This document shows positions 1-64,000 of a stretch of 64,000 nt of DNA, piece by piece (the stretch's first letter is position 1; the number at the start of each line of letters is the position of its first letter). The stretch covers positions 16,864,001-16,928,000 of the forward strand of contig JBHGNT010000010.1 in the NCBI GenBank assembly GCA_043228905.1, read 5' to 3'. The position numbers and the translations under genes are program-made. Below the pieces are notes generated by a model. That model did no database searches and was not told the DNA's origin. It worked only from the letters and a program-made list of their open reading frames with translations. Origin of the DNA: Azolla caroliniana. Lineage: Eukaryota > Plantae > Polypodiophyta.

Positions 1-1931
1 CATGTGGTGGTCGAGGAGCTTTAGGTGTTGAGCTATATAAAGCGGACTAACTACTGTTCCATTAGAACATCTTGAGACACTTAGGTGAGGCTAAGCTCTC
101 TTCATTGAGATCCATTATTTCAACAACTAAAGTGTAACATAAGGTAAGAATAGGTGGTTTGGGATACCAATAGTACTTTATGTTTGTTTCATGCCCTTTA
201 CTTGAGGGTGATGAGTGTGGTTAAGCCCCGCCTAATACATTCTTCTCCTTAATCTCTTATTCTTTTGTTCATCATTAGGTCAAGCCATAATAGTCACCAT
301 TAACATTTAGTTTGTTGATTTGAGAAAATGTTTCCAGTATACCAAGTGAGTATTGCATAGCATTCATGTTAAATGAGAATAACAAAGAATTTGACAGCAT
401 ATTAGTATAAAACATAAACTCTTGCATAAGTTTTAGTCATCTAATCCTTCTCCTTCTACAATGTTGTTTACTATTTCTTCTAGTTTATTAGTGCGGGGGA
501 GAGTGCACACCCTGCTTGATCCACATGTTGCTCAAGAAGTACTTTGAGAAACCATTGTCCAGTTGTAATTGGCATTGAGCTTCCTCATACAATTGTGCTC
601 AAGGCACATTACTCGATGTGTACGATGTTGACAATAAATTTTGGACACAAGATGCCAATCTCATGATCTATTCCATGTGAATGCTAGTTTTGGCAAGCAA
701 TGGTGGTGGATTGCATGTGGTAGTGACTTTAAAATACCAAAACTTTTCAAATGGGACATGTTTTTTCTGTGTATTGATTGGGGAGGATGTCCGATAATTT
801 ACACACACAATTGTTGAAGTGATTTGGGTTGTTAAATTGAAATTCTAGGCATCATTAACTGGAAACTTTTGTCAACCGTTTAAAGGGTTTTCATTGAAGG
901 ACCCTGATTTTTATCCTCTCATCAAACAAGGTTATGTTTGGCTGTCTTTGATATTGGGTATGTAGTTGAATTGAAGAATGAGAGATGTGTTTTTCAATGT
1001 ATCACATCATGTATGGAGGTGAAAGGAAAATTTATTTTGGTCGTTTTCACAATAAGCTCGATGAATTTATTGTCCTGGAATGAATTGCCTTAATGTCACT
1101 CGGTCTCATAACACATTAAAAGGTTTTCCTTCCAATAAGATCATCAGTATTGTAGTAGAGACAACAAGGGCTTTTTGTATTACCAGGTTGTTTTAATCAT
1201 TGTAACTTTGATTATTTTCAGTATTTGGATCTCTGAGATAATTGATGAATGTGAAATGTTTTACTTTTCATTGGGCAAAGTCAAATAGCCGAGTATAATC
1301 AGAGATTGAGATTGCAGTTCATTACTTTGCTATTTGCAAATGCATTGTCACAAGAGGAGGCACTCACTCGCACTTGTTATTCACCATATTCAGAACATTA
1401 TTTTTATTGTTGCTCAACATTAGGAAAGATGGAACAGTCATGATGCCTCATTATTTTGTAGATTTAATCTGTATTGTAATGGAACACAATATTGTTATCC
1501 TCCATGAACCTAAATGTTGGTCAAAGGAAGAGTCAAAGGAAGAATCAAAAGACCCAAGAAAGTGTATATATGACCAAATCAATTCAATTTAGTAATTTGA
1601 TTCACAAAATGCATATTCGCTTTTCTTAATCTTTAGACAATTTATTGAACCATCAGAAACAAGTCTCATATTTCCGTGACATTAAAGTGAATCAACAATA
1701 TGAAATTGTAAAGGTAAATTGTGGCATGACTTGGATTTTCGCCTTTGTTAAAAAGAATTAATTTAAATTTAAATTTGTACAGCAGTTTGCTTTATCTAAT
1801 TTATTGTCTTCTGGTACCCAAGGATTTTAATTCCTTCATTTTTTTTGGCAAATCTACAGCAAAGGCTTTCAGTGTCAATATATATAATTGTTTGTGAAAC
1901 ATCCAAGAAATTTATTTATGTCAAATGGTTG

Positions 1932-4301
1932 TCATCTTCCTGACAACAATATTTGAGTTTCAACAACGGATGCTTTTTGCACTCTCATGGCTTCAATGTT
2001 CTTTGCATCTTCCTCCATGCCGGCATCTGCAAAGATATTAGTCATACATATATAAGCTGAAGGATGTTTTTCATCCAACTGCATTGCATGTTCAAAGACT
2101 TGTTTGCCAAGATTTACAGCTCCCCACTTTCTACAAGCACCCAGTAAAGTGAGCCACACTGCAAGATCAGGACTTTCCGACATATTTCTTATCATTTCTA
2201 TGGCTCTCTCTAGTTGTCCGGCACGTCCAAATAGATCGATAATACAAGCATAATGCTCAAGAGATGGAACAATACCATAATCTTTGCTCATTCCCTCAAA
2301 GAATATTTGTCCCTTATCTACTAAACCCCTGTGATTGCACACATTAAGTAGTATAACATATGTGATGATATTTGGAACTGTGCCTTCTCCTATCATCTTT
2401 TCAAAAAGAAGGAACACATTTTCACTTTCGCCAAGTTGGGCATACCCTGCTATTAGGGAGTTCCAAGAGATTACGTCTCGCACTGGAAGTTTCTCAAAAA
2501 CCTCGCGTGCTTGTGGAAGCAAACCACACTTTGCATACATTGCAACCAAGGTGCCACCAGAAGCCAAGTCTCTTTTTAACCATTCTTGTCTAGAAATCAG
2601 AGCATGTGTTTCTAGGCCTTTTCTTACAGCTCCTATGCTTCCACAAGCTCTCAAACAACACAAAAATGTGACCGCATTTGGACAAATACCTTCAACTTGC
2701 ATTCTATTAAAAGAGTTCAGTGCTTCCTCACCATAGCCATGTTCCGCATAACCCAATATTAAGGTGGTCCATGTGACCACATCTTGAGAAGGAAGATTTT
2801 CAAACACTTCTCGAGCTTTTACAAGAAAACCACATTTGGCGTACATATCGATCAACCCACTTCCAACGACAAGATCCTTCCTTAATAATCCATTTTTCTC
2901 AACCTCTGCATGTATCTCTATGCCCTTGTCTATGGCTTTTACATTTCCACAAGCTTTTAAACAGCAAGAGAAGGTAATGGCATCAGGATGTATGTTCTTC
3001 GACCTCATTCTTTCATAACAGAGTAATGCTTTTTCACCATATCCATGCTCGGCATATCCTGCAATCAATGTATTCCATGTGTAGATGTTTTTGATGGGAA
3101 TCCTATCAAACACTTCCTGAGCTTCTGAAAGGAATCCACCTTTCACATACATATCCAATAATGAGCTTCCAATTCTAACATCCTTTTCTAACAAACCCCT
3201 TCTTGCAACTTCAGCATGAATTTCTCGGCCTTTGTTTGTCGCACCTATGCTACTACAAGCTTTGAAGCTACAAATAAAAGTAACTGAATTAGGAATGATA
3301 CTACCAAGTTGCATTTGTTCAAGACATTTTAACGCTTCTTCACCATAACCATGTTTTGCATATCCTGCAATAAGGGCATTCCAAGAGACAACATTTTGAA
3401 CTGGAAGTTCATCAAATACTTTTTGCGCCTTTTCAAGCACGCCACATTTAGCATACATACTAACTAATGAATTCCCAACAACAGCTTCTTTCTCCAACAA
3501 CCCTCTTTTAGAAGCATCAATATGTATGTGGTGCCCTTCTTTAAGATCCTTGAGTTCACCACAAGCTTTCAGCAAGGCAGCATAAACACGTGGACTAAGG
3601 TTTGAGGTATCATTTTCTGGCATTTTTCGGTAGAGAATGAGTGCTTTCCGAGGCTCACCATATCTAACATACCCTGTTATGAGCAAATTCCATAAACCAG
3701 TGTCTCGATAAAACATTCTTGAAAATACATATTCTGCATCACACATATGACCCACCTCACTGAGCAGCCAAATAAGATGATGTCCTAGTATTGGGTGATT
3801 TTCAATCCCATTCTTACGCATATATCCATACAGTCTTGATGCATATGATGGGCTCTTTTTCTTTCTGCATTTCTGTAATATGTTTGTAATTTCCTTAACC
3901 AAAGTTTGGGGAGACAGACGAATTCCTTTCTCTAAAAGGGAAATTGATCCTTCTAAGCTAAGGTTCTCCCAATTTGTAGGATTTTCTTCATCCACCACAT
4001 CCTGATGTGCCCTGTTTGTTTTCACTATAACTTGTTCCTCCATTGATGTAGGCACTGTCAATGCATTTCTACAACAATCCATGGATTTCTCCAAAGATGG
4101 AGCTAAATCATTCCCATGGTTTTGGCTGCTTTGAACAATTTGATTACTATTGCTTTGATCTAATGAGGAAAGCCTCATACAAATTTGCGTGGTGTGAGGG
4201 GAGCTTACTCTGTTTCTGCAGGGAAGCTCAGACGGTGTTCTGGGCAGTGATAGAGAGGAAGACGATCCTTGCACTGACAAGCTTCCATGAAGGAGCATCA
4301 T
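1932..4301 (-). CDS. PLS-class pentatricopeptide repeat protein with C-terminal E domain and no DYW; probable organellar RNA-editing factor
   Basis: Intronless 789-aa ORF with repeated P/L/S motifs (VVSWNALIAGYAKHG, LVSMYAKCG, PNSVTF..CLKAC). It ends in SLEHYACIIDLFGRAG and an E domain (VWLTLLGACRKWG...AYICMTNIFADAG). The N-terminus is Ser-rich and transit-peptide-like. Confidence 0.95.
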   Translation of the reverse strand: MMLLHGSLSVQGSSSSLSLPRTPSELPCRNRVSSPHTTQICMRLSSLDQSNSNQIVQSSQNHGNDLAPSLEKSMDCCRNALTVPTSMEEQVIVKTNRAHQDVVDEENPTNWENLSLEGSISLLEKGIRLSPQTLVKEITNILQKCRKKKSPSYASRLYGYMRKNGIENHPILGHHLIWLLSEVGHMCDAEYVFSRMFYRDTGLWNLLITGYVRYGEPRKALILYRKMPENDTSNLSPRVYAALLKACGELKDLKEGHHIHIDASKRGLLEKEAVVGNSLVSMYAKCGVLEKAQKVFDELPVQNVVSWNALIAGYAKHGYGEEALKCLEQMQLGSIIPNSVTFICSFKACSSIGATNKGREIHAEVARRGLLEKDVRIGSSLLDMYVKGGFLSEAQEVFDRIPIKNIYTWNTLIAGYAEHGYGEKALLCYERMRSKNIHPDAITFSCCLKACGNVKAIDKGIEIHAEVEKNGLLRKDLVVGSGLIDMYAKCGFLVKAREVFENLPSQDVVTWTTLILGYAEHGYGEEALNSFNRMQVEGICPNAVTFLCCLRACGSIGAVRKGLETHALISRQEWLKRDLASGGTLVAMYAKCGLLPQAREVFEKLPVRDVISWNSLIAGYAQLGESENVFLLFEKMIGEGTVPNIITYVILLNVCNHRGLVDKGQIFFEGMSKDYGIVPSLEHYACIIDLFGRAGQLERAIEMIRNMSESPDLAVWLTLLGACRKWGAVNLGKQVFEHAMQLDEKHPSAYICMTNIFADAGMEEDAKNIEAMRVQKASVVETQILLSGR

Positions 4302-5899
4302 AGCACATGGAAATTAATAATGGAGCTGAGAAATTGTGGAGGCTTTTGTTCTCGTGCGCTGCAAAACCCTAAATAGTAGAGAATTTGACCACAGATATGG
4401 CCCTCTAGTGTTGGGCATTCTCGCAAAACAACTCTCCCCTCTATATATGAAGAAGTTCAAAGGCATTCTTATGTGGAATTTCTGTTAGAGTATGTGGGGA
4501 TCATTTCATGAACTGCATATAATATTTCAGGTTTTCTATTGGCTTTTTTAGAGGACTTCCCTCTCCCTACATATAGATAGCTAGGTAGAGGAGAGACTAA
4601 GAAGATTTTATATACAATTAATAGTATTTTGTGCTTTTCTTTACCATAAGAAGTAAACAAGAGACAACTAATTTGGTAAGGTTGTCCAATGGAGACCATA
4701 AGGTCATGGGTTCAACCCCCTGCATTTCAAAGTGGCATTTAATAAATTAAGAGGATATGTATGGAGTAATAGCTAAGTGAGAAATTTGGGTGTCAAACCC
4801 AATATGTAGTAGGGCTAGTGGTCTAACAAGGTAAGCTAACTCTAGTGTGTGAGATAGAGAGAGAGAGAAATATTAACGTCTTGAGACCAAGTTTAGTTGA
4901 AATTTACATTACCTATGTGAAAAAAAATCAAAAGCTTACTTTTCCTAAATATTCATGATAATGGTCTTGGTGCACAATGTGGCTTTACAATTGGTAATTA
5001 TCCATGACATTGGTCAACAAGCATGAAGTGCATCACTGTCATGTCTTGGATGAATACCAGTGCAGGGACATGGTGTGGTAGAACAAGACAAAGATCTCTA
5101 GTGACGAGGTGATGGTTCCAACACCCACTATCTTTGTTGGCATCATCATTTCTTTGATGGCAAAATGTTGATTCATCAACATGGTGGTAGTGTAGGCACA
5201 CGCCTATTGATGACGATATTGATGTGTGAAGGATAGATTTGTTGTGGTTCAAAAGCTTGAGGTAGGCTTTGCCAAATTGATGTAGGCCAACCTTCCCCAT
5301 AACCTATCGAATGGTAGTGTTACATGTACTCAACGAAGAATGACATACTTCTCTATAAAGTATTTATAAGTCAAGCTTTTGCATACAAAGTGATTGTCAC
5401 TCTTGACCTCTCTTTCCATACCTTACTAAACTAGTGAGCCCTAGGTATTCAAAGGTTTCATCTTTCTTTCATCTATAATTGGTGGGAGAAAACTCTCAGT
5501 CAACCCATTGCTTTGTGAGCGATGTGGGACATGTACCTTTATATAGCTATGGATCCATCTGGTAAGAGCTTGTGAATGTCTAAGTGGGAAGAGGCTCTCG
5601 ATGTATGATCCATCAATATTCTTCCAATACCTTGTTCCTTCTAGAGGTTTAGGATCTCATGAGAGTGGAAAGTTCTTGATGCCATAGCCCTTGTTGTAGA
5701 CCCACCTAATGAGAACCATGATTCTCCTCCATCTTCTAATGTTGGCATTTCCTCAATGTGCTGAAGGCTTACGTTTGAGGTCACATCAAGAGAGAAAAGA
5801 AGACTTGTATTGTAAAAGATAATACATTAAGTATTTTGAGATATTGTAATTTTGGGGGGGTATTTTGATCAATTTCCGTTGACATGAGGTAGTGATTGG

Positions 5900-6464
5900 T
5901 GTTGGGAAACAAGTTCCTCCGAATGGGAAGAGCACGAACTGGATCAACTGGAGTTGATAGGATAGGTAACTCAATCGACAACCGAAAAATTGACAACTGG
6001 AATTGTGTAAATAGCCAACTCGGGAGACTATAATTTGTAAATAGTCTAAGTGTGCACCCCATGAGGGCTACGCATGTAAATAACTAGAAAGTTGCGTAAG
6101 TATATATGCAACTAGGGCAAACTCTTAGTGTGTAAAAAAAGAGTAAAAAGAATAGAGTTAGAACTGTAGAATAGAACAGTGTGTAGAGAGAGAGAGTGTG
6201 TGTGTGTGAGAGAGCCGCGCCATAGTTGTGTGTGTAACATCAGACGTGAAGAGCCCTGTGCGGCTGATGCACTCGACAAAGTGTTGTATTCCTCTCGGTA
6301 TTGTATATCCATTAGACATAGTGAAGAATTTGTTCCCATGGTTTTCCCCGTTTTAGGGTTTCCACGTAAATCTCTGTGTACATTTGTTATCCTATCTTTC
6401 TAGTGTATTTTATGTAATTCGTATTTCAACGCGTAGTTCGTTTATTGTGACCTATTCCGCAACG
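5900..6464 (+). repeat. 5' LTR of the copia element (apparently chimeric; 3' boundary approximate)
   Basis: The first ~90 bp align with the 3' LTR at 19944. The rest shares motifs with the solo LTR at 21973-22520 (AGCCAACTCGGGAGACTATA, CCCCATGAGGGCTA, AACTAGGGCAAAC). Confidence 0.75.
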
Positions 6465-8098
6465 ATTACTCAACATCTATCCCTAGAGATGGTGAAGTCG
6501 AGCTTGTTAAACGAGGAAGCTCGCCGGAAGGACAAAGAGTCCATTTCCGACCCAAAGGCCTTAGTCACAGAAGGTGACATAAACCGAGGGAGAGGCTGGA
6601 ATAGAAGTCCCCAGAATCGGGACAAGTCCAGACCGAGGTCAAAGTCGAAGGGAAGGCCCACGTGCTTCTAATGTGGGAAGCAAGGACACTTCTAGAAGAA
6701 CTATTGACATTGTCAAAAGGACAAAGGGGGAGATGATGGTGTTGAACCGAAGAAGATTCTAGACATCAAGGACACCTCAGCCATCGTCGCGACTCAAGAA
6801 GAGCTTCTGTTCATTAGTGAACAGAACAATGTAAATCTCTTTGGCGAAGAATCGACATGGGTGATCGATTCCGGTGTGTCGTTTCACCTGACCCCCAATA
6901 GAGAATGTTTCTCATCGTATACGTGCGGTGACTATGGCTACGTGAAGATGGGAAATGATGGTGCATGCAAGATCGTCGGAATTGGGAATGTATGGTTGTT
7001 GATCTCGATAGGCTGCAGAATGATGTTGAAGGATATGCGCCATGTTCCGAATATCACATTAAATCTTATATCGGCTGAACAGCTCGATGGTGAAGGTTAT
7101 AGTGGTAACTTCTGAAGCGGCACACACTAGAAATTTTGCAAAGGGAACATGATCGTGACTCGGGCTAAGAAGCCAAATATATTATACATGATGCATGCGC
7201 GGCTGATCCGAAACAAGGTAAACGTAACAACTGAAACAACTGAAGATTTGTGGCATAAGAGGTTGTGCCACATGAGTTAGAAGGGAATACAAATGCTAGC
7301 CGAAAAAGAACTCTTGCCAAACTAGGTGAAGAATGTGCATCTAGATAAATGTGTCGACTGCCTGGTCGAAAAACAAAACAGGGTTGCCTTTCGCCCTAGG
7401 CCTCCAATGAGGACGAAGAATGCACTAGAACTTGTGCATACGGATGTGTGCTAGTTGATGCAAAGTCACATACCGATGCATAATACTTTGTGACTTTCAT
7501 TGATGACTATAGCCGGAAGTTGTGGGTTTCCACATTGAAGACAAAGGACTAGGTGTTGTCCGTCTTCAAAGAGTTCCAAGCGAGGGCCGAAAGGGAATCC
7601 ATACAGAAGCTAAAAGTGGTCCAGACCGATAATGGAGGCGAATACAGAGGGCAATTCAAAGAGTATTGCAAATCATTGAATGGGCTCAGTGCCAAAGACA
7701 CTGGAATTGAACGGGCTAGCTGAAAGAATGAACTGGACTATTATGAAAAGAGTCGGAAGTATGCTGGCACATGCAAAGTTGTCGAAGATATATTGGGCCG
7801 AGGCGTTGATGACAATCGTTTACATGTAAGACGTATACGAATGGTACCAAACAGTGTCTAGGTCTCCCTCGGTACTACTAGACGGTGACATACCATAAAG
7901 GGTGTGGTTCGACAAGGAAGTGTCATACTGGCATCTGAGGGTGTTCGATTGCCTGGCCTATGTGCATATAGCTAAGGACCAGAGGGGGAAATTTGATCCC
8001 AAGAGCCGACTATGTCTATTTCTTGGCTACGACGAAGACGAATTCGGGTATCACCTATGAGACCAAATCGACAAGAAGGTGATTAGGAGTCGAGATAT
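6465..8098 (+). pseudogene. copia gag C-terminal half, protease and integrase pseudogene
   Basis: ORF fragments 6384-6671 and 6861-7115 plus further decayed motifs. The gypsy insertion splits the motif KKVIRSRDI|IFMEEK. Confidence 0.9.
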
Positions 8099-8518
8099 TG
8101 TTACCGGCCGGCAAGGAGTCCAAAATACGGAGTGAAGGAATTAATTAGATATGGTTGTAAATGAGCATAGTGTGGACGGACGGACTGGAAACGGTATGCC
8201 GTTCCAGATCCGGACGGATCCCGAATAGGTGCGAGAAGCACCGTTTTGTACTACGGGTCGGAAACCTATTTAAAAGGCCGGACCCTGTTGTAATGACAGC
8301 GGATAATTAATAGAGATTATGATGTTTATACTTCTGTCTTGATTTCCGTTCTGTAATCACTGTTATATCTTACGCGTGTAATTAACCGAAGCAATCTAAT
8401 CGTGTAACTTACGTAAGTCGGTGTAATCGTTGAATCTTAATCCTATGCCATAATCACCCTTTGGTGAAGTGTCTCCGTGACACCTTGTGTTAGGCCTTGT
8501 CCGGCTAAGCGAATAACA
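8099..8518 (+). repeat. 5' LTR of the gypsy element (420 bp)
   Basis: Matches 17494-17913 except G8229/A17624 and A8450/G17845. TATA-like CTATTTAAAA near 8266. Confidence 0.97.
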
Positions 8519-8524
8519 CAGTTT

Positions 8525-8537
8525 TGGCGACCACGAT
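8525..8537 (+). promoter_or_regulatory. Primer-binding site TGGCGACCACGAT, probably for a tRNA-Arg (UCG or CCG isoacceptor)
   Basis: Begins with TGG 6 nt after the 5' LTR. It is complementary to a tRNA ending ...GTGGTCGCCA; tRNA identity is from recall. Confidence 0.7.
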
Positions 8538-8569
8538 TCCTGCTTTCTCGCAGCGAACGACGGTAATGG

Positions 8570-11500
8570 ATGACTAGACCAACGCACGACTTGGTCACAG
8601 ACCGAGCTCGACGCATCGCCGAACGGCAAAGACGGCGTGAGACTTTCCAGCAAGCAGCGCAGGAAATTCGCTCGGATCGTTCGTTCTCCAACGAGATCCG
8701 GAGAGTCGCGGAGGAATCTCTCCGGTTACGGCAAACTCGCGACCAGGACGACGGAAGCAGTCTAAGTAGTCTCCGGGAAACCGAACGACTCCTGGAGGCG
8801 CTGGCAAGCGGAGAAAACGAGGCAGAAGCCTTTTCAGCCTACGAATCAGATTCCGAAGGGGGATACAGCGTGCACACGAACTACCGGAGCAGCAACGATA
8901 CCCCCGGCGGCCCGGAAGACGACGGATCGGATACCGTGCCGACTCCAGAACCGGAACCGCTCAACCAGGGCTATCCGGAACCGCAAACGGAAGCCGTCAA
9001 GCCACCAACACCAACGAAAGAGCCGGCAAAGGTACCGGAAGAAGAGCCGGAAAAAGAACCGGAAAAAGGACCGGCAAAAGAACCGGAAGTGGAACCGGAG
9101 AAAGACCCGGAAAAATATCAACAAACGCCACTAAACCGCGACTTAATACTGGACGACGACATGCCGTTCCAATACTCAAAGTACCGCGATGATCCGGATG
9201 CGGAAGCGCATGTGGATGACTTCGAGCAGACATGGGAAGCAAATCACACGTCCCAGCGAATGACACCGGAGGAAGAAGAACGCTCGAAGATAGCGGAATT
9301 CGGAGTCACGTTGGAGGGACCAGCGACACGATGGCGGCGGTCGCAGGACCCGGCGACCATCACAACATTTGCAGAATTAAAAGCAAAATTCTTGCATTTT
9401 TTCCACAAGGAGGTCGACCAGACGACAATGGTGGGCCTGTTTTATACGATCCGACAGGAGGCAGGGGAAAGCATTCCCCAATTCGTCATCCGTTTCCAAC
9501 GAATGCATAGCCAGCTTGCCCGTGCACCCCCGGAGGAGGAATTACGGACGATATTTTTAAACGCACTCCGGGAACCGTTACGCACGGTGTGTACGGTAAT
9601 CGACTTTCGAGGATGCACCATCGACCAGGTCATTGACCGGGTCAGAGAAATGGAAAAGACAAGCTCATGGCTTACGCTGGGAACACTGCAACGGGCGTTA
9701 CCCACCGAGGAAGATCTCCGGTTCCGGCAGGCAATTCAATGCACAATCTGCTTGAATGCCGGACACTCGGCAGTAGAGTGCACCATGCGCACTCAGTGTG
9801 TGATTTGTCAATCCAAGAGTCATACAACGGACCGGTGCGAGTACAACCTGTTAAATCGACAAGCACCACCCGTCCGACGGATCGAGCCAAGAAGCAGCCG
9901 AGACGAAGATGACGATCGTTGGCAAAGAGGGAACCGGTACCCACCGGCACAAGATGTCCGGTACGGAGACAGGCAAGAGAATGATGGCCGGTACGGGAAT
10001 CGGCGTGATAACTACGACCGGTATGAGCGATCGGACCGTTATCGAGAGCCCAACAGGCGACACGAGCAATACGACAGAGACCATTCCCCTGGTTACCGAA
10101 GGCACCAGGAGGACTACGGCCGATGTTACGATCCACCACGGCCGGACTACCGAAATAAACATAAGAATAATAAGAAACGTAACTTCAAGAAAGGTGGTCA
10201 CCCTAGGGACCCGGAACATGGAATCCCAAGGGGCCAACCGGCACAGAACGCACCACTCGCTACGGGACCAACTCCGGCTACCAGCAATGCTGAATCCAGC
10301 AATACCCGTAAAGAGTACTGCTACTACTGCAGGCAGGAAGGCCACTACAGTAACCAGTGCCCGGTAAAGAGCTACGAGAAACGACCAGCAGTTAATATGG
10401 TGGTTCCGGAAGTGGCGGATTTACAGCAAGTAACCACACGGTCGAAAGGCATGGCCAAAGAATGGGAAACACAAGAGGCCATACGAAAACAGGCGACGGA
10501 ATGGGTGAAGGAAGCCAATGAAAGAAACGTCGCGGACGCGGAACGGCAAAAGGCGAAGACCATAGGGAGTGCCGGCGGTAGCCACCCAGAAAACGAGACA
10601 TGGCAAGCACTACAAGAATGTCAGATCACGTTACCACTAGGAAGACTCTTGCAGCTCGTGCCGCGATTTACGGAAGGGCTAAAAACGGGCATGACAGACG
10701 GCATAGCCCCACCGGCACCAGTCCTCTTCTCGAACCCGGAGGAAGGACCGACTGTGGTGGACACTAGTAGTCCGGCGATTACAGCTATTGTCAAAGGGCA
10801 CGAACTTCCCGGCACGGTAATCGATGGAGGTTCCGGGGTGAACGTAATAAGCCTCCGTACGTGTGATGCCTTGGGAATACATGAATGGGAGCCATGCCCG
10901 TTCTGGCTACGGATGGCGGATACGAGTTCGGTACGACCGACGGGTTTAATACGGAAATTGGAAGTCACCATAGGAGGCCACACATTTCACATCTCGGCTG
11001 TAGTGCTGCAGCTACAGGCGCAAGGCGCGTACCCACTGTTGCTGGGCAGACCATGGTTGAAAACTGCACACATCAAGCAAAATTGGCGGAAAAATATGAT
11101 CACCTTCCGGCGCGGAAAAGCCAAGGTCCGGGTTCCGACACAACCACGGACGAGCAACGGTAAGGAATGCACACCGCTGTACGCGGAATGTGTGAACATG
11201 CTTGAAGGATTGGCAGACGACGAAGAAGCCCGGTACTTGGAGGAACATCCGAAGATCATACCACTCTTCGAGATTGACGTAGCTGAAGCCGTAGCCGCAT
11301 ACTTGCCGCAGCGGGACGACACCGAAGCCGAACCAGACAAAGATGCGATTCGGGAATTACGGCAAGCACAGGAAGCGTTGGAACGGGAAATGGCCGTTTC
11401 CCAACGGGTAAAAGCATCCCAGCTCGACGAAGTGAACCTAGGAAGCAAAGACGAATCAAAACCGGTACACATCGCCAAAGAAATGAAGCCGGAAGATAAA

Positions 11501-14404
11501 GCGGCGATGATCAAACTTCTCACGGAGTTTCGCGACGTCTTCGCCTGGTCATACGAAGACATGCGAGGGCTGGACCCTCAATTATATCAGCATCAGATCC
11601 ACTTAGGCAAGGACGCGAAACCAGTGGCGCAACGACGATACCGAATGAACCCCAACTACGCCGCCAAAGTAAAAGAGGAAATCGACAAACTCCTAAGAGT
11701 GGGCTTCATCCGGCCGGTAAAGAAAGCGACGTGGCTGAGCCCCATCGTCGTCGTCCCCAAGAAGAACGGTAAAATCCGTGTGTGTGTTGATTACAGGAAA
11801 CTAAATGCCGCCACAATTACGGATGCATTCCCTCTTCCGTTCACGGACGGAGTACTGGATGCCGTCGCCGGTCATGAAGTTTATAGCTTTTTAGACGGGT
11901 TCAGCGGGTACAATCAAATCCGGATGCACCCGGACGACCAGGAAAAGACAGCGTTCGTCACCGAATGGGGGGTGTTTGTGGCCGAAGTCATGATGTTCGG
12001 CCTAAAAACGGCACCAGCAACGTTCCAGCGAATCATCATGGAGATCTTCGGCGAATACATTCCTGCCTTTATGCAAGTTTTCCTGGATGATTTTGCAGTT
12101 TATAGCCGGGGAAAAGACCATTTGCAGCACCTACGGTTATGCCTTGAAAAGTGTAGGTTATACCGGCTAAGCTTAAACCCAGCAAAATGCATCTTTGGGG
12201 TTTCAAGTGGAATATTGCTGGGACACATCGTAAGTAAGGAGGGCATTGCGGTCGACCCGGACAAAGTAAACGCCATACTAGGGGCACCGGCGCCGAAAAC
12301 GGCCAAAGCACTAAGCCGATTCTTAGGACAAATCCGGTGGCACAGCCGGATGCTCCGTCACTTGGCGGACTTGGCGACACCATTACACACCGCGGTACAT
12401 CGGACACCGTTCCAATGGACGGAGACGGAGGATAAGGCATACAATGCCCTGAAGGTACTTTTGTCGCAAGCACCTGTCGTGCAGCCTCCGGATTGGAGCA
12501 AGGAATTTCACGTGTTCGTGGACGCGTCCGACATCGCTATTGGCAGCGCCTTAATGCAACTTACGGAGCCTAAATGGTACCGGCCGGTATATTACGCCAG
12601 CCGGAAGCTGTCCCAAGCGGAGAAGAACTATTCAACGACGGAACGGGAGGCCCTCGGCATGATCTACAGTGTCACAAAGTTTCGGCACTACCTATTGGGA
12701 AGGAAGTTCTCCTTTCATGTGGATCACTCGGCGCTTCTGTACTTAGTGTCCAAGGCGTCCCTGACCGGTAAGTTGGCCCGTTGGACCTTGCTATTGCAGG
12801 AGTTCGAATTCGAGATTTTCCACCGGCCCGGTATCCAGCATGCCGTAGCAGACTACCTGAGCCGGTTAGAGTCCGGAGAACCAGGCGACGGAGTAGCGGA
12901 TGAATTCCCGGACGCGGAGTTATTCCGTATCACCCCGGAAACGGCAGCGGACGACACGGTGTCATCAGAAGATAAATGGCTGACAAACATGCACCAGTTC
13001 CTAAGCACGGGCCTGCCACCGGAGGAAATGAACCGGGACGAGAGGAAACGACTGGCGGTGCAGAGCCGCAATTTCTGTCTGTTACGGGACACCCTCTACC
13101 ACAAAGGAGCAGATGGAATATGGAGACGGGCAGTCCGTAGTGACGAGAAAGAAGTAATCTTACGGGAAGCACACTGTGGGGTTGCCGGAGGACACTATGC
13201 CGGGGAAGCGACGGCGAGGAAAGTATGGCAGAGCGGCTTGTGGTGGCCCACGACGTTAAAAGACGCCGTCAAGTATGCTAAGGAATGTGACCTATGCCAA
13301 CGAATGGGCCAGCCTACGGACCAAGCACGGATGCCACACCAACCGGTACTTCCACTAGAGCCATTCCAGAAGTGGGGGTTGGATTTTGTCGGACCGTTCA
13401 AGCCACCGGCAATGAGAACGGGTAATCGTTATGTCATCGTGGCAACGGATTATTGCACTAAATGGGTGGAAGCAAAGGCCCTGAGAGACAACACCGCGTC
13501 ATCCACAGCAAAATTCCTGTACGAAAACATTTGGTGCCGATATGGATGTCCGATTGAATTAATCAGCGACCAAGGAGGCCACTTCCTCGGCCAGGTAGTG
13601 GAAAGCTTAACAAAGTTCTATGCCGTGGTTCATAAACGGAGCACACCGTACTACCCACAGGCGAACGGGTTAGCGGAGTCCACCAACAAAACGCTGCAGA
13701 ACATTCTCCGCAAAATCGTCAACGAAAACCGGACGGACTGGGATACAAAGCTCCATAGCGCGCTATGGGCGTACAGAACGGCATACAAAACGAGTATCCG
13801 GACAACGCCGTTCCGGTTAGCATTCGGCTTAGAAGCGGTCATGCCGGTTGAGTTTCAGGTACCAAGCTTACGGATCCAACTACGGGAACGGCTGAATGAA
13901 AAGAAATCGGAGGAAATGCGGCTAGCAGCACTATGCGAACTGGAGGAGCAACGGTTGGCCAGCATCCTCCACATGGAACTGGAGCAACGACGACGGAAAG
14001 CGTTCGTTGACCGTCACCGGAAAGGTAACGAAAAGATGTTCGAAATCGGAAAGCCGGTTCTAGTATTCCAAACCAGGATGGGCAAAATGCCGGGTAAACT
14101 CCGGTTCAGATGGACAGGCCCGTATTGGCTGACACGGGAATACAACGGGTCCTATCAGATAGGGACACTTGCCGGTGAAGTACTAGGCAAGTGGGTAAAC
14201 GGATTTCGACTAAAACCCTATAAAGGACCGATGCCAAAGAACCCGTTTATGCAGCTCACCGGCACTACACCAGGAACCTGTCCGGGATCGGTACGGATCG
14301 ATCCGGAAGAAAAAGACGACGGGGAACCCGTAGCAGAGACGAAGGAAGACACGGCAACCCGTAAGGAAAACGGTCAGGGTCCGAAGGGACCTACGGATGT
14401 GTAA
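8570..14404 (+). CDS. Gag-Pol polyprotein, 1944 aa
   Basis: Gag domain, three CX2CX4HX4C knuckles, protease (VIDGGSGVN), RT (LDGFSGYNQI, MMFGLKTAPATFQR, FLDD), RNase H (FVDASD, TEREAL, ADYLSR), integrase (HHCC, WGLDFVGP, SDQG, AESTNK, GPY). Confidence 0.98.
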   Translation: MTRPTHDLVTDRARRIAERQRRRETFQQAAQEIRSDRSFSNEIRRVAEESLRLRQTRDQDDGSSLSSLRETERLLEALASGENEAEAFSAYESDSEGGYSVHTNYRSSNDTPGGPEDDGSDTVPTPEPEPLNQGYPEPQTEAVKPPTPTKEPAKVPEEEPEKEPEKGPAKEPEVEPEKDPEKYQQTPLNRDLILDDDMPFQYSKYRDDPDAEAHVDDFEQTWEANHTSQRMTPEEEERSKIAEFGVTLEGPATRWRRSQDPATITTFAELKAKFLHFFHKEVDQTTMVGLFYTIRQEAGESIPQFVIRFQRMHSQLARAPPEEELRTIFLNALREPLRTVCTVIDFRGCTIDQVIDRVREMEKTSSWLTLGTLQRALPTEEDLRFRQAIQCTICLNAGHSAVECTMRTQCVICQSKSHTTDRCEYNLLNRQAPPVRRIEPRSSRDEDDDRWQRGNRYPPAQDVRYGDRQENDGRYGNRRDNYDRYERSDRYREPNRRHEQYDRDHSPGYRRHQEDYGRCYDPPRPDYRNKHKNNKKRNFKKGGHPRDPEHGIPRGQPAQNAPLATGPTPATSNAESSNTRKEYCYYCRQEGHYSNQCPVKSYEKRPAVNMVVPEVADLQQVTTRSKGMAKEWETQEAIRKQATEWVKEANERNVADAERQKAKTIGSAGGSHPENETWQALQECQITLPLGRLLQLVPRFTEGLKTGMTDGIAPPAPVLFSNPEEGPTVVDTSSPAITAIVKGHELPGTVIDGGSGVNVISLRTCDALGIHEWEPCPFWLRMADTSSVRPTGLIRKLEVTIGGHTFHISAVVLQLQAQGAYPLLLGRPWLKTAHIKQNWRKNMITFRRGKAKVRVPTQPRTSNGKECTPLYAECVNMLEGLADDEEARYLEEHPKIIPLFEIDVAEAVAAYLPQRDDTEAEPDKDAIRELRQAQEALEREMAVSQRVKASQLDEVNLGSKDESKPVHIAKEMKPEDKAAMIKLLTEFRDVFAWSYEDMRGLDPQLYQHQIHLGKDAKPVAQRRYRMNPNYAAKVKEEIDKLLRVGFIRPVKKATWLSPIVVVPKKNGKIRVCVDYRKLNAATITDAFPLPFTDGVLDAVAGHEVYSFLDGFSGYNQIRMHPDDQEKTAFVTEWGVFVAEVMMFGLKTAPATFQRIIMEIFGEYIPAFMQVFLDDFAVYSRGKDHLQHLRLCLEKCRLYRLSLNPAKCIFGVSSGILLGHIVSKEGIAVDPDKVNAILGAPAPKTAKALSRFLGQIRWHSRMLRHLADLATPLHTAVHRTPFQWTETEDKAYNALKVLLSQAPVVQPPDWSKEFHVFVDASDIAIGSALMQLTEPKWYRPVYYASRKLSQAEKNYSTTEREALGMIYSVTKFRHYLLGRKFSFHVDHSALLYLVSKASLTGKLARWTLLLQEFEFEIFHRPGIQHAVADYLSRLESGEPGDGVADEFPDAELFRITPETAADDTVSSEDKWLTNMHQFLSTGLPPEEMNRDERKRLAVQSRNFCLLRDTLYHKGADGIWRRAVRSDEKEVILREAHCGVAGGHYAGEATARKVWQSGLWWPTTLKDAVKYAKECDLCQRMGQPTDQARMPHQPVLPLEPFQKWGLDFVGPFKPPAMRTGNRYVIVATDYCTKWVEAKALRDNTASSTAKFLYENIWCRYGCPIELISDQGGHFLGQVVESLTKFYAVVHKRSTPYYPQANGLAESTNKTLQNILRKIVNENRTDWDTKLHSALWAYRTAYKTSIRTTPFRLAFGLEAVMPVEFQVPSLRIQLRERLNEKKSEEMRLAALCELEEQRLASILHMELEQRRRKAFVDRHRKGNEKMFEIGKPVLVFQTRMGKMPGKLRFRWTGPYWLTREYNGSYQIGTLAGEVLGKWVNGFRLKPYKGPMPKNPFMQLTGTTPGTCPGSVRIDPEEKDDGEPVAETKEDTATRKENGQGPKGPTDV
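9020..9115 (+). repeat. Eight imperfect 12-bp coding repeats (EPEK-like) in the Gag N-terminal extension
   Basis: Units like GAACCGGAAAAA encode EPAK-VPEE-EPEK-EPEK-GPAK-EPEV-EPEK-DPEK. Confidence 0.85.
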
Positions 14405-14425
14405 GGTCACACACCGTCATTAAAG

Positions 14426-14460
<35 letters not shown>
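14426..14460 (+). repeat. Poly(A)35 tract between pol and ORF2
   Basis: Read directly; bracketed by TCATTAAA at 14417-14424 and 14461-14468. Confidence 0.95.
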
Positions 14461-14464
<4 letters not shown>

Positions 14465-14789
14465 TAAAAATCGAGGTATGAACGGGTGTGAAAGCAAGGC
14501 GCGAAAAGGTACGTAGTGGGCATTTAAGAGCCGCCACGTACTTAATACTAAATCGGTACACGACGTGCGCACGCTCGAAAAAAAAGGCGCCAAGACGCAC
14601 AGAGAAAAAGAGGAGCGCATGGAGACCTTCTTTTTTCGCGAGCCAAGAAGCACAGAAGCACCAAGGCAGTGGAAGCTGAGCAAACGCGAACCTGCACGCA
14701 GAGAACCCCCGCGCTCAGAACGCTCTCTCTCTCGCTCTCACCCTCATCACCACTCTACCTCGCCATCTTCCCTCGACCTTGAAGCAGAC

Positions 14790-17441
14790 ATGGAACCACA
14801 AACGCTGTCGGAAGCGGCCAGGAAATGGTTCAGGCAAAACGGACTGGAGGGGTTCTTGGCCATCATGGAGGCACCGCCGCACAGAGAAGCCGACCGGGTC
14901 ATCAAGGAGCTCGCCACAGAGGTCATCACCGAGGAAGCGATCCGCGCGCTAACAGGCCTTCCGGAGGGAGGAATCTTTCAGATCGATAACCCAACCTCGG
15001 AGCAACTCACCCGATATTTCGGTGAGTACTCTGTTGCCGGCAAAGGCTATCGGACGCAGGGCGGCGAAGATCCGCTATTCAGGGAGATAGCTCGAGTGCT
15101 CCATGAGTACGGTCACGTGTACCCCCGACCCCCTGTCATGCCAAAAAATCGGGCAGGGATGATCATAGCCACCTATGAAGGGGTCAAGGTGGACTGGCCG
15201 GTGTTGATTGCAGACGGGTTGTGCATGGCAATCGACATGGTACGAGGGAAGGACGGCAAGGAGGGTCGGAAGCTGTGGCACGCCGTAGCTCAATGGATAA
15301 CATTGCTCGTGCCGCCGGTCGAGACCGTCCAGCCAAAGAAGCGGCCAAGAGTATCGGAAGGAAGCACCTCGAAGCCGGCGTCCAAACGACAGCAGCTGCT
15401 GGCGTCAAAGGCGACGAGAGGGAAGAAACGGGTCCAAGAACCGGAGGAGGTGTCACCGGTCCGACCCGTCAAGATAACCTTACGGAGACCAGGACAGAAG
15501 GAACCGGAACCCTTGACGGCACAGAAACATGCCGTGACACAGGAAGAGGAAACGGAGGAGCCAGAAGAGCACCTCCAACGACGGTCAAGAAGTAGGACCG
15601 CCGAGACAGGAGGGGAGCGGTCGTACCCGCGAGAGGCAGAAACGCCCCCAACTCAACCTGAGCAAACCACAAGGGAAGAACCGGAACCGGTGCATAGGGA
15701 ACCGGTCTTGGCGACTTCTATAGAAGAAGTCATGCCAACGGCGGCGGAAACGGCGGGAACCGGAACGCAACAGCCGGCGAGCACAGCCAGCACACACGGC
15801 GGCCAAGGAGTAGAACCAGAACGGCATATGCAGGCACTCAGGCCAGACAATTCCACAGGGAATGAGCCGACCCGACCAGTACAACAACAAGGCACCAGTA
15901 GCATGTGGCTACGGTGGGTAGGCGAGCAAATCGCCGGAGTGGTCGAGTATATAGAGGCGGAAGAGAGAGCGCACCAGGAACGGTTGCTCGTCACAACCGT
16001 AGATCTAGAGACGGCCCGGTCCAGAATCCGGAGCCTTGAACAAGACTTGGACAGGGTCACAAGGGAAACACAAGTCCAAGCACCGGTGACTCCGGGCAAT
16101 GTACAGAATAAAGTATCAAATCAACCTGTACATAGCAATCAGACCCCGGCAACGGAAACCGTTCCGGAGAGAAATGCGGCACAAGCCCAAGAGCTTGCGG
16201 ATTTAAAGGATGAGCTAGCTGCCCAAGAAGCGCTGAGGAGCCGCGAAAGAGAATTGAAGACGGCAGCGGAGGCAGAACTCAAAAAGACTGCTGAGAATCT
16301 ACGCCGGGCCGAGGAGAGCTTACGGAAAGGCCACCAAGCATACGACCGGCTCAAGGAGGAAAAAGAGAAAATGCTGCAAGAGAAGGACAAGCTCCGGAGG
16401 AACGCCGAAACAGAAGTAGAGCGCCTGAAAGAGGAACTCCGGCAGGTAAAGGACCGGGAGGACCGGAACCATCGCCAAATCAACGGCAAGCTCAAACAAA
16501 AAACGGAGGAATTTGAGCAATTGCACCGGGAGTATAAACGGTTGCAAACGGAGCACAAGGAACGGACGGATGAGCTCCGGCAAGCCGTCGATCGGATCGC
16601 AACCGCATTCGCCAAGGAACAAGCGGAAAACAGAAGACGGTTGGAAGAGGAGGAGAAGGTTCGGACAGAGCTCCTCAGGCAACAGCAGGCGGAAAAAGAA
16701 AGAGCGGCGGAGGTACTGCAGAGGCTGCAAACGACATATCAAGGGCAGCTGACGCGCTACAGAGAGCAGGCGGAGGATACGGCAAACCTCATCAAGCAGT
16801 TGAAGGAGGAGCGACAAGTGGTGGAAAGCAGAGCTCAAATGGGAGCAAGTCGCATCCAAGATATAATGCGGGCCTGGTTGAACCAGACCAAGAGCTTGAT
16901 TGACAACGGTTCCGTCAAATGGTGGACCAAGTGGGCCACGAACGCCGCGGAACTCCAATTGCTCCAGGCTGACGTAGAGAACCGGCGGAAGGAGGGAGAT
17001 GATTGCTATATGCTGAATTCTGAAGACTTCACCGGCATAAGAGATGAGTTGGCCGAAGACTTTCAAGCCTTGGCGGCGGACCAACTAGAGCAAGTCCGGC
17101 AACTTGTAGCTCAGCTGGATGACGACAGGCTGGAGGCGCAGATCCAGTTTGAAAGCTACGAAAGGTCCCGGATCCGGGGAGAGAAAGAACGAGAACCAGT
17201 TACGGTTAACCTCAGTGATGAGGAACCGTTACTGGAAGGAGACCGTACCGGAAGCAGTCAAACGGAGATGCCGGAGCCAGAAAAACAAACGGAGCAGCAG
17301 CAGCAAGCAGAGCAGCCGGAGCAACCTCAGTCTCAACCGCAACCACAGCAGCAGCAGCAAGCACAACCGCAACAACCACAACCGGAAGAACAAGTGGAAA
17401 TTCTTGAACAAAGTAATTTGGACAATTTGGGTGAACAATGA
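14790..17441 (+). CDS. Extra retrotransposon ORF2: PMD/plant-transposon-protein-like N-terminal domain, disordered linker and long coiled coil (883 aa from ATG 14790; frame open from 14565, alternative ATG 14619)
   Basis: Uninterrupted ORF inside the element. It has the motif ITEEAIRALTGLPEGG...VDW, basic patches (PKKRPR, RGKKR), an E/K/R/Q/L-rich heptad region and a Q/P-rich tail. The domain assignment is by resemblance only. Confidence 0.85.
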   Translation: MEPQTLSEAARKWFRQNGLEGFLAIMEAPPHREADRVIKELATEVITEEAIRALTGLPEGGIFQIDNPTSEQLTRYFGEYSVAGKGYRTQGGEDPLFREIARVLHEYGHVYPRPPVMPKNRAGMIIATYEGVKVDWPVLIADGLCMAIDMVRGKDGKEGRKLWHAVAQWITLLVPPVETVQPKKRPRVSEGSTSKPASKRQQLLASKATRGKKRVQEPEEVSPVRPVKITLRRPGQKEPEPLTAQKHAVTQEEETEEPEEHLQRRSRSRTAETGGERSYPREAETPPTQPEQTTREEPEPVHREPVLATSIEEVMPTAAETAGTGTQQPASTASTHGGQGVEPERHMQALRPDNSTGNEPTRPVQQQGTSSMWLRWVGEQIAGVVEYIEAEERAHQERLLVTTVDLETARSRIRSLEQDLDRVTRETQVQAPVTPGNVQNKVSNQPVHSNQTPATETVPERNAAQAQELADLKDELAAQEALRSRERELKTAAEAELKKTAENLRRAEESLRKGHQAYDRLKEEKEKMLQEKDKLRRNAETEVERLKEELRQVKDREDRNHRQINGKLKQKTEEFEQLHREYKRLQTEHKERTDELRQAVDRIATAFAKEQAENRRRLEEEEKVRTELLRQQQAEKERAAEVLQRLQTTYQGQLTRYREQAEDTANLIKQLKEERQVVESRAQMGASRIQDIMRAWLNQTKSLIDNGSVKWWTKWATNAAELQLLQADVENRRKEGDDCYMLNSEDFTGIRDELAEDFQALAADQLEQVRQLVAQLDDDRLEAQIQFESYERSRIRGEKEREPVTVNLSDEEPLLEGDRTGSSQTEMPEPEKQTEQQQQAEQPEQPQSQPQPQQQQQAQPQQPQPEEQVEILEQSNLDNLGEQ

Positions 17442-17453
17442 AGGGGCCGAGAA

Positions 17454-17491
17454 GGGTTCGACGTACAAGGTACTGTCCCACGGGCGTGCCA
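17454..17491 (-). promoter_or_regulatory. Inverted second primer-binding site (tRNA-Arg(UCU)-like) at the position normally held by the PPT
   Basis: The minus strand reads LTR end ...TAACA-CA-TGGCACGCCCGTGGGAC-[13 nt]-TCGAACCC. No purine tract abuts the LTR. Confidence 0.7.
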
Positions 17492-17493
17492 TG

Positions 17494-17913
17494 TGTTACC
17501 GGCCGGCAAGGAGTCCAAAATACGGAGTGAAGGAATTAATTAGATATGGTTGTAAATGAGCATAGTGTGGACGGACGGACTGGAAACGGTATGCCGTTCC
17601 AGATCCGGACGGATCCCGAATAGATGCGAGAAGCACCGTTTTGTACTACGGGTCGGAAACCTATTTAAAAGGCCGGACCCTGTTGTAATGACAGCGGATA
17701 ATTAATAGAGATTATGATGTTTATACTTCTGTCTTGATTTCCGTTCTGTAATCACTGTTATATCTTACGCGTGTAATTAACCGAAGCAATCTAATCGTGT
17801 AACTTACGTAAGTCGGTGTAATCGTTGAATCTTAATCCTATGCCGTAATCACCCTTTGGTGAAGTGTCTCCGTGACACCTTGTGTTAGGCCTTGTCCGGC
17901 TAAGCGAATAACA
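17494..17913 (+). repeat. 3' LTR of the gypsy element (420 bp)
   Basis: 418/420 identical to the 5' LTR and followed by TSD GATAT. Confidence 0.97.
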
Positions 17914-17918
17914 GATAT

Positions 17919-19910
17919 CATCTTCATGGAAGAAAAGACGATTGTTGACCAGGAGATGGAGAAGATAGGGTCAGCCTCCAAGTCGACCAAAAATAGGCCT
18001 CTAGTGGTTGAGTGTCATGCAAGACGAAATGGATTCCTTGCATGAGAACCACACGTATGAACTGGTCGAGCTACCAAAGGGAAAGAAGGCTCTTCGGAAC
18101 AAGTGGGTATACAAATTGAAGCCGAGAGAAAGTTGGAATCCACCCAGATACAAAGCCCGAATTGGTGTGAAAGGTTTTCAACAGAAGAAGGGTGTGGATT
18201 TCGACGACATATTTGCCTCGGTAGTAAAGATGACGTCAATACAGATGGTTTCTGAGCATTGCAGCCAACATGGACTTAGACATTGAACAGTTGCATGGCA
18301 GAAAAACTTTCTTGCATGGAGATCTAGAGGAAGAGATCTACATGCAACAACCGGAAGGATTTGTAGAGAAAGGTAAAGAGAACTTGGTATGTCGGTTGAA
18401 GACAAGCTTGTACGTGCTGAAGCAAGCACCGGGCCGGCAATGGTATCGAAAGTTCAAATCCTACATGGTGGATCACGGTTTCAACAAGACACAAGCTTTG
18501 TCAAAAAATATGGTGGAGGAAACTTTGTCGCCCTCTTGTTGTATGTTGATGACATGTTGATTGTCGGGGAGGACCTGAAGAAAATCAGAAGCTTGAAAAG
18601 GGCTTTAAACAAATCCTTTGCGATGAAGGATATGGGTCTGGCAAAGTAGATTTTGGGTATGCACATTGTTTGGGATCAAACAAATAAGTTGATATGGTTG
18701 TCACAAGAAAAATACGTGACGAACATACTCTAGAGATTCAACATGTAGGACGCGAAGTCGATCGGTTCAACACTACCGACAAACTGCAAGATGAATAGAG
18801 GCCAATGTTTGAAGACAAAGACGAAGAAGGTTGACATGATGAAGGTCCCCTATGCCTCAACAGTCAGAAGCTTGATATACGCAATGGTTTGCACCAAGCC
18901 GGACATCACATATGCAGTCGGAGTCATCAACCAATTCATGAGCAATCCGAGCACAAAGCATTGGTTTGTTGTGAAGTGGATACTTTGGTACCTGAGAGGC
19001 ACCTTGAGCGTGTGCCTCCGATTCGGCTCAGGCAACCCCATGTTGGAAGGCTTCAAGGATTCCGACATGTCGGCTGATGCATATATCACCCGATCAACGT
19101 CCGGATATGTGATGATGTTTGCAGGGGGGGAGCCGTTTTGTGGCAGTCGAGGCTTTAGAAGATTGTGGCTCTGTCGACCATAGACGTTGAGCTGAATACA
19201 TGGTTGTCGTTGAAGTTGGTAAGAAAGTTATATGGATGAAGGAGCTTATTAGAGAGTTAGGAATTCGGCAAGAATAATTCCGACTCTACTGCGACAACCA
19301 AAGTGCCATCCACCTTGCGAAGAATGTTGCCTACCATGGCTGTTTGATTTGTTCCATGGCTGCATCATCAAGATGTCTCCAAAACATCGTACATTTTCAG
19401 CATATGATCCCATGGAATATAAATCAATGGTAGTGGCAAAGAAGTTAAATGGCATAGAATGGTTCTGGTTGGACAATGTCCCACAGGTTCAAGCAAAGGT
19501 GAATGGAAAAGAGGTGATAAAGAGGCTTATTCGTGCTAAAGTGGATGCCTTCTCAAAGTTTATATGTGGTCTTATAGCTTGACGTAGCAATGGAATTTTC
19601 TCAAGGTTTATATGTGCTCTGCTAGCAAAGGTGTTATTGGCAACAATGTAGTTTTTTGATAATATGTATTTGTGCAAAGGAAACAGTATTATGTACTATT
19701 TGTATATTGCCTTTGGCTTTTTATTAATACCAATAGAGCATATTTTTATGGAAAAAAAAAGAATGTTGCCTACCACTCGAGGACCAAGCACATCCAGAGG
19801 AGATACCATTGGTTGCAGGACGCATAAAAGCAATTTTTTGTGATCCGGTTGGATGCAAGATATAGAAAAATCAGAGAAGTTGAACGTGTGCCGACAAAGA
19901 GTCAGACTGG
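17919..19910 (+). pseudogene. copia reverse transcriptase and RNase H pseudogene
   Basis: ORF fragments 18008-18286, 18270-18560, 18389-18649 and 18791-19183 carry copia RT/RH motifs, broken by frameshifts and stops. Confidence 0.92.
19337..19758 (+). mobile_element. 422-bp retroposed insertion (5'-truncated LINE or LINE-mobilised RNA)
   Basis: Perfect 17-bp TSD AAGAATGTTGCCTACCA (19320-19336, 19759-19775) and an A-tail. Removing it restores copia AIHLAKNVAYH|SRTKHI. Confidence 0.88.
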
Positions 19911-19926
19911 CGAAGTACCCCATCCC

Positions 19927-19940
19927 AGAGTGAAGGGGGA
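19927..19940 (+). promoter_or_regulatory. Polypurine tract of the copia element
   Basis: AGAGTGAAGGGGGA lies 3 nt before the 3' LTR. Confidence 0.75.
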
Positions 19941-19943
19941 TTT

Positions 19944-20469
19944 TCTTGGGGAACAGGTCCCTTCGGATAGGAAGAGCACGAGCCGGATTAATTGGAGTCG
20001 ATAGGTAACTTGGTCGAGGCCGAAAAATCGACTAATCGACAATGGATCTAAAATCGACTCGGCTAATAGCCGAATCGATCGAATCCGCTTCAGGCTATAT
20101 TTGTAAATAGTCACCAGTGTATATGAGTATGAATATAGTTAGGGCAAGTAGTTAAGTATTACGAAAAGTTGTTGTTGGTAGTTGCCTTTGTAACTAGAGT
20201 GTGTTGGGAGAGTGAGTGCGAGAGTTAGAAGTAACTATGTGGTAATCATCTACATACGACGAAGAGCTTGAGGTTGTTGCCTCATATTCTCTTAGTGTAT
20301 TCCTCTCGATATAGTGATTCTGCTTGGAGTCTGTGGGCTCCCATGGTTTTCCCATTTAAGGGTTTCCACGTAAACATCATGTGTCTCTGTGTTGTTGTAC
20401 TCATTTTTCTTGTTCTTTTCATTTCCACTTGTGAGTGATAATCGGTTGTGGCCGATCTTGTTCTCTTCA
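19944..20469 (+). repeat. 3' LTR of the copia element
   Basis: Starts TCTTGGG (TG mutated) after the PPT. Shares GGAAGAGCACGA and GGGTTTCCACGTAAA with the other LTR copies; ends CA followed by the TSD. Confidence 0.8.
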
Positions 20470-21420
20470 ATTGGGACCTTTGATTGCAATCTACCTAATA
20501 TTATTAAAACACAAAGAGACTACATCAAAGTTTGGTTGAAATGTTAAGCAATCTCCTAGGTGAATCAATTTATGAAGCTCATCCAACTTTAAGTTGTCAC
20601 TAGTATGTTTGGGCAAGATCTTTAATGCTTTGTGCATGACTCTAGTGTTTTGCTAACCTTATCTCTATTTTAAAGCCCAAATTCTCACTCTTTGCATGGG
20701 GAAAATGTGTCAATTTCAATGATGTAAACATAGTTTTAATTTATGAACAAAATATGTTCATCGAAGAATCATGATTTGTGAGCAAGAGTATCATAGTAAA
20801 CATAACATAAAACTTGTCACTCAAGGATCAAACCTATAGTTTTAATATTTCAAAGGACATCCTCTACCACTAAATTTTAGGATTTGAATAGGGTAACTAA
20901 ATTATTGAACCTATATGAATTTTTTTATATATGTATTTAAAATCTTTGATATAAAGTCACTATGTTTGCAACCAAATTGAAGTTATGTGACCTTTAGTAT
21001 CCATTGGTTGGTAATTGTTTTAATGGAAAAGTTGGTCCTCAAGATCAAGGTCCTATAATTTAATCCCTTTTGCCTAGCTATATTTGTCTTTAGTTTCCAG
21101 ATGTGTTGCACATTCTTTATTCTTCATAAGTGATTCTGTTTCTAGCAAACCTTTGTCCTTCAAGTTAGACGAAAAGTAATTCTTTGGTGTATTGCCAACA
21201 CTTTCAGAGCAATCAACAATTGAGCTACCATCACATGCTTTTGTTGTTGAACTCAAACATCAATATATTCCACAAGTAGCAACGTTCATTGCTCTTCATG
21301 CTTGAGTAATGTGTGTAGATCACATGTTCCAAACAACTTAAGTTTTTTTATTATCTAAGTGGGTAGAACAAATTGGGAGCCATTTTTAAGTGTGAATGTG
21401 TGTAGGCAATACCCATATAC

Positions 21421-22554
21421 TGTTGAGAATCGACTCGGTCACAACTGGTTGATACACGTTCGTATGCGGGTGCAAAGGTCGAGAATGATAGTGCATAGAC
21501 AAACAGAAAACAGAAGGTACAGAGACATAGAATGTTTAACGTGGAAAACCCGAAATGGGAAAAACCACGAGATCCCACAAACTCTGAACCAAATCACTAA
21601 CAGTAAGAGGAATACAATAAGAACCCGCAAGGCACCGACCTTGAGTTATACTTCGTCTAAACAGACGGCTATGGAGAAGTTACTCACTCTCACTCTCTTA
21701 CTCTCACTTAGATCCCTAACTATACACACAATAATGATCTATCTTCAACTTCCCTACTACTTACAATAACTATATTTATACTCCATATACAATGTGGGCT
21801 ATTTACAAACATAGTCATAATAGACATATCTAGGCTATTTACAAATTTACCCTGACTCGGCTTAAGCCAACTTGGCTATTAGCCAAATCGATTATTTGAT
21901 ATGTTGATTTTTTCGCTCAATCGATTTTCGGCCTCGGCCGAGTTGAGGTCGACTAATTCACCTTGTGGTCTTTGTTGTAAATCGACCGGTCACAACCGGT
22001 TTCACGTTTGTATTCAGGTGCAAAAAACAAGAGAGCTAGTACACAGACAAAAAAACGTGAAGGCAGAAAAACAAGTACAGAGAGACACAAGATTTACTGT
22101 GGAAACCCGAACTGGGAAAAACCACGCGGAGTCCACAAATTTCAAAATAGAATCACTATGATAATGAGAGGAGTACAACAGAAGCTAAGAGGCAACGACC
22201 TCGAGTTCTTCCTCGTCAACAGACGGTTGCAGAGACGCACTCACACTCTCTCTCCCCTTCTCTTTGTTACATAGGCAACGACCTGCACTAACTCTATTTC
22301 ACAATAATGATACATCATCTTACTAAGGTTTGCCCTAGTTATATATCTATTTGCACAACTTTATGGATATTTACATACATAGCCCTCATGGGGCACATTT
22401 CGACTATTCACAAATATAGTCTCCCGAGTTGGCTGTATCCACGATTTCGGTTTCGGCCTCGGCCGAGTCTCTCATCAACTTGGCTCTTCTCTTCCCATCT
22501 AGAGGGACCTGTTCCCAACACTCTTCCCATCCGGAAGGACTAAATTTCCCAACA
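21421..22554 (-). mobile_element. Solo LTR (outer) of the same copia family, interrupted by a second solo LTR
   Basis: TGTTG...CAACA termini and perfect TSD TATAC (21416-21420, 22555-22559). Family motif ACGTGGAAAACCC is in reverse orientation. Confidence 0.85.
21973..22520 (-). mobile_element. Solo LTR (inner, 548 bp) nested in the outer solo LTR
   Basis: TGTTG...CAACA termini, TSD GTCTT/CTCTT (4/5), and similarity to 5900-6464. Confidence 0.8.
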
Positions 22555-23809
22555 TATACAGAGCCCCTAAAAAACTTCCCCGTGAAATTTAAATACGAGT
22601 TTTCTCTCGAGTGACCCTAAATATGGTTTCCCACTCATCTTATAATCATACTCACATGATCCAATGTACAATAATGACCCCGTATTTATTAGACGACTTT
22701 TTTGCTTAATATAATGAGTCAAATGCATCCTTGCCAATCGTGGATCTAACGAATTATATTACAATAATAACATTCTTAAACACGACAACGTTGTAATGAA
22801 CCTTATAGTTCGGAGATATAGGTTCAACGCTACATCGATGATGAAAATTTACACCTTGCATAAACAAAATTGCAAGTTCCCTTTAATGGAGAGGCATTAT
22901 GTAAGGTGGGCCTCTAGTGTGTGCAATGCACTTCTTTTTTAAACATAGTTTAACTTTATTGCTTTGTCCTCGTTCTTCTCATAACATGTTCTTTGATCCA
23001 TTTATTATCATATCGTTGAAATGTTTTCTAGTATTTAAACTATTAAATAATATGAATCACATAACATATTTGTCCATTATATAAAAAATATCCAATTCTC
23101 GGGATGTACGAGCTTATCATTTATTCAAGAAAAAGAAATTAAAAAGTATTGAGAACAGGCAAACGAAAAACAAGATCATTCTTAAAAAGATCGCACATTT
23201 CAATGTAAGATTTTGTCATTTTGGATGTTCAAATATTCGCTTGAAAGTTGAGAGTTAAAAAGTTTGGTGCAATTCCTATGTACATTGACTTAACTAATGG
23301 AAGTAGTAAAAAAAAATTTGCAAAAAGTTTGGTGCATTATTTGATTCAAGCCTTTGATGTATATGGTATTTGCACTTATTTTCTATCATTGTGATGACAA
23401 GAGAAATACAATTAATATGGAAATATTCAACCTACAAGACATTGTGTACAATAAAGCGACAATGAAATACAATGATAGTAGGCGATATATGTACTTGCTT
23501 TGAGCAAGAAAAATGAAAGGAAATATTTTGAAAAAATGCACCAAAGAGTTGGATGCCAAATGATCGAGGTGAATTTGTTTTCCTACTTGAGAAAAACATC
23601 GAATGATTCAAAGCAATGCAAACTTCGAAGAAACACAATAATACATTTCCCTACCAAAATGCATCGCTTGCATGATAATTTTTCCACACAACAAGACATT
23701 GTTTTTACAAAGTTATGCCAAGAGTTCTAAGCAAAGACATCCACACAAAGTTATTACTTTTGTATAACACAATTATGGCATGTTAATGTATGTTTGAAAA
23801 GTTTAGGAC

Positions 23810-24070
23810 ACCATTACAAAATATAACTCAGGTGAGAAGTCATGTCTTTAAGAGGATTGGATGATACAAAGTAACTCATGTATCCTTGAAACGTTTCACA
23901 AGGTCATTCACAAAATATATTAGGTCACAAGACTGAAGTCATGTTACAAAAAGGATTGGAGCATACATTAAAAAATAATTGCATATGTTTGAGGAGTCCC
24001 ATGAGGATATTCACAAAATATAACCTATCTAGGTGCTACATTGCAAAGAGGATTGGATGATACATAAAAA
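23810..24070. repeat. Three degenerate ~100-bp tandem repeats
   Basis: ACAAAATATA...AGGATTGGA recurs near 23816, 23910 and 24013. Confidence 0.6.
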
Positions 24071-24621
24071 AACATCAATGAATTCTTGGAATTTCAACCT
24101 AACTATATTATTAGTATTCAATATAGACCAAGTGAGAGATGAAAGGATGTTGTTTTTTTCGCATAGACACATGAGTAAAGAAGAATCTTGCATAAAACAT
24201 ACTTGACCACTATGTTTTTTTGTATGATGATTACATTACCGCGTTTATGATTTTTATGTGATGGTAACAATTGTCGATGTTTGAACCTTGCACGCCTCCC
24301 TTGCAATGAGATCATGACCTACCATCAAGGGAGAAATCACATGGATACAAAAACACCCGTTAAGACTGACGGCCAACCATTTGTGTTAAAGATTATTAGA
24401 CAAATATAACACAATCGTCTACGCCGCAATAGAACCAACACATATTATTGTCATCGATGAACGCACATGATCACATGAACATCTACTTATGAGACACATA
24501 CACTTAAGGAGAAACTTGACCTTGCATCTCTCTTCGTAGTTAGCTAGAAGAGCCGGTTGATACCGATAAAAGATGGGCTAATGATGTCGATGAATTACGG
24601 CGCTTTATATTCGACTACTTA

Positions 24622-24652
<31 letters not shown>

Positions 24653-25048
24653 AAGAAGAAGGGTACTCTGCATAAAATTGAAAAGGGCAAAAGAATAAAT
24701 AAATAAGTAAATATATATGTAAATAAATTATAAACACTAACTAAATATGTAAACAAACAAACAAATAAATGGCTGAAAGAACTATTTAAAGAAATGTTTA
24801 AAAACAAAAAGAAAAAAAAAAGAAAAAAAAGAAAGAGTAGACAAATAACAGAGAAAAAGACAGAAAGAATAAAAAGATAAAAAAGTAATGTATCGTATAG
24901 AGAAAAGAGAGAAATATAGAAAAAATATATAAATATGTATATAAAAGAGAATTGGCAAAAAACAAAAACCGAAATGAAAAATATATAAAGCGAAGAAAAG
25001 GAAAAACACTACATATTACCTGCATACATATATTATCAGAAGGAGCGT

Positions 25049-25086
<38 letters not shown>

Positions 25087-25120
25087 GAAACAGACAGATA
25101 GCGAGCGAGCGAGCTTCTCC

Positions 25121-28100
25121 ATGAATCCTCACGAAGATGGAGATGAGGAGGAGGCGGAGGAAGAAGAACTCTCAGAAGAGCAGAAAGTGTCTCTGGCCAA
25201 GTGGTTTCTTCTCAACTCCCCCCCTGGAGAGATCCAATATGTTGCGAAAGGTAGTACATTTCCCCTTCCCTTCTTCCACACCGTGTTTCTTTCCCTTTTC
25301 AAGCTTTCCATATCATGTTTCCTTCTAGAGACTTCTTTCCCTTTTGCTTAATCCCTCCTCAATGAAAAATCTTCCATGTTCGAAACCAAAGCAGAAAACA
25401 ATGCATCTCGTAGATTGTTGATCTTTACTCACACTTCAATTCGAATATTTGTCGAAAGGTGCAAGATTCATGTAGAGAGAGGTAAAAAGGAACAAAATTT
25501 ATGTTGTGAAAGAATATGGATTGAAAATCAATGTTTTATGCATAGAACGATCGAAGAGCACAGACATTATGTAGATCAAGATAAAAAGTGCACATTTCTT
25601 TAATTTAGATAAGGATCAACAAACACAGGCACAACATTTATGTTGAGAATTATCCAAGAGAACGTGCTCTACATAGAAATGGTGGACAGCATGTGATCCA
25701 TGTAAAGAATGATCCAAGAGCACATGAACTAAGTAATGATGAACCAAAGAGCACAGGATTTATGTCGAGATAGATAAAAGAGAACATAATTAATGTAGTA
25801 AAATATTAAAACCACATGGTTTGTGTTGAGAAGGATCAGAAAAGCACACATTTTACTTAGAGAAGGATCAAAATAGAGAGGGATAGGAGAGCAGTCTTTT
25901 ATGTAGAGAAGGATCACAGAGTGCAAGCATTATGTAGACATATTCGAAAATCAGATAATCTATGTGGAAAAGTATCAAAGAATACATGATTATGTTGAGC
26001 AGGATCAAAGAGCACAAGATGTATGTAGAGCTGGATCGAGGAGCACAGGATGTATGTAGAGCAGGATTGAAGACCACATTCTTATGTTTGAGTACGATAA
26101 ATGAGCAAAAAGGATGTATTTTAAGCAGGATCAAAGACCACACACTTTTATGTGGGTAAGGAGAGAACGGATAGTTGTACATAGATAAGTATCAGAGAGT
26201 ACAAGATGTATGTTGAGCAGGATCAGGGAGCACACGATGTATGTAGAGAAGGATCAATGAGCACATTTCGAATCATTTTTAGATTGAAATGGATCAACAA
26301 CTATGAGATAAAATGATCAAAGACCACCTATGTATGTACGAAAGATCAAATAGCACATGTTTTATGTAGAGAAGGATCAAATAGCACAGGATTTATGTAG
26401 CCTCACATATTTAGAGAAGTTTCCAAGAGCATTTGCTCTTGGATTTCTGGTATGAGAAAGATCAAAGAGATTTCTCATTGCATTGGCAAATTACAAGACT
26501 TAAAATGTGACCAGAGTTCTTGAATGTTGAAAAGGATTCAAGATCAGATGGGAAAGTTAGTGTTTGTAACATGTTTCTATTGTTGTCCAGATTTGCAAGG
26601 AGTGCTTTGCAATGAAGTAATTTTCCAAGCAGCTGCAAAAGATGCCTTTCCTCAGTACAACAAAGATCAAATGCTGGCAATTGAATTATCTGATGGGAGT
26701 GGCCATGTATGTTATCTCAGCATCTCTATTATTCATATCATAGAAAGGGGAAAACATTGGATTACGTGGAGTTTCTCTTTATTTTTCCAAATGCTCTCAT
26801 TATTTCCTCAATACATCTGGTCAGCCAGCAAAAGATAGAAAAAGTGATTGATAGACCATATGTTCGCTCAAATAGCATATATAATTGAGAAAGGGCATGA
26901 ATTGACAATGTAAGTGCTCAAACTGGACATATAATTGTTCTTTTGATGGTTGACCAAAGGCATTTGGGGAAATGAAGAGAAGCTCAAGAGATTGTCTGCA
27001 TAAAATATATTCCTCTTTTGGTTGGTCATGATAACCTTGTGGTTGTGGTAAGCAACATGCTGCATAGGATTCATGGACTTCTGAGGTTGGAATTTCTGAT
27101 TTGCAGGTAGATTTGGCTGGTACAGGTTCTTTTGTCCGAGTATGGAGAAATTGATATTAATCATTTCATTGACTTGCGGACAGCCCAGGTTGCCACTATA
27201 GATCACATAAAACAGGCAAGTCTTTATTCTTTATGGTGATCACTTTCTGTAGTAAATGTCTGACTGTATTAGATGAACATCAGAAATGTCTATATGTGCG
27301 CTTGCTGTTTTTGTTTTAGACTTCCCTAATCAGTTCAATATGTGCATGAGGTGTTATAATTCAATGATTTTAGACTTTCCTGATCAGTTCAAGATTTGGA
27401 TGTGGTGTTCTGTGGCATTAAGGTGTTCTATTGAATGGTAATGATTATAAACGGACATTTTGGTTTCAGGTTTGTACAGGGGTAAGGCCTGCAGCAGATA
27501 ATGAATTGCCCTCTGCATTTGTTGAGGAATATCGGTAAGATGATATATGAATCTTATGCTATCTGAAAAAAGATTATGAAATGATGCATTTATATTTTTT
27601 ATAAGTCTACCCACACATTGTCATTTTCCCTTTCCTTTCTTGGTTTCCAGATCTGTTGTTGATACGGAAGTTCTGCACTATACAGAGGAAGCATTTCCGA
27701 AGGGACACTGTGCAGTTTACGCAACCAGTGGAAAGGACTCTGAGAATATGGATACATTTGAACTTACAGTGATAATCTCTTCAGCCAAATTGAGCCCCAA
27801 AAACTACTGGTGATTACTATTTGCTGTTATATTAGTGCAGTTACTGAATCGTGCTGAATCTGTATTTTTTATCAATTTTTTGCATATAAGTAATGGAAGA
27901 TGGCGTTCAATTTGGAGACTTACATTTACTGGAGATTTGCAGACAATAGAGTTGAAAGGCTTCATAAAGGTAGACATGCTTTGGGTTGTTATGATTTTTA
28001 CCTGTTTCAGTGAATCATACTATGTTTGGAGGGTATAAGAAGTTTTACTCTACTTGAAATATTCCTTAAACTTGGAAATTGAAAAAAATATAGAATAATC

Positions 28101-30037
28101 TAGGATTCAACTACACAGAGAAATTAACGTTCAAACAAGCATTTATTTAGAAATGTTTGTCTTTTCATGGGGAACATGTGCTGACTTACTGCGATAGCTC
28201 CTAAAGAGTTTAAAGCACAATATTTGCTTATTGCTGTAATATAAGGTGATTACATCAGTGCAGACTGATAAAAGATAAGCCTTGAGATTAATTTGTCTCC
28301 CAATTGTAAGGATTTACATTTACAAGAATTTGTATCAATCTTGACCCTGGATTTTGTAGTGTCAAGCATGTTTCCTACTTTGGATTGTTGGCATCTGATT
28401 TATCTGCCAAAATGACAATTTATTTAGAAGTTTCCAGATCTTTTGACAAACTTGCTTGTTTGTGCCTAAGTGAAGACTTGCAGAATCTGTTCCAGGTGCT
28501 TATAATTAGGGATTTCCAAGAGATTTGTTGTCCTTTTACATTAAGAAAAGACCTTGAGCAATATGCATAGACATCATTTAAATACTAAAGAGGGAATAAA
28601 AGGCAAAAGGCATTTTGGGTGCAAAAAAAAGCAAAACCATTTTGGTTGCCTTATGCTCTGAATTCAGAAGCATATATTCATGGTTTTTGTATATATTTCT
28701 ACTCTTCAACTTGCATTCTGCACAGTGGAGTTGTCTCATGTACATATTCACCAGACAATAGTCTTAACATGCTCAAAGTAATTATTTAGCATTCTGCTGT
28801 GCTTCCATCAACCTTCCACAACAATTTTAGAATAAAACAGTTCCTTTCCCCTGTCTGGACCCAGATTCTTCCATGAAAACTATTTCAGACAGATAATTTC
28901 AGTGATTTAAAATGTAACAATATATTTATTTAAAAGCTACTAGTACTAGCTGCTCCAATAAAGAATGACCACAGGGGAGATATTCCTAGTTTGGAAGTTT
29001 TTTCAACACTTTGTAAACTTATTGTTTTTACATCGGATTATATCACTTGCAAATTTTTAAGGTTTCAGCACATTATTTTGCGTAAGGAAATCTCCAACTG
29101 ACTGCCATGCTTCAGTAAAGCATTATTCATCATTTTGTTAAGTTGTTTCGACATTGGATAATTTTGCTTGTCATTTTGAAGGTTTCAGCACATTATTTTG
29201 AGGAGGGAAATGTCCAACTAGAAACAAGTTATGAATGCACGGATTCTACAATCCTTCAGGTGTTATTTTTGTGCTTACATGAGATTGCCATTTCATTATT
29301 TTTTAGAATAAGAGAATATACCATTGAGAGTACAATTATTTTCTTACCATAACACCATGACTTCGATTTGTCTCTGTCAATTGTGGTCTTTATTTCTATT
29401 TCAGATTGTGAATTATTCTGAACTTCTAATATATTTGCTGAAACAGAGTCCACCAGAGGCAGCACAAAGCATTGCAAGCATTATTCAACATCATGAATCT
29501 GAGTACTTGGCATGCTTAGATGTAAGTGACAGTTATTGGTTTATTTCTGCTGCATACATATGTAAAATGGCTTGAATTGTTGAAGTGTAACTTTGCTATT
29601 TTCCTTTTCAGGATTCCTACTCAAAGCTCTCTGACAATACGTTTAAGGTATGTGAATGCCAAAATTCTTCAAAGTTGTCATTATTGATATGACGGTATTT
29701 TGGAAGCAGTAACAAATTACCTGAATAATGCAAGCCTATAATTAACATTCGTAATAATCTAATTATTCAATGGTATTAGATTGAATTTAAAAGTAGGGTA
29801 TTTTGGTCATTCAAGAAAAAACTTAGGGTGGTTCTCCTAATTGAAAACAATGTAAGGGTATTTCTTAAAGGATGTTTTGAGGTTTTTCCGAAAAATATGA
29901 TATTTAGGTATGAATGAACCTCTGAAATGCAGGAACTTCGTAGGAAGCTTCCGGTTACAAGAACACTTTTTCCATGGGCAACTGCACATCAGCTCAGCAT
30001 GACACGAGAATTGTCACGTGAACTGGCAAAAAAATAA
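25121..30037 (+). CDS. CPA: F-actin capping protein alpha subunit; exons 25121-25250, 26591-26706, 27126-27215, 27470-27534, 27651-27809, 27891-27969, 29182-29259, 29447-29521, 29612-29647, 29933-30037
   Basis: Hallmark peptides FLLNSPPGEI, NYCNGRWRSIW, HYFEEGNVQL and TFKELRRKLPVTR. Exon phases join consistently. Confidence 0.95.
25465..26400 (+). repeat. Degenerate ~35-bp minisatellite array in CPA intron 1
   Basis: A unit resembling TTTATGTAGAGAAGGATCAAAGAGCACA recurs across ~0.9 kb. Confidence 0.75.
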
Positions 30038-33000
30038 AAAGATGAAAGGAAATTTGAGGTGCATCTTGACTCTGCGTATTTTTGAGTGTGCTTAGCATAT
30101 TTTGTTTGCATAGGTATAGATCCAGACCTCTATATATATCTTAGGGATGGCCTATTTGAGCTATTTCATATGTATTTTGGGGCTGACATGTTCTGTAGTT
30201 TTCCAAATGTGTGCCTATTTTCCTTCTGTTGTGAAGGGGATTTATGCCGTGGCATTTGATCCACCCATTTATCGAAATCATTTCATATGTATTCTTCAGG
30301 TTGGTTTGTTTTGCCTAAATATGTGTTTATTTCTTTTTGTTATGAAAATGCTTTATTTCTTGACCATTTGATTCCATCCAAACCTTGACCAAGAGGTATA
30401 CATTTGCACTCACTAATTCATTAGGTTTGGAGAGCTATATTATCGTGATAGAACTTTCAATATGCATATATTTCAGCTGCAAATGCTTGGTTTCCTGTAT
30501 GTGATACCATATCAAAGATACACAAATAAAGTTTGCAAACACCAAATAATAATAAATGTTATATACATTCAAATGCAAGTCAATTAGCCAGATAATTTTG
30601 TGAAGTTACAAATTTAGAAGTTTGAATTACACGGGTCCTTTGGTATTTTTAGTTTGAGTTCGGAGCAGATAATCTTTTGAATGGTTTGGTATCTACCTTT
30701 GACGTTGTGCATTTCACTATTTGTGCTTGCGTAAAGCTTAAACCTTGTAAATTGCTCTTGACGTCTTGCATTTTATAGCATTGTCAAACTTTTTATTAAG
30801 TTAAATGGTATACCTACATTAACCAGATAATATAAGAATAACGTGCAACCACTTGACTGTTTCTGTATTTAGACATGATACTACCATTGGTAATTGGGAT
30901 ATCTTGTGTTATCTTCAAATATTTTCACTTAGTAGGATTGGGATGGTTCAATTGTAAATATATCATAAATTTTTGGAGCATTGCATATTTGTTCTTGTTG
31001 CAGGAGTGTAAAGAATTGTGGGTTAGAATCTAGAAATGAGAAAGAGAGGAAGGCCCAACTGTTGGAAATTGTGTAAAAATGGGATCAAGGTTTTATATTG
31101 AACCCTCATGCTATATGTTCAAATTATTCTTGTACAGTAAGTGCGTTTGTTGAGATTGGTAATGAACACTCAATCCTCATGAGTCATGAGGAATCAACAA
31201 TACAATCCAACTAAATAACCAAGAAATAAAGGGTTTATGTGTATGTGTAGCTTGTCAATTAACTTGCTAGGCAGCAAGAAGATTAGAGGTGAGGGAATAA
31301 TGATGGTAATGATTTTGCGAAAGCTAAAAGAACAATAGCAACAAGGGAATGGGCCATGCCACAAAAATATCAATAAACATATTTAATTGAATGATCTCTA
31401 GTGTTTATTGGAAATAGGAAATGAAAAAAAGGCCACAAACAAGTGAAAGCAGAAATACTTGGAAAGAATACACAAAAGGCATAATCAAGCAAAGGAACTT
31501 AACGAGAGTGATTAACGTTTGGTATTGAACAAGAAGACTAGATCATTGTTTGAAGGCTCCCTTTTTAGCTTGTTTCCTACCTAAAGCAAGGGGGATAATT
31601 ATGTTAGTATTCCAGAATTCTCTCAATGGAACTACCTCGTTCATGCTTAATGGATATGCAATATGTAGGCAAAAGAGTGTTCTCAAACATTGTCAATGGC
31701 AACACCTCACCTCCTTAATGTATGTAGAATAGTAGCTAGGCAAGATGAGCGATGAATCATGAATTATGATATCTGTACGACACTTATCCACCCCCTACCA
31801 TAACAATGCAAAGATGAAGTACTAAGACCATACTCAAAAACCTATAAGAAGTGTTTTTGTGATCAAGGATATTGCATGATTTCTACATGGATTTTTGCTA
31901 AAAATATGCATTTATTGTTTAAGTTCTTCCACATCTTCTACAACCAACGATTTTGCGCCATGCCAATATGTTATTTCATTCCTTCAAACTCCCTAGTCAT
32001 CTAAGTGGAACAATTCACCATTTTTTCTATGACGAATGATATTGTGTGGCAATAACATGAACTTCCCCCCATAAAATGATTCGACTGGACAAGCACCGCG
32101 TTTTTTGTAAGTGTGCCAATATTGTTTGTTGCATTTCAGCATTCTTAGAATGCCATTCAAGCACACAACATAAATTTTTTTGATTGACCTCATTCACAAA
32201 ATTTATGGGTTTGGGCACCGAGTCGAGTTAATTCTAATGGGGAACAAGGCCAACCACATTTTTTAATATTCCCAATGGTTTTGAGCCACATTAGTAGTCT
32301 ACATGGGCTTTATGTGGTAGTATCACCGACAACTATAAATTCAATCAGTCGAATCATCTTGGCCGTCCATGGAATTGGATCGAATCATCTTGGCCGTCCA
32401 TGCAATTTGATTGAATCATCCTCGCCGTCCATGTATTGTATGCGTGATCAAACCATCATCCGAGCCCTATCCACACAATGTGATCGAATCATCGGAGCCG
32501 CCCATAACAGCCCTAAAAAGCCCAATTAATATTTGCTTTTCCGAGTTTTGAAGCCTTAATCCAGTCCCTTAATGCTAATTTGCTTTTTTTCTCTGAGCTT
32601 TAAGCTTCTGAAACCCTGTTTCTTCTTTTATGTCTTGCTTTTTCTGAGTCCTTTCCTCTTCTTCTTCTTCTTCTTCTTCTTCTTCCTTCGAGGTCGGGAC
32701 GTTCTACGCATAGTCTCCTTCTCTCATTCTACATTACGTGCCCTGCGCCTAATTGTAAGGTACTCTCTAAACCTTATCATTTTTTGTGATCTGCTTTTGG
32801 TAAGAAATTTGAGCTGCTTTCGGCAGTATTTTGACGAGCACTATGGTTTTAATTCTGTGTCTGAATTCATTTGAGTATCATAATAGATTAAAGATTTAGA
32901 CACTTTGTTTTGAGCTAAATATTAGATTAGATTTCATGCAAGTGTTTGAACGACGTAAATACGTTTGATTTCTGTAAAATTTTTGAAATGCAATTGCTTG

Positions 33001-34700
33001 GCTTCTTTAATATACAACATGAGCAACATAATATATTAACTCCAGCCAACTTTATGGTTGATATTAGTTTCTTCAAAATGTTGAACAACCTTATTGATTT
33101 TTTTTGCCACTGATATCTGAGCACAAAGATCCGTTTTTGTTGTAGTGCCACATTCTGTTTAAGATGGATGTGGATAAGTTTTAATTTATCATGATCAGAT
33201 TAATGTGGATTAGTTTTAATGTATAAAATTTAGATGAACTTAGATTAGATGGATGTGAATGAGTTGTAATTTTTTTATGATTAGATTAATGTGGATTAGT
33301 TTTTTCTTTTTCCAAAAAATTGTGGATTAGCTTTAATATCTAGCTTTTTAATTGCATTTAGATCTTACAAAATCGCTCTATCTGGAGGCTCATCATTGGC
33401 TATATTGACACACTTGTGCTCAACTGATATTCTAATTCAAGTTATAGGGCAGTTCATAAAGTTGCAATACAACCAGGATGCTAAGGATACATAAATGCTC
33501 TAGATGGCTTTAGAGATAGGGAAAGAGAGATGCCCACTGTATTTATGTGCAGCCACACGCTAGTTAAATAGGTGCAGAATTTCGCCCATTGTTTTAGCTA
33601 CTCACTGTCAGTATTGCCTCTATACAAAGAAGTTGAAAGTTTGATTTTTACATGAATGGGGTTCACTGCTTGGTTTTACCGGTTTCCGTTGCCACTCCAT
33701 CTGTGATTATTCCAGCTCTATTGTCCCTTTCATTATGCCATCGCTCGTCAAAAGAAATTCTTTGGAATGTATTCTTGGCTTCCTTTATCATTCCATCTGT
33801 AATTATTCCAGCTCTATTGCAACTTTCATTAAAGCTTTCGCTCCTCAAAACAATTTCTTTGAAATGATATTTTGGATGCTCATTTCCAGCGTCTTTTCCA
33901 ACCTCTTGGTTTACTTGATTAATTGAAAAACACTTTGGAAGTTTCTCACTATGCTGTAGGTGATACCCTCTTTCAAGATAGAAAACCCCTTGATTTATTA
34001 AGGAAAAAAAAGGTTACCCCAATCATGGATGCATTGCCTTTTTATCTTTCTAAATTTTTAGTGATGACTGATCACCAACAACTATAATACGATTTGATCA
34101 ACAAAAATTGATTTACAACTTTGTTGTGCTGTACGTTTTCATTAGGGCTCAATGAACATTTCTTGAATGCATAGGTTAGGATACATGAGCTTATTTGCCT
34201 AAGTTCAAGGAAGGTCTCATCTGATATTTTTCTCAAATCTGAGGTAATGGCCTCCATGAAGATTTTTTTTTGAGTGTTACCCTATTTGTATCTTTTCTTG
34301 GTTCTTGCTATTTTGCATCCAAATCTCCACTTTCTCTTGCAACAAGGTTATGACTGTTCCTTGAAGGTGCACCCTGTCATGTCCCAATGTATCTATGTAC
34401 GTTTTCAAATGCTCTCCACCCATCCATTGGTTGTGAAGTTCATGATAATGCATGAACCTAGTGCATCATCAAATCATACCCTTATCTCTGGCCTCCTTTT
34501 AATCATGTTTAATTACTGATGTGGTTTATGTCCTGTTCCTGATCGCATTGAGAACTGAGCACATGACAACATTTCGTTGTAAACAGCCCCCCTAAATATA
34601 TTCATTTCAGAAGGATTTGGCTGATTTTTTAATTATTGGAGATGGTACAGGATATTTTTGTAACATTATCGTAGGTCAAATGTTTGTTGCATTTTCGCAG

Positions 34701-37113
34701 ATGTACGCAGTTTCAATGGCTTGCTTGGCAGCAACTACTCAACCCTTCATATGGAAAGATGGAGCAATCAAGCAAGAAAATTGGGGCTTTTTACAACTTT
34801 CTGCCCAACGAAGGAAGCAGAAAACAAAACATATTTCGGCAGCCATCTTGCCTGACACTGGAAGAATGGAATTGGTATCCGATGTGAAGGTTTGTGGGGT
34901 TACTAATGTGAAAGATGCTGTTGTTGCTGCTCAATTAGGTGCTAGGTATATTGGAATGATATTGTGGCCAAAGTCAAAAAGATCCGTCAGTATAGATACT
35001 GCTAAAGCTATTTCAAATGCTGCTAGAGTGCATAATGCAGAGCCTGTTGGTGTCTTTGTTGATGAGGATGCGGAAACAATCCAGCAACATTGTGTCTCGG
35101 CAAACATTGATATTGCACAGGTAAATGAAAGAAGATGGCAATGGATTTTTTTATCCTTGTCTGTAATTAAATTCTCCATATACATGCTACATGTATGATC
35201 TTTGGGATGGATTGATCAAGTGGGCACTAGAGAGAGGAAGTATGTTAATATACTTGGATGGCCTAAAATGATCTATCTGAAAATAATTAATGATTATGAA
35301 GGGAAGGTTTGGGCTGAAAATTTGTCGTTTTTACTTGTCAATCATACAGCAAACACATGGTACAGAAGTACACAAGAAGTAATGTTATAGACACCTTGGA
35401 AATAATTGTTTCTTTATAGAATTTCCCCATAAAGGACTAAGTTCTGTATAGGGGAGGGGTTGATGATTTCCAATCAATGATGGATGTCTGTGAAAGTGTT
35501 TCATAAAGTGATATTTAAAGGTATCTATGTTCTCAACCATAAGATTGCTTAAGCAGTTATACTCGCTGATTTATTTTTGAATTTTGAAATGGTTCGGAGA
35601 GATTTTAGCATGGCATAATCCTTTTTACTTTTCTGTTTTTAGAAACATGGAAGTAGCAGACTGAAAACTATCTTAAAAAATCCAACTATGCTGTCCTTAA
35701 GATAGTATTTGGTCTACTCATACATATATTTATGTTGTCATATATACTTGGATGGCAGGCCTTTGAGCTTTAAGCCTTCAGAGCTAGCTTCTGAAACTAC
35801 CTAATCCCAGAAGCGTATAAATTTGCATTGAAAAATGGCGGTTTTTGACTACTGAAAAGATGAAACCCTCGCTTCCAGATATTAACTACACATCGTTCAG
35901 TTTTCATGAAAGAAACACTGAACTCACTTATGCCCAAACAAAAATCCATTTTTTGTATGAATTTTCCCTTGAGTTGAGATTGAAATTCGTACGGAAATTA
36001 GCATTTGAACTGTGAATGCTAGAAGTACCTGTCAGAAAATACTCATGTTGGGAAGCACATCAAAACAGTACAAGGCTAATAACGTACAGAGCCTGCAACA
36101 TTTATTAATTCTCACAATAGCTAGTTCCTTTTTACTATTCTCTAGCAGTGTGATATGTTGATATCTCTTCTACAGAAGAGGATTTGTTTTAGCATTCTTG
36201 GAGTTATCTATGTCATTGCATCATCTACTCTCTCGTTTAAAATCTCAGTAGGTTTAAGTGCATTTATTATTAAATCAATGCTAAAAGTCAACCTATTATT
36301 TTGTTATTTATATGCATAGGTGCTGGATATTTCACACACATCTTGGACTCTTGCTTACACATGTCAACTAATCAATGCACTTTTTGGTATATTAATTTTC
36401 AGCTCCATGGAGAAGGGGCACGCTCATCATTTGCAAAGCTGCCCTCACATTTAAGAAAGATCTATGTTCTAAATGTGGATACAGATGGCATCATTCAGAC
36501 CATATTCCCAGACGCACAGGACGAAATTGATTGGTTTCTACTGGACAGCTTACAAGGAGGCAGGTATATTTTATGGACATTGATAGAACCCAAAGTTATT
36601 TATGGAAAAAAACACCAAAATATCCCAAACTAGCTGGATATTTTTAACAGAATATCCCTAAGTTTTCAAAATCTACCATTTCTACGACAGATGTTACTAC
36701 TATGAGGGGTATTCTGGTAAATGAAACTTAATAGTATTTGGTTGTTCTGTCGGCGTATTTCAATGTTTTACCCTTTTGTTTATTTCATTGGAAATGTCTC
36801 TTTTATAGGAGTGAAAAATTGCTGCTTTATGTTTTAAAATTGTGGGTGTTTTGGCTATGTGTTTCTTGACAGTGGGCATACATTCAATTGGAATAAAACT
36901 AAAGATTTGTCGTTAAATAGCAAGTCAGGATGGTTTTTAGCAGGTGGTTTGAATCCAGAGAATGTTGCCATGGCAATTTCTATACTCCAACCTGATGTTG
37001 TGGATGTTTCTAGTGGAGTGACAATGCCAGATGGCATTCATAAAGATCCGGCTCGTATTTCAGCTTTCATAAACGCTGCAAAAGGCTGCAATCAGAGAAT
37101 GCCATTGTCATAA
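34701..37113 (+). CDS. PAI: Phosphoribosylanthranilate isomerase (TrpF family), plastid-targeted; exons 34701-35120, 36403-36563, 36873-37113
   Basis: Motifs VKVCGVT, VGVFVDE, AQ|LHG, LLDSLQGGS|GHTFNW, FLAGGLNPENV and VDVSSGV, with canonical in-phase splice sites. Confidence 0.95.
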
Positions 37114-38687
37114 GGCATGCTTCATCTTGTAGTAAAATATATGGGTTGTACAGTTTGAGTTCACGATTTTATTATGTGAATTGGCTAATGCCACGTCCAA
37201 TTCATGAGGCTCAATAACATGCATAGATATCCCATTGAGAGGAGCCAATGCAAATCCTTTGGGGTAGCCAATTATATGCTATACCTTTTATTGGATTACA
37301 AGGAATATTGGAGACTTTCATGTCTTCTTATTTAGAGGGTGAGCTACAGGACTGTACAATAAAATGTTTGGCTGATCGATATTATCTTCATGATTCTTTT
37401 GGTTCACCTATGTATCTAGTGCCTTCTGCAAGCAAGATTTTGAAATGCAGAACTGTTGCAAATTCATGATATATATAACATATATGTTTTATGTAACCAA
37501 GTGATTCTTTGATATTAATATTTGCAAATATACATTGTAGGTGTTTTTGGTCAACTTGACACTAATGTGCACAAGTAGTTCATAAATATCGAGTTTGAGA
37601 AGATCTAATTGTTATTAGGACCTATTTTATAGCCCAAAAGGGGTTTGAGATCAAATATGACCATGACATAAGTCTGCAATGAAGTATCCATTAAATTTAT
37701 GAATCCAAAAATACCAAATCAGGAATAAATATAAATTCAAATTTTGATTTGAAGTAATTGATGATTCCATATCCTTCCTAGGTAAGAATTGTTATTTTTT
37801 AAATAATAAAGTTTAACCTTGTATTTCTTATTGCAAGGAAAGGGTATATCAAGAAAATAAATCAAATAACTTAGGCTTGACATAAAAAAGTTAGAATTAA
37901 TGTAAAATAATTTGGATTTAATGTCAAATAATTCAGAATTAACACCAAATAAACTTGATATACAAAAGTAGTATTCTGTCCCAAAAATACCTTCACCTAT
38001 TATGATGATATAATTTAGGTGCAAAGAGTGAAGAGTGATTGATTGGTGCGACTATTTGTGCTTTAAATGGAGGTTTGATTCACAGGCGATAAGTTCAAAA
38101 ATGTGTGCACCTATCGAATCATGTTTTGTAACGCTTTAAAACACAAGCATATTATCTTTAGGCACATGAGATCCCACATGTACTAAACCCTTGTTCATTG
38201 GTTTGTGCGAGAGGTCTAAAGTTTGTTTACACTTTACACTCTATATTGTCTAACGTTTGTGGTCATTCAGGAACGTTCAAATGGTGGTTGTTTGATCACC
38301 TAATTGATGATACTATCATCCTCATGAATCTAGAGAAGAATGGACAAATGTAAATGAAGACAAGCAAATGAAGAAATAAATGAGGTAATAAGGATAATAC
38401 TATCTATTTGTCTTGATTGCCAATACATTTACTCATTCTAAAGTGAATCTGACCCCAAAAAAATGGTGGATGTGATTATGGCAAGTCATTCTATTCCCTA
38501 ACATTGAGCCATTTTGGTTAATGAAGATAAATTGCATGTATTAGCCATGCCAATACAACATATATATATATATATATATATAAAATCAAAACTTATCCGT
38601 GTGATATTTTGTACATTATTAGTGTCCTTCGATATGTTTGTTGTAAGCTTGATGTTTCCTCCTTGTTATTGGAGGATAAACTCATGC

Positions 38688-38770
<83 letters not shown>
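38688..38770. repeat. Compound (AT)n(GA)n microsatellite
   Basis: Read directly. Confidence 0.95.
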
Positions 38771-38775
<5 letters not shown>

Positions 38776-39465
38776 CGAGTCTCTTGGATGGTTATCATCT
38801 AAGGCTAAAGAAGAATGGGGAATACACAAATCCGATCATGGGTGGTGGCAGATCTTACAACAGAGTTGCCATTCTAAATTGCCACTTGTAGCAAAGGTCT
38901 TCATTTGGAGAGTTTTGATTGGGGGATTGCCTTTGGGATTAGCTCTAAAGCGTCGTGGACTAGCAACGGGGAATTGCTTCTTCTACACTGTTCAAATGGA
39001 AGATAGTACTCATCAATTTATACAATGTCCGATTGCTTGTTAGATTTGGAATTACATTTCTCAAATTTGGCAAGTCTTATCACGGTGTTATTTGACACCT
39101 AAATTGTGGGTGTTTGCACAATTTACACATGTTGACCCAAAATCAGAGATGGAGATTGTTTTTCTATTTTTGAGATATTGGGGATTGCGTGATAATTGGA
39201 ATATGCGCAACACTTTTGTATTCGATGGTAGACATGGAGTGAAAACATATCTACGAAAGTTGAAGGGAGTACTAATGTGACAATTTTCTTTATTGGAGCA
39301 AGTGGAAATTCTTTCCTCAGTGGAGTGTTCGTCTTGCCTATTGGCAATTCAACATGTTCCACTACCCATGTAGTGTAGTTAGTGGGTGACCATACTCCAT
39401 TGTCACACCCAGTGTAAGTAATGTTTTTTACACACATTTATTAATATAATTGTGTGTTTTCACCA
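38771..39465 (+). mobile_element. 5'-truncated LINE (L1-like) 3' fragment with decayed zf-RVT region, flanked by (GA)n
   Basis: HSKLPLVAKVFIWRVLIGGLP...C.F...EDSTHQFIQCPIA and W...NWNMRN.FVF are typical of plant LINE ORF2 C-termini. Confidence 0.8.
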
Positions 39466-40374
39466 AGAGAGAGAGAGAGAGCTTCACTTAAGTTGTCTAT
39501 GAAAACAAAATGAAGACAAGATGTTTTGTACCCATGGGGGCATACAGATTGAATTAACAAAAAGAGAAGTAAGGATTCACAACATATTAGACATAAAAAG
39601 GATCTATTCTAATAAAAGTAAGCAAAATCATCCAATATGAGATTTCAACAACTTAAGAGGCATAATAAAAGGAAGAAAATTTATGTGACCTTAGTAATCA
39701 ATTTTTATTTAGTAGGAGGTGTATGATGGATGTAGTATGCAGGTGATTTGCATATTGAGGTATTTATCGAACACCTCGAGGGTTCGTAAAAATTTGAATT
39801 GACCAAACAAAGTGAATGGTATACTCCCACAACCTCAATGCCATAGAGAATAATTTGCCCCACGATCATATTTATAAGTCAAAAAAGGTGTAGCTTTTTT
39901 TCAGAAATAGACCACATCACGACTAGACATCTTAATTGACACAAATTCACAACAATGTGTTGATTTTGATTGAAATATGGTGCATTCATCTCGATATGCT
40001 CCCATTGCTACGTTTTATATGAGGAAATGTTTTATTTCCAGAAATGATAGAATGTTATGATGTTTGTTATACACTATTTTTTTGCACATGCATCTATCAA
40101 GGTCTCATATTATGTGATGCACTATGTAACAAGGTGTTTCACATGAAAATAAGTTAATACGTTCCGAGAGCTACTCGAAATTTGTATTTTTCAATGCAGC
40201 TCCAATTATATGTCGAATTTGAATGATATTGGGAGATCATATGTCATTGTTTCTTTTTTATGACAACAAGTCCACGTTTTCAATTTAATACAAAAACAAG
40301 AAGAAGATGCAATGATGGAATATCGGCTTTAGAATCTTTATATGAGCTCCTTGTATGCATATGATTACATGATT

Positions 40375-40420
<46 letters not shown>

Positions 40421-41086
40421 CAAATGCAAGCTTTGTATGCACATGAATTAGTGGTAACCATTGCTCCTAAACTCGAGGATAAGTTGACATTTTACGTGGG
40501 GTACATGCATGGAATTGGATAATCCTCAAACGTGGGGTGTATATATAATCACACAAGAAATACATAGGACTTGCCTTCACATTATTTGCAACAGGAGCAG
40601 CTCAATTATGCAATGGAATGTATTGCTTGCGAGTTATTTACGAAACACAAGTTGAATATATGATATTTGCATATGGATATCATAGAGGTCTTCACATGAT
40701 AGTTTGGTTTGGCATGACAAGTGTATGCCTTTTTCTCGAGGATATGGGGGTGGGTTCTAGAGATGACAATTTCATCATCCTTTGTTTGAAGGTCGAGAAT
40801 CGATGGCGGGTACGTTGGCAAAGACTACCATCACCTGTTCCAAATCCACAGTGCGCACTCTCACACACGTTAGGAAGCATCAAATGCTTTGTTCACACTA
40901 TCGGATCGAGAAATCGGGATGCTAGCGGAGCCAGAGCCGAGTTGGTTATCGAACGACCATTCAGTGTCATGAGAGATGAAACCTGAGGCGAATCGAACGC
41001 ACAAGGACATTGCGATGTTTCGGCAGCCCGACAGAAAAAAAGATAGAAAATAAAAAAAATAAATAAAAAAAACAATAAAAGTAGAA

Positions 41087-41193
41087 ATGAAAATGAAAAT
41101 GAAATTAAAAATGAAAATGAAAATGAAAATGAAAATGAAAATGAAAATAAAAATGAAAATAAAAATAAAAATGAAAATGAAAATAAAAATAAA
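41087..41193. repeat. (ATGAAA/ATAAAA)n hexamer microsatellite upstream of the BT1-like gene
   Basis: Read directly. Confidence 0.9.
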
Positions 41194-41451
41194 AAGGAAT
41201 AATTGTCATCATCATCATCTGCTTCTCATCTCATCCTCTTCTTCTCCTTTCTCTTCTCTCTCTCACACACACTTACACTCACACTCACACTTCCCTTCTT
41301 CTTCTTTTTCTTCTTTTTTTCCTCCTTTTGGGTTCTTCCCTTCTCTGTGTGATTGTGATTGTGATTGTGTGTGTGTGGGTGTGTGTTTTGCTTGGGATTG
41401 ATAGATTCTTTTGGATTTACCCTAAATTTGTTCTGCTCTGCAACCTTTGCC

Positions 41452-44400
41452 ATGGCTAAGAAGCTCACACACCAAAACACATTCTCCTTCACCTTCTCAG
41501 CTTCACCACAATCACAACCACACTTATCATCGCCATCGCCATCGCCATCATCATCATCATCATCTTCTTCCTCTTCTTCTTCTCCTCCTCCTCCCTTTTC
41601 ATGCCCACCTTCTCTATCTTCAAATGCTTGCATACGACAGAAGCAGAAGGAAACGCGGCAGCTCATCGCAGAAAAGCTCCCTTTTGCCTCCTTCTCTCGG
41701 TCCCGGAATATTCTGTCGCAGCAACAGAGTATCCCTGCCCTGAGCGGCAAAGATTCCATCTCTGAATTCGGGTTCAAGACGCTGTTCTACCAAGCTTTTG
41801 AGGACGTCTCGGAAGATTCGATTCCTGAGGGAAGTGACGACGGAGTGCAGAAATGGCATAAAACAAGAGATAAGAGACAAAAACGCATACAAGGAAGAAT
41901 TCAAGAAGGAATGGGTTTGGAAGAAGTAGCAGAGGAGGGATCAAGAGCATGGACAAGAGGGAAGAAGAGGTTCTCCATCAAATTGGTTCACTTGAGGGTA
42001 GGAAATGCTTCGCTAAAGAGGCTACTGAGTGGCGCATTGTCAGGTGCTGTCTCGAGGACGGCGGTTGCACCCCTAGAGACAATCCGGACCCATCTCATGG
42101 TTGGTACTTGCGGACACACGTTCCCTGAGGTCTTCCATCACATCATGCATACCGAAGGTTGGAGGGGTCTCTTCCGTGGCAATGGTGTCAATGTCATCCG
42201 TGTTGCCCCTAGCAAAGCTATTGAGGTTTGAGCCAGCCTCTCTCTCATTTTTTGTCCTTCTTCTTCTTTAATTTTTTTTTTTTTTTGTTTTTCCCTTGGA
42301 ATTTTCTTATCTTTAGTTTTGTTGTTGATTTTATTTAATTATATGTTGTTATATTGGTCTAAAGTTTCTTAGAGTTTTTCATGATTCCTTTTCTTTAATT
42401 TCCTATTGTTTTTTTCTTAGTTATTGTTGTAATTTTGACTTCAGTTGTCTTAATTTGTTTCATTAACTTTATTTTAGACATCCTAGAGGTGAAGCTATTG
42501 AGATTTGAGCGCTCAATTTTCTTTTCCTTTTTCTTAATTTGGACTTGATTATGTGTTGTTTTTGTGTAACTCAGCTTTTAAACATGCTAGAAGTATAGCT
42601 ATTAATGCTTGTGGTATGAGAAAAAAAACACTTAATATTTGATCATCTTCATACGTAGATGTGCTAGATGTTCCTGGACAATCTTGTCTGAATGTTTTAT
42701 TTTTTGTTGGCTTAAGCTCATGCATAAGAAACAATGGTGTACATATTGTGTAATCGCCACTGGATGTAATGTTCATGAATAAGCTTAAGAAAAGGATAAC
42801 AATAACATACTAGCCTCGCCTCTGAACTTCCTCATACCATGTTTTATATCCATGAAGGTGTACAGAAGGATGGGGCTCACTTATAATTCTTACGCTCAAC
42901 TGCACATAAAGCATCCTAATGGTTCTCGTTATGCTATTAGCATCTTAATCTGAGGAGCAAAACTTATACTCAATTGGGTTGTTGACTACCTCTGTTTGTA
43001 GTATGGCAATTGCTCCAGGTCCAAGTATCTTTTGAAGGAGGTGCTCACCTCTCAGAGCTCTTAATAATAGGTGACCTTGTGAGACTTAATTTACTAACAG
43101 ATGACCATTTGACTTGGGGCAATTAAGTAGATCTAGAAGTAATTTATGTACGTCTTTATTTCAGATAACGTAGACAAAGGCCAGATAAGTATGAATAAGA
43201 TTCGAATATGTTAAATCAAGAAGCAATAATGGAATCTGTTGGATATGTTGGAGAATTGGTTTAAAATCTGTCATAGATCCAGGATGGATTATCAAGGCAG
43301 ATGCTGGTGTTTGGACTAAATGATGTGTGATTCTAGGCATGTTGACGATGATTGAGAGCAGTTAAGGTGCATCAGAGTGAATCAATGAACTGAAGTATCA
43401 AATCTTGGGATATTAAATGGTGGATCCAATTGACTTGAGGTACCATCCACATCACAAAAGTGGTGTGAGCGAACCGTTGGATATGTTGAAGAATTTGGTT
43501 GAAATCTGTTGTAGATTCAATATTGATTATGAAGAAAACCAACATTGGTGCTTGGACTAAATGCTGTGTGATGCCTAGGTATGTTGACAATGATTGAGAA
43601 CAGTTAAGGTTCATAAGTGGGGACTAATGAAACCAACTGAACTGTGAAATCTTGAGATGTGAAACCGGTGGACCCAGTTAAGATGAGGTCAATGTCTAAC
43701 ATTCACATCCGATACTATTTGGCATGCAAATCAGTCCAATGCTGACCAAAAAATAGTGTCACCTGTAAAAGTTGATTTTATATATGAAGGGGTGTTTTTT
43801 AACTCTATAAACAGGACTAGTACAATCCCCAAAACAATGTAGCAAACATCAAACACTCAGGAAAGAAAGAATTGAATATAATAAGTCTAGCAATTTTCCT
43901 CCATGCACAGAGTCACTTACTTCAACAGGAATGAGGGAAGATTTTGCATGTGCATTGTTGTTTTTCTTATTTTTGGTTTCTGTAATTGTAATTCAAACTG
44001 CGAGACATGTCTACGAAGGTAACATATTCGTAGTAACTCAAAATGTGCAGTATGTTGTGAAGTATGGAATGGTCAAATGACCTATAGTATGGCAGGATAT
44101 GAACAAATATTTATGGTTTCACTATCCATATGCCATATACTTATCAGTATAGTATATACCGTGATTAAGCATCCTAATCTTGATACTTGTTTTTATTAAA
44201 GATGATATATTTATGCATATTTGTTTCCAAGAAAGGATTTTCAATGATGAGTCATACATTTTTCAGCTGATTAAGCATTCTAATATGGATAGGTTTTTTT
44301 TATTAAAGATGATATATTCATGCATATTTGTTTCCTAGAAAGGATTAAATGATGATTGGAGTTTTCCCACGTTTGGATTTTGGAATTCCTTGATGGAATT

Positions 44401-46879
44401 CGCATATCATTGTCATTCTGAATTTAATTACTTGTAGTTTGGGGTTCATGATGCTACAAAACCAAGAAAGATAAAAGTATCCCCAAACAAGTATAGTGCA
44501 AACTGTTCCAAAAACTGGTCCACAACATTACTAAATTAGCAAATTAGGAGATTGTCCTCTAGGAATGGATCAGTCTTGTGCCAAACCTGTACATTTACAT
44601 TCTCACTGATAACATCGTTAAATTGCGCATAATGCATATATATACAAAGATGGCCTATTATCCTCCTTTTTCATGTCCCAGATGGTTTTGTTAGTCAAGG
44701 CAAGTGTATGGAGACATGCTCTTTGAACATTGATGCGGCATGTCTGGACATTGTACACATATAGCTTTAGAGGAATGCATCTCTGCCAGATTTGTAGTAG
44801 GATGTTCAATCTGAGGAGCATTCATTATGCATGTCATTGTCCAGTTTATTATCAGATCACAGAAGATATCATTGTCTCTTTAGGAAAGGATTTGGACCTC
44901 AGTGGAGAATGGAGTACAGTATTCAAGGATGCATCGTGCTTTTTCCTTCTAGAGAAAGAGGACACAGAGAGAACCTCTTTAGGGGGTTCCCCATTCAGTG
45001 ATCTACCTCACCAAAGAACTTTGACAGATTTCTTCTGCACAAATACTATAAAGGACATCCTCATAGTGTAAAAGAAAATGTTGCGCAAAGTGAATCCATG
45101 ACAGCCAGAGGCATTTCTCTTTGTCATGGATGTTGCCAATGCCAGTGGAGGGTCCACATTCAAGCATAGCTATGTCAGGATGTAGCTGATGCCAGTCGGA
45201 ACCATAACCCTGATGTGCATGTTTTCATAAGATCAGAGCCACCATCGCACTGAGCTTTCCATATTAGAGTCACCCCATGAAGAATATTTTCAGAGGAGAG
45301 CAATTTCAATTGCAATTATGAGGCACCAAATTAAATTGTTGACTTTTCATGATCACAATTCGATTCAGTTAGTTTACAAGTCAACGTAAATAGTTATAAT
45401 CTTTATCAGGTCTCATAGTTCATTATGGTCTTAGAGACATAAATATATATTTTTTTGTTTCTTTCTTGACTTTGAGATGATTGTTCAATGCCTAATGCAT
45501 TGGTGCAGGATAGATATTCTCTTTAATGTTGGACCCAATCTGGAGAAGACTTTGAGGCTCTATAGGCTCAGTGGAGCCTTAACTCGATGTATTCTCGTTA
45601 TCATATTCCCAAAGGAATATTTTATCTTCTATTTCATCTATTATGCGGCCGAACATTATTAGGCAACTTGGTGATTTTGGTTTTCTCATTTCTAAGTCTG
45701 GTAAGGGATCCTGAAGGTATCATTGAATCCTTGATAATTGTCTCTCCGATAGCTTTTTGTAAAAAACATATTCTGTTGGTATGAGAGTCATTCATTCATT
45801 TTGACAAAAAAGGTGCTATCATCATGCATAGTTTGATTACTTCATCAGCAAGATAATCATTTTAATAGAGTAACAAAGATCGAGATTTTCCTTTTCATTG
45901 TATTACATTTTAATGTGAGATCTCACCTTTTGGTGTATAGAAAGCATTTGCAATACTTTCCTCAAGAATGTGGAGCTTCATTCATATGTCTTAGTTCGAT
46001 GCACACACCTACCAGACATGATTTGTCTTCTGATAACAATCTATCTGTAACTGATTGGTAAAAAAAAAATAGATTACTGTTCCTAATAATATAATGAGAT
46101 GCTCATCATGAAAACGTTTTGCTACAGCTTTTTGCATATGATACCATAAAGAAGGTTCTGGATAAAGCACCGTTTGTGTCATCTCATATACCAGTGCCTA
46201 CTTCTTCTATTGCTGGTGCAGCAGCTGGAATCTGTTCAACCATCTGCACATATCCACTTGAGTTACTAAAAACTCGCTTAACAATCCAAGTAGGCATTAT
46301 CTCTATTTTTTCATCTATGAACATTATCTTGTAAACCGACTAATATACATATATATTATAAATATATGTGTGTATATTTCCATTTTTTTGTATTCCATTT
46401 AGCGTGGCGTATACAAGAACCTCATGGATGCATTTATAAAGATATGTGAAGAAGAGGGTCCAAAAGAGCTGTACAGAGGCCTCACCCCTAGTCTCATTGG
46501 TGTGGTGCCTTATGCGGCGACCAACTACTTTGCATATGATTTTCTAAGGAAACTATACAAGAAGACAACCCATCAAGATCAAGTAGGGAATCTTCCTACA
46601 CTTCTGATTGGTTCAGCCGCGGGAGCTTTTGCTAGTGCCTCAACCTTTCCTCTAGAGGTGGCAAGGAAGCATATGCAAGTCGGTGCTATTTCTGGGAGGC
46701 CAGCTTATGATAGTCTTTTTCATGCACTTTCTAGTATTCTTGAGCAACAAGGGCCTGCTGGCCTTTACCGAGGTCTCTCTGCAAGTTGTTTCAAGCTCAT
46801 ACCAGCTGCGGGTATATCTTTCATGTGCTATGAAGCTTGCAAAAGGATATTGATTGAAGACCATGAAGAGACTTCCTGA
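41452..46879 (+). CDS. BT1: BT1/Brittle-1-like adenine nucleotide transporter (mitochondrial carrier family); exons 41452-42225, 46128-46289, 46403-46879
   Basis: SRTAVAPLETIRTHLMVG, GLFRGNGVNVIRVAPSKAIE|LFAYD, YPLELLKTRLT, FPLEVARKHMQVGA and PAAGISFMCYEACK give three carrier signature motifs. Long Ser-rich N-terminus. Confidence 0.93.
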
Positions 46880-49800
46880 GATGAAAGAAAGATACGCCTC
46901 CATTGTTTAGCCTATGTCTAATGGTGGTAAGTGTACAATCTATGGCAAAAACACAAAACTATCCTTCACTTGTTGGGTATTTACTAGAACGCCCTCCCCT
47001 GCTGCGTTAAATGTTTTACTACAAGGGGTGGTTCTGATCAATTTCGATGTATTCTGGCAATTATCAAAAAATTCTGGTAAATACCCAAAAACGTAAAGGT
47101 AGTTTGGTGTTTTTCTGGAAATTTAATGCATGATGATTTACTATGAATAGTATTTGTGAGTAATTATTTTTGTCATGTTATCTATGCATGGCTAACTAGA
47201 AGTGTTCTTGTATTTAAACTTTACAGAGCTATTTTTGGTGCGTTTATCAAAAGACGTTCAGAAGTTGGGGATAAATGCATCAACAGTGGAATCAAGTGAA
47301 GAGCGTATATACGCTATACATCTATATTCGTTACCATATGTCATGACAAGTTTCTCTCAACATTTTTAGGAGATTTTTCTAGTTTTCGAGGCAGAATGGG
47401 AGACTTTTTTTTCTTCTAGAGAGATTGCTTTGATTAGTACATTCCTAGGCTAAAATCTTAGGATCCATGCTATTTTTAATTTGAAGTAGAAGCAAGCTAT
47501 ATAACTAAGTGAGATGAAGTGAAAAGAAAAAGAAAAAAGGAAGAAAGATCACAAGGTCAAAATGATCCAGAGGTTTTGTGGCCTATGAGAAAGACCGTAA
47601 CGGAAGTGCAATTTTTAAAAAAAGAGGCATGATTCATTTTGTTTCTTTCTTAATAAGAACTCATTGCACGACCAAATGTTGGTGGATGGTTGTCTAAAGG
47701 AAAGTTCAAACTCACCTTGAGAGGGTAAGAAAAGGTGATTGGTTCAAATATGGTTGGCCTTTTTAGGTACCTAAAATAGGCATATTCTTATGCTCTCATA
47801 CTAAGGTATGAGAATTATTATATTATTGAGTCATCATGTATGCATAGAAGTCTTATCTTCATATGTAATATGCAAGTGGAGAGATTCACATATAATTCTA
47901 GAAAGACTCAAATGTACGTTTTTTGCCGTGTACAAGCATAAGAAATAAAGTTCTGGCATGGAAAGGGAATTCTCTGTTGTAGTAATTGTTCATTTTTCCT
48001 CATATTTGATGCTATTTGAACTTATTTCAAATCCCTATTCAAAAGTTTTTCTCATATGAAACAATTCAAGCCACTGTTCTTATGTTCTGGTTTTGCCATT
48101 TCAAGTCAGGAGTGGAATCAGCTTGAAGACATTTTGGTATTTTGATAGTTATATAAGTTTTTTTATGAACTGTCACAGTGTGCTAGGCTGAGTAAAGATG
48201 CTGATAAAATATCAATTAGGCATGATATGAAGGTGCCCAAAAATTTACAAGATTGTTGGTGAGAGAAAGGTACCATTGTAGCTAACTTGTTATCTGTTTT
48301 GTTGGTCCTGCCAAAATAGTGGAATATTTGTATTATAAATTCCTTTGATATGCCAAGTTAGCATATGGTGTAATAATATAGGGTTTTGTAATGCTACAAC
48401 ATCTTCTACATGGGATCAAATGGTGCTGATTTCTTTTGTTTTAAAAGAAATAATTGCATTAGAGAATCAGACTGATAGGCCTCAAAGAATATGATAGTTG
48501 CATGCCTAAGGCAACTAGTTTTTATAATTTTGATACATTATTTATTTCCAATAAGCATGAATATCAAGATGCAAAGCATCATCAAATTAAAGGGTATCAT
48601 GATATGTCACAATTGGTTATCTAGATGGACATTTATTGGACATGTTGAAAAGGGTTGTTGAACGGCATGATACAAGTTGATTGATGAATAGTCTTGATAT
48701 TTAGTTTTTCACATCGCTTGTAAAAATCTTTCAGCACTACAAAGGAGTGCGTTGTTGAGGATTTGTGATTGTTTTATGATAACCCACCAAGGATGTTTAG
48801 CATAACTAAATGAGCAAGGATTAATGTTTGCATTCCTTAATTGTGCATGAATTACAATAGGGGAGGGTTATATGCATTTTTTTCATTCTTCATGGAACAC
48901 GTGATACCAATGAGATATTGGATGCCATGATATGAATAATAAAGACTTTAGACTTTAGCAAAGTGAGAGCTTGTTCTAGGGTTGACAAGCCATTTGTGGT
49001 AATTTTAATGCTTCTTTCTTATGTGGCTTGAAAGTAGCTTTCAAGAATCCCTTGTAAAAAGTGGATTTGGCTAACTCAAGCCAATGTTTCTTGATATGTT
49101 CTTTGGAACACACAAGTGAAATGCTCAAATTTGTTGACTTGGCATCAAGCTAAGAGAGAGTGACAATAGGAGGACGTGTAAAATGTGGTGAACAACATGT
49201 CACAAAGAAGATGACATTTGATGAAGTTTATCATGTGTCACTTAAAAATTGGTGCATGCTCAGGCCTTAGCTATCCTTGTTCTGAATAGTGAGATATCTA
49301 TTTTCTCTTGAATGATTGGACTACATACCAATGGGAAATATATATTTAGATTTTTAAATAAAATGTAGATAGCTCTTGCATTGGACTTTTGCAATAAGTT
49401 CTCATAAAGGTATTGTGAAAATTCTTATTTCTTCCGGTTTCCACAAATTGAAGATATCCTGGCACTAGTTGAGTGGGTCTAAAAGTTACATGATATTAGA
49501 GATGCAAAGGTAGTGGATAACTTTAAGTATACAAACTTTAAGCAAAGCAAAACCAATCAATTAACATAAGGAGAATACTATAGAAACATCTCAAGTTGAT
49601 TAAAGAAAATAATAACTTTATACATCTCCTAAGTATGTATTTGGAGATCTCTATGTATTCACCAATAAGGATTATTATGAACTCCTTGATCTCAAAAGGA
49701 AACATAGGAGACAGTTTTGACACCCACGAACTAGGAGGGAAAGTGGAGACCTTAAGGCATGCTTCATTGACCTTCCTATATGATGTTGTAGTGGGGGAAT

Positions 49801-50289
49801 GCATAAAAATAGGATATAATGAACACTTTAACAATTACACTCTAACCAATTTGAAGATAGTTTAGGAGAGGTTAATATGAACGTGTAGAAAACCACACAA
49901 CGGAGCAAGATACAACAAACAAATGGAACTTTAATGTTCCAATCAATATACATTGGCATACCTAGGAAGCGACACTTTATTCTCGACATCCAATAAGGGA
50001 ATAAAGTAGAATTAAATATAAGTGTTAAGAACATGATCCACGTGTAGCTTGTGGAAATCTACATCTATAATTGTGTAGAGTGGAATAAGGTGGAAAATCC
50101 AATATAAAGAATAAATAATGATTGAAGTGAATATATACGTGACATGAACTCATTCATGATTGTAATTACATGATGCCCATGATGAGATATTTGATCATGA
50201 ACATACAATTCATGCTTATTGTGAACTAGACGCCCATAATTCTTTAGTTCTTTTCCAAGAAAATATAATAATAATGTGTAATCAATCAA

Positions 50290-50450
50290 TGATGTTACAA
50301 TATAAGAATGGCTTGCCATGTTATTGGTTTATATTGAGCAGGATAAGAATGAGGATGCTATAAAACTCTATCCTTGAATGCTTGTGCAAGGTCTCTAACT
50401 ACTATGATGACATTTTCTGGTATGTAGAAAGCATGTGGCAACATGGGAGA
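50290..50450 (+). pseudogene. Short decayed PPR-gene fragment
   Basis: Frameshifted translation resembles W.AML..YIEQDKNEDAIKLY..MLVQGL...MTFSGM*KACGNMGE. Confidence 0.5.
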
Positions 50451-51879
50451 ATTGGTAGTCATATTGAAATCAAATTAGATGTTGAGATGGATCTTAGTTA
50501 AATGAAGGATCCATGGCTAGCCATTGGGATAGTCGTTTTTTCTCTTCTTTTCCGTCTATTTTGTAGTTTGTACCTTATAGGTTTTTTGAAAACTAATGAA
50601 AGGACATTTTGTTTTGAAAAAAAATAAATATAAAATATAAGCAACATAATTGTGGGTTGATATTAAGGGTGATCTACAAGATTATGAAAAAGAAAAGGTT
50701 AACTTTGCATTGTATACAAGAGGTCAATATGTTGAGGAAGTGTCGCCATGTATGCCTATTAATTCAGTACATAATGGGGTGGTTTGGGAGATTTAGATCG
50801 ATAGTCTTCTAGGTTTTGTGGACTACTAGATGTCAAAGGATATTTCAGGAAATTCAATGGAATGTTGTGGATGTAGTTGAGAAGATTTGCCTTGACTTTG
50901 GCGCATACACTAAAAGGAGAATATGATGCTATCAAGGGTGATTCAGATGTAGTCTTTTGAACACAAGAGGTTTTTAAGGAGAGATGGGAAAGGATGAATG
51001 TCTTTTGCATGGTTAATGGTTGTATACGTTGGAGGTATCCGCCACCTCTCTAGGTATTTCCTCCACCGACATGAGGCATGTGTCCATATATAATTGTTCT
51101 TGGCAATGCTTTGGGAGATATGTATGTCGGTGCCTAAGAGCAGTTGAAAAGGTAAAAGATTGTGATGAAGTATCATGTAAATCGTTTTAGACATAATATA
51201 AACCATTGTTTGAAAAAAAAAGCAACATCATGTTCCTCTTGTATCCAACAAACAAAATTGGGTTACATTGTTGTCATTCACATATAAATATGCAAAGACT
51301 ATTGATTAATGATGAGCTAATAGTAGGGGATTTTTCACGTGGTTTTCAATTGTTTTAAATATGTGATGAATTGGTTTGAGTTATGGTTCTATAAAAAGGT
51401 TAATGTGCACATATAATTTTGATGTGCTTACTACATGTATATACATGTATTCTATAACGTATGATTGCTAAAGAGCTAACCCACACAACTTGCTCCACCT
51501 ATAATAAAAGATCACATGGATTTGTTTAATAGTTTAGTTAACAAGACAATGCACAATGTTTTCTAGATTCATAAAATATACCCGCTCATTTTTCACTGTT
51601 ATCAATGACATCTAATTCAACATGGATGAATTTGCAAAGAAATACTCGCATTGATCATATGATGATGCCATGATATTATGGTTCTTGTTCTTGGTTGGTG
51701 TGTATAGTAAGAGATAACAAAATTACCAAATGGGCACGTCTTGACATTTGATTTTAATGTATATTCCCTCAACATATAAACTTGTGGATCAAAGTTGAAC
51801 AATTAGGTATGATACATATTGAGAGAGATCCAAAAACATGTAACTAGTAAGGGCATAGAAATTTGTGTGTTTTACTTCT

Positions 51880-52100
51880 TATTGTCCAAGATTACCCGTT
51901 CCAAGAAGGATCTATTATGCAATCTCAGTAAAAGGACATTCAATTGACGAGGAGCGTTACATCATGTGCATGTAGTGTATCTAATGCATCGGAATGGAGC
52001 TATATAAACTCGAAAATTGTGTGAGGCATTATAGTGGCCACTATACTTTAAAAAGGGAACACTTGACGAGGTTCCACATACATGATACAAGCTTCGAAAT
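51880..52100 (+). mobile_element. Possible ancient gypsy integrase zinc-binding-domain remnant
   Basis: Weak: EALHH...TRKLCEAL*WP resembles the EAH...TARKVWQSGLWWP segment of the young element. Confidence 0.3.
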
Positions 52101-54644
52101 TACAAGAACAACGAGTATAAGACTAATATGTTACATTTTTCCATAGTCTCCTTTCTACACACAATCTTTCTTACCTATGGAGTATATTCCTAACCTATCT
52201 CGAAGGCTAAATAACTAGACTTATGCATTGTTGAGGACGAATTTAAATTTTGTCATTGTGACGATCACTTTTTGTTTAATATATCATATAAAAGTTCTCT
52301 CTCGATATGCTCGTATGCCCTGCATAATTTATTTTTGCTCCTTGATTATCACCTAGCCTCTTCATCTGCTTAAAACTTTATTTCCCACTCATGCCTCGAG
52401 ATTTTAACATTCACAAGCCCTTATTTCTAGAAGATAAAGCTAAGGACATTAGTCACCCAGACAATGTAGATTGCTTGTTGAATCTAGACTCCTTTTTCAC
52501 CAACAATTCGAGTATGTGATGTGTGCCTCTTTTGACAATGAAGAGCAAACATCAAATCAAATTAACTAGGTCATGCTACCTCAATAGCTCTACATTCATT
52601 GTTCTAAGACGAATTTTGTGGATGATTGACACTGAAGTTTTCTAATATGACTCGATTTAAATGCATTATACTATCGATATCGTCCACATAAACTAATGTG
52701 ACAACGTTCTATCACATCATCTTTGATGACTAGGAATAACAATCCATTAACCTTTTTTTAGGTTGAAAACGTGGATTTCACAACTAAATTGCTTATTACC
52801 ACCTTTCATCGAGGAAAATATTGCAAGGAGTATTTTCTTTGTACATAAGTTCTACAACATAAGCTATATCCCCTAAGCTTCAAACTTCTTACAAATCAAA
52901 GCATGCACTATTGTTCCACAAAAAATATGCAATATGTCATGTATCATGAACTTGATTTTTTTATCATAGAGAAAATTCAAATGAAAACAAAGTAAATGTT
53001 TGTAGATGTATCATCAAGATTGTCCAAATGATAGAAATTACTAATCCACGTACTTTTTTTTATAAAATTAGATAATATAATCATTGTAAGTAATAAATAA
53101 TTGGGTAATTGTCTTCGCAAAGTCTAATTAATAACCAAATTCGCATAATGTGTCACCCACTAATGCACAATTACTTCCTTTAAAGAATTATTAAGAGCAA
53201 AATGTTGGAACTAAATAACTGCATTCTTCTCTTGGTTCTATGGTTTTCACTGGTAGAAAACATTGTCAATTAATTAATTTCTAGATACAGTTTGGGTCGT
53301 GCGACCATCTCATTCCAATTCTTGTTGTTTAACTTCTTCGAAAGGGATTGTGAGAAGGATGGTTGTATGAAATTTACATCGAAGTTCAACTAGATATAAC
53401 TCTTGAAACCTTTGTATAAAGTAATGTGATAGATCTTCTACCTATTTGTAAGGATTATGAAAATGAAGATATCCGAAGTAACTTATATCAATACATTGAG
53501 CGAGAAAATCAAGATTTAACGAAATGTGACAAGATAGAAGCCTAAAAAATGAATTAGACAAGAAGTCAAATCAACGATATACATTGTAAATGAACATCAT
53601 GACAATATAAAAAACTAGTGTACATAATGGATCATTTATCTCACAACTTCTTGTGTTATAAGAACAATTCTTCGTTTGTGAGCATTTACTTGATTTCTGT
53701 TTTCAGCTTCAAAGTGTGACTTTGTGGAGTTACTTGATAGTGGTTCAATCAGAATTATCTAAATGAATTATTTTGTAATCACACTCTTGATTTGGTGGGT
53801 TTATTTGAAGTAAAAAGCACAACACTAGCTCGACATCCAGCAATTGGAATGAGGAATCGGAGAATGGTCCATTATTAGAACTAGATCAATTAATCAATGT
53901 TAAGATTATTTTAAGATTGATTATGGTCCATTGTGTTAAGATTAACATCCTATCAATATAATTGATCAATTAGAACATAATCTTAATCAAAGACCCACAA
54001 TATAATCAAGAGGAAGAGAGAAAGAATGGCATTTTGAAAAACACTCTCTTAGAGGGAGGTATGAAGAAAAACAATTTTTTATTCAAATAATTGGTTCGAA
54101 AGTAATGGATTGAATAAGAATTCAGCCTTGTTAACTACAGGACATAGAATATTGAACATAAGAAGACTTTAAAGTTAAAACAATTACTCTAATGTTTGAC
54201 TGATTTAAACATTTTGACTACCCATTTGAACGTAGTGTACAACAAGGTTTCTTCAGCCTTAACTAATAGGTCGAGTTTCATTAGGATGAGTAAAATAATA
54301 ATAGTCTTGTAAGAACACAATGCAATTTTATGGGAATTCAGTGGAGAATTTAGACTTCGTTGGTTAAATTTTCCCTTTATAAATAATACTTTGGATGGAC
54401 AAGTTCAAACATCAGAGCTAGCATTATCATGATCTTTCTCCTAAATTACAATGGAGTTGTTCCCGTCTAATTAATGTAAATGCACCACAACTCCTACCGC
54501 GGCGTTGGAGAAAGTTTTCTGAACTAATTAGATTTGGTTTGAAAACTTGACTTACGTGTTAGTGTGACCACTTGCAAAGAAACCCACTTGAAGGGACATA
54601 GCTCTAGGGATTAAACCTTAAGAACTTAGGGATGGGAGACACTC

Positions 54645-54846
54645 CAAATGATCATTGGCATTAGCAAAGCACCAAAAGACTTAGGTTGGGACTTCCCAAG
54701 CACAACAATACAATTAAGGCCAAGCATCTCGTGGGTCTCTATTGATGCCACAAATGATCGTTGGCATTAGCAAAGTGTCGGAAGACTCACGTTGGGACTT
54801 CCCAAGCACAACAATACAATCGACGCGAAGCATCTCACGGGTCTCT
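54645..54846. repeat. Two-copy ~105-bp tandem duplication
   Basis: CAAATGATC.TTGGCATTAGCAAAG...GTTGGGACTTCCCAAGCACAACAATACAAT...GGGTCTCT starts at 54645 and again at 54751. Confidence 0.85.
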
Positions 54847-56324
54847 GGGGATGGGATCAACATGACTTGGCTAACCAAACCTTCTCATGTTTTTTCTTTT
54901 TAAAAGGTTCAATTTGGGTTTCGTAAATGTCCATATCGTGAAACGACCTGTAAGGCCAGCATGCGGGTCCTAGTCTCATAGGGCACGAATCGGGTGGGCT
55001 CGTTTCATAGGCAAATTTGATACAAGCATCTTCTTTCTTCTTTTCTTTTCTTTTGGTCTGGAGTTAGGCTTGACACGAGTGTAAAAGGAGGTAGAGATCG
55101 ACAAACTTTGGTCGGTCTACGGGATTCGAGGGCGGGCGAGTGTGAAAGCAAACTCATTTGAGTGGATTGGGATTTGGAGGGGAACGTTTCATGAAATTAC
55201 AGAAATGGGAGGGGCCATCCATCCCATTCATTCAACCCATCGAAAAACAGAATTTCTGCTGAAATTTTAATGGACATTCAGATTTATTAAGTTTTTTTTT
55301 TTTTTTGCTGATTTTTTCTCATTTTTAATCCCAAATTTTTTTGTTTCTCATCAGGACAACTAAAAAAAATCCCTACTCCGATCCTTCCAATTGTAATACC
55401 ACTACTATTACTTCTACTAATTTGGATCGTAAATTCTACTAGTACTATGACTTCTACTAATTTTTTCGATCGTAAATTCTATTTAATTTGTTGGCTTTCG
55501 ATGTTCTCCATCGCTTTCTTTTTGCCTTCAGTTTGTTGTTGGTTACATTTAGAAAATCATTAATCTCAGGATTAATGCCCTTTCTCCATTAAGCTTGCTG
55601 GGATTTCCCACCCTCCGATTATATTTCCCTTAAATTTGGTTTGTTTAATTTTCACTCGAAATTTTCATTTTCTGAGAACTTAGTGTTCCACCATAGCTGC
55701 TGTTTCGTCATTAAACTTATTTTCTCTGAGAAATTTTTCTATGAAGCATTTTTTTTTTTAATCTAGAGAAATTCTGACATTTCTAATAGAAACAGAGATT
55801 TGAGCTTTCATGAAGCTTTTCCTTTTATCCGCCTCAGAGAGTTTGGGCTTTCATGAAGCAATAATTAAAATCAGAGATTTTGAGGTTGTATGCCACCGCC
55901 CATTAAGCTAAATTCCTTTTTTCTTTTCTTTTATTTTTTACGGCAAGAAATTCTTGAGCTTTTTAAATACAGAGCTTCGAACGTCCATGAAATCTTTCTT
56001 CTCTGATTTTTCTTTTTTCAACAGAGGTTTGAGACTTCTTTTTTTTCATACACAGAATTGAGATTGTTTCCACCATCGCCAATCAAGAAATAATTTGTCA
56101 GAGGAGAAGAAAGATGGGGGATGAACCAAGAGAAATTCGGCCCAATTTAGGTCACACAAAATCGTGGGCAAATTTTGCGCGACTTTTTTTAATTTAAAAA
56201 AACATTTTAACCTCCAATTAAATTTATTATTCTAATAAAGAAAACATAAGATTGATCTTTATTACGTATTCCTATTTGAAAATAATTATTTTGCTTTTAT
56301 ATTGCATGTCGGGATAAATGATTA

Positions 56325-56483
56325 ATACTAAATACTAAATACTAAATAAGAAATAAGAAATAAGAAATAAGAAATAAGAAATAAGAAATAATAAATAATA
56401 AATGATAAATAATAAGTAATAAATAATAAATAATAAGTAATTACTAATAAGTAATAAATAATAAATAATAAATAATAAATAAT
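56325..56483. repeat. Graded heptamer array (AAATACT / AAATAAG / AAATAAT)
   Basis: Read directly. Confidence 0.9.
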
Positions 56484-56970
56484 CTCCATCAGAGCAGAAC
56501 AAAAATGAAGTAAGAAGAAACAGCAGCATTTATTCATCAAAATACTTCTTCTGCATACATACATATACCTATATATTCCTTGTAATAACGAAATGATGTA
56601 ATGCTTTGGACTCTGTTTATGCATCACCATAGCTAGCTAGCTTTGCTTGCATTATCTTGGACTCTGTTTATGCATCACCATAGCTAGCTAGCTTGCATTA
56701 TCTCTCATTTCCCTCTCCCTCTCAACACATCTACCCATCTAGTACCTATCTATTTATTCATATCTCTGTTTCTGCATCCCCATAATGAAGTAAAAAACAA
56801 CACCTAATCATCAATCACCACAAAGCAAAGGGCATCGTTACATATAAAATTTATGTGGATAGATTCTTCTCCAATGTTGAGGGATGGCAGAGATGCTTTA
56901 CTGGTTTAGGGAACAGGGGAGGAGAGTAGTAACCCAAGGATGAACCACCACTGCAACTCTCAGAATCATA

Positions 56971-59537
56971 ATGAAAATGATGGTGAAGCATCACGCCCCA
57001 TTCCACTCAATGTTTCTGCTTCTCCTCCTCCTTGTGGTCTCTTATCATGTCTCTGCTCAAGGTATGCTTTCTTATGTATATATGTATCAAGAAGACATTA
57101 CTCTGTTTTTCTCGTTTCCCTTTGTTCCGAAGCTCAACCTTTCTTTGTTACCATTAGATTCTGTACGTTGTTTAAGTTGATGATTTCCTTTTTATTTACA
57201 ACTTGAGTATTAGAAAATGTAAAAGAACATAATGAGGTAAGATTATTATAGATTTAGTTGTGCATATATGCAGATGTGAATCATGGAAATGATGGAAGTA
57301 TCAATGGAGGAGGATATGGGATGCCATTAAAAGCAGCTCGTTCTTGGTTTGATTTGGAACTATCTAAATTGTTTACCTTACGACCAATGCAATCTCTAAC
57401 AGAAGATTTGAAAAAGACCATCCATTCTTCGTCGTTCTTTCTCGTGGATGCATCTCGTTCAGCTAATTCAAAATCATTGTTTGAAGTACTACTACTATCA
57501 AATGATGGAAATGTGTCATCCCCATCCCCATCCCCATCCCCATCACCTAAAAAGAGACATCATAAGCATCATAAGCATCATCACCAATCTCCTCCCATTT
57601 CTGCACCAGAATTACCACCCAATAAATCACACTATTCAGCACCATCGCCTTCAGTTTTATCACCAAAGGAACCACCATCCCAAGCATCAAGAGAGAAGTT
57701 GAGAAAAAAACCTGGGGGAATGATACCACCATCACCATTACCATCGCCATCCCCATCGCCATCGCCGGCACCATCACCAAATGTAGTGTCTCATGACAGA
57801 GATCATATCTCATCCCCAAGTAAGTAGATAAATTGATACACATGTCTTGAATTTTTCTTTTGGTGATATTATCATATCGATTCCTAAGTGGTAGGCAAAA
57901 ACAACCCTCTTTTTCTATATTTCCCAAAATGCCCCTGGTCTATTCTAAACATGGTATGATATGGTATGTATGAGTATGTGGGGCACATTGGCCCATGGAA
58001 CCAAAACATAACCTTCGAAGGATTCACTTGTCCCAAAAGAAGTGACATGAGGACAGAGGCTATGGATATAATTATGTATGATGGTTGTTGACTCTTAAGT
58101 AAAAGAGAATGAGTTCGCCATATAGTGTCTCAAAGTAGCATCTATGTAATTGAGAAAGAGGGGATGATTTGATGACCATATAAATGCTTAAATATCACAA
58201 ACAATTATTTGGTACAGATGAAGGCTGACCAAAGGTATATAAAGTGGGCTTTGGGGAACTGATGAAAAAACCAAGGGAGGGGTGTTTCGGAGTTGTTACT
58301 GAATTAACAAAATATCAGATATTCTGATCTTTAAAGCTTCTCATGGACTTGTTTCTGTTACTACATTGTTAGGTCAAGTTCTCACTCCACAAATAGCACC
58401 CACAAGAAGCATTCCATCACCAAGTCCAGCTAGTATAATTTCACCTTCATCTCAACCTCCATCATCACCAAATGATGGTAAGTATTGAAATATTTTGAAT
58501 CTTTTGCTTCATTTTACAATTGCAATATTGTAGTCTTAGGGTGGAAGTAAATTTATGTTTTGGTTGCTCATAGGATGTAGCTCTATGGTGTGTATACCGC
58601 CATTGGCAAAGACACCTTTTATGGCACCTTGTGGATGTGTTCAAGCAGTTCAAGTAAAGATGGAGCTGAGCATTCCTCTGTATTCACTCTTCCCTCTGGT
58701 GTCTATGCTTGCGGCAGATGTTGCTGAAGCTCTAGTGCTGTCCACAAGGCAAGTGGAGATTGTAGGAGCAAGTACAGATAGTCAATATACAGATTACACA
58801 ATAGTAGATATGAATTTGGTACCATTAGGTCAGGAATTCGACAACATAACTGCACTTCTCATATATCGGAAGCTCTGGCAACATGAACTTGTTTTGAATG
58901 CAACTCTCTTTGGAAATTATAGTGTCATCTATGTCCTCTATCCAGGTAACCTTAGAAAATTTGTTCTCCATGTGTAGTTTTTTGGGTAAATACTCTAAAA
59001 ACAAAAGTTTGCTTTTGTTTATAAGAATGTTAAATTTTGTAGGTCTTCCTGCATCACCTCCAATTGAACCTTCAAGTGGAGTGTCCCCTACTGCAGGACA
59101 GAACCCCTTTGGAGTTGAAGTTAAGAAAAAAAGCTACAATCTAGCCATTGGGACTATTGCTATTATTGCATTATGCTCGGCTGCATCTCTTGTGATTTGC
59201 CTTGGTGCCTTCTGGATTGGAATGCTGAAATTCTGCCACCATGCTGAAACAAAGACTCATCAGGTCGAACCTGGGCTCTTCTCAACTTGGACTAAAAGAT
59301 CAGGTAAACAAATGAGGTGATGATGATGAATTATCCCCTTAGAAAGAAAGAAAGATATATTAACGTCTTTTAAGAGGCCAAAATGGCCTATAAGACCAAA
59401 TAAGAGATTACATCTTTTAGAGAGGTTGATAGATTTTGCCCTCTGACGTTAAATATGAGTTATGGGACTAAAGTAAAACATTTTCATTGTGTGAAATTAG
59501 ATAAGTGATTTCTGGTGTTCAAGAATTTTACAGATGA

Positions 59538-59589
<52 letters not shown>

Positions 59590-61716
59590 TGTCTTACAAT
59601 CACAGGACCCTCTGCCATATCGAGTGATATCGAAAGCTCGGTAGTATCCATGTCATATGCATCAAGCATGGCAACTTATAGCAGCATTGCAAAAACCTTT
59701 ACGTTTGCCGAGCTGGATAGAGCAACTGAGAGGTTTAATCTGGAGAATGTTATCGGGGAAGGTGGGTTTGGCCGAGTATACTCTGGCAACTTAGATGATG
59801 GAAGAAAAGTGGCGGTGAAAGTACTCACAAGAGATGATCAACAAGGAGGAAGAGAGTTCATTGCCGAAGTAGAGACGCTGAGTCGTCTCCATCACCGTAA
59901 TTTGGTCAAGTTGATTGGTATTTGTATCGAAGATCACAATCGCTGCTTAGTATACGAGCTTATTCCGAATGGCAGTGTGGAGTCTCATCTTCATGGTACA
60001 CTTGTATACATAAATGATGATAATCAAACTTTTGGTTCTTGCTCTTGCATAGATATTTCATCACATGCTGAATATTATACGGGTGCTAAATTCTAATCCA
60101 TAATCACAGTAGCAAGGAGGCAATGAAGCTAAATATTTTAGGGCAAACTCTGTATGGTTATGGAAGGGCTGTATCTTGTCCTTAGCGTATGGAGATAGAG
60201 AGGGCATAGCACATCCATTCCTTAGATAATGTGTGCAGACTTCATTGAGTAGTTATCCAGACCATAATAATGCCCTTATTTCTTGTGGCTAGCCTTAAGT
60301 TTTTGTTTAGATGCTCATAACATCAAATCATTAGGAAATTGCTTGATAAAGAGTGTTGTTGGCATTTACCAGGTATTGATAAAGAGACATCTCCTTTGGA
60401 TTGGGATGCGCGGATGAAGATAGCCCTCGGTGCTGCCCGTGGATTGGCTTACCTCCATGAAGATTCCAATCCCCGTGTCATCCATCGAGATTTCAAGGCG
60501 AGCAACATTCTATTAGAGAACGATTTCAATCCAAAGGTTGCAGATTTTGGTCTGGCAAAAGCTGCACCAGATGAAGGAAGTGGACATCTTTCGACGAGAG
60601 TGATGGGTACATTTGGGTATAAATTCTACCCCTTTTTGGGTTCAATATCTTAGCTATACATATCTCATCTATACATAGCTGACAACATATACGTATATAC
60701 TCTATATACACAGCTTACAGGATACATATATCTTCTCTCTATCCATAGGTAACAAGATATATAGCTACTCTGTATACATAGATAGCAAGATAATGTATAT
60801 ATATATATATATATATAAGCCACAAATTCATACCTACACGCATACATTCATCCTTCTGTACATACATTATTATATATGTACATGTTGCATGCATGCATCC
60901 ATACATACATACATACGTATGGCTGACATATATATGTGGGTATTTCTTAACATGTTAATATCTATGCACAGGTATGTTGCCCCTGAGTATGCAATGACAG
61001 GGCATTTGCTTGTGAAAAGTGACGTGTATAGCTATGGCGTGGTATTATTGGAGCTCCTTTCAGGACGAAAACCTGTGGATATGTCCCAACCTCAAGGACA
61101 AGAAAACCTAGTGACTTGGGCTCGGCCTCTTCTCACGAGCGAAGAAGGAATAGATGCGTTGGTCGATCCTGCACTATATAACAAATATCCTCCTAGCAAT
61201 TTTGCGAGAGTAGCTGCCATTGCTTCCATGTGTGTTCAGCCTGAGGTCTCACATCGACCTTTCATGGGAGAGGTTGTGCAAGCATTGAAGCTAGTGTACA
61301 ATGACTCTTCTAATGTTGCCAATGGAGACATAGTTTCTAGCAATTGTAGTCTTGGGGGTGGAGGCGATTCCTTTGATTTAAGTGAGACCCAAGTGGGTGG
61401 TGGCTATGGTGGATCAGGTCACGAATTATGGGCTGTTGATAGGAACTCATCCTATGTGCTCGATTCATTTATCTCAATTGACTATGACTCTGGACCTAGC
61501 CATGGAGCTACAAAGACTGATGTTAGAAGACCTCATGTCTCTTCATCATATGGTCATGGTGCAAGACATAAAGTGGACAATGCCATGGCTGGTTGGGGTG
61601 AAGGCTCCTTAAGGAGGCATAGTCTTTCTGGACCCCCATCTCCAAGGAAGTGTAGTAAACAAGATGGTGGTAGTAGTGAATACATTGCATGTTCTAGGTT
61701 TTGTGTTACAGAGTAA
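56971..61716 (+). CDS. ALE2-like (extensin/proline-rich) receptor-like Ser/Thr kinase; exons 56971-57061, 57274-57819, 58373-58477, 58574-58945, 59043-59303, 59606-59995, 60373-60616, 60972-61716
   Basis: Signal peptide, Ser-Pro-rich ectodomain, Cys motif (C..PL..TP..APCGCV) and a TM helix. Kinase motifs [21 protein letters not shown] and GTFGYVAPEY; exon phases are consistent. Confidence 0.92.
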
Positions 61717-62089
61717 TGATCTATACATGGATACAATGCACACTGGAATGCCAGTTGAAAAGAATTCTCACGGAAGAAAAACCCCAAGTAAAAGGAAAAT
61801 CTTGGTGTGCCACAAACATGGAGGAAAAAAGCTCCAATGAAGTGAATAGATAAATATGGAGAGGTTACTTGGGTTCAATGAAGATGCGAAAAACGTGTAT
61901 TTGCTAACATGTTTGGTATGGAAAACCTAATCTGTAGGTGCACATCCATAATCTCTCATAATCTAGATGGAAAACCTAGAGGAAAAACCCCAAAGGAACT
62001 TTATATGACATGAAGAGGTTGTCATGATTCTAATATCTTATAGCTCACCATTTTTTTCTCTTAAAGGTGGGAGGTTGGTTAGTTGCAAC

Positions 62090-62173
62090 CAAGTGCATGT
62101 GGTGGGAATTAAACTCTTGTCCTATAGCTCATAGAGCATGAGTTTAAACCGTTCGCCCAACCTCAGCTCATTG
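62090..62173 (-). mobile_element. Possible decayed tRNA-derived SINE head
   Basis: The minus strand has A-box-like TGGGCGAACGG and B-box-like GAGTTTAATTCC at tRNA-like spacing. No TSD found. Confidence 0.3.
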
Positions 62174-63405
62174 GTTTTACAGTTTCTTGACATATTGATC
62201 CCTGTTCAATATAAAACAGACTGTAGCCAAAACCATTCTTGGACTTGATTTGGAGTTTTATAATTCTTTCTATCAAGAATCCAATTGTAAAAAACAAAAT
62301 CTCAAATTGATTTCAACTTAATACCATCATTCTTCCTCTAATTCTTTAATGGGAGCAGAATGGTGTACCAAAGCTTCTCATAGAACAATGGCATATGCGC
62401 AAATATGGTGGTACTAAAATGGTGATTCTTGTCTAAGATAAGTTCATGTATCAATTGAATTTTATTTCGTGTCTACAAGTAAAAACTAACAAAGTGAATA
62501 GAATTCTATTTAACCTATCTTTTGGTGATGGTACAAAGAAGGAATAGGACATAACTGTAGAACAAGTTTGGATCTTGAATAGGGCCACATACTCTTCCTT
62601 TTATAGCTTCTGTATGTGTGAAAAATAAACATGGAACCAACATTTACAGAAAATAAGATTCGTTACATGTCATGCTCATAGTTTTGAACGTAACTCCTTA
62701 TTCTGAGCTTAAATTTCATTATGTTTCTATAGAAAATGGCCAGTACATCCATTCTGATAGATCTTTGGCCATGTATAGTAGCTCAATTTGAAATCCAATT
62801 ATCCAAACATTAACATATTTGAATCCTAAAATAATCAATTGGCCCACCATCAATGTATACCTAATCTTAGGTTTGGACCCTAAACTAATCAATAAACTTA
62901 TTAGAGTCCTGAGATGGTTTGTTTTCTCAATCTCGTGTCCATGTTTTCTCTTTATTCTCACTCTCTCCATGATTTGGAATTTGGAATTTTTATTGTTTTG
63001 AAAGATTGAAACCCTTGTCCAACAAGAAAACACAGATTTGGGACAAAAGCACAAAAGAGCCCATGCTGTCATATACTACTTTTGTTTGTTCATGTGAGAA
63101 GGTAAAAAAAAACATGCTTGTATATAAAAATAGGAATGATACTATGCTTGGAGCCATGCCTATCATTAACTTGGAAGTAGGTTTGCCATAGCTTAATGGA
63201 TACATATATTCACATTTGTGGGCATATGAGTCAACTATCTCGCTAATGTTCTCTTCATGTTTCTCTATTCCTTGGTATTGGAATATATATAATATTATCG
63301 ACAAGCTACCATCCTCTTTGATTGAAACTTCAAATTAACGAATACACATGACATTGCGAAGCAAAATTACATACAATTTAGCTATGGACATATGTTAAAG
63401 ATAAG

Positions 63406-63887
63406 CTAAATAAGGGCAAGTTCCAATATTGAGATTATGTTGGAAACGAGTTCTTGCATTTGATTATGTGAATGGAGAGGATAAGGGAAGACACAATTGA
63501 GATATAGAGCCCCTTGGTGAAAGCAATCAAATATTGCAATGCTTGGCCCCACCCCATGGATAGAAGAGCAACCCACGTACTCAAGCAAACCCAACTCATC
63601 AAAATCTTCTCGCAATTGCTCATCCTTCTTTTCATCTTGAACATTTTGAATATATTCTTCATTATCGAACACGACAAGTGTGGATGTACGCAATGATGAG
63701 AAAGGTGTTAGATGGGGCCTTTGGATGGCCTGACACATGAGTAGGCCCACATCCCCCAAGTCAGTAAAGTGTTTTCTTCGATTTATTGATTCTTCTAGTG
63801 TGGAAGAACACTTCCTTGCTAACTCCCAGAAGTCCATGTCTTCTCCTTGGATATAATATGTGTTCATTATAGATGAATGGTAGAAAC
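63406..63887 (-). CDS. Terminal exon of a condensation-domain/alcohol-acyltransferase-like plant protein; gene continues beyond the window
   Basis: Acceptor TTTTGTAG|GTTTCTAC at 63888/63887. Conserved-looking GFYHS.I.NT, FWELAR, KHFTD, LTP.SSLRT, GCSSIHGVGPSIAIFD and P.PLHS..QMQEL. Confidence 0.75.
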
Positions 63888-64000
63888 CTACAAAATTGTA
63901 TACACGTTTATAAGGAGAGGTTATACCAAATACATTAAGATAAGATACAAGTTTTTTACATATCTCATGCTGCAAAAATCTAGTTCCTTTTGGCAATCCC

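Follow-up and report, generated by a model that had tools for sequence, protein, structure and literature searches.

In LTR elements, plus-strand DNA must begin exactly at the left edge of U3. Retroviruses and LTR retrotransposons are taken to prime this step invariably with a polypurine tract, PPT (PMC5371799, PMC6317226). In the review of Ty3 the plus strand is primed from the PPT, and the bipartite primer-binding site (PBS) belongs to the minus strand (PMC5371799); in a survey of plant LTR retrotransposons the PPT is standard, the primer variants listed being minus-strand only (PMC6317226). Lineage-specific replacement of the standard primer by another RNA occurs in the self-priming of Tf1/Tcn1 and the half-tRNA priming of copia and Ty5 (PMC6317226, PMC5371799); there it concerns the minus-strand primer, and replacement of the plus-strand primer is not described. 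In Ty3, priming involves tRNA-related sequence towards the 3′ end of its genome, as part of a bipartite 5′-3′ PBS (Gabus et al. 1998, in PMC5371799). The 3′ part of this PBS lies in U3, is complementary to arms of the tRNA and serves minus-strand initiation, and the PPT is retained. Use of tRNA-Arg is known from Tat/Ogre-type non-chromovirus gypsy elements (PMC6317226).

The element described here, from Azolla caroliniana, shares with canonical Ty3/gypsy elements and retroviruses (PMC5371799) TG...CA LTRs, a 5-bp duplication, the gag-RT-RNase H-integrase order and a tRNA PBS, but the place of the PPT is taken by the sense 3′ end of a tRNA, CCA included. It differs from Ty3 in that the segment is identical to the tRNA, adjoins U3 and is independent of the tRNA of the 5′ PBS; a 3′ segment complementary to the primer tRNA, as in a Ty3-type bipartite PBS, was not found, the sense being that of the tRNA itself. 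Compared with Tat/Ogre elements, it is without a second RNase H and carries its tRNA-Arg(UCU) sequence in sense, at the 3′ end.

The window (the whole stretch analysed, 64,000 nt of contig JBHGNT010000010.1) was submitted to direct-repeat search and alignment. It contains an intact and young Ty3/gypsy retrotransposon at 8099-17913 (Table 1), whose LTRs, of the TG...CA type, differ at 2 positions (99.5% identity). Together with the target duplication and the full gag-pol order, this bears out the first-pass annotation, which had called the insertion intact and recent. Pfam search placed Retrotrans_gag at 246-335 of ORF1, zf-CCHC at 583, RVT_1 at 1062-1220, RT_RNaseH at 1308-1412, Integrase_H2C2 at 1524-1579 and rve at 1597-1696. 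The same search gave no chromodomain match in ORF1 or ORF2 and, as regards a second archaeal-type RNase H, no RNase_H or RVT_3 match at E ≤ 0.01; the RNase H families found were the RT-linked ones only. Homologues of ORF2 were confined to plant-associated metagenome contigs. The TGA that ends ORF2 (17439-17441) runs into the beginning of the stretch leading to the 3′ LTR. The 3′ end of ORF2 codes for a long glutamine/proline-rich tail (CAG/CCA/CAA repeats, 17300-17400), and in the relative L130 the region matching ORF2 is an in-frame fusion to Pol (2764 aa).

All long ORFs, their domains and a TATA-like box lie on the + strand of the element. Since ORF1 and ORF2 are both on this strand, the coding strand carries the 3′ site in the same sense as the tRNA. 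The first-pass annotation had also allowed for the copying of an antisense transcript, which would make the element symmetric, with reverse transcription from the inverted PBS as well. The mirror geometry of the two ends is the one observation in favour of this idea, but the coding capacity is entirely on the + strand, an antisense RNA would be without the terminal R repeats needed for strand transfer, and a PPT is missing for that direction too. Copying of an antisense transcript thus found no support, and we give it practically no credit.

Table 1. Features of the element in the window, followed by the sequence preceding the 3′ LTR in its relatives
Feature	Position	Strand	Remark
Target-site duplication GATAT, left copy	8094..8098	.	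same 5 nt after 3′ LTR
5′ LTR, 420 bp, TGTTAC...AATAACA	8099..8518	+	418/420 identical to 3′ LTR
Spacer CAGTTT, 5′ LTR to PBS	8519..8524	+	CAGTTTT in L004, CAGAAGAATTT in L008
5′ PBS TGGCGACCACGA(TTCC)	8525..8540	+	identical in L004
ORF1, 1944 aa: gag, zinc knuckle, RT, RNase H, integrase	8570..14404	+	ORF call and Pfam
ORF2, 958 aa, without Pfam family	14565..17441	+	homologues P0001-P0006, 50-93% identity
AGGGGCCGAGAA	17442..17453	+	
GGGTTCGA, tRNA-Arg(UCU) positions 51-58 (T-stem 5′ side and T-loop to A58)	17454..17461	+	
13-nt insert CGTACAAGGTACT, hairpin GTAC-AAG-GTAC	17462..17474 (stem 17463-17466 / 17470-17473)	+	
GTCCCACGGGCGTGCCA, final 18 nt of tRNA-Arg(UCU) in sense, minus one C, with CCA	17475..17491	+	17/18 match
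2-nt spacer TG	17492..17493	+	TG, AG or G across relatives
3′ LTR, 420 bp, TGTTAC...	17494..17913	+	
Target-site duplication GATAT, right copy	17914..17918	.	
Site of L001 (ORF2 93%)			identical to window
Site of L004 (ORF2 57%, LTR strongly diverged)			GTGGGATTCGA-CGTACAAGGTACT-GTCCCACGGGCGTGCCA-TG, then TGTTGACC
Site of L008 (Pol 80%)			GTGGGTTCG-CTGGACAAGGTCCTG-GCCCACGGACGTGCCA-AG, then TGTTACCC
Site of L007 (Pol 64%)			GGGTTACCA-CATTTGTC-TC-GACAAATG-CTCCACCAGGTGTGCCA-AG, then TGTTGG
Site of L130 (Pol 60%)			ATCAAGGGATTGTGGATTTCGAGTC-AGATTTT-GGA-AAAATCT-TGCCACCGGGTGTGCCA-G, then TGTTAC
Sites of L033, L034			two further variants, same layout

The bases at 17475-17493 are as the first-pass annotation had read them, and its statement that a PPT is missing at the 3′ LTR holds: the last 20 nt before the LTR comprise 9 purines, with a longest run of 3. 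Across 17454-17491 the window site matches 25 of the 26 positions 51-76 of mature tRNA-Arg(UCU), CCA included; positions 51-58 are exact and positions 59-76 match at 17 of 18, one C being deleted. The annotation had named this tRNA and had made its reading depend on a tRNA match of at least 12 nt; against the tRNA-Arg(TCT) of contig L034 (see below) the match proved to be the 17/18 that it had given. The 17-mer at 17475-17491 occurs once in the window, for a chance expectation of 0.04 at ≤3 mismatches. The 13-nt hairpin insert splits the tRNA copy exactly between A58 and G59. This point lies 18 nt from the CCA end, where reverse transcriptase (RT) copying a primer tRNA usually stops. Read as minus-strand DNA, the site is CA-TGGCACGCCC..., the usual geometry of a PBS. 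The standard 2-nt spacer that had been claimed is present here; at the 5′ PBS the spacer is 6 nt. With this C missing, as in most elements, a tRNA primer would have only 10 contiguous base pairs at its 3′ end.

An Rfam scan of 17300-17600 at E ≤ 10 gave no match, because the tRNA model misses a split fragment, and ARAGORN found no tRNA gene in the 64-kb window. The RNA of the site can be folded as an extended T-arm-like hairpin with a free tail, with unremarkable z-scores (-2.0 to +1.4); the evidence for the hairpin presented below is based on covariation, and folding energy is not its basis. The purine run at 17440-17456 was considered as a displaced PPT and rejected: it is 37 nt from the LTR, outside the repeat and absent in relatives.

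The reference tRNA was obtained by scanning metagenome contigs with GTCCCAC(N)GGGCGTG. Most of the 120 matches to this 14-15-mer were due to chance, in GC-rich bacterial genes, and those followed by CCA were alone informative. L034, from the same plant-associated ENA assembly series as several relatives of the window element, carries a complete 76-nt tRNA-Arg(TCT) with encoded CCA at 1190-1265 (ARAGORN; noted together with L034 minus strand 700-760), the 3′ part of which is GTGGGTTCGAGTCCCACCGGGCGTGCCA. The reference used throughout is a retro-copied tRNA in a related contig and not a gene of the host genome. It is placed in antisense within the leader of a short and possibly non-autonomous derived element, some 430 nt upstream of the sense 3′ site in that element. 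To all appearance RT copied an entire primer tRNA here, so that the sequence reports that of the mature tRNA. The same scan yielded two additional elements with the sense site, L033 and L034 itself, while the conventional 18-nt PBS TGGCACGCCC(A/G)GTGGGAC was present in many other metagenome retroelements, its orientation being checked against ORFs in L080 and judged by flanking sequence in the others. A junction-pattern search of viral contigs was discarded, all 120 matches being chance ones in phage-like repeats.

The comparison set was built from searches with ORF2 and Pol, using the contigs behind the matches, to which the metagenome scan added L033 and L034. Eight elements, with seven distinct site sequences, were compared: the window element, L001, L004, L008, L007, L033, L034 and L130. 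L002, L003, L005 and L006 were left out, as their ORF2 homologues end short of the 3′ junction. CCA followed by 1-2 nt and TGTT was found in 8/8 elements, as was a T-stem remnant (G/T-GGG ... CCAC) enclosing a hairpin. The window element and six distinct relatives, down to 60% Pol identity, have the same layout: T-arm remnant, hairpin, approximately GG-N-N-GTGCCA, 1-2 nt and TGTT. Relatives have this site and not the normal PPT which, as the first-pass annotation had pointed out, would have made the window element a one-off. The seven distinct site sequences have, in the last 20 nt ahead of the LTR, a longest purine run of 3. Upstream sequences, LTRs and the 5′ PBS are not conserved among the relatives.

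Only in the window element do two LTRs and the target duplication together prove where the LTR starts; L007 has both LTRs, the 5′ one cut by the contig end, and in the other relatives the start was deduced from TGTT and similarity. L004, L008 and L080 are circularly permuted or collapsed assemblies, with 3′ end, LTR and 5′ leader contiguous, an effect of assembly and not a sign of circles or tandems; the contig ends of L008 and L080 are identical. Downstream of the element in L007, at 13200-16040, is an array of ~109-nt and ~235-nt repeats with GGATTGAACCC-type motifs (T-arm complements), which may be tRNA-derived SINE-like units.

Within this common layout, conservation is uneven. GTCCCACGGGCGTGCCA is identical in L001, L004, L033 and L034 and present as variants in L008, L007 and L130, which have tRNA mismatches beyond the missing C when compared with the L034 tRNA (the tRNAs of their own hosts may differ); L007 and L130 share the variant GGTGTGCCA, at position 70 of tRNA-Arg(UCU). 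L004 and L008 keep the full T-stem GTGGG, and the T-loop part is decayed in L033, L034 and L007. In L130 about 40 tRNA positions (38-76 approximately) are kept, some of them (about 38-62) lost in the window element, and the hairpin is inserted a few nt further into the T stem. Five hairpin stems, GTAC/GTAC, GGAC/GTCC, GTGT/ACAC, CATTTGTC/GACAAATG and AGATTTT/AAAATCT, differ in sequence and length, yet all are perfectly Watson-Crick paired with zero G-U pairs; their differences are compensatory changes.

A tRNA copy at this place could in principle be a functionless relic of an old aberrant reverse transcription or recombination event that copied a primer tRNA, and the full 76-nt tRNA complement in the leader of L034 indicates that whole primer tRNAs can be copied by RT in this lineage. 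Such a relic is nevertheless difficult to reconcile with the 41-nt site of L004, which differs from that of the window by a single inserted A despite 57% ORF2 identity and diverged LTRs, with the compensatory changes in the hairpins, or with an LTR spacing that is fixed, and a PPT that is absent, in every member. We regard it as very improbable. The site looks to be under selection, the PPT having apparently been replaced.

Neither of two outgroups at 49-51% Pol identity has the tRNA-end site. In L009 (Pol 51%) the PBS is of tRNA-Asp type, and the purine stretch is only a weak one. An element of Riccia sorocarpa (Pol 49%, L252:20930-20960) has a normal PPT, AAAAAGGGGA, with a purine run of 10, four bases 5′ of an LTR that starts TGTTACC as in the window; it would be a useful outgroup for dating the replacement of the PPT. 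The closest named Pol relatives are liverwort elements (46-49% identity).

It is quite probable, in our estimation, that the 3′ site is a plus-strand priming site, whichever RNA is the primer. We read it so because purines are missing at the edge of U3 where an apparently selected, CCA-ending tRNA sequence lies 1-2 nt away, because sister lineages without the site have a PPT or a purine stretch, and because conservation is deep, the hairpins covary and the distance to the LTR is fixed.

The 5′ end was compared in the same elements. The 5′ PBS of the window element begins 6 nt after the LTR, reading TGGCGACCACGATTCC after the spacer CAGTTT, and its 12 nt TGGCGACCACGA (8525-8536) are the complement of ...TCGTGGTCGCCA, with which tRNA-Arg(UCG) ends, the tRNA compared being the human one. 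A normal PBS after the 5′ LTR, as the first-pass annotation had it, is borne out in part: it matches the end of this tRNA and is conserved in L004, and the spacer is longer than the standard one. The collapsed contig of L004 also shows, after its LTR, a 5′ PBS equal to that of the window. Four different 5′ PBS sequences are associated with one kind of 3′ site: TGGCGACCACGA in the window element and L004, TGGCACGCCCGG in L008, TGGCGACTCCGCTGGGG in L007 and TGGCGATCCTGC in L130 (window 8519-8540, L004:3854-3876, L008:1365-1391, L007 about 1566-1590, L130:97-125). There are at least 4 tRNA-type PBS sequences among elements sharing 60-80% Pol identity. The LTR-PBS spacer is long in some elements (6, 7 and 11 nt, each beginning with CAG) and 2-3 nt in L007 and L130. 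After the PBS of the window element, 8541-8569 contains a weak hairpin (TGC...GCA) and then CGAAC, possibly a T-loop complement, in a layout that would mirror the 3′ site; in L008 the hairpin is more distinct, with 5 bp, and TCGAA follows it.

These data bear on other roles that a tRNA-like segment might play: bridging of the genome ends through the primer tRNA in a Ty3-like manner, packaging or dimerisation, or mimicry of a tRNA or of a 3′ fragment, some other signal then starting the plus strand. Ty3 does bind its primer tRNA with sequences near its 3′ end (PMC5371799), the T-arm-like fold with its free tail would suit such a role, and the 5′ PBS of L008 and L034 is the complement of the 3′ end of tRNA-Arg(UCU), which would let the two ends of the RNA pair (10/12). 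However, the window element, L004, L007 and L130 have PBS of other tRNAs, and the complementarity between own PBS and own 3′ tail, 10/12 in L008, is 6-7/12 in the others (7/12 in the window element), four of the five being not complementary. Pairing from end to end was thus not found in the window element. Moreover, the 3′ sequences of Ty3 are complementary to the tRNA where these are identical to it, no alternative plus-strand primer adjoins U3, and the fold z-scores are unremarkable for the segment including its tail GGGCGTGCCA. The 5′ PBS varies without regard to the 3′ site, which makes bridging or packaging unlikely, and a role other than priming is, taken together, improbable.

If the site primes the plus strand, the primer can be a tRNA or the RNA of the element itself. 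The first possibility, that the PPT has been replaced by a second PBS used on minus-strand DNA, with host tRNA-Arg(UCU) or its 18-nt 3′ fragment as primer, is one that we put forward tentatively, at slightly short of an even chance. Minus-strand DNA would be made and its template removed by RNase H, exposing the complement 5′-CA-TGGCACGCCC... beside the small hairpin. The tRNA or its 18-nt fragment would anneal through the acceptor 3′ strand and CCA; as a primer it would read ...CCCACCGGGCGUGCCA, with an extra C relative to the element. RT would extend it through TG and U3-R-U5 to give plus-strand strong-stop DNA, RNase H would strip this primer off in the way that it removes the tRNA primer of the minus strand, and the extra 2 nt would be trimmed by integrase. 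The window element would then start its minus strand on a tRNA of Arg(UCG) type and its plus strand on a second one, Arg(UCU). The fixed distance from CCA to U3 mirrors the placement of the PBS beside U5. Each lineage is nearer to the tRNA than lineages are to one another, which would be expected of a site that pairs with the tRNA; this closeness, the long tRNA stretch of L130 and the fact that the enzyme already extends and removes tRNA primers favour a tRNA primer.

The second possibility is that a tRNA-like piece of the genomic RNA itself (...GGGCGUGCCA, possibly with UG) is left by RNase H and extended by RT. The site would then be a substitute PPT exploiting the tolerance of RT for tRNA-end/DNA hybrids, and the hairpin would position the cut. 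The evidence from position, conservation and absence of a PPT applies equally. The fragment would have the same sequence as the tRNA end and be already annealed, making a second tRNA unneeded; the conserved one-base deletion and the mismatches would carry no cost, and the adjoining covarying hairpin could set the RNase H cut by distance. The missing C, the mismatches of L008, L007 and L130 and the decay of the T-loop part favour this primer, and the decay in L033, L034 and L007 means that extended pairing with the tRNA is dispensable. Set against this, closeness to the tRNA without drift would be left unexplained (about 40 tRNA positions in L130), and a precise cut in a non-purine hybrid would be required, a precedent for which was not found in the literature searched. 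We rate priming by the element's own RNA as less probable than priming by the tRNA, though not by much. Of the claim of the first-pass annotation that a second host tRNA primes the plus strand, the priming site is supported; as to the tRNA, the tRNA-like RNA of the element would give the same DNA.

The site has a further parallel. Tags ending in CCA at the 3′ end of the genome, as in the Mauriceville retroplasmid and in plant RNA viruses, are tRNA-like and mark the start for the polymerase. Such genomic tags sit at the very 3′ end of an RNA and start the complementary strand on RNA, whereas the site described here is internal and would act on DNA. Full-text literature searches, in which journal coverage is incomplete and an older description possible, did not retrieve a tRNA-like or inverted PBS replacing the PPT. 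Literature matches to the site sequence strings were limited to human tRNA-Arg(UCG) and the HERV9 PBS, and the PBS strings had no match in the supplements of PMC6317226. The tRNA-end site, by the comparison of family members, is family-wide and selected, and its occurrence in place of the PPT is probably new.

The abundance of the family was estimated by aligning assembled contigs of three plant organisms to 14400-18000. Summed contig depth over the element is very high in all three. In each, the bin holding the site and the start of the LTR (17425-17545) is 5-10 times deeper than ORF2 and stands above the rest of the LTR, and in each of two runs the match of 79-84 contigs starts at exactly 17454, the sequence preceding it being unrelated. 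From this depth peak and these starts it follows that the site and LTR start are common to many more elements than ORF2. The site, together with the first ~50 nt of the LTR, is likewise found in many more families than are the other parts of the element. On this evidence from assembled contigs and LTR identity, the family is apparently abundant and has recently been active.

Annotation pipelines of the LTRdigest type search for a PPT, and will mis-score these elements as PPT-less. It is a tentative proposition, with a little less than half of the weight on its side, that in an entire lineage of plant Ty3/gypsy retrotransposons both strands of the DNA are primed by host tRNAs or by 3′ tRNA fragments, the PPT being dispensed with. 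If true, a high-copy active lineage would show that the PPT step is replaceable, and would offer a natural system for the study of primer choice and primer removal by RT and RNase H. Such a lineage would also be of interest for the old idea of tRNA-like tags as markers of the start of replication, and 3′ tRNA fragments could aid an element, not merely inhibit it.
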